64,000 bases of DNA from Alphaproteobacteria bacterium (GTDB lineage Bacteria; Pseudomonadota; Alphaproteobacteria; JAAXGF01). Shown here one piece after another: positions 1 to 64,000 of this stretch. The stretch lies in the NCBI GenBank assembly GCA_963555825.3, contig CAUVXB020000002.1, positions 2,112,001 to 2,176,000 on the forward strand, given 5' to 3'. The number at the start of each line of letters is the position of its first letter. The first letter of the stretch is position 1. A program made the position numbers and the translations under genes. Under the pieces are notes generated by a model that had not been told where the DNA came from, made no database searches, and saw only the letters and a program-made list of their open reading frames with translations.

Positions 1-141
1 CACGGCCTGATGGCCCGCTGGCGCAAGGACTTCGCCGCCGACAAGAACACGCGGAGTCAGCGGTTCTACCGCATCGCCAATGAGGCGCCGGCGGTACTGA
101 TGGTCGCGATCGTCATCCTGGTTGTTGTAAAACCGTTCTGA
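1..141 (+). CDS. hemJ: Protoporphyrinogen oxidase HemJ, C-terminal part (runs off the window edge)
   Basis: Frame 1 reads HGLMARWRKDFAADKNTRSQRFYRIANEAPAVLMVAIVILVVVKPF*, a typical HemJ C-terminus. hemJ-rho order is common in Alphaproteobacteria. Confidence 0.85.
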   Translation, partial: HGLMARWRKDFAADKNTRSQRFYRIANEAPAVLMVAIVILVVVKPF

Positions 142-371
142 AGCCCCATTTATGTTTCGCAGACCCGGTGAATATTCCCGTTTGACTCCGCCGTGCGGTT
201 GCCGCTAGTCTCGCGCAACATTTCTTGAAAACGGCGCAACCGTCTCTGCGTTGCGCACAATCCGAACAAAGTTCACATACGCCGCGAAGCTTCGCGGCGC
301 CCCGCCCTGGCGAAGAAATCTTCGCAGCGCCGATCGAATCCTCATCCCGCCACATTTGCGACGAAAATCTC

Positions 372-1628
372 ATGAACCTTCAAGAGCTCAAGCTCAAATC
401 CCCCGAGGACCTCCTGGCCTTTGCCGAGGGTCTCGACGTCGAGAACGCCAGCTCGCTGCGCAAGCAGGACCTGATGTTCACGATCCTGAAACGCCTGGCC
501 GACAATGACACGGCGATCTTCGGTGACGGCGTACTCGAGATCCTGCAAGACGGCTTCGGCTTCCTACGCGCCCCCGAGGCCAACTACCTGGCGGGGCCCG
601 ACGACATCTACGTCTCGCCGAGCCAGATCCGGCGCTTTTCGCTGCGCACCGGCGATACCGTCGAGGGCGAGATCCGGTCGCCGCGGGACGGCGAGCGCTA
701 CTTCGCGTTGCTCAAGGTCAATACGGTCAATTTCGAGGACCCGGAAGCCGCGCGGCACCGCGTCAACTTCGATAACCTGACGCCGCTCTACCCCGAGGAG
801 AAGCTCAACCTCGAAGTCATAGACCCGTCGTACAAGGACCTCTCGACCCGGGTCATCGAGTTGATCGCGCCGCTCGGCAAGGGCCAGCGCGCGCTGCTGG
901 TGTCGCCGCCGCGCGCCGGCAAGACCATGCTGATGCAGGCCATCGCGCACGCCGTCGCGGCCAACCACCCCAACGTCTTTTTGATCGTGCTCTTGATCGA
1001 CGAGCGGCCCGAGGAAGTCACCGACATGCAGCGCTCGGTCAAGGGCGAGGTGGTCTCCTCGACCTTCGACGAGCCGGCGACGCGCCACGTCCAGGTCGCC
1101 GACATGGTGATCCAGAAGGCCAAGCGTCTGGTCGAGCACAAACGCGACGTGCTGATCCTGCTCGATTCGATCACCCGGCTCGCGCGCGCCTACAACACCG
1201 TCGTGCCGTCGTCGGGCAAGGTGCTGACCGGCGGCGTCGACGCCAACGCGCTGCAAAAGCCGAAGCGCTTCTTCGGCGCGGCGCGCAACATCGAGAACGG
1301 CGGCTCGCTGACGATCATCTCGACGGCGCTGATCGACACCGGTTCGCGCATGGACGAAGTCATCTTCGAGGAGTTCAAGGGCACCGGCAACTCCGAGATC
1401 ATCATGGACCGCAAGCTCGCCGACAAGCGCACCTTCCCGGCGCTCGACATCGTCAAGTCGGGCACGCGCAAGGAGGAGCTCTTGGTCGACAAGGGCACGC
1501 TCGCCAAGATGTGGGTGCTGCGCCGCATCCTCATGCCGATGGGTCCGGCCGACGCCATGGAGTTCCTGCTCGAAAAGCTCAAGGCGACCAAGAGCAACGA
1601 AGAGTTCTTCGAATCGATGAATACCTGA
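372..1628 (+). CDS. rho: Transcription termination factor Rho
   Basis: Likely start MNLQELK at ATG 372; DGFGFLR RNA-binding motif; GKGQR..PPRAGKT P-loop; [13 protein letters not shown]. Confidence 0.98.
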
Positions 1629-1633
1629 TTCAA

Positions 1634-1752
1634 TGTGCGGTCCCCTTTACGCGTCGCGTAAAAAGGACCTGCGCTCAATGGCCGCGCATGTCACTCTTTA
1701 TCCCACAAGGCCGTTCTTTATCCCACAAGAATTGGCCGAACGGTCGGCGGCC
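1634..1752 (-). repeat. Dispersed intergenic structured repeat, copy 1; its hairpin 1639-1669 may act as the rho terminator
   Basis: Reverse complement GGCCGCCGACCGTTCGGCCAA...GTGGGATAAAGA...CATGCGCGGCCATTGAGCGCAGGTC...GACCGCACA matches the copies at ~14.3 kb and ~54.0 kb. Confidence 0.8.
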
Positions 1753-1777
1753 TGCGGTCGCAGGTTGAAATTTAATA

Positions 1778-1892
1778 TAAGCAGTATATGTTTTCAAGAC
1801 CGATGCCGCTGACTACCTTAAACGTAAGCAGTATACATTAATGATCGGTGCCGCAGACCCGCGGACAATGAAAAATATATACTGCTTACGTT
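1778..1892. promoter_or_regulatory. AT-rich segment with three TAAGCAGTATA boxes (two direct, one inverted)
   Basis: Boxes at 1778-1788, 1821-1835 (AACGTAAGCAGTATA) and 1878-1892 (its exact reverse complement). Function unknown. Confidence 0.5.
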
Positions 1893-1915
1893 AATTGTTC
1901 GGCTGCGTCGCGAGC

Positions 1916-2887
1916 TTAGGGCAGCAGGACGGTGGCGCCCTTGGTCTTGCGGCCTTCGAGGTCGCAGTGGGCTTGGGCGGTCTCGGCCAGCGGGTAGCGC
2001 TGGCCGATGTGGACCTTGACCGTACCGGCGCGGATCATCTCGAAGACACACGCCGAGCCGGCCAGCAGCGCATCGCGCGTCACGGTGTAGTCGCCAAGCG
2101 TCGGCCGTGTCAGGTAGAGCGAGCCGTGCTGCGCGAGCAGGCCCGGCCTGAACGGTTCGACCTCGCCAGACGACTGGCCGAAGCTGACCAGCATGCCGCG
2201 CCGGCGCAAGGACGCCAGGCTGGCCCGAAAACTATCGCGGCCGACCGAATCGAAGACCACCGGAACGCCTTCGCCGCCGGTCTCGGCGCGCACCCGCGCG
2301 GCGACGTCGTCGCGCGGCACGACCAGGGCGATGTCGCAGCCGTGGGCGCGCGCCAGTGCCGCTTTCGCGTCGCTGCTTACCGTGCCGATGACACGGGCGC
2401 CGAGCGCCTTGGCCCATTGGCAGGCGATCAGCCCGACGCCGCCGGCCGCGGCATGGAACAAGATGGTGTCGCCGGCGGCGACCGGATAGCAGGCCTCGAG
2501 CAGCGCCTGGACGGTCAGCGCCTTGCTCAGCACCGCGGCGGCGGTTTGTGCCTCGATGTCGTCGGGCAGGGGCACCAGGCGGTCGGCCGCTACGACGACC
2601 GCCTCGGCATAGGCGCCGGGCGCCTCGGGACAGGCGACCCGGTCGCCGGTCGCGACCTGGTCGACGCCGTCGCCGACCGCCTCGACGGTGCCGGCCGATT
2701 CATAGCCCAGCGTCGCCGGCAGATCGATCGGATAGAGCCCGGTGCGCTGATAGGTGTCGAAGAAGTTGAGGCCGACCGCCTCGTTGCGCACCAGGACCTC
2801 GCCCGGCCCCGGCGCGGCGAGCGGCATGTCCTCGACCGCGAGCACCTCTGGGCCGCCGTGGGCGTGGACGCGGATGGTCGTAACCAT
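1916..2887 (-). CDS. NADPH:quinone oxidoreductase (zeta-crystallin/MDR family)
   Basis: GLNFFD, HAAAGGVG NADPH motif, TRPTL, GRKTKGATVLLP. Confidence 0.92.
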   Translation of the reverse strand: MVTTIRVHAHGGPEVLAVEDMPLAAPGPGEVLVRNEAVGLNFFDTYQRTGLYPIDLPATLGYESAGTVEAVGDGVDQVATGDRVACPEAPGAYAEAVVVAADRLVPLPDDIEAQTAAAVLSKALTVQALLEACYPVAAGDTILFHAAAGGVGLIACQWAKALGARVIGTVSSDAKAALARAHGCDIALVVPRDDVAARVRAETGGEGVPVVFDSVGRDSFRASLASLRRRGMLVSFGQSSGEVEPFRPGLLAQHGSLYLTRPTLGDYTVTRDALLAGSACVFEMIRAGTVKVHIGQRYPLAETAQAHCDLEGRKTKGATVLLP

Positions 2888-2901
2888 GACCGGGCGCTCG
2901 C

Positions 2902-3879
2902 TTAGGGCAGCAGGACCGTCGAGCCGGTCGTCTTGCGCGCCTCGAGGTCGCGGTGCGCCTGGGCCGCCTCGGCGAGCGGGTAGGTCTGGTTGATCTCGAT
3001 CTTGACCGCGCCCGAGCCGACGACGTCAAACAACGCCCGGGCGCTGGCCACCAATTCGTCGCGCGTGGCGTTGTAAACCATCAACGACGGCCGCGTGACG
3101 TAGAGGCAACCCTTGGCCGCCAGCACCTGCAAATCGAGCGGCGGCACCGGCCCCGACGCGGCGCCGAACAACGCCATCAGCCCGCGCGGCGCCAGACACT
3201 CGAGCGAGCGGTCGAAGGTGTCCGCACCGATCGAATCGTAGACCACGGGCACGCCGGCGCCGCCGGTGATCTCCTTGACGCGGGCGACGAAGTCCTCGTC
3301 GCGCGTGACGATCGGGTGGTCGCAGCCGTGCGCGGCGGCGAGCGCCGCCTTCTCGGGCGTGCCGACGGTGCCGATCACCGTGGCGCCGAGCGCCTTGGCC
3401 CATTGGCAGGCGATCGTCCCGACGCCGCCCGCCGCGGCGTGGAACAGGATGGTGTCGCCGGGCTTGACCGCATAGGTGCGGCGCAGCAGGTACTCGGCGG
3501 TCATGCCCTTGAGCATCATCGCTGCGGCGCTGCGGTCTTCGATGCCGTCGGGCAGCTTGACCACCTTATCGGCCGCGATGACGCGCTCCTCGGCATAGGC
3601 GCCGAGCGGCGGCGTCGCATAGGCGACCCGGTCGCCCTCGGCGATATCGTCGACGTCCGGGCCGATCGCCTCGACGACGCCCGCGGCCTCGAGCCCAAGT
3701 GTGACCGGCAGGTCGGGCAGGGGGTAGAGGCCGGAACGATGGTAGACGTCGATGAAGTTGAGACCGACGGCGGCGTGGCGGACGCGGATCTCGCAATCGC
3801 CCGGCGCGCCGAGTGCGACGTCCTCCCAGACCATCTCGTCCGCGCCGCCCTGGCGGTGGATGCGAATCGCCTTGACCAT
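2902..3879 (-). CDS. qor: NADPH:quinone oxidoreductase, second tandem paralogue
   Basis: Start MVKAIRIH at 3879; GLNFIDVYHRSGLY, HAAAGGVG, RKTTGSTVLLP. Confidence 0.92.
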   Translation of the reverse strand: MVKAIRIHRQGGADEMVWEDVALGAPGDCEIRVRHAAVGLNFIDVYHRSGLYPLPDLPVTLGLEAAGVVEAIGPDVDDIAEGDRVAYATPPLGAYAEERVIAADKVVKLPDGIEDRSAAAMMLKGMTAEYLLRRTYAVKPGDTILFHAAAGGVGTIACQWAKALGATVIGTVGTPEKAALAAAHGCDHPIVTRDEDFVARVKEITGGAGVPVVYDSIGADTFDRSLECLAPRGLMALFGAASGPVPPLDLQVLAAKGCLYVTRPSLMVYNATRDELVASARALFDVVGSGAVKIEINQTYPLAEAAQAHRDLEARKTTGSTVLLP

Positions 3880-3893
3880 GATCGTGTGTCTCC

Positions 3894-4595
3894 TCAGCCG
3901 ATATGCTCTTCGAAGAAATCCGAGGTGCGCTGGTTGGCCATATCGGCCGCCGCCTCGTCGTAGTGCTCGCCGCCGATGCGCGCGAAGGCGTGGTCGCAAC
4001 CCGGGTAGCTGTGCAGCGTGACCAGCGCGTTGCCGCCCAGCGCGTCCGCGATCGCGGCCTGCGCCTCCTTGGGCACGAAGCCGTCCTCTTCGGCGATGTG
4101 CAGCATCAGCGGCTTCGCGATGTAGTCGGCCTCGTCGGTCTCACCCTCGATGCCGACGCCGTAGTAGCCGACCGAGGCGTCGACGCCGGAGCGCGCCGCC
4201 ATCAAATAGGCGAGCTTGCCGCCCAGGCAGTAGCCGACGCAGCCGACTTGACCCGAGCAGCCCTCGGCGGTGCGCAGATGGTCGAGCGCGACCTTGGCGT
4301 CCTCGATGCCCTGGTCGACGTCGAAGCCCTGGAACAGCTCGAAGGCGCGCGCCCATTCCTCCTCGGTCCGGTCGGTGATCTGGATGCCTGGTTCCTGGCG
4401 CCAGAAGAGGTCGGGCACGATGGCGAAATAACCCTTGAGCGCCAGGATGTCGGCGATGTCGCGCATGACGTGGTTGACGCCGAAGATCTCCTGCAGGACG
4501 ACGATGCCGGGGCCGCTCCCTGAGTCGGGCTTGGAGAGATAGGCCGTGAAGCTGCCGCCGTCGGCGGCGGTCAGGCCGATGTCGGTTCCGCTCAT
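3894..4595 (-). CDS. Dienelactone hydrolase family protein
   Basis: QEIFGVN, G-Y-C-L-G-G nucleophile motif, HAF. Confidence 0.92.
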   Translation of the reverse strand: MSGTDIGLTAADGGSFTAYLSKPDSGSGPGIVVLQEIFGVNHVMRDIADILALKGYFAIVPDLFWRQEPGIQITDRTEEEWARAFELFQGFDVDQGIEDAKVALDHLRTAEGCSGQVGCVGYCLGGKLAYLMAARSGVDASVGYYGVGIEGETDEADYIAKPLMLHIAEEDGFVPKEAQAAIADALGGNALVTLHSYPGCDHAFARIGGEHYDEAAADMANQRTSDFFEEHIG

Positions 4596-4661
4596 GATGT
4601 CGTCCTCCCTTGGGTCGTTTCGGGCACTCTAGCCCGTTGCCAGGGCCGAGTCACGACGGCC

Positions 4662-6686
<2,025 letters not shown>

Positions 6687-7108
6687 GGCGCGGCGATCCG
6701 GTGTTTGGCGTTGCGGTCGGGCGTTGCGGTCGGGCGTTGTCGTCGGACCGCGCTTGACCGAGCCCGGAATTCTCGCCATGGACAGGTGCGGCACGGCGGA
6801 TATCGGATGACAGGCTAGGAAAAGCGCGCGGGCCACGATGCTGTCGCATCGGGCAAGCGCTTTGACGCCGCCTGTCGTCCGATATCCGCCGCCCTCCGGG
6901 TCGCGCCGGGCGGGCCGCCCGCGGCGTCGAAGGCCTTGCGCGTAGCCCAGGCTACGCTCGGCGGCCTTCTCCTGGCGGATCGGACCCCGCCCGGCACGAT
7001 GACGCGCCTGTCCATGGCGAGAAATCCGGGCTAGGTTCGTCAAGTAATGTATGCGGCCCAGCCCGGCAAGGGTGTCGGCGTCAGGCGGCGGCGAGGGAAG
7101 GGATCGAA

Positions 7109-7345
7109 ATGAAAGTCAATATCAAGATCGACTGCTCACCCGAGGAGGCGCGCAGCTTTTTCGGGCTGCCCGACGTCGGCCCGTTGCAGGCGCGGTTCGT
7201 CGAGGAGATGCACGCGCGCATGGGCGAGGCGATGGCGGGCATGGACCCGGAGGCGCTGGTCAAGAACTGGATGGAACAGGGCATGACGGGCTTCGAGCAA
7301 TGGCAGAAGGCATGGCTCGACGCCGGCGGCAAGGGCAAGACATGA
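7109..7345 (+). CDS. Small conserved alphaproteobacterial protein (DUF6489-like)
   Basis: [23 protein letters not shown] pattern; host-like codon use; stop overlaps the next ATG (ATGA). Confidence 0.75.
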
Positions 7346-7698
7346 GCGGTCATCCGGCCGACCCGGCGCCGTTCTACTCGACCCATGTCTTCTGCTGCAT
7401 CAACGAGCGGCCCGACATCCATCCGCGCGGCTGCTGCAGCGCCAAGGGTTCGGTCAAGCTGCGCGACTACATGAAGCGCCGGGCGCGCGACCTCGGCATC
7501 GAGGGCGTCCGCATCAACAACTCGGGCTGCCTCGATCGCTGCGAGCTCGGCCCGTCGATGGTGATCTACCCGGAGGGCGTCTGGTATTGCTACGCCAACC
7601 AGGACGATGTCGACGAGATCCTGCAGACCCACCTGATCGACGGCGGCCGCGTCGAGCGCCTGATGATGCAGCCCGACGATACCGAGCCGCGCCGCTGA
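7342..7698 (+). CDS. Thioredoxin-like [2Fe-2S] ferredoxin
   Basis: HVFCCINER..RGCC; SGCLDRCELGPSMVIYPEGVWY. Confidence 0.9.
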   Translation: MSGHPADPAPFYSTHVFCCINERPDIHPRGCCSAKGSVKLRDYMKRRARDLGIEGVRINNSGCLDRCELGPSMVIYPEGVWYCYANQDDVDEILQTHLIDGGRVERLMMQPDDTEPRR

Positions 7699-7708
7699 CG
7701 CAGAGCCG

Positions 7709-9031
7709 ATGACGATCTTCGCCACGGCGACGGCGGCCGGCCGCGCCGGTCTCGCCGTGGTCCGGGTGTCCGGGCCCGGGGCGGCGGACGCGCTCGCCGC
7801 GCTGGCCGGCGAGACGCCGCCGCCGCGCCGCGCCGTGCGCCGCCGGCTCCGCCATCCGGTGAGCGGCGACGCACTCGACGACGCGTTGGTGCTGTGGTTC
7901 CGAGGCCCGGCGAGCTTCACCGGCGAGGACGTCGCCGAATTTCACCTGCATGGCGGCCGGGCGGTGGCCGCCGCGGTGCTCGATGCGCTCGCCACACTGC
8001 CCGGCTTGCGCCCGGCCGAGGCCGGTGAGTTCACCCGACGCGCCTTCGACAACGGCAAGCTGGATCTGACGGCCGTCGAGGGCCTCGCCGACCTGGTCGC
8101 CGCCGAGACCGAGGCGCAGCGGCGCCAGGCGCTGCGTCAGCTCGACGGCGAACTGGGCCGGCTCTACGACGGCTGGCGCGCCCGGCTGCTCGGCGCGCTG
8201 GCCCATGTCGAGGCCGCTATCGACTTCCCCGACGAAGACTTGCCGCCATCGATCGCCGACGAAGTAAAACACAATATGTTGTGTATTTTGGACAGTCTAA
8301 CACAACACCTAGATGACACACGTCGAGGCGAACGCCTCCGCGACGGCGTCTTCGTCGCCATCCTCGGCGCTCCCAACGTCGGCAAGTCGAGCCTCCTGAA
8401 CCGTCTCGCGCGGCGCGACGCGGCGATCGTCGCGCACGAGAGCGGCACGACGCGCGACGTCATCGAGGTCCAGATGGACCTCGGCGGTTATCCGGCGACG
8501 CTGGCCGACACGGCCGGCCTGCGCGACACCGCCGACGCGGTCGAGAGCGAGGGCGTGCGCCGGGCGCTGGCGCGCGCGGCCGACGCCGACCTCAAGCTCG
8601 CCGTGATCGACGCCGCCGCCTGGCCCGCCATCGACGCGCGCACCCGCGCGCTGATCGACGACGACACGTTGGTCGTCGTCAACAAGACCGACCTCGTCGC
8701 CGTGGGCGCCGACGCGACGCTCGACGGCCGGCCGCCGTGGCCGATCTCGTGCCTCACCGGCGACGGCGTCGAGGCGCTGATGGCCGGCCTCGCGGCGGCG
8801 ATCGAGGCGCGCTATGCGCCCGGCGCGGCGCCCGCGCTGACCCGGGTGCGCCACCGCGCCGCGCTCGAGGACTGCGCCGCCGCGCTGGCGCGCTGCCGCG
8901 CCGCGCCGGCGCCCGAGCTCGCCGCCGAGGACCTGCGCCTCGCGGTGCGCGCGCTCGGCCGCATCACCGGCCGCGTCGACGTCGAAGACCTCCTCGACGT
9001 GATCTTCGCCGAGTTCTGCATCGGCAAGTGA
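7709..9031 (+). CDS. mnmE: tRNA modification GTPase MnmE (TrmE)
   Basis: SFTGED, GEFTRRAF, GAPNVGKSS, GTTRD, DTAG, NKTD and C-terminal FCIGK. Confidence 0.97.
   Translation: MTIFATATAAGRAGLAVVRVSGPGAADALAALAGETPPPRRAVRRRLRHPVSGDALDDALVLWFRGPASFTGEDVAEFHLHGGRAVAAAVLDALATLPGLRPAEAGEFTRRAFDNGKLDLTAVEGLADLVAAETEAQRRQALRQLDGELGRLYDGWRARLLGALAHVEAAIDFPDEDLPPSIADEVKHNMLCILDSLTQHLDDTRRGERLRDGVFVAILGAPNVGKSSLLNRLARRDAAIVAHESGTTRDVIEVQMDLGGYPATLADTAGLRDTADAVESEGVRRALARAADADLKLAVIDAAAWPAIDARTRALIDDDTLVVVNKTDLVAVGADATLDGRPPWPISCLTGDGVEALMAGLAAAIEARYAPGAAPALTRVRHRAALEDCAAALARCRAAPAPELAAEDLRLAVRALGRITGRVDVEDLLDVIFAEFCIGK
8269..8315. promoter_or_regulatory. Putative tandem NrdR boxes inside mnmE
   Basis: ACACAATATGTTGTGT (8269-8284) and ACACAACACCTAGATG (8300-8315), starts 31 bp apart, in an AT-rich patch of a very GC-rich gene. 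Confidence 0.5.
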
Positions 9032-9047
9032 CGTTTCACGTGAATCT
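9032..9047. other. parS-like site (degenerate, part of attL)
   Basis: CGTTTCACGTGAATCT versus consensus TGTTTCACGTGAAACA. Confidence 0.6.
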
Positions 9048-9132
9048 TGGCCTCTGGCGGCGGCGCTGAAAGATACCGGCGGGAATGTGTGAACGGGAGA
9101 GTCAGCCGGTCTGTGCGGCCGGGAAGGACACT

Positions 9133-9735
9133 TCAGGCCGGTATGGCGCGCATTGCCTCGGCATGACGGCGTTGCTTGGTCAGTTCGCGGTCGATCCAGT
9201 TGAAAAGGCGCGGCAGGAAGATGGTCTCGGTAATCACGTCGGAGATGAGGTCGTGCGGGTTGTAGGATTTCTCGGCACCCGCCTGCATGAGCGACACCGC
9301 CTCCTTGCGGACGTAGTAGGCCGTCTTCTCCTGCCTGTCGGCGCGATAGACGATGACGGCGCGGCCGTTGCTGTTGGTGTAGACTTCGCTGTCGGAAACC
9401 CGGACTTCCACGAGGGAGTCCAAGGCGTGGGCATCGATGAAGAGTGCCTGGATCGCCTGCCCGAAGCTGTCAGCGCTTGCGAAGGAAGCGCCAGTGCCGC
9501 CGACCGGGCGAAGCCCTTTGAGGAATTTGGCGGTCAGGCCGGCGTAGCCCGGCCGAGCCGCGACGATCGACAGGATGCCGGAGACGATCTCGTCCGGCGA
9601 GAGGTCATCGGCATTCTTGCCCCGGCTCTTCGGCAGAAGGCCGAAATCCCGGAGCTTCTGAAACCGTTGTACCATCTCGGCCTCGCTGCGCTTCGCGGCG
9701 CCGCCAACTAGTCCCTCTAAACGCTTTGCAATCAT
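9133..9735 (-). CDS. Hypothetical protein, the only cargo of the mnmE islet
   Basis: ~200-aa ORF (MIAKRLEG...) with lower GC than its flanks and an AT-rich upstream region. Start uncertain; no family recognised. Confidence 0.65.
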   Translation of the reverse strand: MIAKRLEGLVGGAAKRSEAEMVQRFQKLRDFGLLPKSRGKNADDLSPDEIVSGILSIVAARPGYAGLTAKFLKGLRPVGGTGASFASADSFGQAIQALFIDAHALDSLVEVRVSDSEVYTNSNGRAVIVYRADRQEKTAYYVRKEAVSLMQAGAEKSYNPHDLISDVITETIFLPRLFNWIDRELTKQRRHAEAMRAIPA

Positions 9736-9903
9736 CGGGTGTTCCACTGATCGATTGGGCTGACAATACCAATATAGTTTTTGAATTGGAAAGTTCAAGT
9801 GGAAAAATGAATTCGTGGTGTGCATCGCCTCGGCGCACTTTTTCAAGGCGGAGTCGAGGACCTCTTGGACGTCATCTTCGCCGAGTTCTGCATCGGCAAG
9901 TAA

Positions 9904-9919
9904 CGTTTCACGTGAAACG
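9904..9919. other. parS centromere site
   Basis: Perfect palindrome CGTTTCACGTGAAACG upstream of mnmG. Confidence 0.88.
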
Positions 9920-9969
9920 CCCTATGGGCGGCTTTGACAGCGGCGGAACCCGTCACTAGATTGCGCGCC

Positions 9970-11835
9970 ATGAAGCGTTACGACGTCATCGTCATCGGCG
10001 GTGGGCACGCCGGCTGCGAGGCCGCGGCGGCCGCGGCGCGCCTCGGCGCGCGCACGGCGCTGGTCACCCACAAGCGGGCGACGATCGGCGAGATGTCGTG
10101 CAACCCGGCAATCGGCGGCCTCGCCAAGGGCACTCTGGTGCGCGAGATCGATGCGCTCGACGGGCTGATGGGCCGGGTCATCGACCAGGCCGGCATCCAG
10201 TACCGCATGCTCAACCTGTCGAAGGGTCCGGCGGTGCGCGGGCCGCGCGCCCAGGCCGACCGCAAACTTTACCGCGAGGCCATGCAGGCGGCGCTTGCCG
10301 AGGTCGCCGGCCTCGACATCCACGCCGCGGCGGTCGAGGACCTGGCCGTGGACCGCGCCGGGCGCGTCGCCGGCGTGATCACCGCCGGCGATACGACCAT
10401 CGCCGGCGCATCCGTCGTGCTGACCACCGGCACCTTCCTCGGCGGGCTGATCCACATCGGCGACGAGACGTTCGCCGCCGGACGCGTCGGCGACGCGCCG
10501 GCGATCGGCTTGGCCCGGACGCTGCGCCGCGCGGGTTTCGCCATGGGCCGGCTCAAGACCGGCACGCCGCCGCGCCTCGCCCGCGACAGCATCGACTGGG
10601 CCAGCCTACAAGTGCAGCCGGGCGACGACCCGCCGGTGCCGTTCTCCTACCTCACCGAGCGCATCACGCTGCGCCAGGTTCCCTGTCACATCACGGCGAC
10701 AACGCCGGCCGGTCACGCGATCATCCGCGCCAACCTGCACCGCGCGCCGATCTATTCGGGCCAGATCGACGGTACCGGGCCGCGCTACTGCCCGTCGATC
10801 GAGGACAAGGTGGTGCGCTTCGCGGCGCGCGACCGCCACCAGATCTTCCTCGAGCCCGAGGGGCTCGACGACGACACGATCTACCCGAACGGCCTCTCGA
10901 CCTCGCTGCCGCGCAGCGTTCAGGCCGAATTGCTGGCGACCATCCCGGGCCTCGAGCACGCCGAGATGACGCGCCCCGGCTATGCCATCGAATACGATTT
11001 CGTCGATCCGCGCGAGCTGCGCCCGACGCTCGAGACGCGCCGCGTGCCGGGCCTCTACCTGGCCGGTCAGATCAACGGCACCACGGGTTACGAGGAAGCC
11101 GCGGGCCAAGGCTTGATCGCCGGGCTCAACGCGGCGCTCGCCGTGGCCGGCACGGCGCCCTTCACGCTCGACCGCGCCGAGGCCTTCATCGGCGTCATGA
11201 TCGACGACCTGGTGACCCGCGGCACGGTCGAGCCTTACCGTATGTTCACCTCGCGCGCCGAGTACCGGCTCAGCTTACGCGCCGACAACGCCGATTTGCG
11301 GCTGACCGGGCGCGGCGTCGCACTCGGCTGCGTGTCGGACCGGCGCCGTGCGGCGGTCGCGCGCAAGGCGGCGGCGCTCGAGGCGGCGCGACGGACCGTC
11401 CGGGCACGGACCATCACGCCGAGCGCGGCGCGCCGCGCCGGCCTCACCGTCAATCTCGACGGCGTCGCGCGCAGCGCCCACGACCTGCTCGCCTATCCGG
11501 GTGTCGACGTCGCGCGACTCACGGCGATTTGGCCCGAGCTCGGCGCCCTGCCCGCCGCGGTCGCCGAGCAGCTCGAAATCGAGGCGCGCTACGCCGCTTA
11601 TCTCGGGCGCCAGGAGGCCGATATCCGCGCTTTTCGCCGCGACGAGACCCTGGCGCTGCCCGAGGCGCTCGATTACCGCGCGGTCGGCAGCCTGTCGAAC
11701 GAGGTCTACGAGAAGCTCGCCGCCGCGCGCCCCGCGACGCTGGGCGCCGCGTCGCGCATCCCGGGCGTCACGCCGGCGGCGCTGACCGCGCTGTTGCGCT
11801 ACGTGCAGCGCGGCGAGAGCCGCCGCTCCGCTTGA
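9970..11835 (+). CDS. mnmG: tRNA uridine-5-carboxymethylaminomethyl synthesis enzyme MnmG (GidA)
   Basis: [54 protein letters not shown]. Confidence 0.98.
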
Positions 11836-12464
11836 GCCCCGCCGCGCCCTTCGGCCGCGAGGACTTCCACCACGCGACCGGTGTTTCACGTGAAACACTC
11901 GACCGCCTCGACGCCTACGTCGCCCTGCTGACCAAGTGGCAGCGGCGCATCAACCTGATCGCGCCGGCCAGCCTCGGCGACGTCTGGCGGCGCCACCTAC
12001 TCGATTCGGCGCAGCTCGCCGAATATCTGCCCGCCGCGCCGGCACGCCTAGTCGATCTGGGCAGCGGCGCGGGGTTTCCCGGCCTCGTGCTGGCGATCAT
12101 CACGGGCCACGACGTCGAACTGATCGAGAGTGACGGCCGTAAATGCGCTTTTCTCACGGCGGCGGCCGCGGAAACCGGCGCAGAGGTCACGATTCACGAG
12201 GCGCGTATCGAATCGATGCCGCAGGGCCCGGCCGACGTCATCACCGCGCGCGCTTGCGCGCCGCTGAGCCGCTTGCTCGGCTATGCCGAACGCTTCAAAG
12301 GGCCCGATACGGTCTGCCTGTTCCAGAAAGGCGCGCGCGTCGATGAGGAATTGACCGAAGCGGCGAAAAGCTGGATGATGGATTTCCGGCGTTATCCCAG
12401 CCAAACCGACCCTCAGGGAACGCTTTTGTCAGTCCGTGACTTCGCCCGTGCCGCCCGCCGCTAG
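11832..12464 (+). CDS. rsmG: 16S rRNA m7G methyltransferase RsmG (GidB)
   Basis: 3' part of ORF 10098..12464: [31 protein letters not shown] start overlapping the mnmG stop is inferred. Confidence 0.93.
11882..11897. other. parS site inside the rsmG coding sequence
   Basis: Exact consensus TGTTTCACGTGAAACA, encoding VSRET. Confidence 0.9.
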
Positions 12465-13284
12465 CCCCGCGTTTGATGGCGATCGGCAGCCTGAAGCGCG
12501 CCGACGCCCACGAATCGTGGCGATCGCCAACCAAAAGGGCGGTGTCGGCAAGACGACGACCGCGATCAACCTGGGTACCGCGCTGGCGGCCGCGCATAAA
12601 CGCGTGCTGATCCTCGATATCGACCCCCAGGGCAATGCCAGCACGGGCTTCGGCATCGACGTCGCCGACCGCGTGCCGGGCGCCTACGAAATGATCATGG
12701 GCGAGGCGACGCTCGGCGACGCGACGCGGCCCACCATGGTGCCCGGGCTCTCGATCGTGCCGTCGGTCGTCGATCTGTCGGGCGCCGAAGTCGAATTGGC
12801 CGCGATAACGCGCCGCGAATACCAGCTGCGCGCCGCGCTGGCCGAGCGCGTCGGCGACTACGACTACCTGCTGATCGACTGCCCGCCGGCGCTCGGCCTG
12901 TTGACCGTCAACGCGCTGGTCGCCGCCGACGCCCTGATGATACCGCTGCAGTGCGAATTCTTCGCGCTCGAGGGATTGAGCCTTCTGTTGCGCACCGTGC
13001 AGCGCGTGCACCGCCATCTCAACCCGACGCTCGAGATGCTCGGCGTCGTCCTCACCATGTATGACAAGCGGAACAATTTGTCGGCCCAGGTGGCCCAGGA
13101 CGTGCGCGCCTTCCTGGGCGATAAGGTCTATGAAACCGTGATACCGCGCAATGTCCGGGTGTCCGAGGCGCCGTCCCACGGGCGCCCCGTCCTTTTGTAT
13201 GACATGACGTGCGCCGGCGCGCAGGCGTACATCCATTTGGCCAGCGAGGTGCTGCGCCGCGAAGGCGCCGCGCCCGCGACGTGA
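12436..13284 (+). CDS. parA: Chromosome partitioning ATPase ParA
   Basis: NQKGGVGKTT deviant Walker A, DPQGNAS, DCPP, IPRNVRVSEAPSHG. Confidence 0.97.
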   Translation: MTSPVPPAASPAFDGDRQPEARRRPRIVAIANQKGGVGKTTTAINLGTALAAAHKRVLILDIDPQGNASTGFGIDVADRVPGAYEMIMGEATLGDATRPTMVPGLSIVPSVVDLSGAEVELAAITRREYQLRAALAERVGDYDYLLIDCPPALGLLTVNALVAADALMIPLQCEFFALEGLSLLLRTVQRVHRHLNPTLEMLGVVLTMYDKRNNLSAQVAQDVRAFLGDKVYETVIPRNVRVSEAPSHGRPVLLYDMTCAGAQAYIHLASEVLRREGAAPAT

Positions 13285-13295
13285 AGGAGGCTTCG

Positions 13296-14186
13296 ATGAG
13301 CGATATCTCGGACGACGGCGGCAAGCGCCGCGGTCTCGCCAAGGGTCTCTCGGCGCTGCTCGGCGACGTCGGCACGGCGGTGCTCGACGCGCCCGACGAT
13401 CGCGCGCCGCAATCGGTGCCGGTCGAATATCTGCGTCCGGGGCGCTATCAACCGCGGCGTCGCTTCGACGACGACGATCTCGCGGAACTCGCCGCCTCGA
13501 TACGCGCGGTCGGCGTGTTGCAACCGCTCGTCGTGCGGCGCGACGCCGCCGCGCCGGGGAATTACGAAATCGTCACCGGCGAGCGGCGCTGGCGCGCCGC
13601 ACAGCGCGCGAAACTCCACGACGTGCCGGTCATCGTGCGCGATTTCTCGGATCGCGAGGCGCTCGAGGCGGCGATGATCGAGAACGTCCAGCGCGAGAAT
13701 TTGACCGCGCTCGAGGAGGCCGAGGGTTACCAGCGCCTGGCCGAGGAGTTTTCGCACACTCAGGACGCCCTGGCGCGCGCCGTCGGCAAGAGCCGCAGTC
13801 ACGTCGCCAACACGGTGCGGCTCTTGGGCCTGCCCGACGCGGTCAAGGCGATGCTCGACGACGGCCGGCTCAGCGCCGGCCACGGCCGCGCGCTGCTCGG
13901 TGCACCCGACCCGGCGGCTTTGGCGGTGGAAGTCGCGTCCAAGGGGCTCAACGTGCGCCAGACCGAACGCCTGGTGCGCCGCGCCGCAAAGGGACCGCGC
14001 CAACGCCGGGCGTCGGTCGATGCCGACGACCCCAACACCCGTGCGCTCGAGCGCAGCCTGTCGGACCGCCTGGGCCTCGCGGTCACCATCAAGCACCGCG
14101 ACCCGGGCGGCAGCGTCGAAATCCGGTACAAATCCCTGGAACAGCTCGACGACGTCATCCGCCGCCTCGGCGGCGCGTCAATCTGA
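13296..14186 (+). CDS. parB: Chromosome partitioning protein ParB
   Basis: AGGAGG RBS before ATG 13296; QPRRRF, GERRWRAA, ENVQRENL, HTH GKSRSHVAN. Confidence 0.97.
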   Translation: MSDISDDGGKRRGLAKGLSALLGDVGTAVLDAPDDRAPQSVPVEYLRPGRYQPRRRFDDDDLAELAASIRAVGVLQPLVVRRDAAAPGNYEIVTGERRWRAAQRAKLHDVPVIVRDFSDREALEAAMIENVQRENLTALEEAEGYQRLAEEFSHTQDALARAVGKSRSHVANTVRLLGLPDAVKAMLDDGRLSAGHGRALLGAPDPAALAVEVASKGLNVRQTERLVRRAAKGPRQRRASVDADDPNTRALERSLSDRLGLAVTIKHRDPGGSVEIRYKSLEQLDDVIRRLGGASI

Positions 14187-14244
14187 ATTGAGGCCGGTCT
14201 ATCGCCATTGCATGAGTCGATCGACCCGAATCGATCGGATTATG

Positions 14245-14386
14245 CCAGCCTGCGCCAATCTAATTGGGACAAGAGGGAGGCCGCCGACCGTTCGGCCAGT
14301 CTTGAATCCATAGCCAGTCTTGATTCCACAAGGGTGTCATGCGCGGCGATTGAGCGCAGGTCGGCTTTGCGAGGCAAAGGTGACCG
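14245..14386 (+). repeat. Dispersed intergenic structured repeat, copy 2
   Basis: GGCCGCCGACCGTTCGGCCA...CATGCGCGGCGATTGAGCGCAGGTC-hairpin-GACCG between convergent parB and holA. Confidence 0.78.
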
Positions 14387-14393
14387 AAAAAAA

Positions 14394-15413
14394 CTATCTT
14401 GCGGCGGCGCGCGCGACCCGCATCAGGGCGCGGGAACAGACCGCTTCGGCCGGATTTCCCGTCGTCTTGCACTCGATTTCGGCTTCCAGCGTAATCGCCA
14501 TCGCCGTTGCGAGCCGCCGTGCCGGCCAGCGGCCGATCTGGCGGCGCATGGCTTCGGCGACGCGGAAATGGACCGGCGGCCGGATCGATTTGATCGCCGC
14601 GTCGGCGCCCTGCCCGCCGGCGACCCGCCCGGCGACCCGGTGCAGGCGCTGCAGATGCCGCGCCATGGCGCGCAGCACGGCGATTGGCGCGGCGCCGTCG
14701 AGGTAGGCACGTGCCAAATCGCGTTCGAGGCGCGCCAGGTCGCCGCCCGCCGCGGCCAGCGCGACGCCATCGAGGGTAACCTGGCCGCTGTCGCCGACGG
14801 CGGCCTCGACATGCGCTTCCGTGATGTGCCGCTCGTCGCCCATATAGGTCACCAGCTTGTCGAGTTCGGCGCGGGTCGCCGCCCGGTCGTTGCCCAGGCT
14901 GGCGCCGAGGTAGTCGCGCGCGCCGGGTGCGATGGTGAAGCCGCCGGCGGCCAGTGCCTCCTCGACGACGCGCTCCAGGTCGCGCCCCTCGTCGGCATAG
15001 CAGGGCAGCGCTGCGGCGTTGTCGGCGTCCTCGAAAAGGCGCCTGAGGCGCGAGCGCGGGCGCAGCTCGCCGGCCTCGACGACGACCAAAGCCTCACCCA
15101 TGGGTGTGTCTAAAAATCGTTTAAAAACATCGGTTTCCGGGTCACCAGCCGCGCGCAGGCGGACCACCCGGCGGCCGCCGGTGAAGGACAACTCGGCGGC
15201 CTCATCGACAAGCCGCGCCGGATCCTCCTTTAGCATTGCCGGCTCGAGCTCGGTGACACGGAACGGGTCGTCGAGCTGTTCGACGACATGGCGCGCCAGC
15301 GCGTCGGCGCGCTCGCGCACGAGGCCCGCGTTCGGGCCGTAGAGCAGGATCGCGCGCGCCGCCGGGTCGGGCTGGCGGATGAAACCGTCGATCCGTGCGC
15401 CAGACAGCTTCAC
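14394..15413 (-). CDS. holA: DNA polymerase III delta subunit
   Basis: GTG start (VKLSG); LLYGPNAGLVRER, ELDKL, PPVHF; follows lptE. Confidence 0.92.
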   Translation of the reverse strand: MKLSGARIDGFIRQPDPAARAILLYGPNAGLVRERADALARHVVEQLDDPFRVTELEPAMLKEDPARLVDEAAELSFTGGRRVVRLRAAGDPETDVFKRFLDTPMGEALVVVEAGELRPRSRLRRLFEDADNAAALPCYADEGRDLERVVEEALAAGGFTIAPGARDYLGASLGNDRAATRAELDKLVTYMGDERHITEAHVEAAVGDSGQVTLDGVALAAAGGDLARLERDLARAYLDGAAPIAVLRAMARHLQRLHRVAGRVAGGQGADAAIKSIRPPVHFRVAEAMRRQIGRWPARRLATAMAITLEAEIECKTTGNPAEAVCSRALMRVARAAAR

Positions 15414-15426
15414 GCCCGTCGCCGCC

Positions 15427-15942
15427 TCAACTCGCCGTGCGTCTGCGCGTGAAAAAGACGCCGAGCAACGTGACGATCTCCTGGGCGGTGGCGCGCGCGA
15501 CGCGGTCGGTCGTGCCGTCGCGCGCCGCAAGCGTCGCGAATTCCGAGTTGACCGCGTTGTAGCCGCCGACCGCGCGCGTCTTGTCGCGGTAGATCACCTT
15601 GCCGCTGGCGATTTCGAGGAGCCAAACCTCGACGGTCAGGCGGAGGCTGAAACGCGTGATCGAATCGTCGTCCTGGATCGCCAGCTGGACCTCGGTGAGC
15701 CGTGTCGTGTAGCTCAGCCTGTAGCGCACAACACTGGGCTCGCCGCGCGGCGACATGCGTTCGATGATTTCGTTGCGCACCAGCTGGCCGAGGCGATCGC
15801 GCGGCGGATCGACGCGGATGGTGCCCATCTCGGCCCGGGTAGCGCGGCCCGGGCCGCCGTACATCGGTTGAAAACCGCAGCCGGCGAGCGTCGTGGCGGG
15901 CAACAGCGCCAAGCCCAGCGCCTGTCGCCTAGACCACGACAT
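15427..15942 (-). CDS. lptE: LPS assembly lipoprotein LptE
   Basis: Lipobox LAGC followed by GFQPMYG; leuS-lptE-holA order. Confidence 0.85.
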
Positions 15943-18493
15943 TGACGATGCGGTTGGCTACGACGATGACGCGGCGCACCGGTTTATCGCCGATGGCACG
16001 GGCCACGCCTGAATCGGCGAGTGCGGCCGCCTCGGCCGCCGTGTCGTCGATATCGCGGTCGAGTTCGAGCGTCGCGCGCAGCTTGCCGTTGACCTGGACC
16101 GCGACGGTCACCGTGTCTTCGACCAGCAACGCCGGCTCGGCGACCGGCCAGGGCGTGTCGGCGAGCAGCGTCTCGTGGCCCAGCGCGCGCCACATCTGCT
16201 CGGCGATATGTGGCGTCATCGGGCCGATCAGGCGAACCACCGATTCGATCCCCTCGCGCAGCACCCAGGCGACGTCGGCGCCCGCTTCCTCGATCGCCGC
16301 CAGCGTGTTGGTCAACTCGCGCACGCGCGCGACGGCCCGGTTGAAGCGGAACTTGTCGAGGTCGTCGGTCGTCGCGGCGATCGTCTTGTGGATCGCGCGC
16401 CGCGTGCGCTCGGCGGTCGCGCCGAGCCGATGGGGCAGCGCGGCGCCCGGCGCGGCAATCTCCTGCGCCGGTTCGTCGACCATGCGCCATAGGCGGTTGA
16501 GATAGCGCCAGGCGCCCTCGGCGCCGGCGTCGGTCCATTCGAGGTCGCGCTCGGGCGGGCTGTCAGACAGCATGAACAGACGCGCCGTGTCGGCGCCGTA
16601 GGCATCCACGATCGCATCGAGTCCGATCACGTTCTTGCGCGATTTGCTCATCTTCTCCGAGCGGCCGACGGTGACCGGCGCGCCGCTTTCTACGGTCACG
16701 AACGACGATTCGTCGATGCGCCGCACTTCTGCCGGGAAGAGCCAGTTGCCGGCCGTGTCACGGTAGGTCTCGTGGCACACCATGCCCTGGGTCATAAGGC
16801 CCGCGAAGGGCTCGTCGAAATCGAGGTAACCGCAGCGGCGAAGCGCGCGTGTGAAGAAACGTGAGTACAGGAGATGCAGGATGGCGTGCTCGATGCCGCC
16901 GATGTACTGGTCGACCGGCAGCCAATAGGCGACCGCGGCCGCATCGAGCGGATCGTCCGAGTTGGCGCAGGCGAAGCGGGCGAAATACCACGACGATTCG
17001 AAGAAGGTGTCGAAGGTGTCGGTGTCGCGCTGGGCCGTGCCGCCGCAGTTTGGGCAGTCGACGTGGCGCCACGTCGGGTGGCGGTCGAGCGGATTGCCCG
17101 GCGTCTCGAGGTCGACGTCCTCGGGCAGCGTCACCGGCAGCTGGTCCGCGGGCACCGGCACAATGCCGCAGGTATTGCAGTGGATCACTGGGATCGGGCA
17201 GCCCCAGTAGCGCTGGCGCGAGACGCCCCAGTCACGCAGCCGGTAGGTGATCGTGCGTGCGCCATTGCCGGCCGCTGCCATGCGCCGGGCAATTTCTTCC
17301 TTGGCGTCGGCGACGGTCAGGCCGTCGATAAACCCTGAGTTGATCATCTTGCCGTCGCCCGTATAGGCTTGGTCGCGCGCCACCATCGCCGCGGTGTCGA
17401 TGTCGGCACCCGCGACCACTGGGAACACCGGCAGGCCGTACTTGCGCGAGAAGTCGAGATCGCGCTGGTCGTGGCCCGGGCAGCCGAAGATCGCGCCGGT
17501 GCCGTATTCCATGAGCACGAAGTTGGCGACGAAGACCGGCAGCGTGGCGCCCTCGATGAACGGGTGGCGCACCGCGAGGCCGGTGTCGTGACCCCGCTTC
17601 TCGGCGCGCTCGATCGCCTCCTCGCTGGTGCCCATGCTGTTGCACTCGACGATGAACGCGGCCAGCGCCGGGTCATCGCCCGCGAGTTCCTCGGCCAGCG
17701 GGTGGTTCGGCGAAACCGCGCAGAACGTGGCGCCGAAAATCGTATCGTGGCGCGTCGTGAAGACTTCGAGCCGGGCGTCGCGGCCGACCATCTCGAAGAA
17801 CATGCGCAGGCCTTCCGAGCGGCCGATCCAGCGCTCCTGCATCAGACGCACGCGATCGGGCCAGCGCGTCAAACCGTCGAGCGCCTCCAGGAGTTCGTCG
17901 GCGAAATCCGTGATGCGCAGCATCCACTGGGCGCGTTTGCGCTTTTCGACGACCGCGCCCGAGCGCCAACCGCGGCCGTCGATGACTTGCTCGTTGGCCA
18001 GCACGGTTCGGTCGACCGGATCCCAGTTGACCCAGGATTCCTTGCGATAGGCGAGCCCCTCGGCGAGGAAGTCGAGGAACATCTTCTGCTCGTGTCGGTA
18101 GTAAGATACATCACACGTGGTCAGCTCGCGCGACCAGTCGTAGCTCAGCCCCATCGACTGCATCTCGTGCTTCATCACGCCGACGTTCTGCCGCGTCCAC
18201 GCCGCCGGGTGCACCTTGTTCTCGATCGCCGCGTTCTCGGCCGGCAAGCCGAAGGCGTCCCAGCCCATCGGGTGCAGCACGTTGAAGCCCCGCGCGCGCA
18301 TGTAACGGGCGACCACGTCGCCGAGCGTATAATTGCGCACGTGGCCGACGTGGATGCGGCCCGACGGATAGGGGAACATTTCAAGAACATAATAGGGTTC
18401 GCGGTCGGCGTCCTCGGTGACGCGGAAGGTGCCGCGCTCCTCCCAGGTGCGCTGCCATTCGACTTCGACCTGTTTCGCGTTGTAGCGCGCCAT
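15929..18493 (-). CDS. leuS: Leucine--tRNA ligase
   Basis: MFPYPSG.IHVGH (HIGH motif), [18 protein letters not shown]. Confidence 0.98.
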
Positions 18494-18546
18494 TCTCTAC
18501 GCCGTGCTCGTCCGGAGCTGTTGAAAGCTGCCCGGCGACGCCTGAA

Positions 18547-18809
18547 ATACCAAGGAGCAGTGATAAAGACCCATAGAGACGGCTTGCCGTGGTTTTCGGC
18601 TAGGCGCGCCCGTCGCGGCGATGCAGCGCATCGCAAGGCGGGCGCAACGACGTCCGAGAGCCTCGGCAAGCCGCCCTTCGGGTCGCGGCCGCTTATCGCC
18701 GGAGGGCGCCAGGTTGCCTAGCCGATGCGCTGCATCGCCTGCGGCTCCCTTCCTACCCGGCGAAAAGCGGACGCGATCTCTATGGGCCTTTATCACTGTT
18801 CCTTGGTAT
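18547..18809. repeat. ~263-bp palindromic MITE-like element
   Basis: 33-bp terminal inverted repeat ATACCAAGG[A/G..]CAGTGATAAAG.CCCATAGAGA with 2 mismatches, plus an inner inverted repeat GGCGATGCAGCGCATCG. Confidence 0.7.
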
Positions 18810-18888
18810 ATGGCGTGACCGGGCGGGACGTGAATCCTAGCATGGCTCGCACCGCCTTTCCAGCGGTCACGCGGCCCGGCGACCATGC

Positions 18889-21000
18889 TCATGACGCTTC
18901 GGCGAGCGCGTCCTTGAGCGGGCCCAGATGGTGCTCGTAATGACGCCAGCGCCCGACCGAGCGATTGTAGATCGGCTGGCGCACCTGATCGTAGCTCGCC
19001 GTGTTGACGACCCGCCCCGATTCGTGAAAGCGCAAGCATTGCGGGTCCCACTCGAGGCCGATGAAATCGATCAACTCGCGGCTCTTGCCTTCCAGGTCGG
19101 CGACCAAATCCTCGTAGACGATATCCATGATCGGCAGACCCAGCACCACGCGCCAGTGGTCCATCAAGCGCCGATAATCGTTGAAATAGGCGCCCAGGTG
19201 GCCGAGATCGTTGGACTGCAGGTTGCCGCGCGTGAAGTTCTGCATATAGTTGGACAGGCAGGTGTCGAGCGGGTCACGCACGCAATGGACGATCCGCGCG
19301 CCGGCGAAAAGCTGATTGATGAAGCCGAGACGCAGGAAGTTGTTCGGCATCTTGTCGGTCACGCGCGCCGCGTCACCGCCCAGCGCGTTGAGCCTGACGA
19401 GTTGGTTGCCCGCGATCCTATCGAGATCGGCCTCGCCGAGCTCGCCGAGGCATTCGGGAAGCCGGTCATTCTTGCCCAGGCCGCCGGCGTGGTGACGCGC
19501 CGCGGCGCCGATATGCTCGAGCTCACCGCCGCCGAACACCTGTCCATGACTGGCGATGATCTGTTCGGTCAGCGTCGTGCCCGAGCGCGGCATGCCGATG
19601 ATGAACACGGGCAGCGCCGCGCGATTCGAGGCGCGCGGCATGCCGGCGATTCGCTCGGCGTCGTAGAACGCGATCGTGCGGTCGACGAGGTCGGTGAATT
19701 TTACTGGCTGGTAGCCGGGCCTGTTCAGTGCGTTGCCCTCGGCGAAATGGCTAAACGCCTCGTCGAAGGCGTCGTCCGCGTCATAGAGCTTGCCGAGCGT
19801 GAAGTGCAGCAGCTGGCGCTGCGCGCTGGTCAGATTGCCGTCCGTGAGCATACGTTCGATCAATTCGGCGGCCTCGTCCCGTCTGTCGAAGCGTCGTGCC
19901 ATGCGGCCGAACAGCGCCGCGATCGCGGCATTCGGCTGTCCCGCGTCGATCAGCGGTCGGACGATCTCGTAGCAGCCGTCGATGTCGCCCTTGAGCTCGA
20001 GAATCCAAGCCTTGCCGGCATGCGCCGTTGGCGAGTCCGGATCGCGCCGCATCATGTCGTCGTAATGCGCCAGCGCGCCATCGGTGTCGCCGCGATCGAT
20101 CAGCACCTCGCCGAGGCCGACCAGCGCGTTCGTATGATCTGGCGTGCAGCGCAGCGCCTCGCGGTATTCGCGCTCGGCGTCGGCCGAGTAACCGACCCTG
20201 CGATAGATATTCGCCAAGCCATTGTGCGCCGCGGCGTAATCCGCGTTGGCCTCGATCGCGGCATCGAAGCTCGCAATCGCGTCGTCGAGCCGACCCAGCC
20301 CCAAGAGGGTGATGCCCAGGTTGTTGTGCGCCTCGGCGTGGCCCGGCGCCAGGCGCAGCGCCTTGCGGAACGAACCCTCGGCCTCGGCGTAGGCCTCGCG
20401 CACGAGATGGCTGTTGCCCAGGTTGTTGTGCGCGTCGGCGAAGTTGGGCATCAGGCTCAGCGCCCGGCGGGCGCTGGCCTCGCCCTCCTCGACCCGCTCG
20501 AGGCCCAGCAACACGGTGGCGAGGTTGTTGTGCACGCGCGGACCCCCGGGCGCCCTCCCGACCGCACGACGGCAGTACCGCTCCGCCTCGTCGAGCCGGC
20601 CGAGCGCGAGCAAAGCGCCACCCATGCCCTTGAGCGCCTCGATGTGGGTCGGCTCGAGCTCAAGCGTGCGCTTGAAGCTGTTGCCGGCCTCGTCCGGCTT
20701 CTTGGCCGCCTGATAGGCGAGGCCCAGATTGTAGTGATAGACCGGATTGCGGCGGTTGACGGCAATCGCGCGTGTCAGATAATCGATCGCGGCGTCCGGG
20801 GTGCCGCGCTGGCCGGCCAGCACGCCGAGAAATTGGAGCGCGTCCGGTTGCTCCGGATGTGTGGCGAGAATTTCGTTGTAAAGCCTCTCGGCGTCGTCGA
20901 AGCGGCCGGCGCGATGATGGTCGATCGCCGCCTGGAGATTGCGCGCGAGCGGGCTCTTGATGGCCGGCCCGGCGCCGCCCGTCGGTTGCCCGTTCGTCAT
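18889..21000 (-). CDS. TPR-repeat protein with C-terminal sulfotransferase domain
   Basis: Many TPRs (AHNNLG); FIIGMPRSGTTLTEQI PAPS-binding motif; DKMPNNF, RDPLDTC, TASYDQVRQPIY. Confidence 0.92.
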   Translation of the reverse strand: MTNGQPTGGAGPAIKSPLARNLQAAIDHHRAGRFDDAERLYNEILATHPEQPDALQFLGVLAGQRGTPDAAIDYLTRAIAVNRRNPVYHYNLGLAYQAAKKPDEAGNSFKRTLELEPTHIEALKGMGGALLALGRLDEAERYCRRAVGRAPGGPRVHNNLATVLLGLERVEEGEASARRALSLMPNFADAHNNLGNSHLVREAYAEAEGSFRKALRLAPGHAEAHNNLGITLLGLGRLDDAIASFDAAIEANADYAAAHNGLANIYRRVGYSADAEREYREALRCTPDHTNALVGLGEVLIDRGDTDGALAHYDDMMRRDPDSPTAHAGKAWILELKGDIDGCYEIVRPLIDAGQPNAAIAALFGRMARRFDRRDEAAELIERMLTDGNLTSAQRQLLHFTLGKLYDADDAFDEAFSHFAEGNALNRPGYQPVKFTDLVDRTIAFYDAERIAGMPRASNRAALPVFIIGMPRSGTTLTEQIIASHGQVFGGGELEHIGAAARHHAGGLGKNDRLPECLGELGEADLDRIAGNQLVRLNALGGDAARVTDKMPNNFLRLGFINQLFAGARIVHCVRDPLDTCLSNYMQNFTRGNLQSNDLGHLGAYFNDYRRLMDHWRVVLGLPIMDIVYEDLVADLEGKSRELIDFIGLEWDPQCLRFHESGRVVNTASYDQVRQPIYNRSVGRWRHYEHHLGPLKDALAEAS

Positions 21001-21064
21001 CGCCGGGCGCCCGGCGCGGCGCGGCGGCTTGCGTCTTCGTGGTCGAGGATCAACGGGCGGGTGT

Positions 21065-21622
21065 CTACTGGGCGATACCGGCGATGCGCATCTGGCGCGC
21101 GCGGGTGAGGATCGCATTCTCGAGTTGGCTTGCCGTCGAGGCGCTGACCGGGCCGTCGACCCAGTTGCCGGTGGTGTCGCGCAGCTGGCGGAACACGGCG
21201 ACCTTCAGCCCGTCGGCGCGCAATTCGCGGCTCAGGATATAAACCGTCATCTTGAACCGTTCGCCGCTGCTTTCGGGCGGCATGAACCAGTCCGTGATGA
21301 CGACGCCGCCGAAGGGATCTGCTGACGACAGCGGCATGAACGAAACGGTGTCCAGCGTGGCGCGCCAAAGATAGACATTCACAGGTATGGGTACCGCCAG
21401 GCCTTGCTGCTGCTTATTCTTGCCGCCAAACAGCGGTAATCCGCCCGGGCCGAATATACTTCCCTGTTCATCGCGTTCATCGCCATACTGAGGGTGTTTC
21501 CCAAATGTTTCCGGGTAGTCGTATTCCATTCGGTCGTCGGAGCATCCAATAATTCCGATCGCGAGCGCCGACACCGCGACGGTGGTGCGGATCCGAGCCA
21601 TTGTGCGATTGACCATCATCGT
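21065..21622 (-). CDS. DUF3576-type lipoprotein
   Basis: Lipobox-like IIGC; VNVYLWRATLDTVSFMPLSSADPFGGVVITDW; LENAILTRARQMR. Start uncertain. Confidence 0.85.
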   Translation of the reverse strand, partial: TMMVNRTMARIRTTVAVSALAIGIIGCSDDRMEYDYPETFGKHPQYGDERDEQGSIFGPGGLPLFGGKNKQQQGLAVPIPVNVYLWRATLDTVSFMPLSSADPFGGVVITDWFMPPESSGERFKMTVYILSRELRADGLKVAVFRQLRDTTGNWVDGPVSASTASQLENAILTRARQMRIAGIAQ

Positions 21623-21952
21623 CATTTTCTTGACACTAACCCCGTTGTCGAACACCACAATGAGACAATCTTGTGATCGGTGCCCCGATTGTGCAATAGC
21701 TTATGTCGAGCAATCCCTATATATTCCTGAAATTCCTCAGCGATTCTTTCGTCGATCACATCGATGTTGTTGTAATAATGCAACAGATCGACACAAATTA
21801 CACAGAGTGGAGTTCGGCGACATTGACTCCACCACCATGGTGTGTCCTTGTTCGGCATGACTTTGTGCAACTCAGCTTACCGCTTCCCCGTGGGGACCTT
21901 TAGGACAGACAGGGAGCGTGTGGGGGCTGGCTTTGTTGAAGGGACTTGAGGA

Positions 21953-23059
21953 ATGAGAAAACGATTACTAGGTACGACAACGCTGGCGACCCTGGGCATT
22001 CTCGCCTATGGGGTCACGGGCGGGGAGGCCAACGCCGCAGAGCCCATTTCGATTGAGGTGGGCGGATTTTTCGGGTCGGTGATGACTGCGAGGGATCAAA
22101 GCGACCACGCTGGTCTTCGCGAGTTTGACGTCGACACCAGCGGAGAGATTCAGTTCAAGGGATCGACGACTCTCGACAACGGTCTGACCGTTGGTGTGCG
22201 GATCGAGTATGAGGCGCACAACCAGGGCGGTGGCGGGTCGATCGTCGACGAGCGCTACCTGACTCTCGACGGCGGCTTCGGACAACTTAAGTTGGGCTCG
22301 GACGACAACGCCGCGTATTCGATGCATTACCAGGCGCCGGTGGCCGCTTGGCAGGTGGGCCTCAACAGCCCGAGCTACGCCGGTTTGTCGGGTGCTGGCA
22401 ACGGCGCGACGTCGTACCTTTCGACGTATCCGGGGGCCGGAAGTGACGGCAACAAGATCATTTACTTCTCGCCACGGGTTGGCGGCATCCAGCTTGGCGC
22501 GTCATATCAGCCCGACGCTTCCTCTACTGAAGGGCCGTCCTTCCACGGCACGTCCAATGCCGAGGCAGGCCAACAGTCCGACATCTGGACTATCGGTGGC
22601 AACTACAAAGGATCGTTCGATGACGTCGGCGTATCCGCGAGCTTGGGCTACACGCACAGTGAGCCGGAGGCAGCTATGGCCATGGTTGACGATAGAGAAG
22701 CCTGGGCCGCTGGCTTGAAGTTCGCATGGGATGATTTCGCCATCGGCGCTGCTTACAAAATCGACAATAAGGGCGTTGGTGGTGACGGCATGTCCAAGGA
22801 CGCAACCGTCCTTGACCTCGGGTTCACTTATACAACGGGACCATGGGTGCTCGGTTTTAACTACGGACACTCAGAGCAAGAGGTACCTGCGAATACCGGT
22901 GACGATGAACTCGACGGTTTTGCCTTGACCGCGAATTATTCCATGGGTCAGGGGATTAACCTGATCGCTGCGCTCAAGTATTACGATTACGACAGCAGCG
23001 TCCGAACCGCTACGCCAGAAGGCGGCGTAATCGCACTTGGTATGGTGGTCGGTTTCTAA
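21953..23059 (+). CDS. Outer-membrane porin (alphaproteobacterial)
   Basis: Signal peptide MRKRLLGTT..ANA; EIQFKGSTTLDNGLTVG; KIIYFSPR; C-terminal Phe. Confidence 0.9.
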   Translation: MRKRLLGTTTLATLGILAYGVTGGEANAAEPISIEVGGFFGSVMTARDQSDHAGLREFDVDTSGEIQFKGSTTLDNGLTVGVRIEYEAHNQGGGGSIVDERYLTLDGGFGQLKLGSDDNAAYSMHYQAPVAAWQVGLNSPSYAGLSGAGNGATSYLSTYPGAGSDGNKIIYFSPRVGGIQLGASYQPDASSTEGPSFHGTSNAEAGQQSDIWTIGGNYKGSFDDVGVSASLGYTHSEPEAAMAMVDDREAWAAGLKFAWDDFAIGAAYKIDNKGVGGDGMSKDATVLDLGFTYTTGPWVLGFNYGHSEQEVPANTGDDELDGFALTANYSMGQGINLIAALKYYDYDSSVRTATPEGGVIALGMVVGF

Positions 23060-23300
23060 ACTAATAAACTAATAAGCGAATACTAAATTTGGTAGAGCGG
23101 GCTCCAGGGCCTGCTCTACTATTTTGTGTTGAAATTTGACTATGCGGTGAAAAGTCTCGATAACCGTCAATGGTGTATTCTGGCCGTGCGAAGGGTTTCG
23201 GTCTAGTAGATCGCTCTCGCCGATCGATTTGGAAATGCGCGAAGCGGAACCAGAAAACGGGGAACACTTTTCCGAGTAGGCTATCAAGTCGGCCGGCGGC

Positions 23301-24638
23301 TGAGCTGGTCCCACATTGTTGGACAGCTTGGCAGCGCAGTTAAGGTGTATTCCGGTTCCTGATCATGCTGCCAAAATCGTGTTTATCACATCCTGCTGCT
23401 GTTGTTGAGCCTGTGGGGATGTGGGTAAGCCGTCAGGCTTATCCATCATATCCACGGGCTGCCCGGCGCCGTAGGCTTCCGCCGGCGTTTGACCGCCGAG
23501 GGACGAATGGGGCCGCTCGGTGTTGTAGAAGTCGATCCACTCGCCGATGACCCGTTCGGCCGCGAAGCCGTCGGTCAGCTCGTGCAGGTAGACCGCCTCG
23601 TATTTCAGCGACCGCCACAGCCGCTCGATGAAGATGTTGTCCATGCAGCGGCCGCGACCGTCCATGGAGATGCGCACGCCGGCGTTTTTGAGGACGCCGG
23701 TGAAGTCGAAGCCGGTGAACTGGCTGCCCTGGTCCGTGTTGGAGATTTCTGGGTTTCCGTAGTCGGCCAGCGCCGCATTCAAAGCGTCAATACAGAACCT
23801 GGCGTCCATGGTGTTCGACAGCCGCCACGACAGGACATGGCGCGTCGCCCAGTCCATGATGGCGATCAGGTACAGGAAGCCACGCTGAACCGGGATGTAG
23901 GTGATATCGGCGCACCAGACCTGATTGGGTCGATCGATCTCAATCCCCTTGAGCAGATAAGGGTAAATCCGATGCGTCGGGTGCGGCGTGCTGGTTCGCG
24001 GCGCCTGATAGATGGCTTCCAGGCCCATGAGACGCATCAGGCGCCGCACACGATGACGGCCGACGCAAACGCCGTCCCGCCGCAACTGGCGGACCATCTG
24101 GCGGCTGCCATAGAACGGATACTTCAGGAACAACTCATCGATGCGGCGCATCAGGGCCAAGTTCTCCGGGCTCTCCCCCTTGGGCGCGTAGTAGAAAGAC
24201 GACCGGCTGATCGACAGAACCTTGCATTGCCGGCTCAAGCTCAGAGCGGGATGATCGCGCCGCATCATGGCCTTGCGTTCCCCCCGGCTCATCGCTTGAG
24301 CCCTCTGGCCAAAAAATCGTTGACCACGGTCAGCTCCCCTATCTTGGCGTGCAACTCCTTGATCTCGGACCCGTGATCCGAACGCGCCCGATCTGCGCCA
24401 CCCGAGAACACATCGCCAAGGCCATCAATCGCCTGACGCTTCCATGTGCTCACTTGGTTCGGATGAACCTTGTGCTTCGTCGCAATCTCCTGGATCGTCT
24501 TGTCGCCCCGCAGCGCTTCCAGCGCCACCCGCGCCTTGAAATCTGCCGTGAACCGGCGTCGTGTTACCATCGTCGTACTCCTCCATTATCTGGCGGAATA
24601 CACCTTAGCAACCTGTCCGATTTTCCAGGACCAGCTCA
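23301..24638 (-). mobile_element. IS3-family element, copy 1 (orfA 24289-24570, orfB 23363-24292)
   Basis: Ends TGAGCTGGTCC / GGACCAGCTCA; 3-bp target duplication GGC; DDE motifs WCADITY, DQGSQF, ERLWRSLKYE. Confidence 0.95.
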
Positions 24639-24747
24639 GGCCAAGCCAACGGTGCCATTTAAACCATCTTGAAGGCTGTATAACCTACTCAACCAGCGAC
24701 GTGTCAACGGCGGAGCAAAATTAGTCCACCCGGGCGGAGCAAAACTA

Positions 24748-25593
24748 AGGTCCGGACCCATTAAGGGGATTCCCAAAGCGGGGCTGGCATGATTCATTGT
24801 TTCCAGCGAGGAGGCGATGGAAATGTCGGATTTCTTTTGGTTTTCGGATGCGCAATGGGCTCGGATTGGGCCGCTTTTGCCGACGGATACGCGCGGCATG
24901 GCGCGCGTTGACGATCGCCGGGTGCTGAGCGGGATCGTCCATGCTCTGAGGAATGGCGGGCGCTGGGCCGACTGTCCGCGTGAGGTCTACGGACCGAAGA
25001 AGACGCTCTACAACCGCTTTGTACGCTGGGCGGAGCGCGGCATCTGGGAACGGATATTCAGCGCGCTGGCGGGCGGCGAAGACGCCCCCGACCGGCTGTT
25101 CATCGATTCAACCTGCATCAAGGTTCATCGCTGCGCCGGCGGCGGAAAAGGGGGGCCTTGGCCCATGGCATCGGCCGCACCAAGGGGGGCCGCAACACCA
25201 AGCTCCACGCTGTCTGCGATGCGAAAGGCAGGCCCCTCGTCCTGCTCCTGACACCAGGAAACGTCCATGATTGCAAGGTCGCCCAGCGCTGTATCGAAGC
25301 CATGCCGCCCGCCGCCGAACTCGTCGCCGACAAGGGCTATGACAGCAAAGCCCTGCGCGACTGGCTGGCAGAACGCGGAACCACGGCCGTCATCCCACCG
25401 CGCAAGAACCGCAAGGTCCAATACCATTATGACAAGACCGTCTACAGGCAGCGCAACATCATCGAGCGCATGTTTTGCCACCTCAAGGACTGGCGCCGTA
25501 TAGCCACCCGCTTCGACCGCAACATCAAAAACTTCATCGCCGCAATCGCCCTTGCCGCCGCCGTCATCTGGTGGCTGTAATGAGTCCGGACCC
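24748..25593 (+). mobile_element. IS5-family (IS427-like) element; ORFs 24817-25251 and 25158-25580 probably joined by frameshift
   Basis: 16-bp inverted repeat (A/G)GGTCCGGAC(C/T)CATTA; TA duplication; IDST, ADKGYDS, IERMF..LK.WRRIATRFD. Confidence 0.92.
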
Positions 25594-28115
25594 TAGTCCA
25601 CTTAACGTTATGCGGTACGCGGTGTTGGGGGGTTGTCCCGGTAGTCCATAGGAGGGACCCGCGCTGCTTCGTGTAGCGCTTGCGTTACGCGGAGCGAAGC
25701 AGCGTGGGAGGTTCCTGTGGACCCACCGGGTCAACCATTGCACCGGCGGTTAAGCAGGTATTTTTGGGGATTTCCGCCGTTTTTGGCTTTGGTTGAGACG
25801 ATAGCTCTCGCCGTTCATTTCCAGGATATGGACATGGTGGGTGAGGCGGTCCAGCAAAGCCCCGGTCAGGCGTTCCGAGCCGAATATCTCCGTCCACTCA
25901 TCGAACGGCAAGTTGGAGGTCACCAGGATCGAGCCCCGCTCGTAGCGCTGGCTGAAGACTTCGAACAGCAGCTCGGCGCCGGTCTTCGAGAGCGGCACGA
26001 AGCCGAGTTCGTCGATGATCAGAAGGTGATACTTTGCCAGTTGCTTCTGCAGGCGCAACAGGCGTTTTTCATCCCTGGCCTCCATCAGTTCATGAACCAG
26101 GGCAGCGGCCGTGAGGAAGCCGACGGAGAGCCCCTTTTGGCAGGCCGCCAGACCGAGACCGAGGGCGATATGGGTCTTGCCGGTTCCGCTGTTGCCGAGC
26201 GCGATGATATTCTCACGACGCTCGACGTATTCGCATCGCGCCAACTCCAGAACCAGCATCTTGTTGAGCGATGCGATGGCCTTGAAGTCGAAGCTGTCGA
26301 GGCTTTTGACGGCGGGGAACCTGGCCTGTCTGATCCGCCGCTCGACCATGCGGCGCTCACGGTCGATCAGTTCCAACTCGGTCAGACGGACAAGATACCG
26401 CACATGGTCGGCGCCCTCGGTGGCGCATTGGCGGGCCAGCTTGTCGTATTCGCGCAGGAACGTCGGCAGTTTCAGGGTCTTGAGGTGATGGGCCAGCAAC
26501 ACTTGCGGCGTATCGGTCATGACGCGCCTCCACCCAACAAGCTCATATAACTGGCGGCGGCCGTGGTCGCCACGTTGGCCCGAGGCAGGTAGGGATAGAT
26601 ATCCAGGTCGAGTTTGGGCGGGCGTCGCTCGATACGGCACAGCACAGCACAAGGTGTTTGACGGCGTCGTAGCCGATCGCACCCAGGCGCAGGGCGTCCT
26701 TCACCGCGCCGTGAAGCACCTCGAGATCGAAGGTCTCCAGAAGCCGAAGGACCTGGACGTATTCCCGCTTGCCGGCCTTGCCCATGCGCGCCTCCAGGAG
26801 ACGGCGCAGGGTTGGGAAGGCATCAGGCAGTTCCCATCCGGCTAGCGGCGCGGCCTGATCCAGGGCACCGATCTTGTGCTCCAGCAAAGGCAGGTAGTGG
26901 ATCGGATCGAAGACCATATCTTCCCGGTCGTAGGAACGGGGGTGTCGGGCAATGATCCCGGCGCCGCAACCGATAACCACCTCGTGGACATAGCCACGGA
27001 TCCAGACTTCCTGATGGCCGTAGGCGACGGGCACGGAATAGTCATTCGTCCGGTAGCGCACCAGGGACAGCGAGTTGACCCGCGTGCCCTGCTTGTCGCA
27101 CGCGTCGAACGGTGCCGGCAGTGGCCTCTTCAACGCTTCGCGGTCACGCACAAACCGTTCGCCGATGCTCTCGCGGTGGCCGCGCAGGACGTTGCCTTGC
27201 CGGTTGCGGCATTGCTCTTCCAGGTGGCCATTGAAGGCGTCCCAGCTCGCGAACCGGGGAAGCGGCGTCATGAAGTTCCGCCGGGCATAGCCGACCACCC
27301 CCTCCACATTGCCTTTGTCGTTACCCTTGCCGGGACGGCCGTAGCGGTCCTCGAAGAGGTAATGGGACTGCAGCCCGCTGAACGCCCGCGTTCGTTGCCG
27401 CGTGCCATCTGACAAGATGCGCGACACCAGACACTTGTCGTTGTCGTAAAGAATCGATTGGGGAACGCCGCCGAAAAAAACAAAGGCTCTGTTGTGCCCG
27501 TCCAGCCAGGCCTCCGTCGTCGCCGCCGGGTAGGCCGCAACGAAGCAGGCATCGCTGTGGGGAAGTGTCATGACGAAAAAATGCGCCCGATACTTGACGC
27601 CGGCGATGATCGCATCCGCCTCGCCAAAGTCCGCTTGAGCATGGCCCGGAGGATGTGACAACGGCACAAACATCTCACGCCGACGAAGGCGCCGTTCCCG
27701 AACGTAATCCTTCACGATGGTCTCTTTGCCCGTGAAGCCATGTTCGTCGCGAAGGCGCTCGAATATACGCTTCGCCGTGTGGTGCTGCTTACGGTGAACC
27801 GGTCGGTCCTCCTCCAGAATACGGTCGATGATATCCGTGAAGGGGGCCAGTTTCGGGCGTTTCGGTGGCTGGCGTCGCCGATATCCCGGCGGTTCCGAAT
27901 GCCGCAGCATCTTCCTCACCGTCTCGCGCGCAATGCCAAACCGACTTGCCGCCTCTCGCTGGCTCAGACCATCAACATGGCAGGCCAGCCGAACGCGCAG
28001 ATATAGGTCCACGGTGTACATCCTCCCGCCTTCCATCTCAAAAAAGATCGAAGGCTACAGGTGGCAGAGTTTTACTCCGCCCGCGGCTGGGAAATCCCGC
28101 CGCTTCCGTGGACTA

Positions 28116-29292
28116 ATACCAGTGAGCCTATGAAATCACCTTCATGATCCATGGATAGGCGCAGAGGGTTCGCATACGATCCGGTTCTGCGATGAGGTCG
28201 ATCCATGCTTGGCAACAGGCGTCGATGATGGCCTCGGTGTCGTCGAGGACGCGGAGCGATAGGAAGCGTTCGCGTAGGTAGAGCCAAACCCGCTCGACGG
28301 GGTTGAGTTCGGGACTGTAAGGCGGCAACAGCGCCAAGGTGACGTTGTCGGGGACGGTGAGGGCGCGCTCGTCGTGCCAACCGGCGCCGTCGCACATCAT
28401 GACGGCGTGCGCATCCTGGTCCAGGGTATCGGCGAAGTGTGCGAGAAACAGGTCCATGACCTTGGCGTTGACGCTCGGCATCACCAGGGTGACGTCGTCG
28501 CCGGTGTCCGGGCGCACGGCGGAGAAGATGTAGGCCCACTGGTAGCCGATTTGACGCGTCCCGGGGGCACGCTCGCCCCTGCGCCACCACCGGTGACACA
28601 CCCGGCCCTTGTTGCCGACGCGCGCTTCATCCTGAAACCACAGCTGTAGGCGCTTGTCGGGATGCGCCGCGGCGGTCGCCTTCAGGATGTCGCGAAGCCC
28701 CCTTTTTTGAAGCGCTCCTGCGCTTCGGCGTCCCTTCGCGGGTGGCTCGGGCGCGCCTTCTGGCGGGAAAATCCCATCCGCCGTAGAACCCGGGTCATGC
28801 TCGAGGGGTGGTAGGTCTTGGCGAAGCGCTCCTCCAGCCAGCGGCACAGATCGGCCCGGGTCCAGGCGCAAACCCCGTCGCGCTCAGGCTCCGGCCCGGC
28901 GATGATGACCGCCGCCAGCGCCGCTTCCTCGTCTGCCGTCAGCCGCCGCGGCGAGTAGCCCTTTGGACGGTCGTGAAGCCCCTCCAATCCCTTTGCATTG
29001 TAACGAACAACCGCGTCGCGAAGCGTTTGGCGATCCATCCCCGCAAGCCGCGCGGCATCAGCCCGGGGCATCTCCTCCAAAGCATTCGCGATCCCATAGG
29101 CCCGCGCCGCCGCTCGACCGTACGATTCCACGCGAGCCCAGCGCCGAAGCTCCAAAGGCGTCAAATCATCCCGTATCTTGAGTGCTGATCCCATGACATC
29201 CCCCACATCTGGTGGGAGACCATAGAATCACAATCCGCCATCATCCGCCATCAATGAATATCCCGAGAGTCAATTCAGGCGCTCACTGGTAT
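28116..29292 (-). mobile_element. IS630-family element A (ORFs 28682-29206 and 28128-28871)
   Basis: Inverted repeat ATACCAGTGAGC; TA flanks; WFQDEARVG, DGAGWH, PYSPELNPVE; A-run at the FKK junction. Confidence 0.92.
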
Positions 29293-29294
29293 TA

Positions 29295-30455
29295 TACCAA
29301 CGGCGCAAAATTCTGACTCGCAAGGGATTCCCTTTTTGGGCTGGATGTGATTCAAGGCTGGCGAAGGAGATTCGCCATGTCAGTATGCATTGCTCTTCGG
29401 GACGACTACGACAGCATTGAGCTCCGGTGTTTGGCCAAGCACAGTCGCGATCCCCGCCAAGTTCGCCGGCTTTTGGCCTTGGCGGCGGTTTACGACGGCA
29501 TGAGCCGAGCGGAAGCCGCTAAGGTCGGCGGCATGGATCGCCAGACGCTGAGAGACTGGGCGCACCGCTTCAACGATGAAGGGGCAGACGGCTTGAAGAA
29601 CCGTCCCGGTGCGGGCCGCCCCCGGCTCTTGACCGACGAGCAGATGGGCGAACTGTCGGTGATCGTCGAAACGGGCCCCGATCCAGAGATTGACGGTGTG
29701 GTTCGCTGGCGGCGGGTTGACCTGAAACGGGTGATCGAAGAACGCTTTGGCGTGATCTATAGCGAGCGGGCGATCTCCGACCTTCTCGTCGCGCTGTCCT
29801 TCTCCCACATCAGCGCCCGGCCGCAGCACCCCAAGCAGGACCAGCGGGTGATCGAGGCGTTCAAAAAAACTTCCCCCGCACGCTCGCTGCCCACCTAGCC
29901 GGTCTGCCCAAGACCAAGCGGGTCGAGATCTGGTTCCAAGACGAGGCCAGGCTGGGACAGAAGAACGGGCGTGTGCGCATTTGGGCGAAGAAGGGAACAA
30001 GGCCACGCCTGCCCGCCGATCAGCGCTACACGAACGCCTACCTCTTTGGCGCAATCTGTCCCATGGGAGCCAAGGGTGCCGCTCTCATGCTCCCCTTCGC
30101 CAACACAGCCGCCATGCAGATGCATCTCGACGAGATCAGCTGCAACGTCGCCGCCAAGGCCCATGGCGTCGTCCTGATGGACCGCGCCGGGTGGCACAGC
30201 ACCGACCAGCTCAAGGTCCCCAAGAACCTCACCATCATCCTGCTGCCATCGCGCTCGCCCGAGCTGAACCCGGTCGAGAACATCTGGCAATACCTCCGCC
30301 AGAATTGGCTCTCTAACCGCGTCTTCGAAGATTACGACGCCATCATCGAGGCCGGTTGCCAAGCCTGGAACAAACTAATCGACCAGCCCGAGACGATCAT
30401 GTCCATCGGAATGAGAGATTGGGCGATTTCAGGTCAATAATTAGTGCCGTTGGTA
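29295..30455 (+). mobile_element. IS630-family element B (ORFs 29347-29898 and ~29860-30440)
   Basis: Inverted repeat TACCAACGGC; TA flanks; DRAGWH, SRSPELNPVENIW; AAAAAAAC slippery site. Confidence 0.92.
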
Positions 30456-30523
30456 TAATTTGTCACCGCCGTTCTCAGCGATGCTTGCCGCGCCTTTATC
30501 ATTAGAAAAAGGGAGATCGCGGG

Positions 30524-32320
30524 ATGGAATTTCGCAATCGGGGTTGTCACTTTGCCATGATTGCGGCACAATCTGACGTACAGCCCGCTTCCGAGACCTT
30601 ACACGACGGCAGCTCGACACAGACAATGGTGACAAACCTGCCAGACCTGCTTGCCACCACAATTCAGCACTATCAGAGTGGTAGATTCAAGCAGGCGCGG
30701 TCCATTTGCCTTCGCATTCTCCGACACCAACCGCACCACCCGGAAGCGAATCACATTTTCGGGTTGCTCGCCCACCAAGATGGAGACAATCGTACCGCGG
30801 TTAAAACCATTCAAAAGGCCGTTTCGGCTCGCCCAACCAATGCCCTCTATCATTTCAACTTGGGCGTGGTTCTGGAGTCTAATGGCGACGCCGATGCAGC
30901 CATTGAGTTCTACAGAAAGGCGATCGCCAATAACCCCAAATTTGGTGACGCGCACAACAATCTTGGCGTCCTACTCTTGATGCGAGGAAACGTCGAAGCC
31001 GCCCAGCTGCAATTCGAACGGGCAACTCGCTTTAATGCCAAAAATGCTGAAGCCTGGGTCAATCTCGGTAAGACGATGCTCGACAAGCATAGTCCGGCCG
31101 AGGCACTCGCTCACTTTGAGTGCGCCGTCGGTTTGAATTCCAGCCTCGCCGAGGCGCACTTCGGAGTGGGCAAATGCCATGAAGAGCAGCACGACTGGAA
31201 AAATGCCGAGATATCATATCGGCACGCACTGCGTCTAAATCCAAACTTCATCGAAGCGCAGAACAATTTGGGGACGGCGCTCCTCGCGCAGGGCAATTAT
31301 CATGAGGCACAAGCCGTCTTTCGACGTTTGTTGGAATTGAAGCATGGCACTATACGGGCTACGTCCGTCGCATTGGAAAGCCAATGTTTATCGCGAGAGG
31401 CCACTTTACCGGTTGCCGAGCGGCGTATTCTCCGGCACAAGCTCGTCGACCGAGTCGAGCAAATCCAATACTTACTTGAGAGAGGATTACTGGACTCGTC
31501 GTTCGAACGATTGGTGGAACGATGTCAGCTAATACTCGGGGAGCGAAATGGCGCGATGGGCGACTACGTCATGTTGCCAAACGAAGCAGCTTCCTGGGTC
31601 GAAGTTGTTTGCGACAGCGTAATACACTTCAAGAATGCTCCTGCACTCGGAGCCGGTGCCGTGAACCCAACGCTCAACTTTCGCAAACTGGAGGACGAGT
31701 ACTTATCTACGCCCACCTCGGTCGTTTGCATTGACAATTTTCTCCGCCCTGAAGCTTTGCTGGGATTGCGCAATTTCAGCTTGGAATCGACAATATTCTT
31801 TGGCGCCGATCCCGCTGGGTATGTGACGTCATATGTTGGTGACGGGTTCAACTGCAGCCTCTTGTACCAGATCGCCGAAGATCTTAAACGCTGTTTTCCA
31901 ACGGTCGTTGGCGAGCAGTTCCTATCAAACATGTGGATTTACCGCCATCACGAGCCTGGTAAGGGCGTAGACATTCATACCGATTATGGTGCGGTTACAT
32001 TCAATTTCTGGTTTACGCCGGACGTAGCAAACCTAACGCCGAATCGTGGCGGTTTGGTTGTCTACAAGAAGGAAGAACCTCTCGACTGGGACTGGATCCA
32101 GTACAACAAGAATAAGAACTCCCCAGAGATTCAAGATCGTATCAAGAGCTACCTTGGCTCGGCCGAGACAGTTCCGATCCCTTACCGCGAAAACAGGGCA
32201 GTCTTGTTTCGTTCAACGCTGTTTCACGGATCAGATGAGTACCGCTTCAGGGACGGATTCGAGAACCGACGAATGAACATGTCTATGTTATTCGGCGAGC
32301 GCTGCGCCATGCCGAACTGA
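30524..32320 (+). CDS. TPR-repeat protein with C-terminal 2OG-Fe(II) oxygenase-like domain
   Basis: About 7 TPRs, then IDNFL, HTD..NFW..GGL..YRENRAVLF...FH...RRMN (HxD...H...R). Start uncertain. Confidence 0.82.
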   Translation: MEFRNRGCHFAMIAAQSDVQPASETLHDGSSTQTMVTNLPDLLATTIQHYQSGRFKQARSICLRILRHQPHHPEANHIFGLLAHQDGDNRTAVKTIQKAVSARPTNALYHFNLGVVLESNGDADAAIEFYRKAIANNPKFGDAHNNLGVLLLMRGNVEAAQLQFERATRFNAKNAEAWVNLGKTMLDKHSPAEALAHFECAVGLNSSLAEAHFGVGKCHEEQHDWKNAEISYRHALRLNPNFIEAQNNLGTALLAQGNYHEAQAVFRRLLELKHGTIRATSVALESQCLSREATLPVAERRILRHKLVDRVEQIQYLLERGLLDSSFERLVERCQLILGERNGAMGDYVMLPNEAASWVEVVCDSVIHFKNAPALGAGAVNPTLNFRKLEDEYLSTPTSVVCIDNFLRPEALLGLRNFSLESTIFFGADPAGYVTSYVGDGFNCSLLYQIAEDLKRCFPTVVGEQFLSNMWIYRHHEPGKGVDIHTDYGAVTFNFWFTPDVANLTPNRGGLVVYKKEEPLDWDWIQYNKNKNSPEIQDRIKSYLGSAETVPIPYRENRAVLFRSTLFHGSDEYRFRDGFENRRMNMSMLFGERCAMPN

Positions 32321-32472
32321 TAGGCCGACACACGAAGATTGCCGTCCAATCATGACTGAATCGGATGTCGGTACGTTCTACCTTGATGTTCTTCCCGGCG
32401 TTGCGAGGCCCAAAATGGTTCGCGGCTGAGGTCATCATTAAATTCCCGGATAGATAGGAATTGGTGGATCGA

Positions 32473-33135
32473 ATGGCGAACGGCGACAGCACAGTGGCAC
32501 TCGAGCGTGAAGAGTTTATCCCATTGTTTGCCAGCCCGCTCATGGTGCACAAATGGCCCGACGCTGACGAACTCAATGCGAAGCTGCGTCACGTAATCCT
32601 TGAACGTGAACGCGCCATGCCGGGTCGGGGTATAAGCAATGTGGGGGGCTGGCAATCAAACCACGACTTTCGCCTGTGGTCTGGCGAGGCGGGCAAGGTA
32701 TGCGTCGATCGAGTCACCGCAATGGTGAACCATGCTACGTCCAAGGTGTATGGGCCTCGCCGACGGAAGCCAAGCGTTACCTGGGGCATTGATGCGTGGG
32801 CCAACGTCAACCGCCAGGGCAATTACAACATTCCACACAGCCATCCGAATTCCACGTGGTCCTGCGTGTATTATGTTGATACCGGCGACGCCGATCTGAA
32901 CAATGAAAAAAGTGGCGTGATCACGTTCCTTAATCCTAATTCAGCATCCAGCGTGTCTTTCTTCACGGAGACCGTGGGCGACAAATTCAACCTTTGGCCC
33001 GAGCCGGGAACGATGCTCGTCTTTCCGAGCTATCTCGTTCACCTTGTGCACCCGTATACTGGGAAGCGCCCCCGAGTTTCTATTGCGCTCAATTTTCGGC
33101 CGCTGCGCGCATCGGCAATTTTCTCGCCGAGTTGA
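32473..33135 (+). CDS. Putative 2OG-Fe(II) oxygenase (TIGR02466-like)
   Basis: SNVGGWQS, AWANVN, PHSHPNSTWSCVYYV, FPSYLVHLV, RVSIALN. Confidence 0.85.
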   Translation: MANGDSTVALEREEFIPLFASPLMVHKWPDADELNAKLRHVILERERAMPGRGISNVGGWQSNHDFRLWSGEAGKVCVDRVTAMVNHATSKVYGPRRRKPSVTWGIDAWANVNRQGNYNIPHSHPNSTWSCVYYVDTGDADLNNEKSGVITFLNPNSASSVSFFTETVGDKFNLWPEPGTMLVFPSYLVHLVHPYTGKRPRVSIALNFRPLRASAIFSPS

Positions 33136-33318
33136 AACCGAGACCTGCGCCCCTCACCTAATCTGTTTAATTGGCTGGCAAGTGCGCGCCACGTCGCATC
33201 ATCGAGACACTGGTTCCCAGCACGATCACCGACTGTCTGTATTTCTCCGCCCCTCTCGCGGATTTTTTGCGCCGCGGTTGACACATCGACTGAACTTTCC
33301 GTGTGAACGCCGCTTCTG

Positions 33319-33761
33319 ATGAACTATCTTAGGGACCACATGGTGACGTATTTCGACACCCGACGTATCGCGCTCGCCGCGCTTCTCGCGGTCGCGTCCG
33401 CTTGGCCGGCGATGGCCGACTTCCGCGCCGGGGTCGATGCCTACGACAGGGGCGACTACATGGCCGCCTACGAGGAATGGCTGCCGCTCGCCGGACAGGG
33501 TGATGCGCGCGCACAGACCAACCTGGGCCACTTGTATCGCATGGGGCGCGGCGTCGCGCAGAACTACACGACCGCGCTGGAGTGGTATCGCAAGGCGGCC
33601 AACCAGAACAACGCGCGCGCCCAGGCCAACCTCGCCAACATGTACCTCAAGGGGCTCGGCATCACCGCCGACCCGGCGGCTGGCATCGCGCTGTTCCGGC
33701 TCGCCGCCGAGCAGGATTTCGCGGTCGCCCAGCTGCATCTCGGCCATATCTATCGGCTCGG
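33319..33761 (+). pseudogene. Exported Sel1-repeat protein truncated by IS21
   Basis: Signal peptide ending AMA-DF; Sel1 repeats (AQTNLGHLYRMGRGV, WYRKAANQ); the frame runs into the IS21 end at 33762. Confidence 0.85.
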
Positions 33762-35469
33762 TGTCAATGGCGGAGCAAAAAGGGACCACCTCGGCGGTGT
33801 AAGAAGGGACCGCTTGGCGGCTGCGGGCTTGTCCCCGTAGTCCACGGGAGGGCCCCGCGCGCGACGCGGCGTGCCCTCAACAGGCTGACGCGGCGGCGCG
33901 CGCGGGAGGGACCTGTGGGCCCACGGGGTCAAGCGTGGGCTGGGTGGTCGGTTCAGTTAGCAGTCGGGGTTTGACGCCTGCGGCTCTGGTTGAGCCTGTA
34001 GCTGTCACCGTTCATCTCGAGGATGTTGACGTGGTGGGTGAGGCGATCGAGGAGCGCGCCGGTGAGGCGCTCGGAGCCGAACACCTCGGTCCATTCGTCG
34101 AAGGGCAGATTGGTGGTGACCAGGGTCGAGCCCCGCTCGTAGCGTTGGCTGAACACCTCGAACAACAGCTCGGCGCCGGTCTTCGACAGCGGCACGAAGC
34201 CGAGTTCGTCGACGATCAGAAGCTTGTAGGTGGCGAGCTTCTTCTGGAACCTCAGCAGCTGCTTGTCATCGCGGGCCTCGATGAGTTCGTGGACCAGCGC
34301 GGCGGCGGTGATGAAGCCGACCGAGAGGCCCTTCTGGCAGGCCGCCAGGCCGAGACCGAGGGCGATGTGGGTCTTGCCGGTCCCACTGTTGCCGAGCGCG
34401 ATGAGGTTCTCGCGGCGCTCGATGTACTCGCAGCGGGCCAGCTCCAGGACCAGCGCCTTGTTGAGCGAGGGGATGACCTTGAAGTCGAAGCTGTCGAGGC
34501 TCTTGACCACGGGGAAGCGCGCCGCCTTGATGCGCCGCTCGACCATGCGGCGCTCGCGGTCGATCAGCTCGAGCTCGGCGAGTCTCAACAGGTAGCGGAC
34601 GTGATCGACGCCTTCCGAGGCGCACTGCCGGGCGATCTTGTCGTACTCGCGCAGGAAGGTCGGCAGCTTCAGCGTCTTGAGGTGGTGGGCGAGCAGCACT
34701 TGCGGTGTGTCGGTCATGCGCCGAGCCCCGACAGCAGGCTCATGTACGACTTGGCGGACGTCATCGCGACCCGGGCGCGCGGCAGATACGGATAGACGTC
34801 GAGGTTGAGCCTGGGCGGCCGCCGCTCGATGCGGCACAGTACCAGGTGCTTCACCGCATCAAAGCCGATTGCGCCGAGCCGCAGGGCGTCGCCGACCGCA
34901 CCCTCGACCTCCTCGAGCCGGAAGGTCTCCAGTAGACGGAGCACCTGGACGTACTCGCGCTTGCCTGCCTTGCCCATACGAGCTTCGAGGAGCCGCCGCA
35001 GAGTGATGAAGGCCTCGGGCAGGTCCCAGCCCGCCAATGGCGCGGCCTGGTCGAGGGCGCCGATCTTCTGCTCGATCAAGGGCAGGTAATGCAGCGGGTC
35101 GAAGATCAGGTCCTCGCTGTCGTAGGACCGGCGGTGCCGGGCGATCACCTCGGCCCCGCAGCTGATCACCACCTCATCGACGTAGCCCCGGATGAGCACC
35201 TCACGGTGGCCGTAGGCCACGGGCACGGAATAGTCGTTGCTGCGGTAACGCACCAGCGACAGCGAACTCGCCCGTCCAGGGCGCTTATCGCAGGCATCAT
35301 AGGGAGCAGGCGGCAATGGCAAGAGAACTTGACGATCCCGCTCGAGACGCTCGCCGATGGTCTCCTTATATGAGGCGTTTGCTGTCAAGGTGGATTTAAT
35401 CTACGCCACATGATCGTCTCTTCCATTGGTTATGGCTTTGTATCCAGGGCGGGTCTTGCGATGAGTTCC

Positions 35470-35680
35470 GTGTTTCGTGCGAGTGATCGCATCACCTTAT
35501 ATCCGGCAGCTCCGATCCGGCTTGCCACAATGCTGTATACATGGACCATCACAGGACGGGGATGGGACTAATCTTGTGGACGGCACCTTCGCCAAGGAGA
35601 CATGCAGTCACACATCCAACCTGCCAACAAGCGTTCCCATCGGGGAATGAAGCCCGTTAGAACGCTGAGCTGATCCGCAG
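35470..35680 (-). ncRNA. Predicted bridge (seek) RNA; ends approximate
   Basis: Target loop GTCTCCTT-hairpin-CCACAAG (35601-35573) and donor loop ACAGCATTG-hairpin-ATATAAG (35536-35496), each closed by a stem. Confidence 0.8.
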
Positions 35681-35682
35681 TC

Positions 35683-36816
35683 CTATTTGACGACAGCACC
35701 CACCGGGATCAGCCCGGTTTCCAGATACCGCCAAAGCGCGATCGCCAGTTTGCGGGCCAGGGCGACGATCATGACGCGCCTGATGCGCCCCTTCTGACCT
35801 TGGGTGCGGTCATGGAACCACTGGGTCAGAGCGCTATCGGGTTGATGGCGGACCCAAAGCCATGCGGCTTCGATCATGGCAACCCGTGCCAGCCGATTGC
35901 CCGCCTTGGAGATGCCTTGGCTGCGGCGCCCGTCGCCGCTGTCATAGGCACTGGGCGTGATCCCGATATAGCTTGCCACCTGTCGGCGATTGGCGAACTG
36001 GCGATAATAGACTTCCCGTGCGAGCGTCGTGGATAAGGCCGGGCCGAGGCCCTTTAAGCGCAGCAGCTGGTGACGCTTGCTTTCCGTGGCCACACACGGT
36101 GTCGGCGCTTGATCACGCTCACGCTCGACCTCGACGATCTGCGCTTGGACCTGGGCCAGTCTCGCGATCTCCCGCGCGATCTCGCGGCCGAGACGGTCCG
36201 GCAGGGGTCGGCCGTCTCCGGTGACCAGCGCCGCCGGTGTCAAGGTCTTGTAGCGCGCCTTGACATTGATGCCGCGAATGCCCTGACCGAATAGCAGACC
36301 CTTGATCCGGTTGATGTGGGCGGTTCGCTCGCGGACCAATCGGTCACGTTCCCGATGAGAGCGGCGAAGGTCCTCCTCCGCGACGCTCGGAATCACCACC
36401 ATGGAGCAGACATGACGCTCGCCGCGGCACCAGGCGATCAGCGTATGAAGAATATTCTCGACATCGATGCGGTCGGTCTTCACCCGCCGCGCCCGGCGGT
36501 TGACCCGCAAGCTGGCCGGCTCCATGACCAGACACTCGATGCCGCGCTGCTCGAGGAACCGCGCCAACCAGAAGCCGTCGTAGCCGGCCTCGTAGCACAG
36601 CGTTATCGTCGGCGTTCGACCCGTCACCTTGACCACCCGGTCCCGCGCCGCGTCCAGCTTGGCCATCAGTCCTTCAGCGTCGCCGCCCTTGATCGGATGC
36701 AAGCTCGGATTGCCCCGCCCCGGAGCCTGGATCGCCAAAAGCCAGCTGTTCTTGCTCAACTCCAGTGCCGCATAAATAGCGTGTTCATTGGAGGTCGATA
36801 CCGGAAACTGTGCCAT
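35683..36816 (-). CDS. IS110-family recombinase/transposase
   Basis: RuvC-like ALELS / YEAGYDG / KTDRID; C-terminal YDSG, GISKAGN, VALARKL. Confidence 0.95.
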   Translation of the reverse strand: MAQFPVSTSNEHAIYAALELSKNSWLLAIQAPGRGNPSLHPIKGGDAEGLMAKLDAARDRVVKVTGRTPTITLCYEAGYDGFWLARFLEQRGIECLVMEPASLRVNRRARRVKTDRIDVENILHTLIAWCRGERHVCSMVVIPSVAEEDLRRSHRERDRLVRERTAHINRIKGLLFGQGIRGINVKARYKTLTPAALVTGDGRPLPDRLGREIAREIARLAQVQAQIVEVERERDQAPTPCVATESKRHQLLRLKGLGPALSTTLAREVYYRQFANRRQVASYIGITPSAYDSGDGRRSQGISKAGNRLARVAMIEAAWLWVRHQPDSALTQWFHDRTQGQKGRIRRVMIVALARKLAIALWRYLETGLIPVGAVVK

Positions 36817-37854
36817 CGTGTCGCTCCTTCTGATCGAGGTTGAAATAATCGAAGGAGCTTGAGGCTGCGTCCTTCAGCCTCATAGCATCTTGTGGCCCCG
36901 CAGCCGCGCCGCCTGGCGCCGGCGGCACTGTTCGGCGAGAGCATCGTTGAGGGCCGCGAAGCTCTCGGCACGCGGGACGGGGACCAGGAAGTTCCGCCGG
37001 ATGAAGCCGACCAGTCCCTCGACCTTGCCCTTGTCGTTGCCCTTGCCCGGCCGGCCGAACCTGTCCTCGAACAGATAGTGGGACTGAAGCTCCGTGAAGA
37101 CGCGCGTTCGCTGCCGCTTCCCATCGCCCAGGATCCGGGCAACCGCCAGCTTGGTGTTGTCGTATAGGATGGATCGGGGGACGCCGCCGAAGAAGGCAAA
37201 CGCCGCGTTGTGGCCATCGCAGAATGCTTCGGTCGTCTCCGCCGGATAGGCCGCAACAAAGCAACCATCACTGTGGGGAAGGTCGAAGGCAAGGAAGTGG
37301 ATCTTCCGTAACGCGCCGCCGATCACCGCCATCGCTTCGCCGAAGTCCGCCTGGGCGTGACCGGGGGAATGGGAGAGTGGCACGAACACCTCACGCGACC
37401 GAAGCCCCTGCTCACGAACGTAGTCCTTCACGATGGTGTAGCCGCCCGTGAAACCGTACTCGTCCCGGAGGCGGTCGAAGATGCGCTTCGCAGTGTGCCG
37501 TTGCTTGCGGTGGCTGGTCCGATCGTCTTCCAAGATCCGATCGATGATTCCCGTGAACGGACCCAGCTTTGGCCGCCTCGGCGGCGCGCTTCGGCGATAC
37601 CCTGGCGGCACCGAGAACGACAGCATCTTACGGACCGTCTTGCGGTCCACACCAAACACCCGCGAGGCCTCGCGGGTGCTCATCCCCTCGACATGACACG
37701 CCCGCCGAACCCGTGCGTACAACTCCACCCGATACATCCCCCCGCCTTCCAGTCAGAGCAACCCTGACAGAAGGCTATACGCGGTCCCATTTTGGTCCGC
37801 CGCAGCCGGATCGACCGGCCGCTTCAGTGGGGGATTATTGCTCTGCCGTTCTCA

Positions 37855-37965
37855 GGCTCAACAACAGCAGCAGGATGTGATAAACACGATTTTGGCAGCA
37901 TGATCAGGAACTGGAATACACCTTAACTGCGCTGCCAAGCTGTCCAACAATGTGGGACCAGCTCA
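37855..37965 (+). mobile_element. Isolated terminal 111 bp of the IS3 element
   Basis: Reverse complement of 23301-23411 with 1 mismatch. Confidence 0.9.
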
Positions 37966-38092
37966 CTCGACAGTACCCAATTTTTACCGTCATGGGAATA
38001 GTTTCAAAGCTATAACCGATTATGGGTAATGCATGGGCGGCGTATCCTGTCGATGTGAGGGTCGCCATGGTCATACGAATAAAGGATACGCC

Positions 38093-38300
38093 ATGTACGC
38101 AGATACAGTTGTCTCATTTTCGCATTCAGACAGTATTACAGTTTTGGACCCTTTGATCGAAAGTGTTTCGCGCGCGAGCGCGGCGACTTCTGACCGAGGC
38201 CGTGGAGGCGGAAGTCGAGGTTTTCATCGCCGCGCACACACTTTTGGTGAACGAGGTTGGCCGCTGCCGTATTGTCCGCCACGGTAATCCGCCGGCGCGC
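38093..38300 (+). pseudogene. IS256-family transposase N-terminal relic
   Basis: Frameshifted DPL.. / ARRLLTEAVEAEVEVF..RIVRHG. Confidence 0.6.
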
Positions 38301-38370
38301 AATTCTTCGAAACTCGACCACACGCTGATCGGGATGCTCAAGGCCCGAAATTCGCGATCGCGGCCGGCTA

Positions 38371-40942
38371 TGAGAACGGCGGCGCAATAATCCCCCACTG
38401 AAGCGGCCGGTTGATCCGGCTGTGGCGGACCAAAATGGGACCGCGTATAGCCTTCTGTCAGGGTTGCTCTGACTGGAAGGCGGGGGGATGTATCGGGTGG
38501 AGATGTACGCGCGGGTCCGGCGGCGGGCGTGTCGTGTCGAGGGAATGAGCACCCGCGAGGCCTCGCGGGTGTTCGGGCTGGACCGCAAGACGGTACGCAA
38601 GATGCTGTCGTTCTCGGTGCCGCCAGGGTATCGCCGAAGCGCGCCGCCGAGGCGGCCAAAGCTGGGTCCGTTCACGGGAATCATCGATCGGATCTTGGAA
38701 GACGATCGGACCAGCCACCGCAAGCAACGGCACACTGCGAAGCGCATCTTCGACCGCCTCCGGGACGAGTACGGTTTCACGGGCGGCTACACCATCGTGA
38801 AGGACTACGTTCGTGAGCAGGGGCTTCGGTCGCGTGAGGTGTTCGTGCCACTCTCCCATTCCCCCGGTCACGCCCAGGCGGACTTCGGCGAAGCGATGGC
38901 GGTGATCGGCGGCGCGTTACGGAAGATCCACTTCCTTGCCTTCGACCTTCCCCACAGTGATGGTTGCTTTGTTGCGGCCTATCCGGCGGAGACGACCGAA
39001 GCATTCTGCGATGGCCACAACGCGGCGTTTGCCTTCTTCGGCGGCGTCCCCCGATCCATCCTGTACGACAACACCAAGCTGGCGGTTGCCCGGATCCTGG
39101 GCGATGGGAAGCGGCAGCGAACGCGCGTCTTCACGGAGCTTCAGTCCCACTATCTGTTCGAGGACAGGTTCGGCCGGCCGGGCAAGGGCAACGACAAGGG
39201 CAAGGTCGAGGGACTGGTCGGCTTCATCCGGCGGAACTTCCTGGTCCCCGTCCCGCGTGCCGAGAGCTTCGCGGCCCTCAACGATGCTCTCGCCGAACAG
39301 TGCCGCCGGCGCCAGGCGGCGCGGCTGCGGGGCCACAAGGAGACCATCGGCGAGCGTCTCGAGCGGGATCGTCAAGTTCTCTTGCCATTGCCGCCTGCTC
39401 CCTATGATGCCTGCGATAAGCGCCCTGGACGGGCGAGTTCGCTGTCGCTGGTGCGTTACCGCAGCAACGACTATTCCGTGCCCGTGGCCTACGGCCACCG
39501 TGAGGTGCTCATCCGGGGCTACGTCGATGAGGTGGTGATCAGCTGCGGGGCCGAGGTGATCGCCCGGCACCGCCGGTCCTACGACAGCGAGGACCTGATC
39601 TTCGACCCGCTGCATTACCTGCCCTTGATCGAGCAGAAGATCGGCGCCCTCGACCAGGCCGCGCCATTGGCGGGCTGGGACCTGCCCGAGGCCTTCATCA
39701 CTCTGCGGCGGCTCCTCGAAGCTCGTATGGGCAAGGCAGGCAAGCGCGAGTACGTCCAGGTGCTCCGTCTACTGGAGACCTTCCGGCTCGAGGAGGTCGA
39801 GGGTGCGGTCGGCGACGCCCTGCGGCTCGGCGCAATCGGCTTTGATGCGGTGAAGCACCTGGTACTGTGCCGCATCGAGCGGCGGCCGCCCAGGCTCAAC
39901 CTCGACGTCTATCCGTATCTGCCGCGCGCCCGGGTCGCGATGACGTCCGCCAAGTCGTACATGAGCCTGCTGTCGGGGCTCGGCGCATGACCGACACACC
40001 GCAAGTGCTGCTCGCCCACCACCTCAAGACGCTGAAGCTGCCGACCTTCCTGCGCGAGTACGACAAGATCGCCCGGCAGTGCGCCTCGGAAGGCGTCGAT
40101 CACGTCCGCTACCTGTTGAGACTCGCCGAGCTCGAGCTGATCGACCGCGAGCGCCGCATGGTCGAGCGGCGCATCAAGGCGGCGCGCTTCCCCGTGGTCA
40201 AGAGCCTCGACAGCTTCGACTTCAAGGTCATCCCCTCGCTCAACAAGGCGCTGGTCCTGGAGCTGGCCCGCTGCGAGTACATCGAGCGCCGCGAGAACCT
40301 CATCGCGCTCGGCAACAGTGGGACCGGCAAGACCCACATCGCCCTCGGTCTCGGCCTGGCGGCCTGCCAGAAGGGCCTCTCGGTCGGCTTCATCACCGCC
40401 GCCGCGCTGGTCCACGAACTCATCGAGGCCCGCGATGACAAGCAGCTGCTGAGGTTCCAGAAGAAGCTCGCCACCTACAAGCTTCTGATCGTCGACGAAC
40501 TCGGCTTCGTGCCGCTGTCGAAGACCGGCGCCGAGCTGTTGTTCGAGGTGTTCAGCCAACGCTACGAGCGGGGCTCGACCCTGGTCACCACCAATCTGCC
40601 CTTCGACGAATGGACCGAGGTGTTCGGCTCCGAGCGCCTCACCGGCGCGCTCCTCGATCGCCTCACCCACCACGTCAACATCCTCGAGATGAACGGTGAC
40701 AGCTACAGGCTCAACCAGAGCCGCAGGCGTCAAACCCCGACTGCTAACTGAACCGACCACCCAGCCCACGCTTGACCCCGTGGGCCCACAGGTCCCTCCC
40801 GCGCGCGCCGCCGCGTCAGCCTGTTGAGGGCACGCCGCGTCGCGCGCGGGGCCCTCCCGTGGACTACGGGGACAAGCCCGCAGCCGCCAAGCGGTCCCTT
40901 CTTACACCGCCGAGGTGGTCCCTTTTTGCTCCGCCATTGACA
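38371..40942 (+). mobile_element. IS21-family element, copy B (istA 38488-39990, istB 39987-40751)
   Basis: Ends TGAGAACGGC...CCGCCATTGACA; flanks CCGGCTA/CGGGCTA; QADFG, YDN, KGKVE; Walker A GNSGTGKT. Confidence 0.96.
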
Positions 40943-41340
40943 CGGGCTACGAGGATGCCGACGATTCGATGCCCTGCGCCATGACCCGGTATTCAAGATG
41001 GCGGTGGCGCGCGCACCGGAGATGGGCGCGGCGCTGTCCTCGCAGCGGACCATGTCGCAGCTCGTGAACGTGCCGTTGAAGCTCTTAAACGCGCCGTCGA
41101 AGATCGCTATCGCACGCATGGTGGCGGCTGTGGTCGAGCTGTTCTGCGTGAGCTGGGATCACCCGCCGGCCGCGATTACGCCGGATGTCGACAATACCCT
41201 CGATTCGGTGCACGGTCATCAGCAACTGGCATTGTTCAACACCCACTACGACGAGCGCCGCTTCCTGCCGATCCACATCTACGAGGCGACCAGCGGCAAG
41301 CCGGTGGCGGTGATCCTGCGCCAAGGCCGCACCGCCGAGG
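40943..41340 (+). pseudogene. IS1380-family transposase relic interrupted by IS21 copy B
   Basis: GYEDADD, RHDPVFKMA, SQRTMS, HGHQQLALFNTHYDERRFLP. Confidence 0.72.
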
Positions 41341-41405
41341 CGCTTGACCCAGCAACGCGTCAACACCACAGCCCCATCGGCGCGACCAACTCATGAACAG
41401 ATCGT

Positions 41406-42254
41406 CTAGTATCCTTTCGGCACGTAATCGAACCGCTGCATCTGCTCGCGGTGATGCGTAACGATCGTAGACACCTGCTCGGGTGTCAGAACCTCCTGCC
41501 ACTGGCCCTCCCGCCCCTCGCGGAAGAAGCGGGTAAACTTACTACGCTCGATAAATCCGTGTTTCTCTTCCTGCTTGCGCAATGCTCTGAATGATGAGTT
41601 CGCAATTGCCTTCTTCAACCGATTGCGTGGCGGTTTCAGACCCAGGAATTGAGCGATCCCACCAAACGTAGAAAGCGGTTTGGCGAGCAAATCTTCGTAG
41701 CGTACGACCATCAGGTTACGGACAGATTTTTGGGTCCAGCTCTTCACGTGGTTGGACCAAGAACTGAAGATTTGGCGCACATTTACATCCGTTGTCATAG
41801 TGCCCAGGTTTGGACTCGACATAGCCACAATGGTTTCGTCTATCGTCTGTCCGTAATGGCGAGAATAGGAAATTGTCACGTCGAGTGGATTGCGAACCAA
41901 ATAGATCGCGGCGACAGTATATTCTAAAGTAATCAATGGAACCCCCTCATCTTCTCCCAGGAAATTGTGAGTCTTGACAAATACAGAATCAGAAAACGAT
42001 CGCGTTAGCAGTTCATGAACTTTGGGACGGATCTCGGCGATTTCCTTGGGCGTCATTTCAGTGCATGGACGGGGGTCAAAATGATTGTAATAAGCCGCCG
42101 AGTCTTCACTTAAACAAAAATTGTTTAGTTGGTTAATATTTGCAGGCACATCAGGATTAAGTAAGAGATTGTGCAGGTACGCTCGCATCCAAGTATTTCC
42201 AGACTTGGGAAATGACGCAAGCCAGACTATATTACCCATACGGCCCGTCCCCAT
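41406..42254 (-). CDS. Stand-alone sulfotransferase (Sulfotransfer_1-like)
   Basis: WLASFPKSGNTW, FVKTH, VRNPLDV..S, RYEDL, FFREG..GQW. Confidence 0.9.
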   Translation of the reverse strand: MGTGRMGNIVWLASFPKSGNTWMRAYLHNLLLNPDVPANINQLNNFCLSEDSAAYYNHFDPRPCTEMTPKEIAEIRPKVHELLTRSFSDSVFVKTHNFLGEDEGVPLITLEYTVAAIYLVRNPLDVTISYSRHYGQTIDETIVAMSSPNLGTMTTDVNVRQIFSSWSNHVKSWTQKSVRNLMVVRYEDLLAKPLSTFGGIAQFLGLKPPRNRLKKAIANSSFRALRKQEEKHGFIERSKFTRFFREGREGQWQEVLTPEQVSTIVTHHREQMQRFDYVPKGY

Positions 42255-42351
42255 CTTCCAATTTGCACCAGTCCACGGCGAGGGTCGCTAGTGAAAGTTC
42301 GATACTCACCACTCGACCAGCAGCTACGTGGTTTTATTTGCGGCATCCTGG

Positions 42352-44172
42352 TCAACTGCGAAAGCCAAAGAGAATCGTTACATTAATACGGCGGTTCTCG
42401 TAACCTTGCTTGAATCGGAACTTGTCGCTCTTGTGAAAGAGGTTGGAATTGAAGATTACAGCCCGATTCTGTCGGTACGGTATTGTAACTTTGTCACTTC
42501 CCTCAAGAAACGCAGCAACACTCTCTTGATTTTTATTGTATTTGTCAAAATTCCAATCTGACGGTGCCTCACGTTTGTATATGACGAGCCCGCCACTGTC
42601 TGGATCGAGATTCGCGTCGTCAGGCGTTATCCAGAAGTTTACATTTATGGCCGCCGCGTCGGCGTGAGTGGGAATGGCGCGCATTGTGCTATCATATTTG
42701 TACGCCCAGATTTGACGAAACTTGTGATCCCCGATTATCCCGGGAAACCCCTGCCTCAAAGATTCAACAATTTGGAACAACAGGCCGCAGCCGAAACCTT
42801 CGCTTAGGTATGCGCCGAGGTAACCACCACGGTCGTTGAAATCGTACCAAATGGTTGATTCGAGGCAAAACCGGCGCAACGCCTCGAATGCATCGCCCGC
42901 GATCAGATTGTCTACCACGGTCAGACCGGGTGCGTTGCCATGGAAATCGGCCTCAATAGCGGCATGATCGAGCTCGCCGTTAATTGGATCATCAGACATG
43001 GCCGGAGCATCAGCAGTGTGAACCAGCCTGTTGTAAGTGCCGCCGATCTCGCTCCTCTGTGTCGAATTCAACGGTATGACGGCGCCGTCCGGATGAGACG
43101 CAATGACCTCGGCGAGCACAGACTTGTACGCGTCGATTTCGGTAATGGACGAGGACGGCAGCAAGCCGCGGGAATCCAGGTACTCGAATTGCTCGATATC
43201 GTGCCGAAGTTTGTGCGCCGCGGTGAACCTGTACGTGCTGTATTGCTCCCGTTGCCCGGCCGATTCATGAGAACTCGGCTCCGTTGAGATGTCGCGCTTT
43301 AATTCCAGGCCCGTTTGGTAGCACCCAACCGCCTCGTCAAGATCGCCTCGGGTGAGCAGCGCCATGCCTAGATTGGTATGTCCGGCAGCAAATTCGGGCC
43401 TGATGGTTATCGATTTTCGCAGGCACTTCACGGCATCCTCGGTCTTGCCCAGACTCCTGAGCGCGGCGCCGAGATTGGAATATGTTATCGCGTCGTTGGG
43501 ATATAGCTCGACTACCCGCTTAAAATTCGCGACCGCCTTTTCTGGTTGACCTTGAGCCTGAAAAGTCATGCCTAAGGCTGAAATCGCACCGGCGAACTTG
43601 GGATTGATCTCGATTGCTCGTTCATAGGCGGCAACGGCGCGATCGTAATTGCCACGACCACGCCATGCATTACCGAGATTTGCGTGAGCCTCGGCAAAGT
43701 CAGGCTGAAACTCGATCGCCGTCTCCAATGCATCGACGGCTTCATCACGCTTGCCCAATGCATTAAGGGAGGCGCCTAGTGTGTTGAGCGCATCGGGGAG
43801 AACCTCCCTTAGGTCGAGTGCCCGACGGCATGCATCGATGGCATCCTCATAGTTGCCGACGGCTCGAAATGCCTCACCCAAATGGGAGTAAAGACTGGGC
43901 GATCGCGGGAGCTCAACAACCGCTCGGATCATAAGCTCCACCGCAAGGTCTAGCATTCCCTTTTGATAATAGAGAGCACCAAGCAGATGGAGACAGTTCC
44001 CATGCCGCGGTTCTTGCGCCAGTACTTTTTCGTATAGGGGCCTTGCTTCGTCCAGTCGTCCAGCCCGGTGATGACGCCAGGCGGCCTGAACGATTTGCGT
44101 GGGTGTCAATTCACCGGATTCGCTCAGAGCGTCTCCTTGGCCCAAATCAAAGCCGCCAGATGATTTTGTCAT
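42352..44172 (-). CDS. TPR-repeat protein with C-terminal 2OG-Fe(II) oxygenase-like domain (paralogue of 30524-32320)
   Basis: About 8 TPRs; HADAAAINVNFW, GGL, YRQNRAVIFNSNLFHKSD, RRINVT. Confidence 0.85.
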   Translation of the reverse strand: MTKSSGGFDLGQGDALSESGELTPTQIVQAAWRHHRAGRLDEARPLYEKVLAQEPRHGNCLHLLGALYYQKGMLDLAVELMIRAVVELPRSPSLYSHLGEAFRAVGNYEDAIDACRRALDLREVLPDALNTLGASLNALGKRDEAVDALETAIEFQPDFAEAHANLGNAWRGRGNYDRAVAAYERAIEINPKFAGAISALGMTFQAQGQPEKAVANFKRVVELYPNDAITYSNLGAALRSLGKTEDAVKCLRKSITIRPEFAAGHTNLGMALLTRGDLDEAVGCYQTGLELKRDISTEPSSHESAGQREQYSTYRFTAAHKLRHDIEQFEYLDSRGLLPSSSITEIDAYKSVLAEVIASHPDGAVIPLNSTQRSEIGGTYNRLVHTADAPAMSDDPINGELDHAAIEADFHGNAPGLTVVDNLIAGDAFEALRRFCLESTIWYDFNDRGGYLGAYLSEGFGCGLLFQIVESLRQGFPGIIGDHKFRQIWAYKYDSTMRAIPTHADAAAINVNFWITPDDANLDPDSGGLVIYKREAPSDWNFDKYNKNQESVAAFLEGSDKVTIPYRQNRAVIFNSNLFHKSDKFRFKQGYENRRINVTILFGFRS

Positions 44173-44308
44173 ATCGGTATCTATACCTTTTTATGTACAA
44201 ACATTGGTACGAACTTATCTACTCACGCATCCGCTGGTTAATCCGTTAAACAACGCGCTGAGCACAATGCTCGCACCACGTATTCATAGCAGACGAACCA
44301 TGCCGCTC

Positions 44309-45646
44309 TGAGCTGGTCCCACATTGTTGGACAGCTTGGCAGCGCAGTTAAGGTGTATTCCGGTTCCTGATCATGCTGCCAAAATCGTGTTTATCACATC
44401 CTGCTGCTGTTGTTGAGCCTGTGGGGATGTGGGTAAGCCGTCAGGCTTATCCATCATATCCACGGGCTGCCCGGCGCCGTAGGCTTCCGCCGGCGTTTGA
44501 CCGCCGAGGGACGAATGGGGCCGCTCGGTGTTGTAGAAGTCGATCCACTCGCCGATGACCCGTTCGGCCGCGAAGCCGCCGGTCAGCTCGTGCAGGTAGA
44601 CCGCCTCGTATTTCAGCGACCGCCACAGCCGCTCGATGAAGATGTTGTCCATGCAGCGGCCGCGACCGTCCATGGAGATGCGCACGCCGGCGTTTTTGAG
44701 GACGCCGGTGAAGTCGAAGCCGGTGAACTGGCTGCCCTGGTCCGTGTTGGAGATTTCTGGGTTTCCGTAGTCGGCCAGCGCCGCATTCAAAGCGTCAATA
44801 CAGAACCTGGCGTCCATGGTGTTCGACAGCCGCCACGACAGGACATGGCGCGTCGCCCAGTCCATGATGGCGATCAGGTACAGGAAGCCACGCTGAACCG
44901 GGATGTAGGTGATATCGGCGCACCAGACCTGATTGGGTCGATCGATCTCAATCCCCTTGAGCAGATAAGGGTAAATCCGATGCGTCGGGTGCGGCGTGCT
45001 GGTTCGCGGCGCCTGATAGATGGCTTCCAGGCCCATGAGACGCATCAGGCGCCGCACACGATGACGGCCGACGCAAACGCCGTCCCGCCGCAACTGGCGG
45101 ACCATCTGGCGGCTGCCATAGAACGGATACTTCAGGAACAACTCATCGATGCGGCGCATCAGGGCCAAGTTCTCCGGGCTCTCCCCCTTGGGCGCGTAGT
45201 AGAAAGACGACCGGCTGATCGACAGAACCTTGCATTGCCGGCTCAAGCTCAGAGCGGGATGATCGCGCCGCATCATGGCCTTGCGTTCCCCCCGGCTCAT
45301 CGCTTGAGCCCTCTGGCCAAAAAATCGTTGACCACGGTCAGCTCCCCTATCTTGGCGTGCAACTCCTTGATCTCGGACCCGTGATCCGAACGCGCCCGAT
45401 CTGCGCCACCCGAGAACACATCGCCAAGGCCATCAATCGCCTGACGCTTCCATGTGCTCACTTGGTTCGGATGAACCTTGTGCTTCGTCGCAATCTCCTG
45501 GATCGTCTTGTCGCCCCGCAGCGCTTCCAGCGCCACCCGCGCCTTGAAATCTGCCGTGAACCGGCGTCGTGTTACCATCGTCGTACTCCTCCATTATCTG
45601 GCGGAATACACCTTAGCAACCTGTCCGATTTTCCAGGACCAGCTCA
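44309..45646 (-). mobile_element. IS3-family element, copy 2
   Basis: Near-identical to 23301-24638; flanks CTC and GTA do not match each other. Confidence 0.95.
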
Positions 45647-46534
45647 GTAATCTCGATCGGGCTTGAAGCCGAAAAGCTCATAGGCTCGGATCAAAGTGCC
45701 AAACCGTCGCTGGTAGGACCCGCTTGACGGCATGCTTTCGGCTTCATCGATTACGAGGCCGGAGAGGTATCCGTGCTGCTCGAATAAGCGTTTGAGGCGC
45801 TCGAGCATTTCTTCCTCGGAGAACCGTCGATTTCGCTCTCGGATCATCCCCTGAGCGGTGTAGAACATCTGCGGGTCAATGACGGCCTCGAACACGCCAT
45901 CAGCCCGTATCCACATTTCGGGACTGTTCTCGACCCGCTTTTTCTTTAGCTTGAAGGAGCGGCGGTTATAGACGTTGTTGCCTATGTACTTCTCGTTGGT
46001 CAGAACCTGATGAACGGTTCCACGGGTCCAGGGTCGACCAAGGTCTGTCCTGCCACCTTGTTCGATTAGCGATGTCGCTATCTCGCTTTCGACCTTCCCG
46101 CCGTCGACAAATTGGCGATACATCCAGCGAACGATCTCGATTTCCTCATCAGGACCGGGAACCAGAATGACGCGGTCGGTTTGAAGGCTCTTGTGTTCAC
46201 CAAATTGGAGGATCCCTTGGGGAGCGCCGGTCTGGTCGATCCGCATTCGGCGTAGCCCATAGCCGGCCATGCCGCCTTGTCTAAACCCCAACTCGATGAG
46301 CCGGCACTGGCCGGCAAAGACTTTTGCAGATAGCTCCCGGCTGAATTCGCCGGCCATCGCGCGTTTGACGCCTTTGACGATCGTCGAGGCGGGACTGCCA
46401 TCGTTATCAAACTGCTCGGCGCAGTAATGGACGGAGATACCCTTCCGGCGGCATTTATACTCATAATAGGCACTTTCATCGGCATCCTGAAATCGCCCCC
46501 ATCGACTGATGTCATAGACTAGGATTACTTCGAA
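45647..46534 (-). pseudogene. Large serine recombinase, middle fragment (cut at 3' end by IS3)
   Basis: FEVILVYDISRWGRFQD, MAGEFSRELSAKV, GYGLRR, LTNEKYIG. Confidence 0.88.
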
Positions 46535-46879
46535 CCTTGCCTATCCGGTTAACGCCCATGACCGCTACATGTAGGGTGCCGCCACTCTCCCGAGTAAAGC
46601 TCGGCATAGGTTGGAGCAGAGGTGTCGCCCGCGATGCCGAGCAATGAGCGGAAGGCGTTGAACGGGTAGAACCGCCTGTTGAAGCGGAAGGTGAACTCGT
46701 TGAGGTAGGCTTGTAGGTGCTGGTGGCTAACGCCGTGGTGGATACCGATCAGCCACGTCTTCAGGTTGGCGAAAACCAGATGGATGATCGGCAGGTATTG
46801 CTCGGCAACCTCTGGATCACCACACTCGGCAACAGCGAAGTGCTCATAGCCGCGCTTACCGAGGCCAGCATAGCCGCTC

Positions 46880-49449
46880 TGTCAATGGCGGAGCAAAAAG
46901 GGACCACCTCGGCGGTGTAAGAAGGGACCGCTTGGCGGCTGCGGGCTTGTCCCCGTAGTCCACGGGAGGGCCCCGCGCGCGACGCGGCGTGCCCTCAACA
47001 GGCTGACGCGGCGGCGCGCGCGGGAGGGACCTGTGGGCCCACGGGGTCAAGCGTGGGCTGGGTGGTCGGTTCAGTTAGCAGTCGGGGTTTGACGCCTGCG
47101 GCTCTGGTTGAGCCTGTAGCTGTCACCGTTCATCTCGAGGATGTTGACGTGGTGGGTGAGGCGATCGAGGAGCGCGCCGGTGAGGCGCTCGGAGCCGAAC
47201 ACCTCGGTCCATTCGTCGAAGGGCAGATTGGTGGTGACCAGGGTCGAGCCCCGCTCGTAGCGTTGGCTGAACACCTCGAACAACAGCTCGGCGCCGGTCT
47301 TCGACAGCGGCACGAAGCCGAGTTCGTCGACGATCAGAAGCTTGTAGGTGGCGAGCTTCTTCTGGAACCTCAGCAGCTGCTTGTCATCGCGGGCCTCGAT
47401 GAGTTCGTGGACCAGCGCGGCGGCGGTGATGAAGCCGACCGAGAGGCCCTTCTGGCAGGCCGCCAGGCCGAGACCGAGGGCGATGTGGGTCTTGCCGGTC
47501 CCACTGTTGCCGAGCGCGATGAGGTTCTCGCGGCGCTCGATGTACTCGCAGCGGGCCAGCTCCAGGACCAGCGCCTTGTTGAGCGAGGGGATGACCTTGA
47601 AGTCGAAGCTGTCGAGGCTCTTGACCACGGGGAAGCGCGCCGCCTTGATGCGCCGCTCGACCATGCGGCGCTCGCGGTCGATCAGCTCGAGCTCGGCGAG
47701 TCTCAACAGGTAGCGGACGTGATCGACGCCTTCCGAGGCGCACTGCCGGGCGATCTTGTCGTACTCGCGCAGGAAGGTCGGCAGCTTCAGCGTCTTGAGG
47801 TGGTGGGCGAGCAGCACTTGCGGTGTGTCGGTCATGCGCCGAGCCCCGACAGCAGGCTCATGTACGACTTGGCGGACGTCATCGCGACCCGGGCGCGCGG
47901 CAGATACGGATAGACGTCGAGGTTGAGCCTGGGCGGCCGCCGCTCGATGCGGCACAGTACCAGGTGCTTCACCGCATCAAAGCCGATTGCGCCGAGCCGC
48001 AGGGCGTCGCCGACCGCACCCTCGACCTCCTCGAGCCGGAAGGTCTCCAGTAGACGGAGCACCTGGACGTACTCGCGCTTGCCTGCCTTGCCCATACGAG
48101 CTTCGAGGAGCCGCCGCAGAGTGATGAAGGCCTCGGGCAGGTCCCAGCCCGCCAATGGCGCGGCCTGGTCGAGGGCGCCGATCTTCTGCTCGATCAAGGG
48201 CAGGTAATGCAGCGGGTCGAAGATCAGGTCCTCGCTGTCGTAGGACCGGCGGTGCCGGGCGATCACCTCGGCCCCGCAGCTGATCACCACCTCATCGACG
48301 TAGCCCCGGATGAGCACCTCACGGTGGCCGTAGGCCACGGGCACGGAATAGTCGTTGCTGCGGTAACGCACCAGCGACAGCGAACTCGCCCGTCCAGGGC
48401 GCTTATCGCAGGCATCATAGGGAGCAGGCGGCAATGGCAAGAGAACTTGACGATCCCGCTCGAGACGCTCGCCGATGGTCTCCTTGTGGCCCCGCAGCCG
48501 CGCCGCCTGGCGCCGGCGGCACTGTTCGGCGAGAGCATCGTTGAGGGCCGCGAAGCTCTCGGCACGCGGGACGGGGACCAGGAAGTTCCGCCGGATGAAG
48601 CCGACCAGTCCCTCGACCTTGCCCTTGTCGTTGCCCTTGCCCGGCCGGCCGAACCTGTCCTCGAACAGATAGTGGGACTGAAGCTCCGTGAAGACGCGCG
48701 TTCGCTGCCGCTTCCCATCGCCCAGGATCCGGGCAACCGCCAGCTTGGTGTTGTCGTACAGGATGGATCGGGGGACGCCGCCGAAGAAGGCAAACGCCGC
48801 GTTGTGGCCATCGCAGAATGCTTCGGTCGTCTCCGCCGGATAGGCCGCAACAAAGCAACCATCACTGTGGGGAAGGTCGAAGGCAAGGAAGTGGATCTTC
48901 CGTAACGCGCCGCCGATCACCGCCATCGCTTCGCCGAAGTCCGCCTGGGCGTGACCGGGGGAATGGGAGAGTGGCACGAACACCTCACGCGACCGAAGCC
49001 CCTGCTCACGAACGTAGTCCTTCACGATGGTGTAGCCGCCCGTGAAACCGTACTCGTCCCGGAGGCGGTCGAAGATGCGCTTCGCAGTGTGCCGTTGCTT
49101 GCGGTGGCTGGTCCGATCGTCTTCCAAGATCCGATCGATGATTCCCGTGAACGGACCCAGCTTTGGCCGCCTCGGCGGCGCGCTTCGGCGATACCCTGGC
49201 GGCACCGAGAACGACAGCATCTTACGGACCGTCTTGCGGTCTACACCAAACACCCGCGAGGCCTCGCGGGTGCTCATCCCCTCGACATGACACGCCCGCC
49301 GAACCCGTGCGTACAACTCCACCCGATACATCCCCCCCGCCTTCCAGTCAGAGCAACCCTGACAGAAGGCTATACGCGGTCCCATTTTGGTCCGCCGCAG
49401 CCGGATCGACCGGCCGCTTCAGTGGGGGATTATTGCTCTGCCGTTCTCA
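46880..49449 (-). mobile_element. IS21-family element, copy C (istA 47832-49331, istB 47071-47835)
   Basis: Exact 6-bp target duplication CCGCTC; near-identical to copies A and B. Confidence 0.96.
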
Positions 49450-49954
49450 CCGCTCCAATCGTCAGTAACGATCAGCGATCCCGGCGCGACGGTGCTCTCG
49501 ACGAACCCACAGAGCGACTCGGCGCTACGGTCGAGCACGACGGCGAGCCGAACGCGTCCGGCATAGCGTCCGTCTTTCCGGTTGTCGAGCTTGGTGCCCG
49601 GCTTTCGATGACGCACCTCGATGGCACAGGAGACGAGAACCTTGTGGTGAACACCACGGCCTTCCCCACGCGTTCGCCCGCCAACCCAGGTTTCGTCCAC
49701 CTCAACATGGTTCTTGGGCTGTCCACCGATCCTGTCTTGGTTGGGCCGCACCATGCCCGAGCGGAGCTTGTGGAGAATTTGAAAGGCCGTCTCGTAGCGC
49801 GAAAGACCAAGTTGCCGCTGAAACTGCACGGCGGACATGCCGGGCGTCTGACTGGCGACCAGATAAGCGGCCCAGAACCAGACGTTCAGCGGAGTGTGGC
49901 TACGCTCCATCACTGTTCCCACCGTCAGCCCGGTGTTCTGGCGGCACTTGCGGC

Positions 49955-51604
49955 GGGTGCGAGTCTCGTATGGCATTGATAGCAGCGGCTTCGTTCATTG
50001 AGTTCAGGCAGCGATGGCGATGACGGCACAGGGATTGATGTTGTCGTTGGCCGGTGTGTCGGTTGCGCCGATGATGGCCTTCCATGCCCGGTCGAAGCGA
50101 GCGGATTTGATCAGGGCGCGGAAGGTCAGCACAGCCTGCCCGCTGGCGATCCGCCAGCGCATGCCGGAGCGCTTCATGCGCTGGGTCACCAGGGTCTTGT
50201 TGGCCGCCTCGACGACGCCTGAGCCGATGGCGACGCCCTCTGCCTTCAGGGTGTGGTAGCGCATGCGCTGGCGGTGCTTGCGGAAGAAGGCGAGTTCCCG
50301 TTCGATCTCGGCCCGATCCGGCTTTGCGCTATCACGAAGGTGGCGCAACGCCCGGATCACCTTGTCGACGCCGCAGGGGTCGTGACGCAGAACCTCGCGG
50401 TACCTCTCGAACCAGTCGGAGGCCACCGCATGGTCGGATGCCGTTCGGAGATGTTCGCAGGCATGCCAGAAGTCGATGACCTCGGTTTCGGGCGACAGGG
50501 TCTCCAGGAAGGTCCAATTGTCGGCGGCGGCGTCGGCGATAGCGACGATCCTGACGTCGGGGCGCAGCTGCCTGATATGTGCGACTTCGCTTGCGAGCTG
50601 CGCCTTCAGTGTGACCTTGCCGCTCTCCGGCATGCGGCCGAGATAGATGGTCTTCAGACGCTCGCCCCTGGCGTCGTGGAAGGAAACCGTGCCGCAGGCG
50701 GCCTCGCGCCAGGAGGCCTCGGCACGGCCGTCCTCGCCGGCCCGCAGCGGCACCATGACGCCGTCGAGCGACACCGAGGCGCTGTGACCGCCTCGTGCGG
50801 TACGCCCTCGGCGTCACGGATGCTGTCCAGCGTCTCGGGGCCGAGGGTCTCCCAGCGCTCGTGCATGGTCCGTGTCAGGCGCTGCAGGGTGCTCACCGAC
50901 GGCGTCATGGCGCCGGTCTTCGCAAAGAACGCCGCCGCTTCCCGCGCCGTGCAGTGACCCATCATCAGCAGACCGAGCTGAGCCGCCGGCCGCGTCAGGT
51001 AATCGTCGACGAGACCCAGGCTCTCGTCGACCGGCACCGGCGATGACCCGCTTGCGCCGCTACGGTAACGGGCACGCCGGTAGGTCAGCGGACCGAGCGA
51101 GGTCATGATCGTCTTCGCCGTCACCGCGACCCGGAACCAGCTCTGCCCGTCCCGCTCGATCCGGGACGCGCCGTCGTCCCGCTTCTCGATGACGGCGCCC
51201 AGAAGCTCACAAGCGAGCGCGTTCATGGTCTCACGCACCCGCAACTCAGCCTCCTCGAACGCCTCGGGACACGGGTCCGAGCGAAACTGCTCGTGACAGA
51301 CTGCGACCACCTGGGCGACCGCCTCGGCGACCCGGGCAGGCACGCCGGAAAGATCGATGGACGAGGGTGCCGGAGAGCGGGATACTGACATGGGAACGCT
51401 CCTGATGTTGGGCTTCTCCACACAGCATCCTACCGTCTCTTGCGGTACGGAGCGTCCCCACCTTCCCCCGCTCGGCCCTGCCGGCGTGACAAAATCCTCC
51501 CCTGGGATGGCCGATTGTCACGAAACCCCGTTTCCGGCCGTCCGTTTCGACAGCGAAATCGCGCTACTTCAATAACTTACGTTTGCCACACCAGACCCAC
51601 ACCC
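49955..51604 (-). mobile_element. ISKra4/ISLre2-type (prokaryotic Mutator-like) IS with frameshifted transposase
   Basis: 8-bp duplication CTTGCGGC; imperfect 21-bp GGGTG inverted repeats; SLDG, DFWHACEHL, IGSGVVEAANK..RMKRSGMRW. Confidence 0.85.
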
Positions 51605-51875
51605 CTTGCGGCAGCGCAGGACGCCAGGGCGGTTTTCAAAGTGGAACGGCTCTCCCGCCGTGCCGCAGTGCGGGCAGGCAAAGCCGTCTCCCCAGCGGGC
51701 TTTCTCCAGGTAGGCGGCGCAGGCCGCATCATCGGGGAAAAGTCGCTGGAACTCGGGTAGCGAATGCGGGAATGGGAGATCGGCGCGGTCGAGAACATCC
51801 ATGGCGCGCTCCCCTATATCCGGTTTGCGCCCATTCTAGCCCTAGTGGGTGTGGGTGTAAACCGGATAGGCAAGG

Positions 51876-52181
51876 TTCGAACCCCGTGTCACCGCCTTCG
51901 ACATCGTCAATGAGTTGCCTGAGTGCTTTCCTCCCCTCAATCTTCAGACCACTCTTTCCAGCGTCTGTATATGTCTTGACGATTTCCATGTCATGCAGCT
52001 CTGCGTACCTCTGGATGGCATCGGACTGGTTTTCGGTCGAGTATATTTGATGCTCTGTGGACATCCGAACGTATTCGGCGGCCCGGAACTTCCTGGTTTC
52101 CGTGTCGTCAGTGATCTCCCGTCCTCGGTCTGACTGTTCGATCAACTTGCTTTCCCTACCAACACGCTCTCGCGCCGCCAA
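51876..52181 (-). pseudogene. Large serine recombinase, N-terminal catalytic fragment
   Basis: AAEYVRMSTEHQ (catalytic Ser), YTDAGKSG, R.ALRQL; joins 46534 in frame (DTGFE-VILVYD) once IS1595 is removed. Confidence 0.88.
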
Positions 52182-52355
52182 TTGCAGGCTTGACCCTGCC
52201 TTTTCGAAACGAAAGGGACGTTCGACCGGCTGGTGATCTTCTTCGTGTTTTCAAACCTTAGACACGGAGATCAGGAATGTCCTTTCGTAAAAAGGGCCGA
52301 AAATTTCGGCCCATTTCCGTAAAAAACTTTTCCGAAACCATCTGATAGAGCTGGG

Positions 52356-52682
52356 GTGAGTGACGAGTATGATTTCACCGCCGTTATCGCTGAGACGTTA
52401 CGGGATGCTCTTGGCGGCAGCCGCATGGCCATCAAAACGGTGATGGCGTACACAGGCGCCGGCGAACGCGCGGTCAAGAACTGGTTTGAGGCCAAGAACG
52501 GTCCAAACGGTGAAAACCTGATTGAACTTGTCCGCCACTCAGACGAGGTCCTAGAGGCGTTCCTGCGAATGTCTGGCCGAGAAGAAATCCTAACGGCGAA
52601 AAAGCTGGTAGATGCTCGCAGCACATTGGTCGAGATGTTGAAAACCATCGACCAGCTACAAGGCAGCGACCCGCCTGGATAG
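52356..52682 (+). CDS. Small hypothetical protein, possible HTH, divergent from the recombinase
   Basis: KTVMAYTGAGERAVKNWFEAKNGP resembles an XRE-type HTH; island-like GC. Confidence 0.6.
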   Translation: MSDEYDFTAVIAETLRDALGGSRMAIKTVMAYTGAGERAVKNWFEAKNGPNGENLIELVRHSDEVLEAFLRMSGREEILTAKKLVDARSTLVEMLKTIDQLQGSDPPG

Positions 52683-52821
52683 TCGTTGAGCGTTTAGCGA
52701 GTGGTTGGTCGCACGCGCACGGTGCATCTATCACGATCAACCCGCCAGCCGACGGTAGCTGAACAAGCGTGTATAGAAGTTTAGCGCTTGTTCTCCGTTA
52801 CCACATTGTTATTATTAAGGT

Positions 52822-53484
52822 TTAATTAGTTACAACATGGTCGACCAGTACCAGATGGCGGCCGTCGGCCAGGGTGCGGCGCTTGGCGCGCACGGCGAAG
52901 GCGCCGCGCATGTTCTCAAAGCGCTGGCGCCGGGTGCGACCGGCCTGGCTCGGCGTCGGCCGCGTGCGCTTGAGCAGATCGGGTACGAAATCGACGCCGG
53001 CGAGGCGCGCCAGCGCGCCGCCGATCAGCGCCGACTGGTTGTAGCGTCGCGCGAACAGGCGGAAGCGGTGCAGCGGCACCGGCACGACCGCGTCGCAGTC
53101 GGCGAGCAGCGTGTCGCCGACGCGCATCATGAGCTGGGCGAGCGACAGCGCCGCGTGGGTCTGGTCGCCGTGCTTGAGGCCGAGCACGACCTCGCGCCCG
53201 ACGCCGGCATAGCGCACCGCGGACCGGGCATGGTCGAAGTCGGGCGGCGTCGCGGTGCAGGCGCCGCACAGCGCATCCGGCCCCTCGTCGACGTCGAACG
53301 GGAAACCGCATAGCGCGCAGTTCGGCGGCGTGATGAAATCGACGCCGGTCCAGCAGCGCGGGCACAGCCGGCCCGGCCGGTCGACCGGCGCCGGGCAGGC
53401 CAGGCAGCGCGGCGGCAACAGCGCATCGAGCAGCGCGGCACCCCAGCGCCGGGGCGCCCCGGACGATGTCTCGGGCGGCAACAT
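52822..53484 (-). pseudogene. comF: ComF-family competence protein, truncated in its PRPP-binding motif
   Basis: Zn-finger Cys pairs, VPVPLH, RRYNQS; ends LVLVDHVVTN* where LVDDVxTTG and a further C-terminal tail are expected. Confidence 0.85.
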
Positions 53485-53562
53485 GACCCAGTATGCGCGC
53501 CGCCCCCGGCCCCGCGTCAAGCGCGGCGGCTGGACGGCTCGACAGACAAACGATCATCACAT

Positions 53563-53586
53563 ATAGTTAACTTGATGGTTAACTAT
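53563..53586. promoter_or_regulatory. Palindromic operator overlapping the ArsR gene start
   Basis: ATAGTTAAC-N6-GTTAACTAT, perfect 9-bp arms. Confidence 0.6.
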
Positions 53587-53880
53587 GATCTCGACACGGC
53601 CTTCGCGGCGCTCGCCGACGCGACGCGGCGCGCCATTCTCGTGCGCCTCTCCGAGGGCGACGCCACGGTCGGCGCGCTGGCGGCGCCCTTCGACATGTCG
53701 TTGCCGGCGGTCTCCAAGCACCTCAAGCTGCTCGAGCGCGCCGGGCTGATCAGGCGCGAACGCGACGGCCGCGTGCACCGTTGCCGTCTCGACCCCGACC
53801 GGCTGCGCGCCACCGCGGCGTGGCTCGAGCACCAGGGGCGCGCCTGGGAGGATCGGTTCTACGCACTCGACGGCGATTGA
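53572..53880 (+). CDS. ArsR/SmtB-family transcriptional regulator
   Basis: FAALADATRRAIL, SLPAVSKHLKLLERAGLI. Confidence 0.9.
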   Translation: MMVNYDLDTAFAALADATRRAILVRLSEGDATVGALAAPFDMSLPAVSKHLKLLERAGLIRRERDGRVHRCRLDPDRLRATAAWLEHQGRAWEDRFYALDGD

Positions 53881-53948
53881 GCGCGGAGACTTCGGCGCCT
53901 TCATCGAGAGCAAAGGCTTCCGCCTGATATAGGCTCGAACTGAAACTT

Positions 53949-54087
53949 CCAGCCCGCGCCAATCTTATCCCAACAAGAGGGGGGCCGCCGACCGTTCGGC
54001 CAATCCTTATGGGATCAAGAATGGCCTTGTGGGATAAAGATTGGCATGCGCGGCGATTGAGCGCAGGTCACCAAAGGTGACCGCACA
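53949..54087 (+). repeat. Dispersed intergenic structured repeat, copy 3
   Basis: Same core as copies 1 and 2; terminal hairpin GGTCACC-AAA-GGTGACC. Confidence 0.8.
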
Positions 54088-54192
54088 ATAGTTACGTTTG
54101 GCTGAACCGGTAGTGGCTGCTCTGGGTCTGGGTGACCGCCGCGCGCAGCCAAGCCTCGTCGACGCCCGCTCACCGAAGCGGTCGGCCGCATA

Positions 54193-55664
54193 GCAGCCCG
54201 TTGACGAAGTCTTCCCTGGACGAAGTCGGCATGGTCTGATTCTCTGGTGTCCTGGCCTGAAGGGGGGTTCGCTGATGGCGATGGGACAGCAGAAGGATCG
54301 TCAGGGGGACTTGATGGTGAGCTGGTCGGAGATGCCGCGCTCGCCAGGTCATGTATTTTACGACCGCCTGCAGTTGGTACTGATCGAGGGCGGCTTCGAC
54401 GGCTTCGCCGAGGCGGTCTGCCAGCCCTATTACGCGGCCAGGATGGGGGCGCCTTCGGTGCCACCCGGGCGCTACTTCCGTATGCACCTGGTGGGCTACT
54501 TCGAGGGTATCGACTCTGAGCGTGGGCTGGAGTGGCGGTGCTCGGATTCCCTGTCGCTACGGGAGTTCCTGCTGTTGGAGAGGCGGGAACGGGTGCCGGA
54601 CCATTCCTGGCTGTCACGGACCCGCGCGCGCCTGCCCCATGAAGTCCACACGGCGGTGTTTGACTGGGTCCTGGCGCTGATCGCCGAGGCGGGTCTGGTG
54701 AAGGGCGAGCGCATCGGGGTGGATGCCTCGACCATGGAGGCCAACGCGGCGCTGCGCAACATCGTGCGGAGGGACACGGGCGAGGGTTACCGGGGGATGC
54801 TGGAGCGCTTGGCCCAGGAGAGCGGTATCGAGACACCCACGGCTGAGGACCTGGCGCGTCTGGACCGCAAGCGCAAGGGCAAGAAGCTCTCGAACCAGGA
54901 CTGGGTTTCCAGGAGCGACCCCGAGGCCAAGATCGCCAAGATGAAGGACGGCACCACGCACCTGGCCTACAAGCCCGAGCACGCGGTGGATCTGGACACC
55001 GGCGCGGTGGTGGCGGCGGAGCTGCACCCGGCCGACGAGGGCGATACGACAACGCTTCCCAAGACCCTGGCGGCGGCCGAGGCAAACCTCGAGGCGGTGG
55101 ATGTGGCGCCGACGGCCGAAGATCCGGCCGAATGTGTGACCGATAAGGGCTACCACTCACGGTTGGTCTTGAAGGCGCTCGACGACGGCCCCTGGAAGAG
55201 CCGGATCTCCGAGCCCAAGCAGAAGGGTTTTGCGCGCTGGCACGGAGATGATGCGGCTCGCCGGGCGGTCACCAACAACCGGACCCGGCTGTTATCGGGG
55301 GTGGCCAGGGAAGCCTTCAAGCTGCGCGCCGAGATCGTCGAGCGCTCCTTTGCCCACAACCTCGATCGCGGCGGTATGCGCCGGACCTGGCTTCGGGGCC
55401 GCGAGAACGTGCACAAGCGATACCTGCTTCACGTCGCCGGCCACAACCTATCGTTGCTGATGCGCCAACTCATCGGCGCCGGCACCCCGAAGGAGGCCGT
55501 GGCGGGCGGAATTGGCGCCTTGTTCGTGCTTGTTACGCCCGCTGGAGCCGTCCTGGTCGTTCAGATCGTCCTCATCGTCTCGGAGGATGGCGAAACCGCC
55601 TTCGCCGCGATATGCTTCGCCGTGGCGTGAAACCCGGTCAATGACGCCTTTTTCAACGGGCTGT
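54193..55664 (+). mobile_element. IS1182-like DDE element (transposase 54275-55630)
   Basis: Inverted repeat CAGCCCGTTGA/TCAACGGGCTG; TA duplication; GIDSER.LE, PDHS, VDAST, DKGY, VERSF. Confidence 0.88.
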
Positions 55665-56779
55665 TAGGGCGCGGGGTCGAGGCGTGGTTTCGCGCCGGTC
55701 ACGGCATCGGCGATGAGACGCCCGGCGAGGCCCGAGAGCGTGACGCCCGCCGAGTTCATGGCGCTCGCCACGAACAGCCCGTCGATGCCGCCGACCGGGC
55801 CGACCAGCGGCTCGCCGTCGGGCGTGAAGGCCTCCGGGCCGTTGACGAAGCGCGTGACCGGCGCGTGCTCGAGCGCCGGAAATAGTTGCATCGCGCGTTC
55901 TGCATAAGGCGCGATCTTGTCCCAGTCCTCGTCGAGCAGCGAGAAGGTAAAGTTGTCGGGCGGCGCGCCGTCGCCGGCGTCCAGCGTCTTGGCGTCGGCG
56001 TCGAAGAAGCCGTAGAGCATGCCGCCGACCTCCTCGCGACCGTAAATCGAATCCTCGGGCGAGACGAACGATGGCGTCGCGGGGCCGAGCGCCGGTTCGG
56101 GCCGCGCGATGAGGTAGAAATGCTCGCAGCCCCACTGCGCCAGCGCGACGCCGGCGCCGGCCAGGAAACGGCGCGACCAGAGCCCGGCGGCGACGACCAC
56201 GACATCGGCGTCGATGCGCCCGTCGGCGGTGTCGAGCCCGGCGACCCGGCCGCCCCGGGTTACCAGGCCGGTGACCGCGCAGCCCTCGCGCAGCACGACG
56301 CCGCGTCGGCGCGCCGCGCGCGCATAGGCCGCTGTCAGGTCGGCCGGGTTGAGCCGGCCCGACAGGCCGTTGAGCCAGGCGCCGGCGATCGCGCCGGGAT
56401 CGAGCAGCGGGTGGTGGCGCGCCGCCTCGGCGGGGCTGAGCAGTCGCGAGCCGTAGCCGCGTTGCTCGGCAATGCGCATCGAATCGGTAAAGTCATCGAG
56501 CGTCTCGGGCTTGCGCGCCAGGAACAGACGGCCGGTCTTGAGCCAGCCGGTCGCCTGGTCGGCCTCGCGGGCGACCGTCTCGGCCGCCTCGAGGGTGGCC
56601 AGCACCGGCCCGTCGTTGCGCGCCGACCAGGTGATGTTGCCGGCCGAATGCCAGGTCGAGCCGGCGCCCAGCCGCGCGCGCTCGACGAGCACGATCTCGC
56701 CGGCCTCGGCCGCCGCCAGATGCCAGGCGACACTCGCACCGATCACCCCGCCGCCGACGATCGCGATGCGTCGCGCCAT
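55664..56779 (-). pseudogene. FAD-dependent oxidoreductase (DAO/dimethylglycine-oxidase-like); C-terminus cut off by the IS
   Basis: GGGVIG, GSTWHSAG, NGPEAFTPDG; reading continues YAADRFG beyond the IS at 54192. Confidence 0.82.
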
Positions 56780-56844
56780 GGCGTCCCCTTCGGTATCGCT
56801 GCGCGACGTTTAGCACGTCGGCGCTGTCGGGTTATAGTGGCGTC

Positions 56845-58314
56845 ATGGGCGACGCCATCGACGTCTTCGATCCCGCCGCGGTGCGCCGCCACCGCGCGCG
56901 CGCCGCGCCGGACTTCGGCTCGCACGACTTTCTCGTGCGCGAGATCGCCGAGCGGCTCGCCGGCCGGCTCGACGACGTGCGCCGCAGTTTTCCCGTCGCG
57001 CTCGATCTCGGCCATCACGCTGCCCTGGCGGCGGGCCGCGGCGGCATCGGCCGCGTGCTGCGCTGCGGCACCGTGGCCGACCACGGACCGGTCGCGGCCG
57101 ACGAGGCACTGCTGCCCTTCGCCAACGCTTCCTTCGACCGGGCGATCGCCTGCAGGCCTGAATTCGTGCTGGCGCATACCAATTTGGGCAATCTGCAAAA
57201 GCTTCTCGGCCGGCCCGACGAATCGGCCGCGTGCTTTCGGCGCGCGATCGCGCTCAAGCCGGACATGGCCGAATTGCGGGTTAACCTCGGCACCGCGCTG
57301 AAGGCGGCCGGCCGGCTCGACGCGGCCGCTGACGCCTACCGCGCGGCAGTGGCGCTCGATCCCGGCCTCGCCGAGGCGCATCGCGGGCTCGGCATCACGC
57401 TCGCGGATCTGGGCCGCGATGACGCGGCCGAGGCGGCGCTGTTACGCGCCATCGGGCTCGACCCCGATGCCGCAGCGGCACATCATGATCTGGCCGAATT
57501 GCTGCTTCGGCGGGGTGACGCGACGGCCGCGTTCGCGGCCTGCGATGACTGCCTCGCCGTCGACCCGGGCAACAGCCGGGCACTTGCCGTGAAGGCGGCC
57601 GCCCTCGATGAACGGGGCGCGCGCGCCGCGGTCCGCGTGCTGGTCGACTTGGACCATTTGATCAAGACGACGCGGTTCGACGCGGCTGACGGTTTCGCCG
57701 ACATGGCGGCATTCAACGCGGCGCTTGCCGATCACGTGTGCAACCACCCGACGCGCAACTTCGAACCGCCCAACAAGGCCACCCGGCTTGGTACTCAGAC
57801 GCGCGAACTGCTGATCGAACCCAAGGGGCCGGTCGCGGCGCTCGAAGGGATGATCATCGGCGCGGTCGAGGACTACCTCGATATCCTGCCGGCAATGGCC
57901 GACCATCCGGTTGCCGCCGCCGCGCCGCGCGATTGGTGGCTGACCGCCTGGGCGACGATCCTCGATAGCGGCGGGTACCAGACGCCGCACATCCACCCAG
58001 CCGCTTGGCTCTCGGGCGTCTATTACGTTCAGGTTCCGTCGGCCGTCACGGCCGATGATCCCGCATGCGCCGGATGGATCGAATTCGGCCGACCCGATCC
58101 GGGCTACGATCTGGCGGTCGAACCAGACGTCCGGCTGATCCGACCCGAAGCGGGGCGGATCGTGCTGTTCCCGTCCTATTTCTATCACCGCACACTGCCG
58201 TTCGAGGCGAGCGATTGTCGCATCAGCATCGCGTTCGATATCATGCGCGAGGATATGTCGCAGAGTCTCGCGAAACTCGTCCCTATCGCACCCGGCGCCG
58301 GTGGCGGCCGGTGA
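56845..58314 (+). CDS. Chimeric ORF: BioC-like methyltransferase N-terminus + TPRs + TIGR02466-like 2OG-Fe(II) oxygenase
   Basis: FDPAAVRRHRARAA..RLDDVRRSF..ALDLG..LPFANASFD, then TPRs, then PHIHPAAWLSGVYYV..FPSYFYH..RISIAFD. Confidence 0.8.
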   Translation: MGDAIDVFDPAAVRRHRARAAPDFGSHDFLVREIAERLAGRLDDVRRSFPVALDLGHHAALAAGRGGIGRVLRCGTVADHGPVAADEALLPFANASFDRAIACRPEFVLAHTNLGNLQKLLGRPDESAACFRRAIALKPDMAELRVNLGTALKAAGRLDAAADAYRAAVALDPGLAEAHRGLGITLADLGRDDAAEAALLRAIGLDPDAAAAHHDLAELLLRRGDATAAFAACDDCLAVDPGNSRALAVKAAALDERGARAAVRVLVDLDHLIKTTRFDAADGFADMAAFNAALADHVCNHPTRNFEPPNKATRLGTQTRELLIEPKGPVAALEGMIIGAVEDYLDILPAMADHPVAAAAPRDWWLTAWATILDSGGYQTPHIHPAAWLSGVYYVQVPSAVTADDPACAGWIEFGRPDPGYDLAVEPDVRLIRPEAGRIVLFPSYFYHRTLPFEASDCRISIAFDIMREDMSQSLAKLVPIAPGAGGGR

Positions 58315-58327
58315 CCCGCGGGCCCCA

Positions 58328-60156
58328 ATGAACCGCCGCGATCGTCGCCGCAAGGCCGCCGCGGGATCGGGCGACGCGCCGCGTCAGGCTCTCGAGCAGG
58401 CCGTCCAGGCGCACCAAGCCGGCCGGCTGGCCGAGGCCGAAGCCGCCTATCGACGCATTCTCGAGGTACGGCCCGACGAGCCGGACGCACTCCATCTCCT
58501 GGGGTTGCTGGCCCACCAGGGCGGCCAACCGGCGGCCGCAATCGAGCTGATTGGCCGCGCCATCGAGATCGACGCCAAGATGCCGAGATTTCATAACAAT
58601 CTGGGCCTCGCCCATGCCGCGAACGCCGTTTCGACGCCGCCGAGGCGAGCTATCGCCGCGCCTTGGCGCTCGATCCCGACTATGTCGAGGCCTGGCACAA
58701 CCTGGCGACCGCGTTGGCCGGAAGCGGCCCGCCCGAGGACGCCGTGGACTGCTTCGAGAGCGCGCTCGGGCGCAACCCGAATTATGCGCCGGCGCACAAC
58801 AACCTGGCCAACCTGCGCCGCGAGACCGGTGACCATCGGGCGGCCGCCGAGGGCTACCGGCGCGCCCTGGCGCTCGCCCCCGACTACGCCGACGCGCATT
58901 ACAATCTGAGCGTCGCGCTGACCGCGCTCGGCGAGCTCGAGGCCGCGGAAGCGAGCTGCCGCGCCGCGCTGGCGCTGCAGCCCGACCGTGCCGAGGCGCA
59001 CAACAATCTGGCTACGATCCTCAAGTTCCGGGGCCGTCTCGAGGCCGCGAAGGCGGCGTACCAGCGCGCGCTCGACCTCAAGCCCGATTTGGTCGCGGCG
59101 CGCGATAGCCTGGCGGAATTCGAAGGCGCCAACGCCCACTCGATCGACGCGCTGACCGCTTTGGAGGCCGACGACAGCCTCCCTGCCGGCGACGCAATCC
59201 GGGTCCGTTTCGCACTCGCCCGCCATCATGCCGATGCCGGCGATCACGCGCGCGCCTTCCAATATTACCGAAACGGTAACGAGATGCGCGCCCGGGAAGT
59301 GGGCCGGTACGGCCGGGTCTTCGACCGTGCCGCCGTCGAGCGTCTGGCCGACCGGTCGATGGCGCTCTTCACGCCGGAGTTTTTCGCCGCGCGGGGGGCC
59401 GAGGGCGCGCCATCCGAGCGGCCGGTCTTCATCGTTGGCATGCCGCGCTCGGGCACGACGCTGGTCGAACAGATCCTGGCGAGCCACCGCGCGGTGTTCG
59501 GCGCCGGCGAGCTCGACGCCATCGAGGCGACCGCGCACCGGCTGTCCGCCGAGACGGATGTCGACGCCACCTACCCCGACGACGTGGCGGGACTCGACGC
59601 GGCGGCCTGTCGACGGCTCGGCGACGCCTATCTCGAGCGCCTCGCTACGCTCGACGCCAATGCCGCCCGCGTGACCGACAAGATGCCCGCCAACTTCCGC
59701 CACCTCGGCCTGATCGCACTCCTGCTGCCGGGTGCGCGCATCGTCCATTGCCGGCGAAATCCGCTCGACGTTTGCCTCTCGTGTTACGTCCAGAACTTCA
59801 CCCAGGGCAACGAGTTCAGCAACGACCTCGGCGATATCGCCGTCACCTATCGCGCCTACCGGCGGCTCATCGACCATTGGCGTCGAGTGCTGCCCGTGCC
59901 GATGCTCGACGTCGGCTACGAGGAACTGGTCGCCGACCAGGCGGCGGTGAGCCGCCGCATCGTCGAATTCGTCGGTCTCGAGTGGGATCCCGCCTGCCTC
60001 GAATTCCACGCCAACCGGCGGGCCGTACAGACCTCGAGCGCGCTGCAGGTTCGCCGGCCAATCTACCGCAGTTCGATCGAACGCTGGCGCGTCTATGAGG
60101 CCGAACTCCAGCCCTTGATCGAAGCGCTTGGCGACGACGCCACGATTGAGAATTGA
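58328..60156 (+). CDS. TPR-sulfotransferase with a frameshift near 58620 (sequencing error or pseudogene)
   Basis: TPRs start in ORF 58301 (MNRRDRR) and continue in ORF 58663; GMPRSGTT, DKMPANF, RNPLD. Confidence 0.82.
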
Positions 60157-60302
60157 TCGACCGCGCGACGCGGCTTGCCGCGCGTTCGCCGTTGCGGTAG
60201 AAACCCGCCTGTTCCCGCGGCCAAACGGTTGTCAGGGCGCCTCCGCGCGACGATATGTGTGGCGGCCTTGCCGTTCCGTGGGCAGTCATTCGGAGGCGTG
60301 CG

Positions 60303-61154
60303 GTGTCTGGTATTCTTTGGTTGGCGTCATACCCGAAGCCGGGCAACACCTGGCTCAGGGTGTTCATCGCCAATTACATGCGCAACCCGCCCTCGGCGCT
60401 CTCGATCAACGAGCTGCCGAACTTCATCATGGGCGACGGCATGGCGTGGCCCTTCGAGAAGGTCGCCGGCCGGCCGATCGCCGATTTGAGCGTCGATGAC
60501 ATCCAGCGCTTGCGCCCCAAAGTCCATCAGATGTTCGCGACATCGAGCGCGGACAATGTCTTCGTCAAGACGCACAACGCCATCGCGTTGCTGGGCGACG
60601 TGCCGACGATCAGTCCCGAAGCGACCGCCGGCGCGATCTATATCATCCGCAACCCGCTCGACGTCGTGGTGTCCTACGCCAATCACTATGGCGTCGACTA
60701 CGACCGCGCGGTCGAGGTCTTCGGCCGCGAGGACACGCTGCTGCCGACCCACGGGCCGCTGGTCGTCCAGTATCTCGGCGGCTGGAGCGACCATGTGCGC
60801 AGCTGGCTCAACGCGCCGGGGCTCAAGCCCCACCTGATCCGTTACGAGGACATGGCGCGCAAGCCAGACAAGGCGTTTCGTGGCGTGATAAAGTTCCTCA
60901 GTCTGCCGCTCGAGGCGCCGCGCCTGAAGAACGCCATCCGATTCAGCTCGTTCGACACGCTCGCCCGGCAGGAGAAGGACGCGGGATTCGTCGAGGCCGT
61001 TCCGATCGACGATCGGGTGTTCTTCCGCAAGGGCAAGGTCGGCGACTGGCGCAACCATCTGTCGGCGGCCCAAGTCGACCGGCTGATCGAGGATCATCAC
61101 GAGGTCATGGCCGAACACGGTTACCTCACCAAGGACGGCCGCCCGGCATTCTGA
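60303..61154 (+). CDS. Stand-alone sulfotransferase (paralogue of 41406-42254)
   Basis: GTG start; WLASYPKPGNTW, FVKTH, RNPLDV..S, FFRKG..GDW. Confidence 0.88.
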   Translation: MSGILWLASYPKPGNTWLRVFIANYMRNPPSALSINELPNFIMGDGMAWPFEKVAGRPIADLSVDDIQRLRPKVHQMFATSSADNVFVKTHNAIALLGDVPTISPEATAGAIYIIRNPLDVVVSYANHYGVDYDRAVEVFGREDTLLPTHGPLVVQYLGGWSDHVRSWLNAPGLKPHLIRYEDMARKPDKAFRGVIKFLSLPLEAPRLKNAIRFSSFDTLARQEKDAGFVEAVPIDDRVFFRKGKVGDWRNHLSAAQVDRLIEDHHEVMAEHGYLTKDGRPAF

Positions 61155-61203
61155 GGACGACGGTCCGCCGGCCGCTATCGATTAACCCCGGACGAACAAA
61201 CAC

Positions 61204-61998
61204 ATGAACCATCTCGACCACCTCGAAAGTCACAGCGTCTACATCTTCCGCGAGGCCTTCGAAAAAATCGCGCCGCTCGGCATGCTGTGGTCGGTCGGCA
61301 AGGATTCGAACGTCATGCTGTGGCTCGCGCGCAAGGCCTTCTTCGGCCATGTGCCGTTCCCTGTGGTGCACATCGATACCGGCAAGAAGTTTCCCGAAAT
61401 GTATGAATTCCGTGATCGCTACAGCGCGGAATGGGGGCTCAACCTGGTGCTCGGCGACTGCCCGCCGATCGAGGAGATCGACGAGACCCTGCCGCCGGCG
61501 GCGCGCTCGGCGGCGCGCAAGACCGAGGGCCTCAAGAAGCTGATCGCCGAGCACCGCTTCACCGGCATCATCGCCGGCATCCGCCGCGACGAGGAAGGCA
61601 CGCGCGCCAAGGAGCGCGTCTTCAGCCCACGCGGCGAGGCCGGGCGCTGGAACTACCGCGACCAGCCACCCGAGTTCTGGGACCAGTTCAACACCGACTT
61701 CCCGCCCGGCACGCATCTGCGCATCCATCCGCTGCTGCAATGGACCGAGATCGATATCTGGCGTTACATCCAGCGCGAGAACATCCCGATGGTCGACCTC
61801 TATTTCGCGCGCGACGGCATGCGCTACCGCTCGCTCGGCGACCGCGACATCACCTCGCCGGTCGAGAGCACGGCGTCGACGATCGCCGAAATCATCGCCG
61901 AGCTTGAGCAGACCAAGGTCGCCGAACGCAGCGGCCGGGCCATGGACCACGAGTCGGAAGACGCGTTCGAACGGCTGCGGGTCGCGGGGTACATGTAA
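61204..61998 (+). CDS. cysD: Sulfate adenylyltransferase subunit 2
   Basis: [36 protein letters not shown]. Confidence 0.95.
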
Positions 61999-63941
61999 TG
62001 ACGAGCCGGGAAACCAGCAGCGCGGCGGAACAGACGCTCGGCGACGCGATGCCCGTGGACGCATCGCGCAACGTCATGAACATCGTCATGGTCGGCCATG
62101 TCGATCACGGCAAGTCGACCCTTGTCGGCCGCCTGATCCACGACACCGGCACGATGCCCGAGGGCAAGCTCGAGGCGCTACGCGCCATTTGCAAGCGTCG
62201 CGGCATGCCTTTCGAATGGGGCTTCCTCTTGGACGCCCTGCAGGGCGAGCGCGACCAAGGCGTGACCATCGACGCCGCGCATATCCGGTTCGCCACCGAG
62301 CGCCGCGACTACGCGATCATCGACGCGCCCGGCCATCGCGAGTTCCTCAAGAACATGGTGACCGGCGCGGCCAGCGCCGAGGCTGCCGTCCTGCTGATCG
62401 ACGTGGCCGAAGGCGTGCGCGAGCAGACACGCCGCCACGCCTATCTCCTGCACCTCTTGGGCGTGCGCCAGGTGGCGGTGGCGGTAAGCAAGATGGACCT
62501 CGTCGATTTCGCCGCGCCGCGCTTCGAGGACGTCGCCGGCGAATGCCGCGACTATCTCGCCGCGATCGGCGTCGCGGCGACGGCGATCATCCCGGTCGCC
62601 GCGTGCGACGGCGACAACGTCGTCGATAGATCGTCGCGTATGGACTGGTACCGGGGGCCGACCGTGGTCGGTGCGCTCGACGAATTCATCACGGCGCCGT
62701 CGCCGGTCGAGCGGCCGCTACGCCTGCCGCTGCAAGACATTTACCGCTTCGACGACCGACGCATTCTGGCCGGGCGCATCGACACCGGCCGGCTCGCGGT
62801 CGGCGACGAACTTCTGTTCTCGCCGTCGAACAAGACCGCGCGCGTCGCGACGATCGAGAACTGGAACGGTCCGGCGCCGTCCGAGGCGTCGGCCGGCCAG
62901 TCGATCGGCATCACGTTGGACGAGCAGATCTTCGTCGAGCGCGGCGAGGTGGCGAGCCACGTCGAAGACCCGCCGCTCGAAAGCAACGTCTTCCGCGCCC
63001 ATCTGTTCTGGCTCGGCGCCAAGCCGTTGGCGCCCGGACAACGCTACAAGCTGAAGCTCAACACCACCGAGGCCCAGGTCGAGGTGCAGGAGATCGAGCG
63101 CGTCATCGACACCCGCGACCTCGGCACGTCCGAGGCCGAGAAGGTCGAACGCAACGGCGTCGCCGAAGTCGTGCTGCGCAGCCCCGCCCTGCTGGCGTTC
63201 GACGAATTCGCCACCAACCCGCGCGGCGGCCGTTTCGTGCTGGTCGACGGTTACGAGATCGCCGGCGGCGGCATCATCAACATGGAGGGCTATCCCGACC
63301 AGCGCAGCCTGATCACGGTGATGGGCACCAACCTGACCGAGGTCGAGCACCGTGTGCCGCTCGAGGCGCGCATCACGCGCAACGGCCACCGCGGCGGCGT
63401 GCTGTGGTTCACCGGCCTGTCCGGTTCCGGCAAGTCGACGCTCGCCATCGAGGTCGAGCATCGCCTGTTCCGCAAGGGCTACCAGACCTATGTGCTCGAC
63501 GGCGACAACGTGCGGGCCGGGCTCAACGCCAACCTCGGCTTCTCGCCCGACGACCGCGCCGAGAACATCCGCCGTGTCGGCGAGGTCGCGGCGCTGTTCT
63601 CGGACGCCGGCTTCATCGTCATCAGCGCCTTCATTTCGCCCTACCGCACCGACCGCGACCGCGCCCGCGAGGCGGCCGAGGCCTATGAGGTGGGACGCTT
63701 CCACGAAATCTACATCAAGGCCGACCTCGAGACCTGCGAGGATCGCGACCCCAAGGGCCTCTACAAGCGCGCGCGGGCCGGCGAGATCGCCGACTTCACC
63801 GGCATCTCGGCGCCCTACGAGCCGCCCGAGGCGACCGACCTCGAGGTCGATACCGGCGCCCAAAGCGTCGCCCAGAGCGCCCAGCACATCATCGACTACA
63901 TCGAGCGGCACTTCGCGCTCGAGCCGCGCGGCGAAAAGTGA
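61998..63941 (+). CDS. cysNC: Bifunctional sulfate adenylyltransferase subunit 1 / APS kinase (CysNC/NodQ type)
   Basis: [14 protein letters not shown]; C-terminal [26 protein letters not shown]. Confidence 0.95.
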
Positions 63942-64000
63942 GCCACGCGGCGCCAGCGGCCGGCGACGCGATCGACGTCGCCGCCCGGCTCGCCGATGTC

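Follow-up and report, generated by a model that had tools for sequence, protein, structure and literature searches.

The window, i.e. the whole stretch of 64,000 nucleotides that was analysed, contains an insertion sequence located inside the transposase gene (istA) of an IS21-family element, here called copy A. The features at the locus are the following.

33762..37854, minus strand: host IS21-family copy A, split into 33762-35367 and 36889-37854
38488-39990: intact istA
35368..36888, minus strand: IS1111-type insertion sequence, 1521 bp, in the limits of the preliminary description
36817..36888, minus strand: left end, 72 nt: terminal ATGCT, then ATGAGGC (36883-36877) as 7-bp subterminal inverted repeat
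35683..36816, minus strand: transposase/recombinase gene, 377 amino acids (Pfam Transposase_20, E 1.6e-16; DEDD_Tnp_IS110, E 1.1e-9)
35368..35682, minus strand: 3′ non-coding region, 315 nt, encoding the predicted bridge/seekRNA
35383..35388, minus strand: TTGACA pointing outward, probably the -35 of a promoter formed at the circle junction; distance to the right end 15 nt
35370..35376, minus strand: right subterminal inverted repeat GCCUCAU, followed by terminal AU(A)
35360..35367, plus strand: right target half with one CTT copy (GTCTC-CTT)
36889..36895, plus strand: left target half with the other CTT copy (CTT-GTGG)

The boundaries at 35368 and 36888, flanked by CTT copies on both sides (35365-35367 and 36889-36891), were confirmed; with the core read as AG/CT, the element gains one core copy and the adjoining A. 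The insertion breaks istA near codon 283 of 500, with the transposase gene and istA in the same direction; rve (36880-37737) is encoded on one of the resulting pieces and Mu-transpos_C_2 (34714-35388) on the other. The element ends are asymmetric and without long terminal inverted repeats, the subterminal inverted repeat ATGAGGC/GCCTCAT being 7 bp long and the terminal extensions 7 bp (left) and 3 bp (right) when the AG core is assigned to the left. The left-end AGATGCTATGAGG was unchanged in 14/14 aligned sequences. The perfect TTGACA that had been noted near the right end was found in the outward orientation (35388-35383) and is kept in seven close relatives. In the predicted joined circle it is followed by a 17-nt spacer and GATGCT, a weak -10 (3/6). 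A long non-coding region 3′ of the transposase gene, as in the IS1111 layout, is present (left end 72 nt, right end 315 nt). On the basis of its sequence, the element is an apparently functional IS110-family member of IS1111 layout, a known kind of bridge RNA insertion sequence; this assignment, already made in the preliminary description, was borne out by 11 genomic copies and by covariation of guides and flanks across relatives.

The 11 full-length copies identified in the genome are 99.87–100% identical and lie in the same orientation in [C/T]CA[C/T]AAG|GAGAC, with no conservation outside those 12 bases; the target site of the element is CCACAAGGAGAC. Seven copies are in the same IS21 site. 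Of the remaining four, one lies at the border of another IS110-family element, one where an IS5-family element ends, and two in other DNA. A left-end fragment is present at C2:1770000, outside IS21, and a diverged lineage (89% identical, same left guide) also occupies the IS21 site. Occupied sites or remnants in the genome number 15. Every one of the 69 empty perfect 12-mers is within IS21, which also contains five empty one-mismatch sites, and the one perfect 12-mer outside IS21 is occupied. In the window the 12-mer was found empty in IS21 copies B (39333-39344, minus strand) and C (48478-48489, plus strand), as originally described. The expectation that other copies would share the target was thus upheld for the 11–12-mer, but for IS21 itself in only 7/11. 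The copies outside IS21 keep the guide loop and nevertheless share the 11–12-mer, so that the refuting condition set in the preliminary description, unrelated targets with the loop kept, turned out in favour of its interpretation. Likewise, the proposal of a recombinase aimed at another mobile element is correct in effect, but the guide specifies a 12-base word and not IS21. In practice the target is IS21, since it contains all the empty perfect sites.

Contigs from three sequencing runs join 35364 to 36889, skipping 1524 nt with three ambiguous bases, and so represent the empty IS21 site. Contigs from the RNA libraries X18 (35360-35718) and X19 (35364-35760) extend over the non-coding region and those from X9 over the whole element, and such contigs may include DNA. 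No circle-junction joint was listed among the contigs of four runs, which cannot show its absence. The best-matching sequencing runs for the genome were sponge metagenomes.

The IS21-family element is clearly active here, with about 84 copies in the genome and an average identity of 99.0% among the long ones, and its share of the insertions could reflect hitch-hiking, i.e. one insertion followed by spread of a 4.1-kb IS21::element composite through duplication, gene conversion or the action in trans of IstA/IstB from other IS21 copies. The 9–10 occupied IS21 copies would then be non-independent. We consider this rather unlikely, even though the element copies within IS21 are mutually identical and the left parts of 7/9 occupied IS21 copies share a haplotype with 51 empty copies, so that independent insertion into IS21 copies cannot be shown. 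The four full copies and the C2:1770000 fragment outside IS21 are in the same 11–12-mer, and therefore guided insertion happened repeatedly. Moreover, two occupied IS21 copies have other haplotypes (one of which is also present in an empty copy), copy A of the window has a left part only 98.1% identical to copy B, and the diverged element lineage is likewise in the IS21 site.

The transposase scored above the curated cut-offs for both IS110-family Pfam domains, PF01548 (N-terminal RuvC-like DEDD) and PF02371 (C-terminal, with the serine motif G(L)-P----SG). Full-length profile alignment with the IS4321 transposase reached a probability of 99.2%, and BLASTP against the same protein gave 24% identity over 313 residues (residues 58–362), while alignment with IS621 was confined to the C-terminal serine domain (E 6.8e-8 and 3e-12). 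The acidic tetrad is composed of E19, E76, D115 and D118, and the serine motif is S293-G294. E76, D115, D118 and S293-G294 have aligned counterparts in the ISCro4/IS621 structures, and E19 stands in the column of the D in the IS4321 motif GIDLGK. E thus takes the place of D at the first catalytic position, as had been noticed earlier, but this is not peculiar to the copy: E was found in 78/78 rows covering the column (the reference and 77 loci), and in 96 of 113 representatives at 37–50% identity, with D in 15. Judged from these alignments, E is typical of the clade. A catalytically dead element, the copies of which were moved in trans by another IS110-family transposase, would agree with the presence of at least two other IS110-family elements in the genome and with the Pfam DEDD model matching only from profile position 42, but is very improbable in view of the prevalence of E in the clade, its alignment with the IS4321 D, and the 11 near-identical copies with intact ORFs, which argue for recent activity.

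Within the 3′ non-coding region, the following parts of the predicted RNA were located.

35478..35619, minus strand: two-loop RNA core, 142 model positions (covariance model R1, 159.1 bits)
35560..35617, minus strand: target-binding stem-loop, 58 nt
35617-35606 with 35569-35560, minus strand: closing stem of the target loop, GGATGTGTGACT / GGAUGUGUGACU with AGTCCCATCC / AGUCCCAUCC
35594..35601, minus strand: 5′ target guide GUCUCCUU (motif GTCTCCTT), complementary to the top strand, core and right target (AAGGAGAC)
35593-35582, minus strand: inner GGC..GCC hairpin of the target loop
35573..35579, minus strand: 3′ target guide CCACAAG, same as left target and core
35528..35536, minus strand: 5′ donor guide ACAGCAUUG (motif ACAGCATTG), complementary to the left-end start ATGCTAT (6/7)
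35505..35526, minus strand: inner hairpin of the donor loop, GGCA..UGCC with CCG/CGG, invariant among close relatives
35496..35502, minus strand: 3′ donor guide AUAUAAG, equal to the final 4 nt of the right end followed by the core (7/7)

The two loops, the first containing both target words, were found where the preliminary description had placed them. The target guides are complementary to opposite target strands on either side of the core, core included, and CCACAAG is predicted to pair with the bottom strand since it is identical to left target and core. The proposed match of the donor loop to the joined ends was complete for AUAUAAG, but for the 5′ word ACAGCAU it was limited to 6/7, with the core part matched by one G-U pair. 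This 5′ donor guide contains a C-A mismatch that is conserved, its core part is not complementary, and it is less certain because it lies partly inside a hairpin in distant relatives. The suggested GTGAT/ATCAC closure of the second loop was not conserved in 11 relatives and is not retained.

Both target words co-occurred in 22/200000 mononucleotide shuffles of the 315-nt region. Folding and covariance scoring had been proposed as checks. Minimum-free-energy values from single-sequence folding were unremarkable against shuffles (z +0.83 and +1.13), the Rfam search returned no match at E up to 10, and our own model R1 gave the score listed above. This model placed the RNA directly 3′ of the transposase gene in 77/80 related loci, and the sole RNA copy without a transposase gene was a truncated, diverged remnant. 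Helix 1 (target-loop stem) was 95.9% paired across 61 distinct sequences, with changes on both sides in 7/10 pairs. All stems together were 96.9% paired vs 88.0% in shuffles and 30–50% in slid controls, and both-side changes (covariation) were seen in 10/20 stem pairs; the alignment (A5) had been fitted to the structure of the model, by which the paired percentages are inflated. RNAalifold recovered the target-loop stem independently.

Guides were also found to follow the flanks. With the core excluded, right guide and flank shared a run of at least 6 in 17/34 cognate vs 11/1094 non-cognate pairs, and left guide and flank a run of at least 5 in 31/57 cognate vs 116/2988 non-cognate pairs, the flanks of distant loci being called by simple end motifs and missed or wrong in some. 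In locus L024 the guide GGTAGAG equals its own left flank, and in L022, L025, L027 and L030 GTCCGCTT stands against AAGCGGAC. On the donor side, the 3′ guide was identical to right end and core at 7/7 in 16/20 classes, AUAUGAG accompanied GAG flanks in 3/3 classes, and left-end position 3 (G, C or T) was mirrored in the RNA in most groups. Selection of the target solely by the protein, or through DNA-DNA pairing that involves the ends, with the 3′-region matches as end relics or chance, could be accommodated by the unremarkable folds, the lack of an Rfam match and an RNA-protein binding that is here predicted only, but has next to no probability when guides and flanks co-vary in dozens of relatives while protein and ends remain similar, the stems covary, both target words so seldom arise in shuffles, and published family members are described as requiring RNA (PMC11187229, PMC11208160).

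The preferred reading, to which we assign a probability of about 0.9, is an autonomous IS110-family insertion sequence of IS1111 layout, the DEDD/serine recombinase of which works with RNA from the 3′ non-coding region. In the target loop, GUCUCCUU would pair with the top strand (core and right target) and CCACAAG with the bottom strand (left target and core), and in the donor loop AUAUAAG and ACAGCAU would pair with the right and left ends where these abut in the excised circle. Recombination over the common AG/CT core would then result in one-orientation insertion into CCACA-AG-GAGAC. As the target word occurs, one exception aside, only in istA of the multi-copy IS21, the element would accumulate there and truncate IstA. 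Processing and binding of the RNA, formation of a circle, a promoter at its junction and the reaction chemistry are presumed by analogy with the published IS621, ISEc11 and related systems.

According to Siddiquee et al. 2024 (PMC11187229), the IS1111 elements with a seekRNA include ISEc11, ISKpn4, ISPst6 and ISPa11, which have in common with the present element the long non-coding region 3′ of the transposase gene. The terminal extensions (7 bp left, 3 bp right) and the guide order (top-strand complement first) fit the IS1111 rule as described there, the short linear target word of about 12 bp resembles that of ISEc11, and the candidate -35 of a junction promoter, outward-facing near the right end, is as in IS1111 seekRNA elements. 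Natural reprogramming among close relatives is reported in the same account. The target stem-loop of 58 nt and the two-loop form of 142 nt are comparable with the 70–100 nt of the seekRNA and the 154 nt of its long form. In contrast, the transposase is 377 amino acids (vs typically 330–350), and the inverted repeat is 7 bp (vs usually 11–13 bp), which is at the lower limit of the 7–17 bp given in PMC11208160. The present element further differs from those described in PMC11187229 in the E for D at the first catalytic position and in the target inside the IS21 transposase gene.

Similar to the IS621 bridge RNA system as presented by Durrant et al. 2024 (PMC11208160; structures 8WT6 and others), the RNA has two internal loops, each with two guides pairing with opposite strands around a common, likewise paired core (CT/AG), conservation is higher in the donor loop than in the target loop, and the C-terminal serine domain is alignable. 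Unlike in IS621, the RNA is at the 3′ end and not the 5′ end, the guides come in the opposite order, a REP element is not the natural target, and the N-terminal domain has diverged too far for phmmer to align it. The IS621 donor string that had been given in the preliminary description as resembling the donor here is absent from the main text of PMC11208160.

Targeting of mobile elements is already a known habit of the IS1111 family, because IS4321/IS5075 insert in the terminal repeats of Tn21-family transposons and the IS1111-attC group in attC sites of integron cassettes, as described in PMC11208160 and PMC11187229. Those targets are non-coding recombination or end sequences, whereas the target here is the coding sequence of the IS21 transposase, which is inactivated. 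ISPpu9 of Pseudomonas putida (PMC12288879) is likewise an IS110-family element with a small-RNA gene (Ssr9) 3′ of the transposase gene and with repeat-sequence targets. In that account Ssr9 is dispensable for transposition and also found as separate modules, unlike the only transposase-free RNA copy here, the remnant mentioned above.

The nearest relatives carry GUCCGCUU/CC(A)AAAG guides and are seated in a palindromic GTCCGCTT...AAG|CGGAC repeat, and on this comparison the guide of the element appears to descend from that of a palindrome-targeting ancestor, with a difference of about 3 bases. We tentatively propose, at somewhat less than even odds, a naturally re-programmed lineage with about three changed guide bases, which now homes on a coding sequence, that of the transposase of an expanding IS21, as a hyperparasite of IS21. 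If true, about 1 in 8 IS21 copies would have been knocked out, a multi-copy selfish gene would serve as a safe harbour, and the element may also curb IS21; this would be a natural RNA-guided conflict between insertion sequences, conducted by an ortholog with an E-E-D-D active site.

The known mechanism is left unchanged, and such RNAs had already been predicted in most family members by published surveys. The locus offers a clean natural example of a re-aimed bridge/seekRNA, in which the occupied sites or remnants and the perfect empty sites are found in one genome, and the set of relatives shows guides shifting in step with targets. For tool builders, it provides a compact ortholog whose 12-base target code can be read and whose first catalytic residue is unusual. 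A safe harbour in the transposase gene of another insertion sequence would bear on how mobile elements limit each other during IS expansion.

The element is a 1521-bp insertion sequence with a 72-nt left end, a 315-nt 3′ non-coding region, and a sole long ORF for a transposase carrying the two IS110-family domains, Transposase_20 (E 1.6e-16) and DEDD_Tnp_IS110 (E 1.1e-9). It splits the istA gene of an IS21-family element, a 2572-bp unit of istA and istB which is present in three copies in the window.

Features of the element and of the IS21 copies (window positions)
35368-36888 (-), the element, 1521 bp
35365-35367 and 36889-36891, CTT flanks of the element
35683-36816 (-), transposase ORF of the element, 377 aa
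36880-37737, istA piece with rve domain
34714-35388, istA piece with Mu-transpos_C_2 domain
38488-39990, intact istA, 500 aa
33762-35367 and 36889-37854 (span 33762-37854), IS21 copy A
38371-40942, IS21 copy B
46880-49449, IS21 copy C

In contigs of three sequencing runs, position 35364 was joined straight to 36889 (3 ambiguous bases), which represents the uninterrupted form of IS21 and confirms the element boundaries. The empty 12-base site claimed for IS21 copies B and C was found in both.

All motif words listed in the preliminary description were located on the minus strand at their places. In the orientation of the element, the insertion reads CCACAAG, the element, and then AAGGAGAC, and the RNA sense strand carries in order GUCUCCUU (the reverse complement of AAGGAGAC), a GGC/GCC hairpin, and CCACAAG; when the 315-nt region was shuffled 200000 times, both target words turned up together in 22 cases. 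In the donor loop (loop 2), AUAUAAG matches the final four right-end bases followed by AAG at 7/7 positions, as had been proposed, but for the other donor guide the proposed match was too generous: the ACAGCAU part of ACAGCAUUG is complementary to the left-end start ATGCTAT at 6/7 positions only. The last bases of ACAGCAUUG pair with the core via a single G-U pair.

The source genome (6.04 Mb; two contigs, C1 and C2) contains 11 full-length copies of the element with 99.87-100% identity, seven in the identical IS21 context and four in other places, all inserted in identical orientation relative to the target.

Full-length copies outside IS21 (position; left half plus core; right flank)
C2:798605; CCATAAG; AAGGAGAC
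C2:1503420; TCACAAG; AAGGAGAC
C2:3454584; CCACAAG; AAGGAGAC
C2:3497095; TCACAAG; AAGGAGAC

Past the 12 bases, these four flanks have no relation to IS21. Additionally, two truncated copies reside in the IS21 site, and one left-end fragment is located at CTACAAG. Perfect but empty 12-mers number 69 in the genome, all within IS21, the chance expectation being about 0.7 by our arithmetic for 12 Mb of two-strand sequence; the sole perfect 12-mer outside IS21 is occupied, and a TCAC variant of the site is empty in five further IS21 copies. The specificity of the element is a 12-base word, equal in extent to the two RNA guides. The earlier claim of a recombinase aimed at IS21 is therefore to be narrowed: it agrees with the seven IS21-resident full copies and with the empty sites, but not with the other four, which share the 11-12-mer only. 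IS21 is the target in effect, because nearly all copies of the 12-base word lie in IS21.

The IS21-family element itself amounts to ca. 84 copies genome-wide, and among its 73 complete left parts, 58 show no difference at any of the 73 informative columns, a sign of a very recent and massive expansion. The element follows nine of these 73 left parts. The 9-10 IS21-resident copies may partly be passengers of IS21, and not all of them independent events; comparison of IS21 haplotypes for independent insertion versus hitch-hiking was without power, as so many left parts are identical.

Relatives were collected by a scan of one genome per species, which returned 80 loci with 49-89% protein identity. 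Donor loop and element ends hardly vary among the 12 close relatives, whereas the two target words differ in step with the flanks of each locus. The RNA words GGTAGAG (locus L024), GGTAAAG (L027), CCCTGAG (L034) and CCGCGAG (L035) are each identical to the respective left flank, and in L022, L025, L027 and L030, GTCCGCTT in the RNA faces the right flank AAGCGGAC. The guide of L028 differs from its own flank by one G-U pair, and L022, L024, L029, L030 and L031 have one mismatch in one guide each. With element ends set by end motifs alone and the core removed before guides and flanks were compared, shared runs of ≥6 bases with the right flank were found in 17/34 cognate and 11/1094 non-cognate pairs, and runs of ≥5 bases with the left flank in 31/57 and 116/2988, respectively. 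The donor loop covaries as well, AUAUGAG occurring with GAG-starting flanks in 3/3 classes. In most groups, the RNA also reflects which base (G, C or T) stands third in the left end; the exceptions are L046/L048/L043, the L081 group, L061, L099 and L060, some of which may be faulty end calls. All close relatives are from Alphaproteobacteria except L027, a 1.7-kb contig with an 80% identical element binned as a Thermoactinomyces (Bacillota) MAG, for which an error in binning is a more probable cause than transfer.

The two-loop RNA core was described by a covariance model (R1; 142 positions, 20 pairs), which scored 159 bits on the window and was without a match at three of the 80 loci (L072, L073 and L100), two of these having <200 nt of downstream sequence. 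On the alignment derived from and fitted to the model, paired cells reached 96.9%, in comparison to 88.0% in shuffles and 30-50% when pairing partners were slid, and 10 of the 20 pairs, seven of them in the closing stem of the target loop, had changes on both sides. RNAalifold, run on an independently made MAFFT alignment, returned the same closing stem, in which four sequences have A-U in place of G-C. Thermodynamic support was not obtained from single-sequence folding (z-scores +0.83 and +1.13), and Rfam gave no match within window positions 34500-37800 at E-values up to 10. The closure of loop 2 previously proposed, GTGAT/ATCAC, did not hold, its 3′ strand not being conserved in relatives; an alternative pairing, G[C/U]GA/UCGC, fits 11 out of 12 sequences and competes with a local hairpin over the same UCGC. 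A long-range stem from RNAalifold (columns 35-42 with 165-172) is incompatible with the invariant hairpin of the donor loop and was set aside. Between the loops, relatives with 49-60% protein identity have a hairpin of 4-6 bp (e.g. CCGC..GCGG, CCCC..GGGG, GCUGC..GCAGC), overlapping the 5′ part of the presumed 5′ donor guide, which cannot form in the subclade of the window element. This contrast may represent a structural difference or a switch.

For family placement, the clade profile could be aligned along its whole length to the transposase of IS4321 from plasmid R751 (probability 99.2%, identity 24%), while alignments with IS621 and ISCro4 were confined to the C-terminal serine domain and, weakly, to the surroundings of E76/D115/D118. 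The conserved residues are E19, E76, D115, D118 and S293-G294. The E in place of D at the first catalytic position (ALELS), pointed out in the preliminary description, is real but no defect of the window copy: the element E aligns with the D of IS4321 GIDLGKNSF, and the column is E in all 78 covering rows (reference and 77 loci), and E in 96, D in 15, H in one and a gap in one of 113 sequences with 37-50% identity. According to Siddiquee et al. (PMC11187229), the IS1111 layout comprises a downstream non-coding region, subterminal inverted repeats, and an RNA in which the complement of the top strand comes first. By that description the element is alike in its downstream non-coding region, in an RNA starting with the top-strand complement, in its 7-bp subterminal repeats (ATGAGGC/GCCTCAT), and in extensions of 7 and 3 bp when the AG core is counted with the left side; unlike typical IS1111 elements, it has a transposase of 377 aa instead of 330-350 aa, and repeats of 7 bp instead of 11-13 bp. 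As in the pairing scheme of Durrant et al. (PMC11208160), the guides include the core and pair with opposite strands. Relatives with left flanks ending in GAG or TAG and right flanks starting with AAG identify AG as the true core, which is CT on the other strand and the same dinucleotide as in IS621.

An outward TTGACA, conserved in seven close relatives, lies near the right end at a distance of 15 nt. In the predicted joined circle it would be followed by a 17-nt spacer and GATGCT (3/6), in comparison to a best -10 candidate of 2/6 in the integrated state; a sigma-70 scan within the integrated element gave no promoter. One terminator-like site lies across the right boundary; shuffled sequences yield at least as many. 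RNA-library contigs from two studies cover positions 35360-35718 (run X18), 35364-35760 (X19) and the whole element (X9), showing presence but not proving transcription, since RNA libraries can contain DNA. The body of the transposase gene was without a contig in X18 and X19, both from one study, and was covered by the DNA run of the X19 sample, which is not evidence. The circle junction was not listed in four runs, all given as contigs, which drop rare forms and are thus uninformative on circles. One X9 contig departs from the element at 35511 into sequence resembling a variant right end, which points to a copy in this sample that is related or rearranged.

At positions 21655-21666 (-) of the window, GTCTCATTGTGG departs from the target in a single base, the one adjoining the core, and is empty. 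The target word contains AAGGAG, and at C2:798605 the right flank is AAGGAGAC, 6 nt and ATG, so that the site looks like the ribosome-binding site of the downstream gene. The copy at C2:1503420 is head-to-head with a second IS110-family element (L005 3109-4128, C2 about 1505029-1506047; 339-aa transposase, full DEDD match, 15 blast matches, several at ~91% identity), whose own left junction provides the target word and whose other copies adjoin ...AG|C(G/A)GAC words. The copy at C2:3497095 is borne by the end of an IS5-family element (L009 1-1500, C2 about 3495595-3497094; DDE_Tnp_1, DDE_Tnp_1_6 and DUF772; ~30 copies), which ends in ...CTGGGTCA, followed in most copies by four variable bases and conserved CAGAC, and which in this one case spells the target by happenstance. 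A third, distant IS110-family element at C2:2829435-2829591 (+) matched R1 with 46.5 bits and has other words in its target loop, and the genome thus has at least three families of the bridge-RNA type. Element DNA was matched in eight of 41 related genomes, the source genome included, the other matches being partial, many of element ends only, on fragmented assemblies; in a plasmid collection only transposase stretches with 60-90% identity and no copy covering 80% of the query were found.

In a maximum-likelihood tree of 17 chosen transposases, the window element is nested among relatives bearing GTCCGCTT, with L022 and L023 as sisters, followed by L026, L030, L025 and L027. The left flanks of the nearest relatives, L022, L023, L025 and L030, contain a palindrome, GTCCGCTT-(9-10 nt)-AAG|CGGAC, similar in appearance to a hairpin of the REP or terminator type; the source genome has only two palindromic loci of that kind. 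Relative to the GTCCGCTT state, the window guides show two differences in the 5′ guide and one in the 3′ guide; most simply, about three substitutions would have re-aimed the element naturally at a word of the abundant IS21. A right-end fragment that lacks a transposase gene lies in an IS21 site (C1:1251402-1251631); it is 89% identical and shares the 3′ target guide, but its distal non-coding part differs. It is left over from an older element lineage, and hence the habit of targeting IS21 predates the current burst. Loose ends at window position 36891 in sponge-metagenome runs X19 and X2 have a palindrome-type junction, so these samples also contain a sister element bearing the ancestral guide.

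Within the literature collection searched, no account turned up of an IS110/IS1111 member with istA or IS21 as its target, nor anything on bridge RNAs in sponge symbionts; a relative may already be listed in the supplements of PMC11208160 and PMC11187229. The preliminary observation is confirmed. The element is an apparently active, RNA-guided insertion sequence of the IS1111 type, and its twist in reference to known elements of this type is the choice of target, which is neat but modest.
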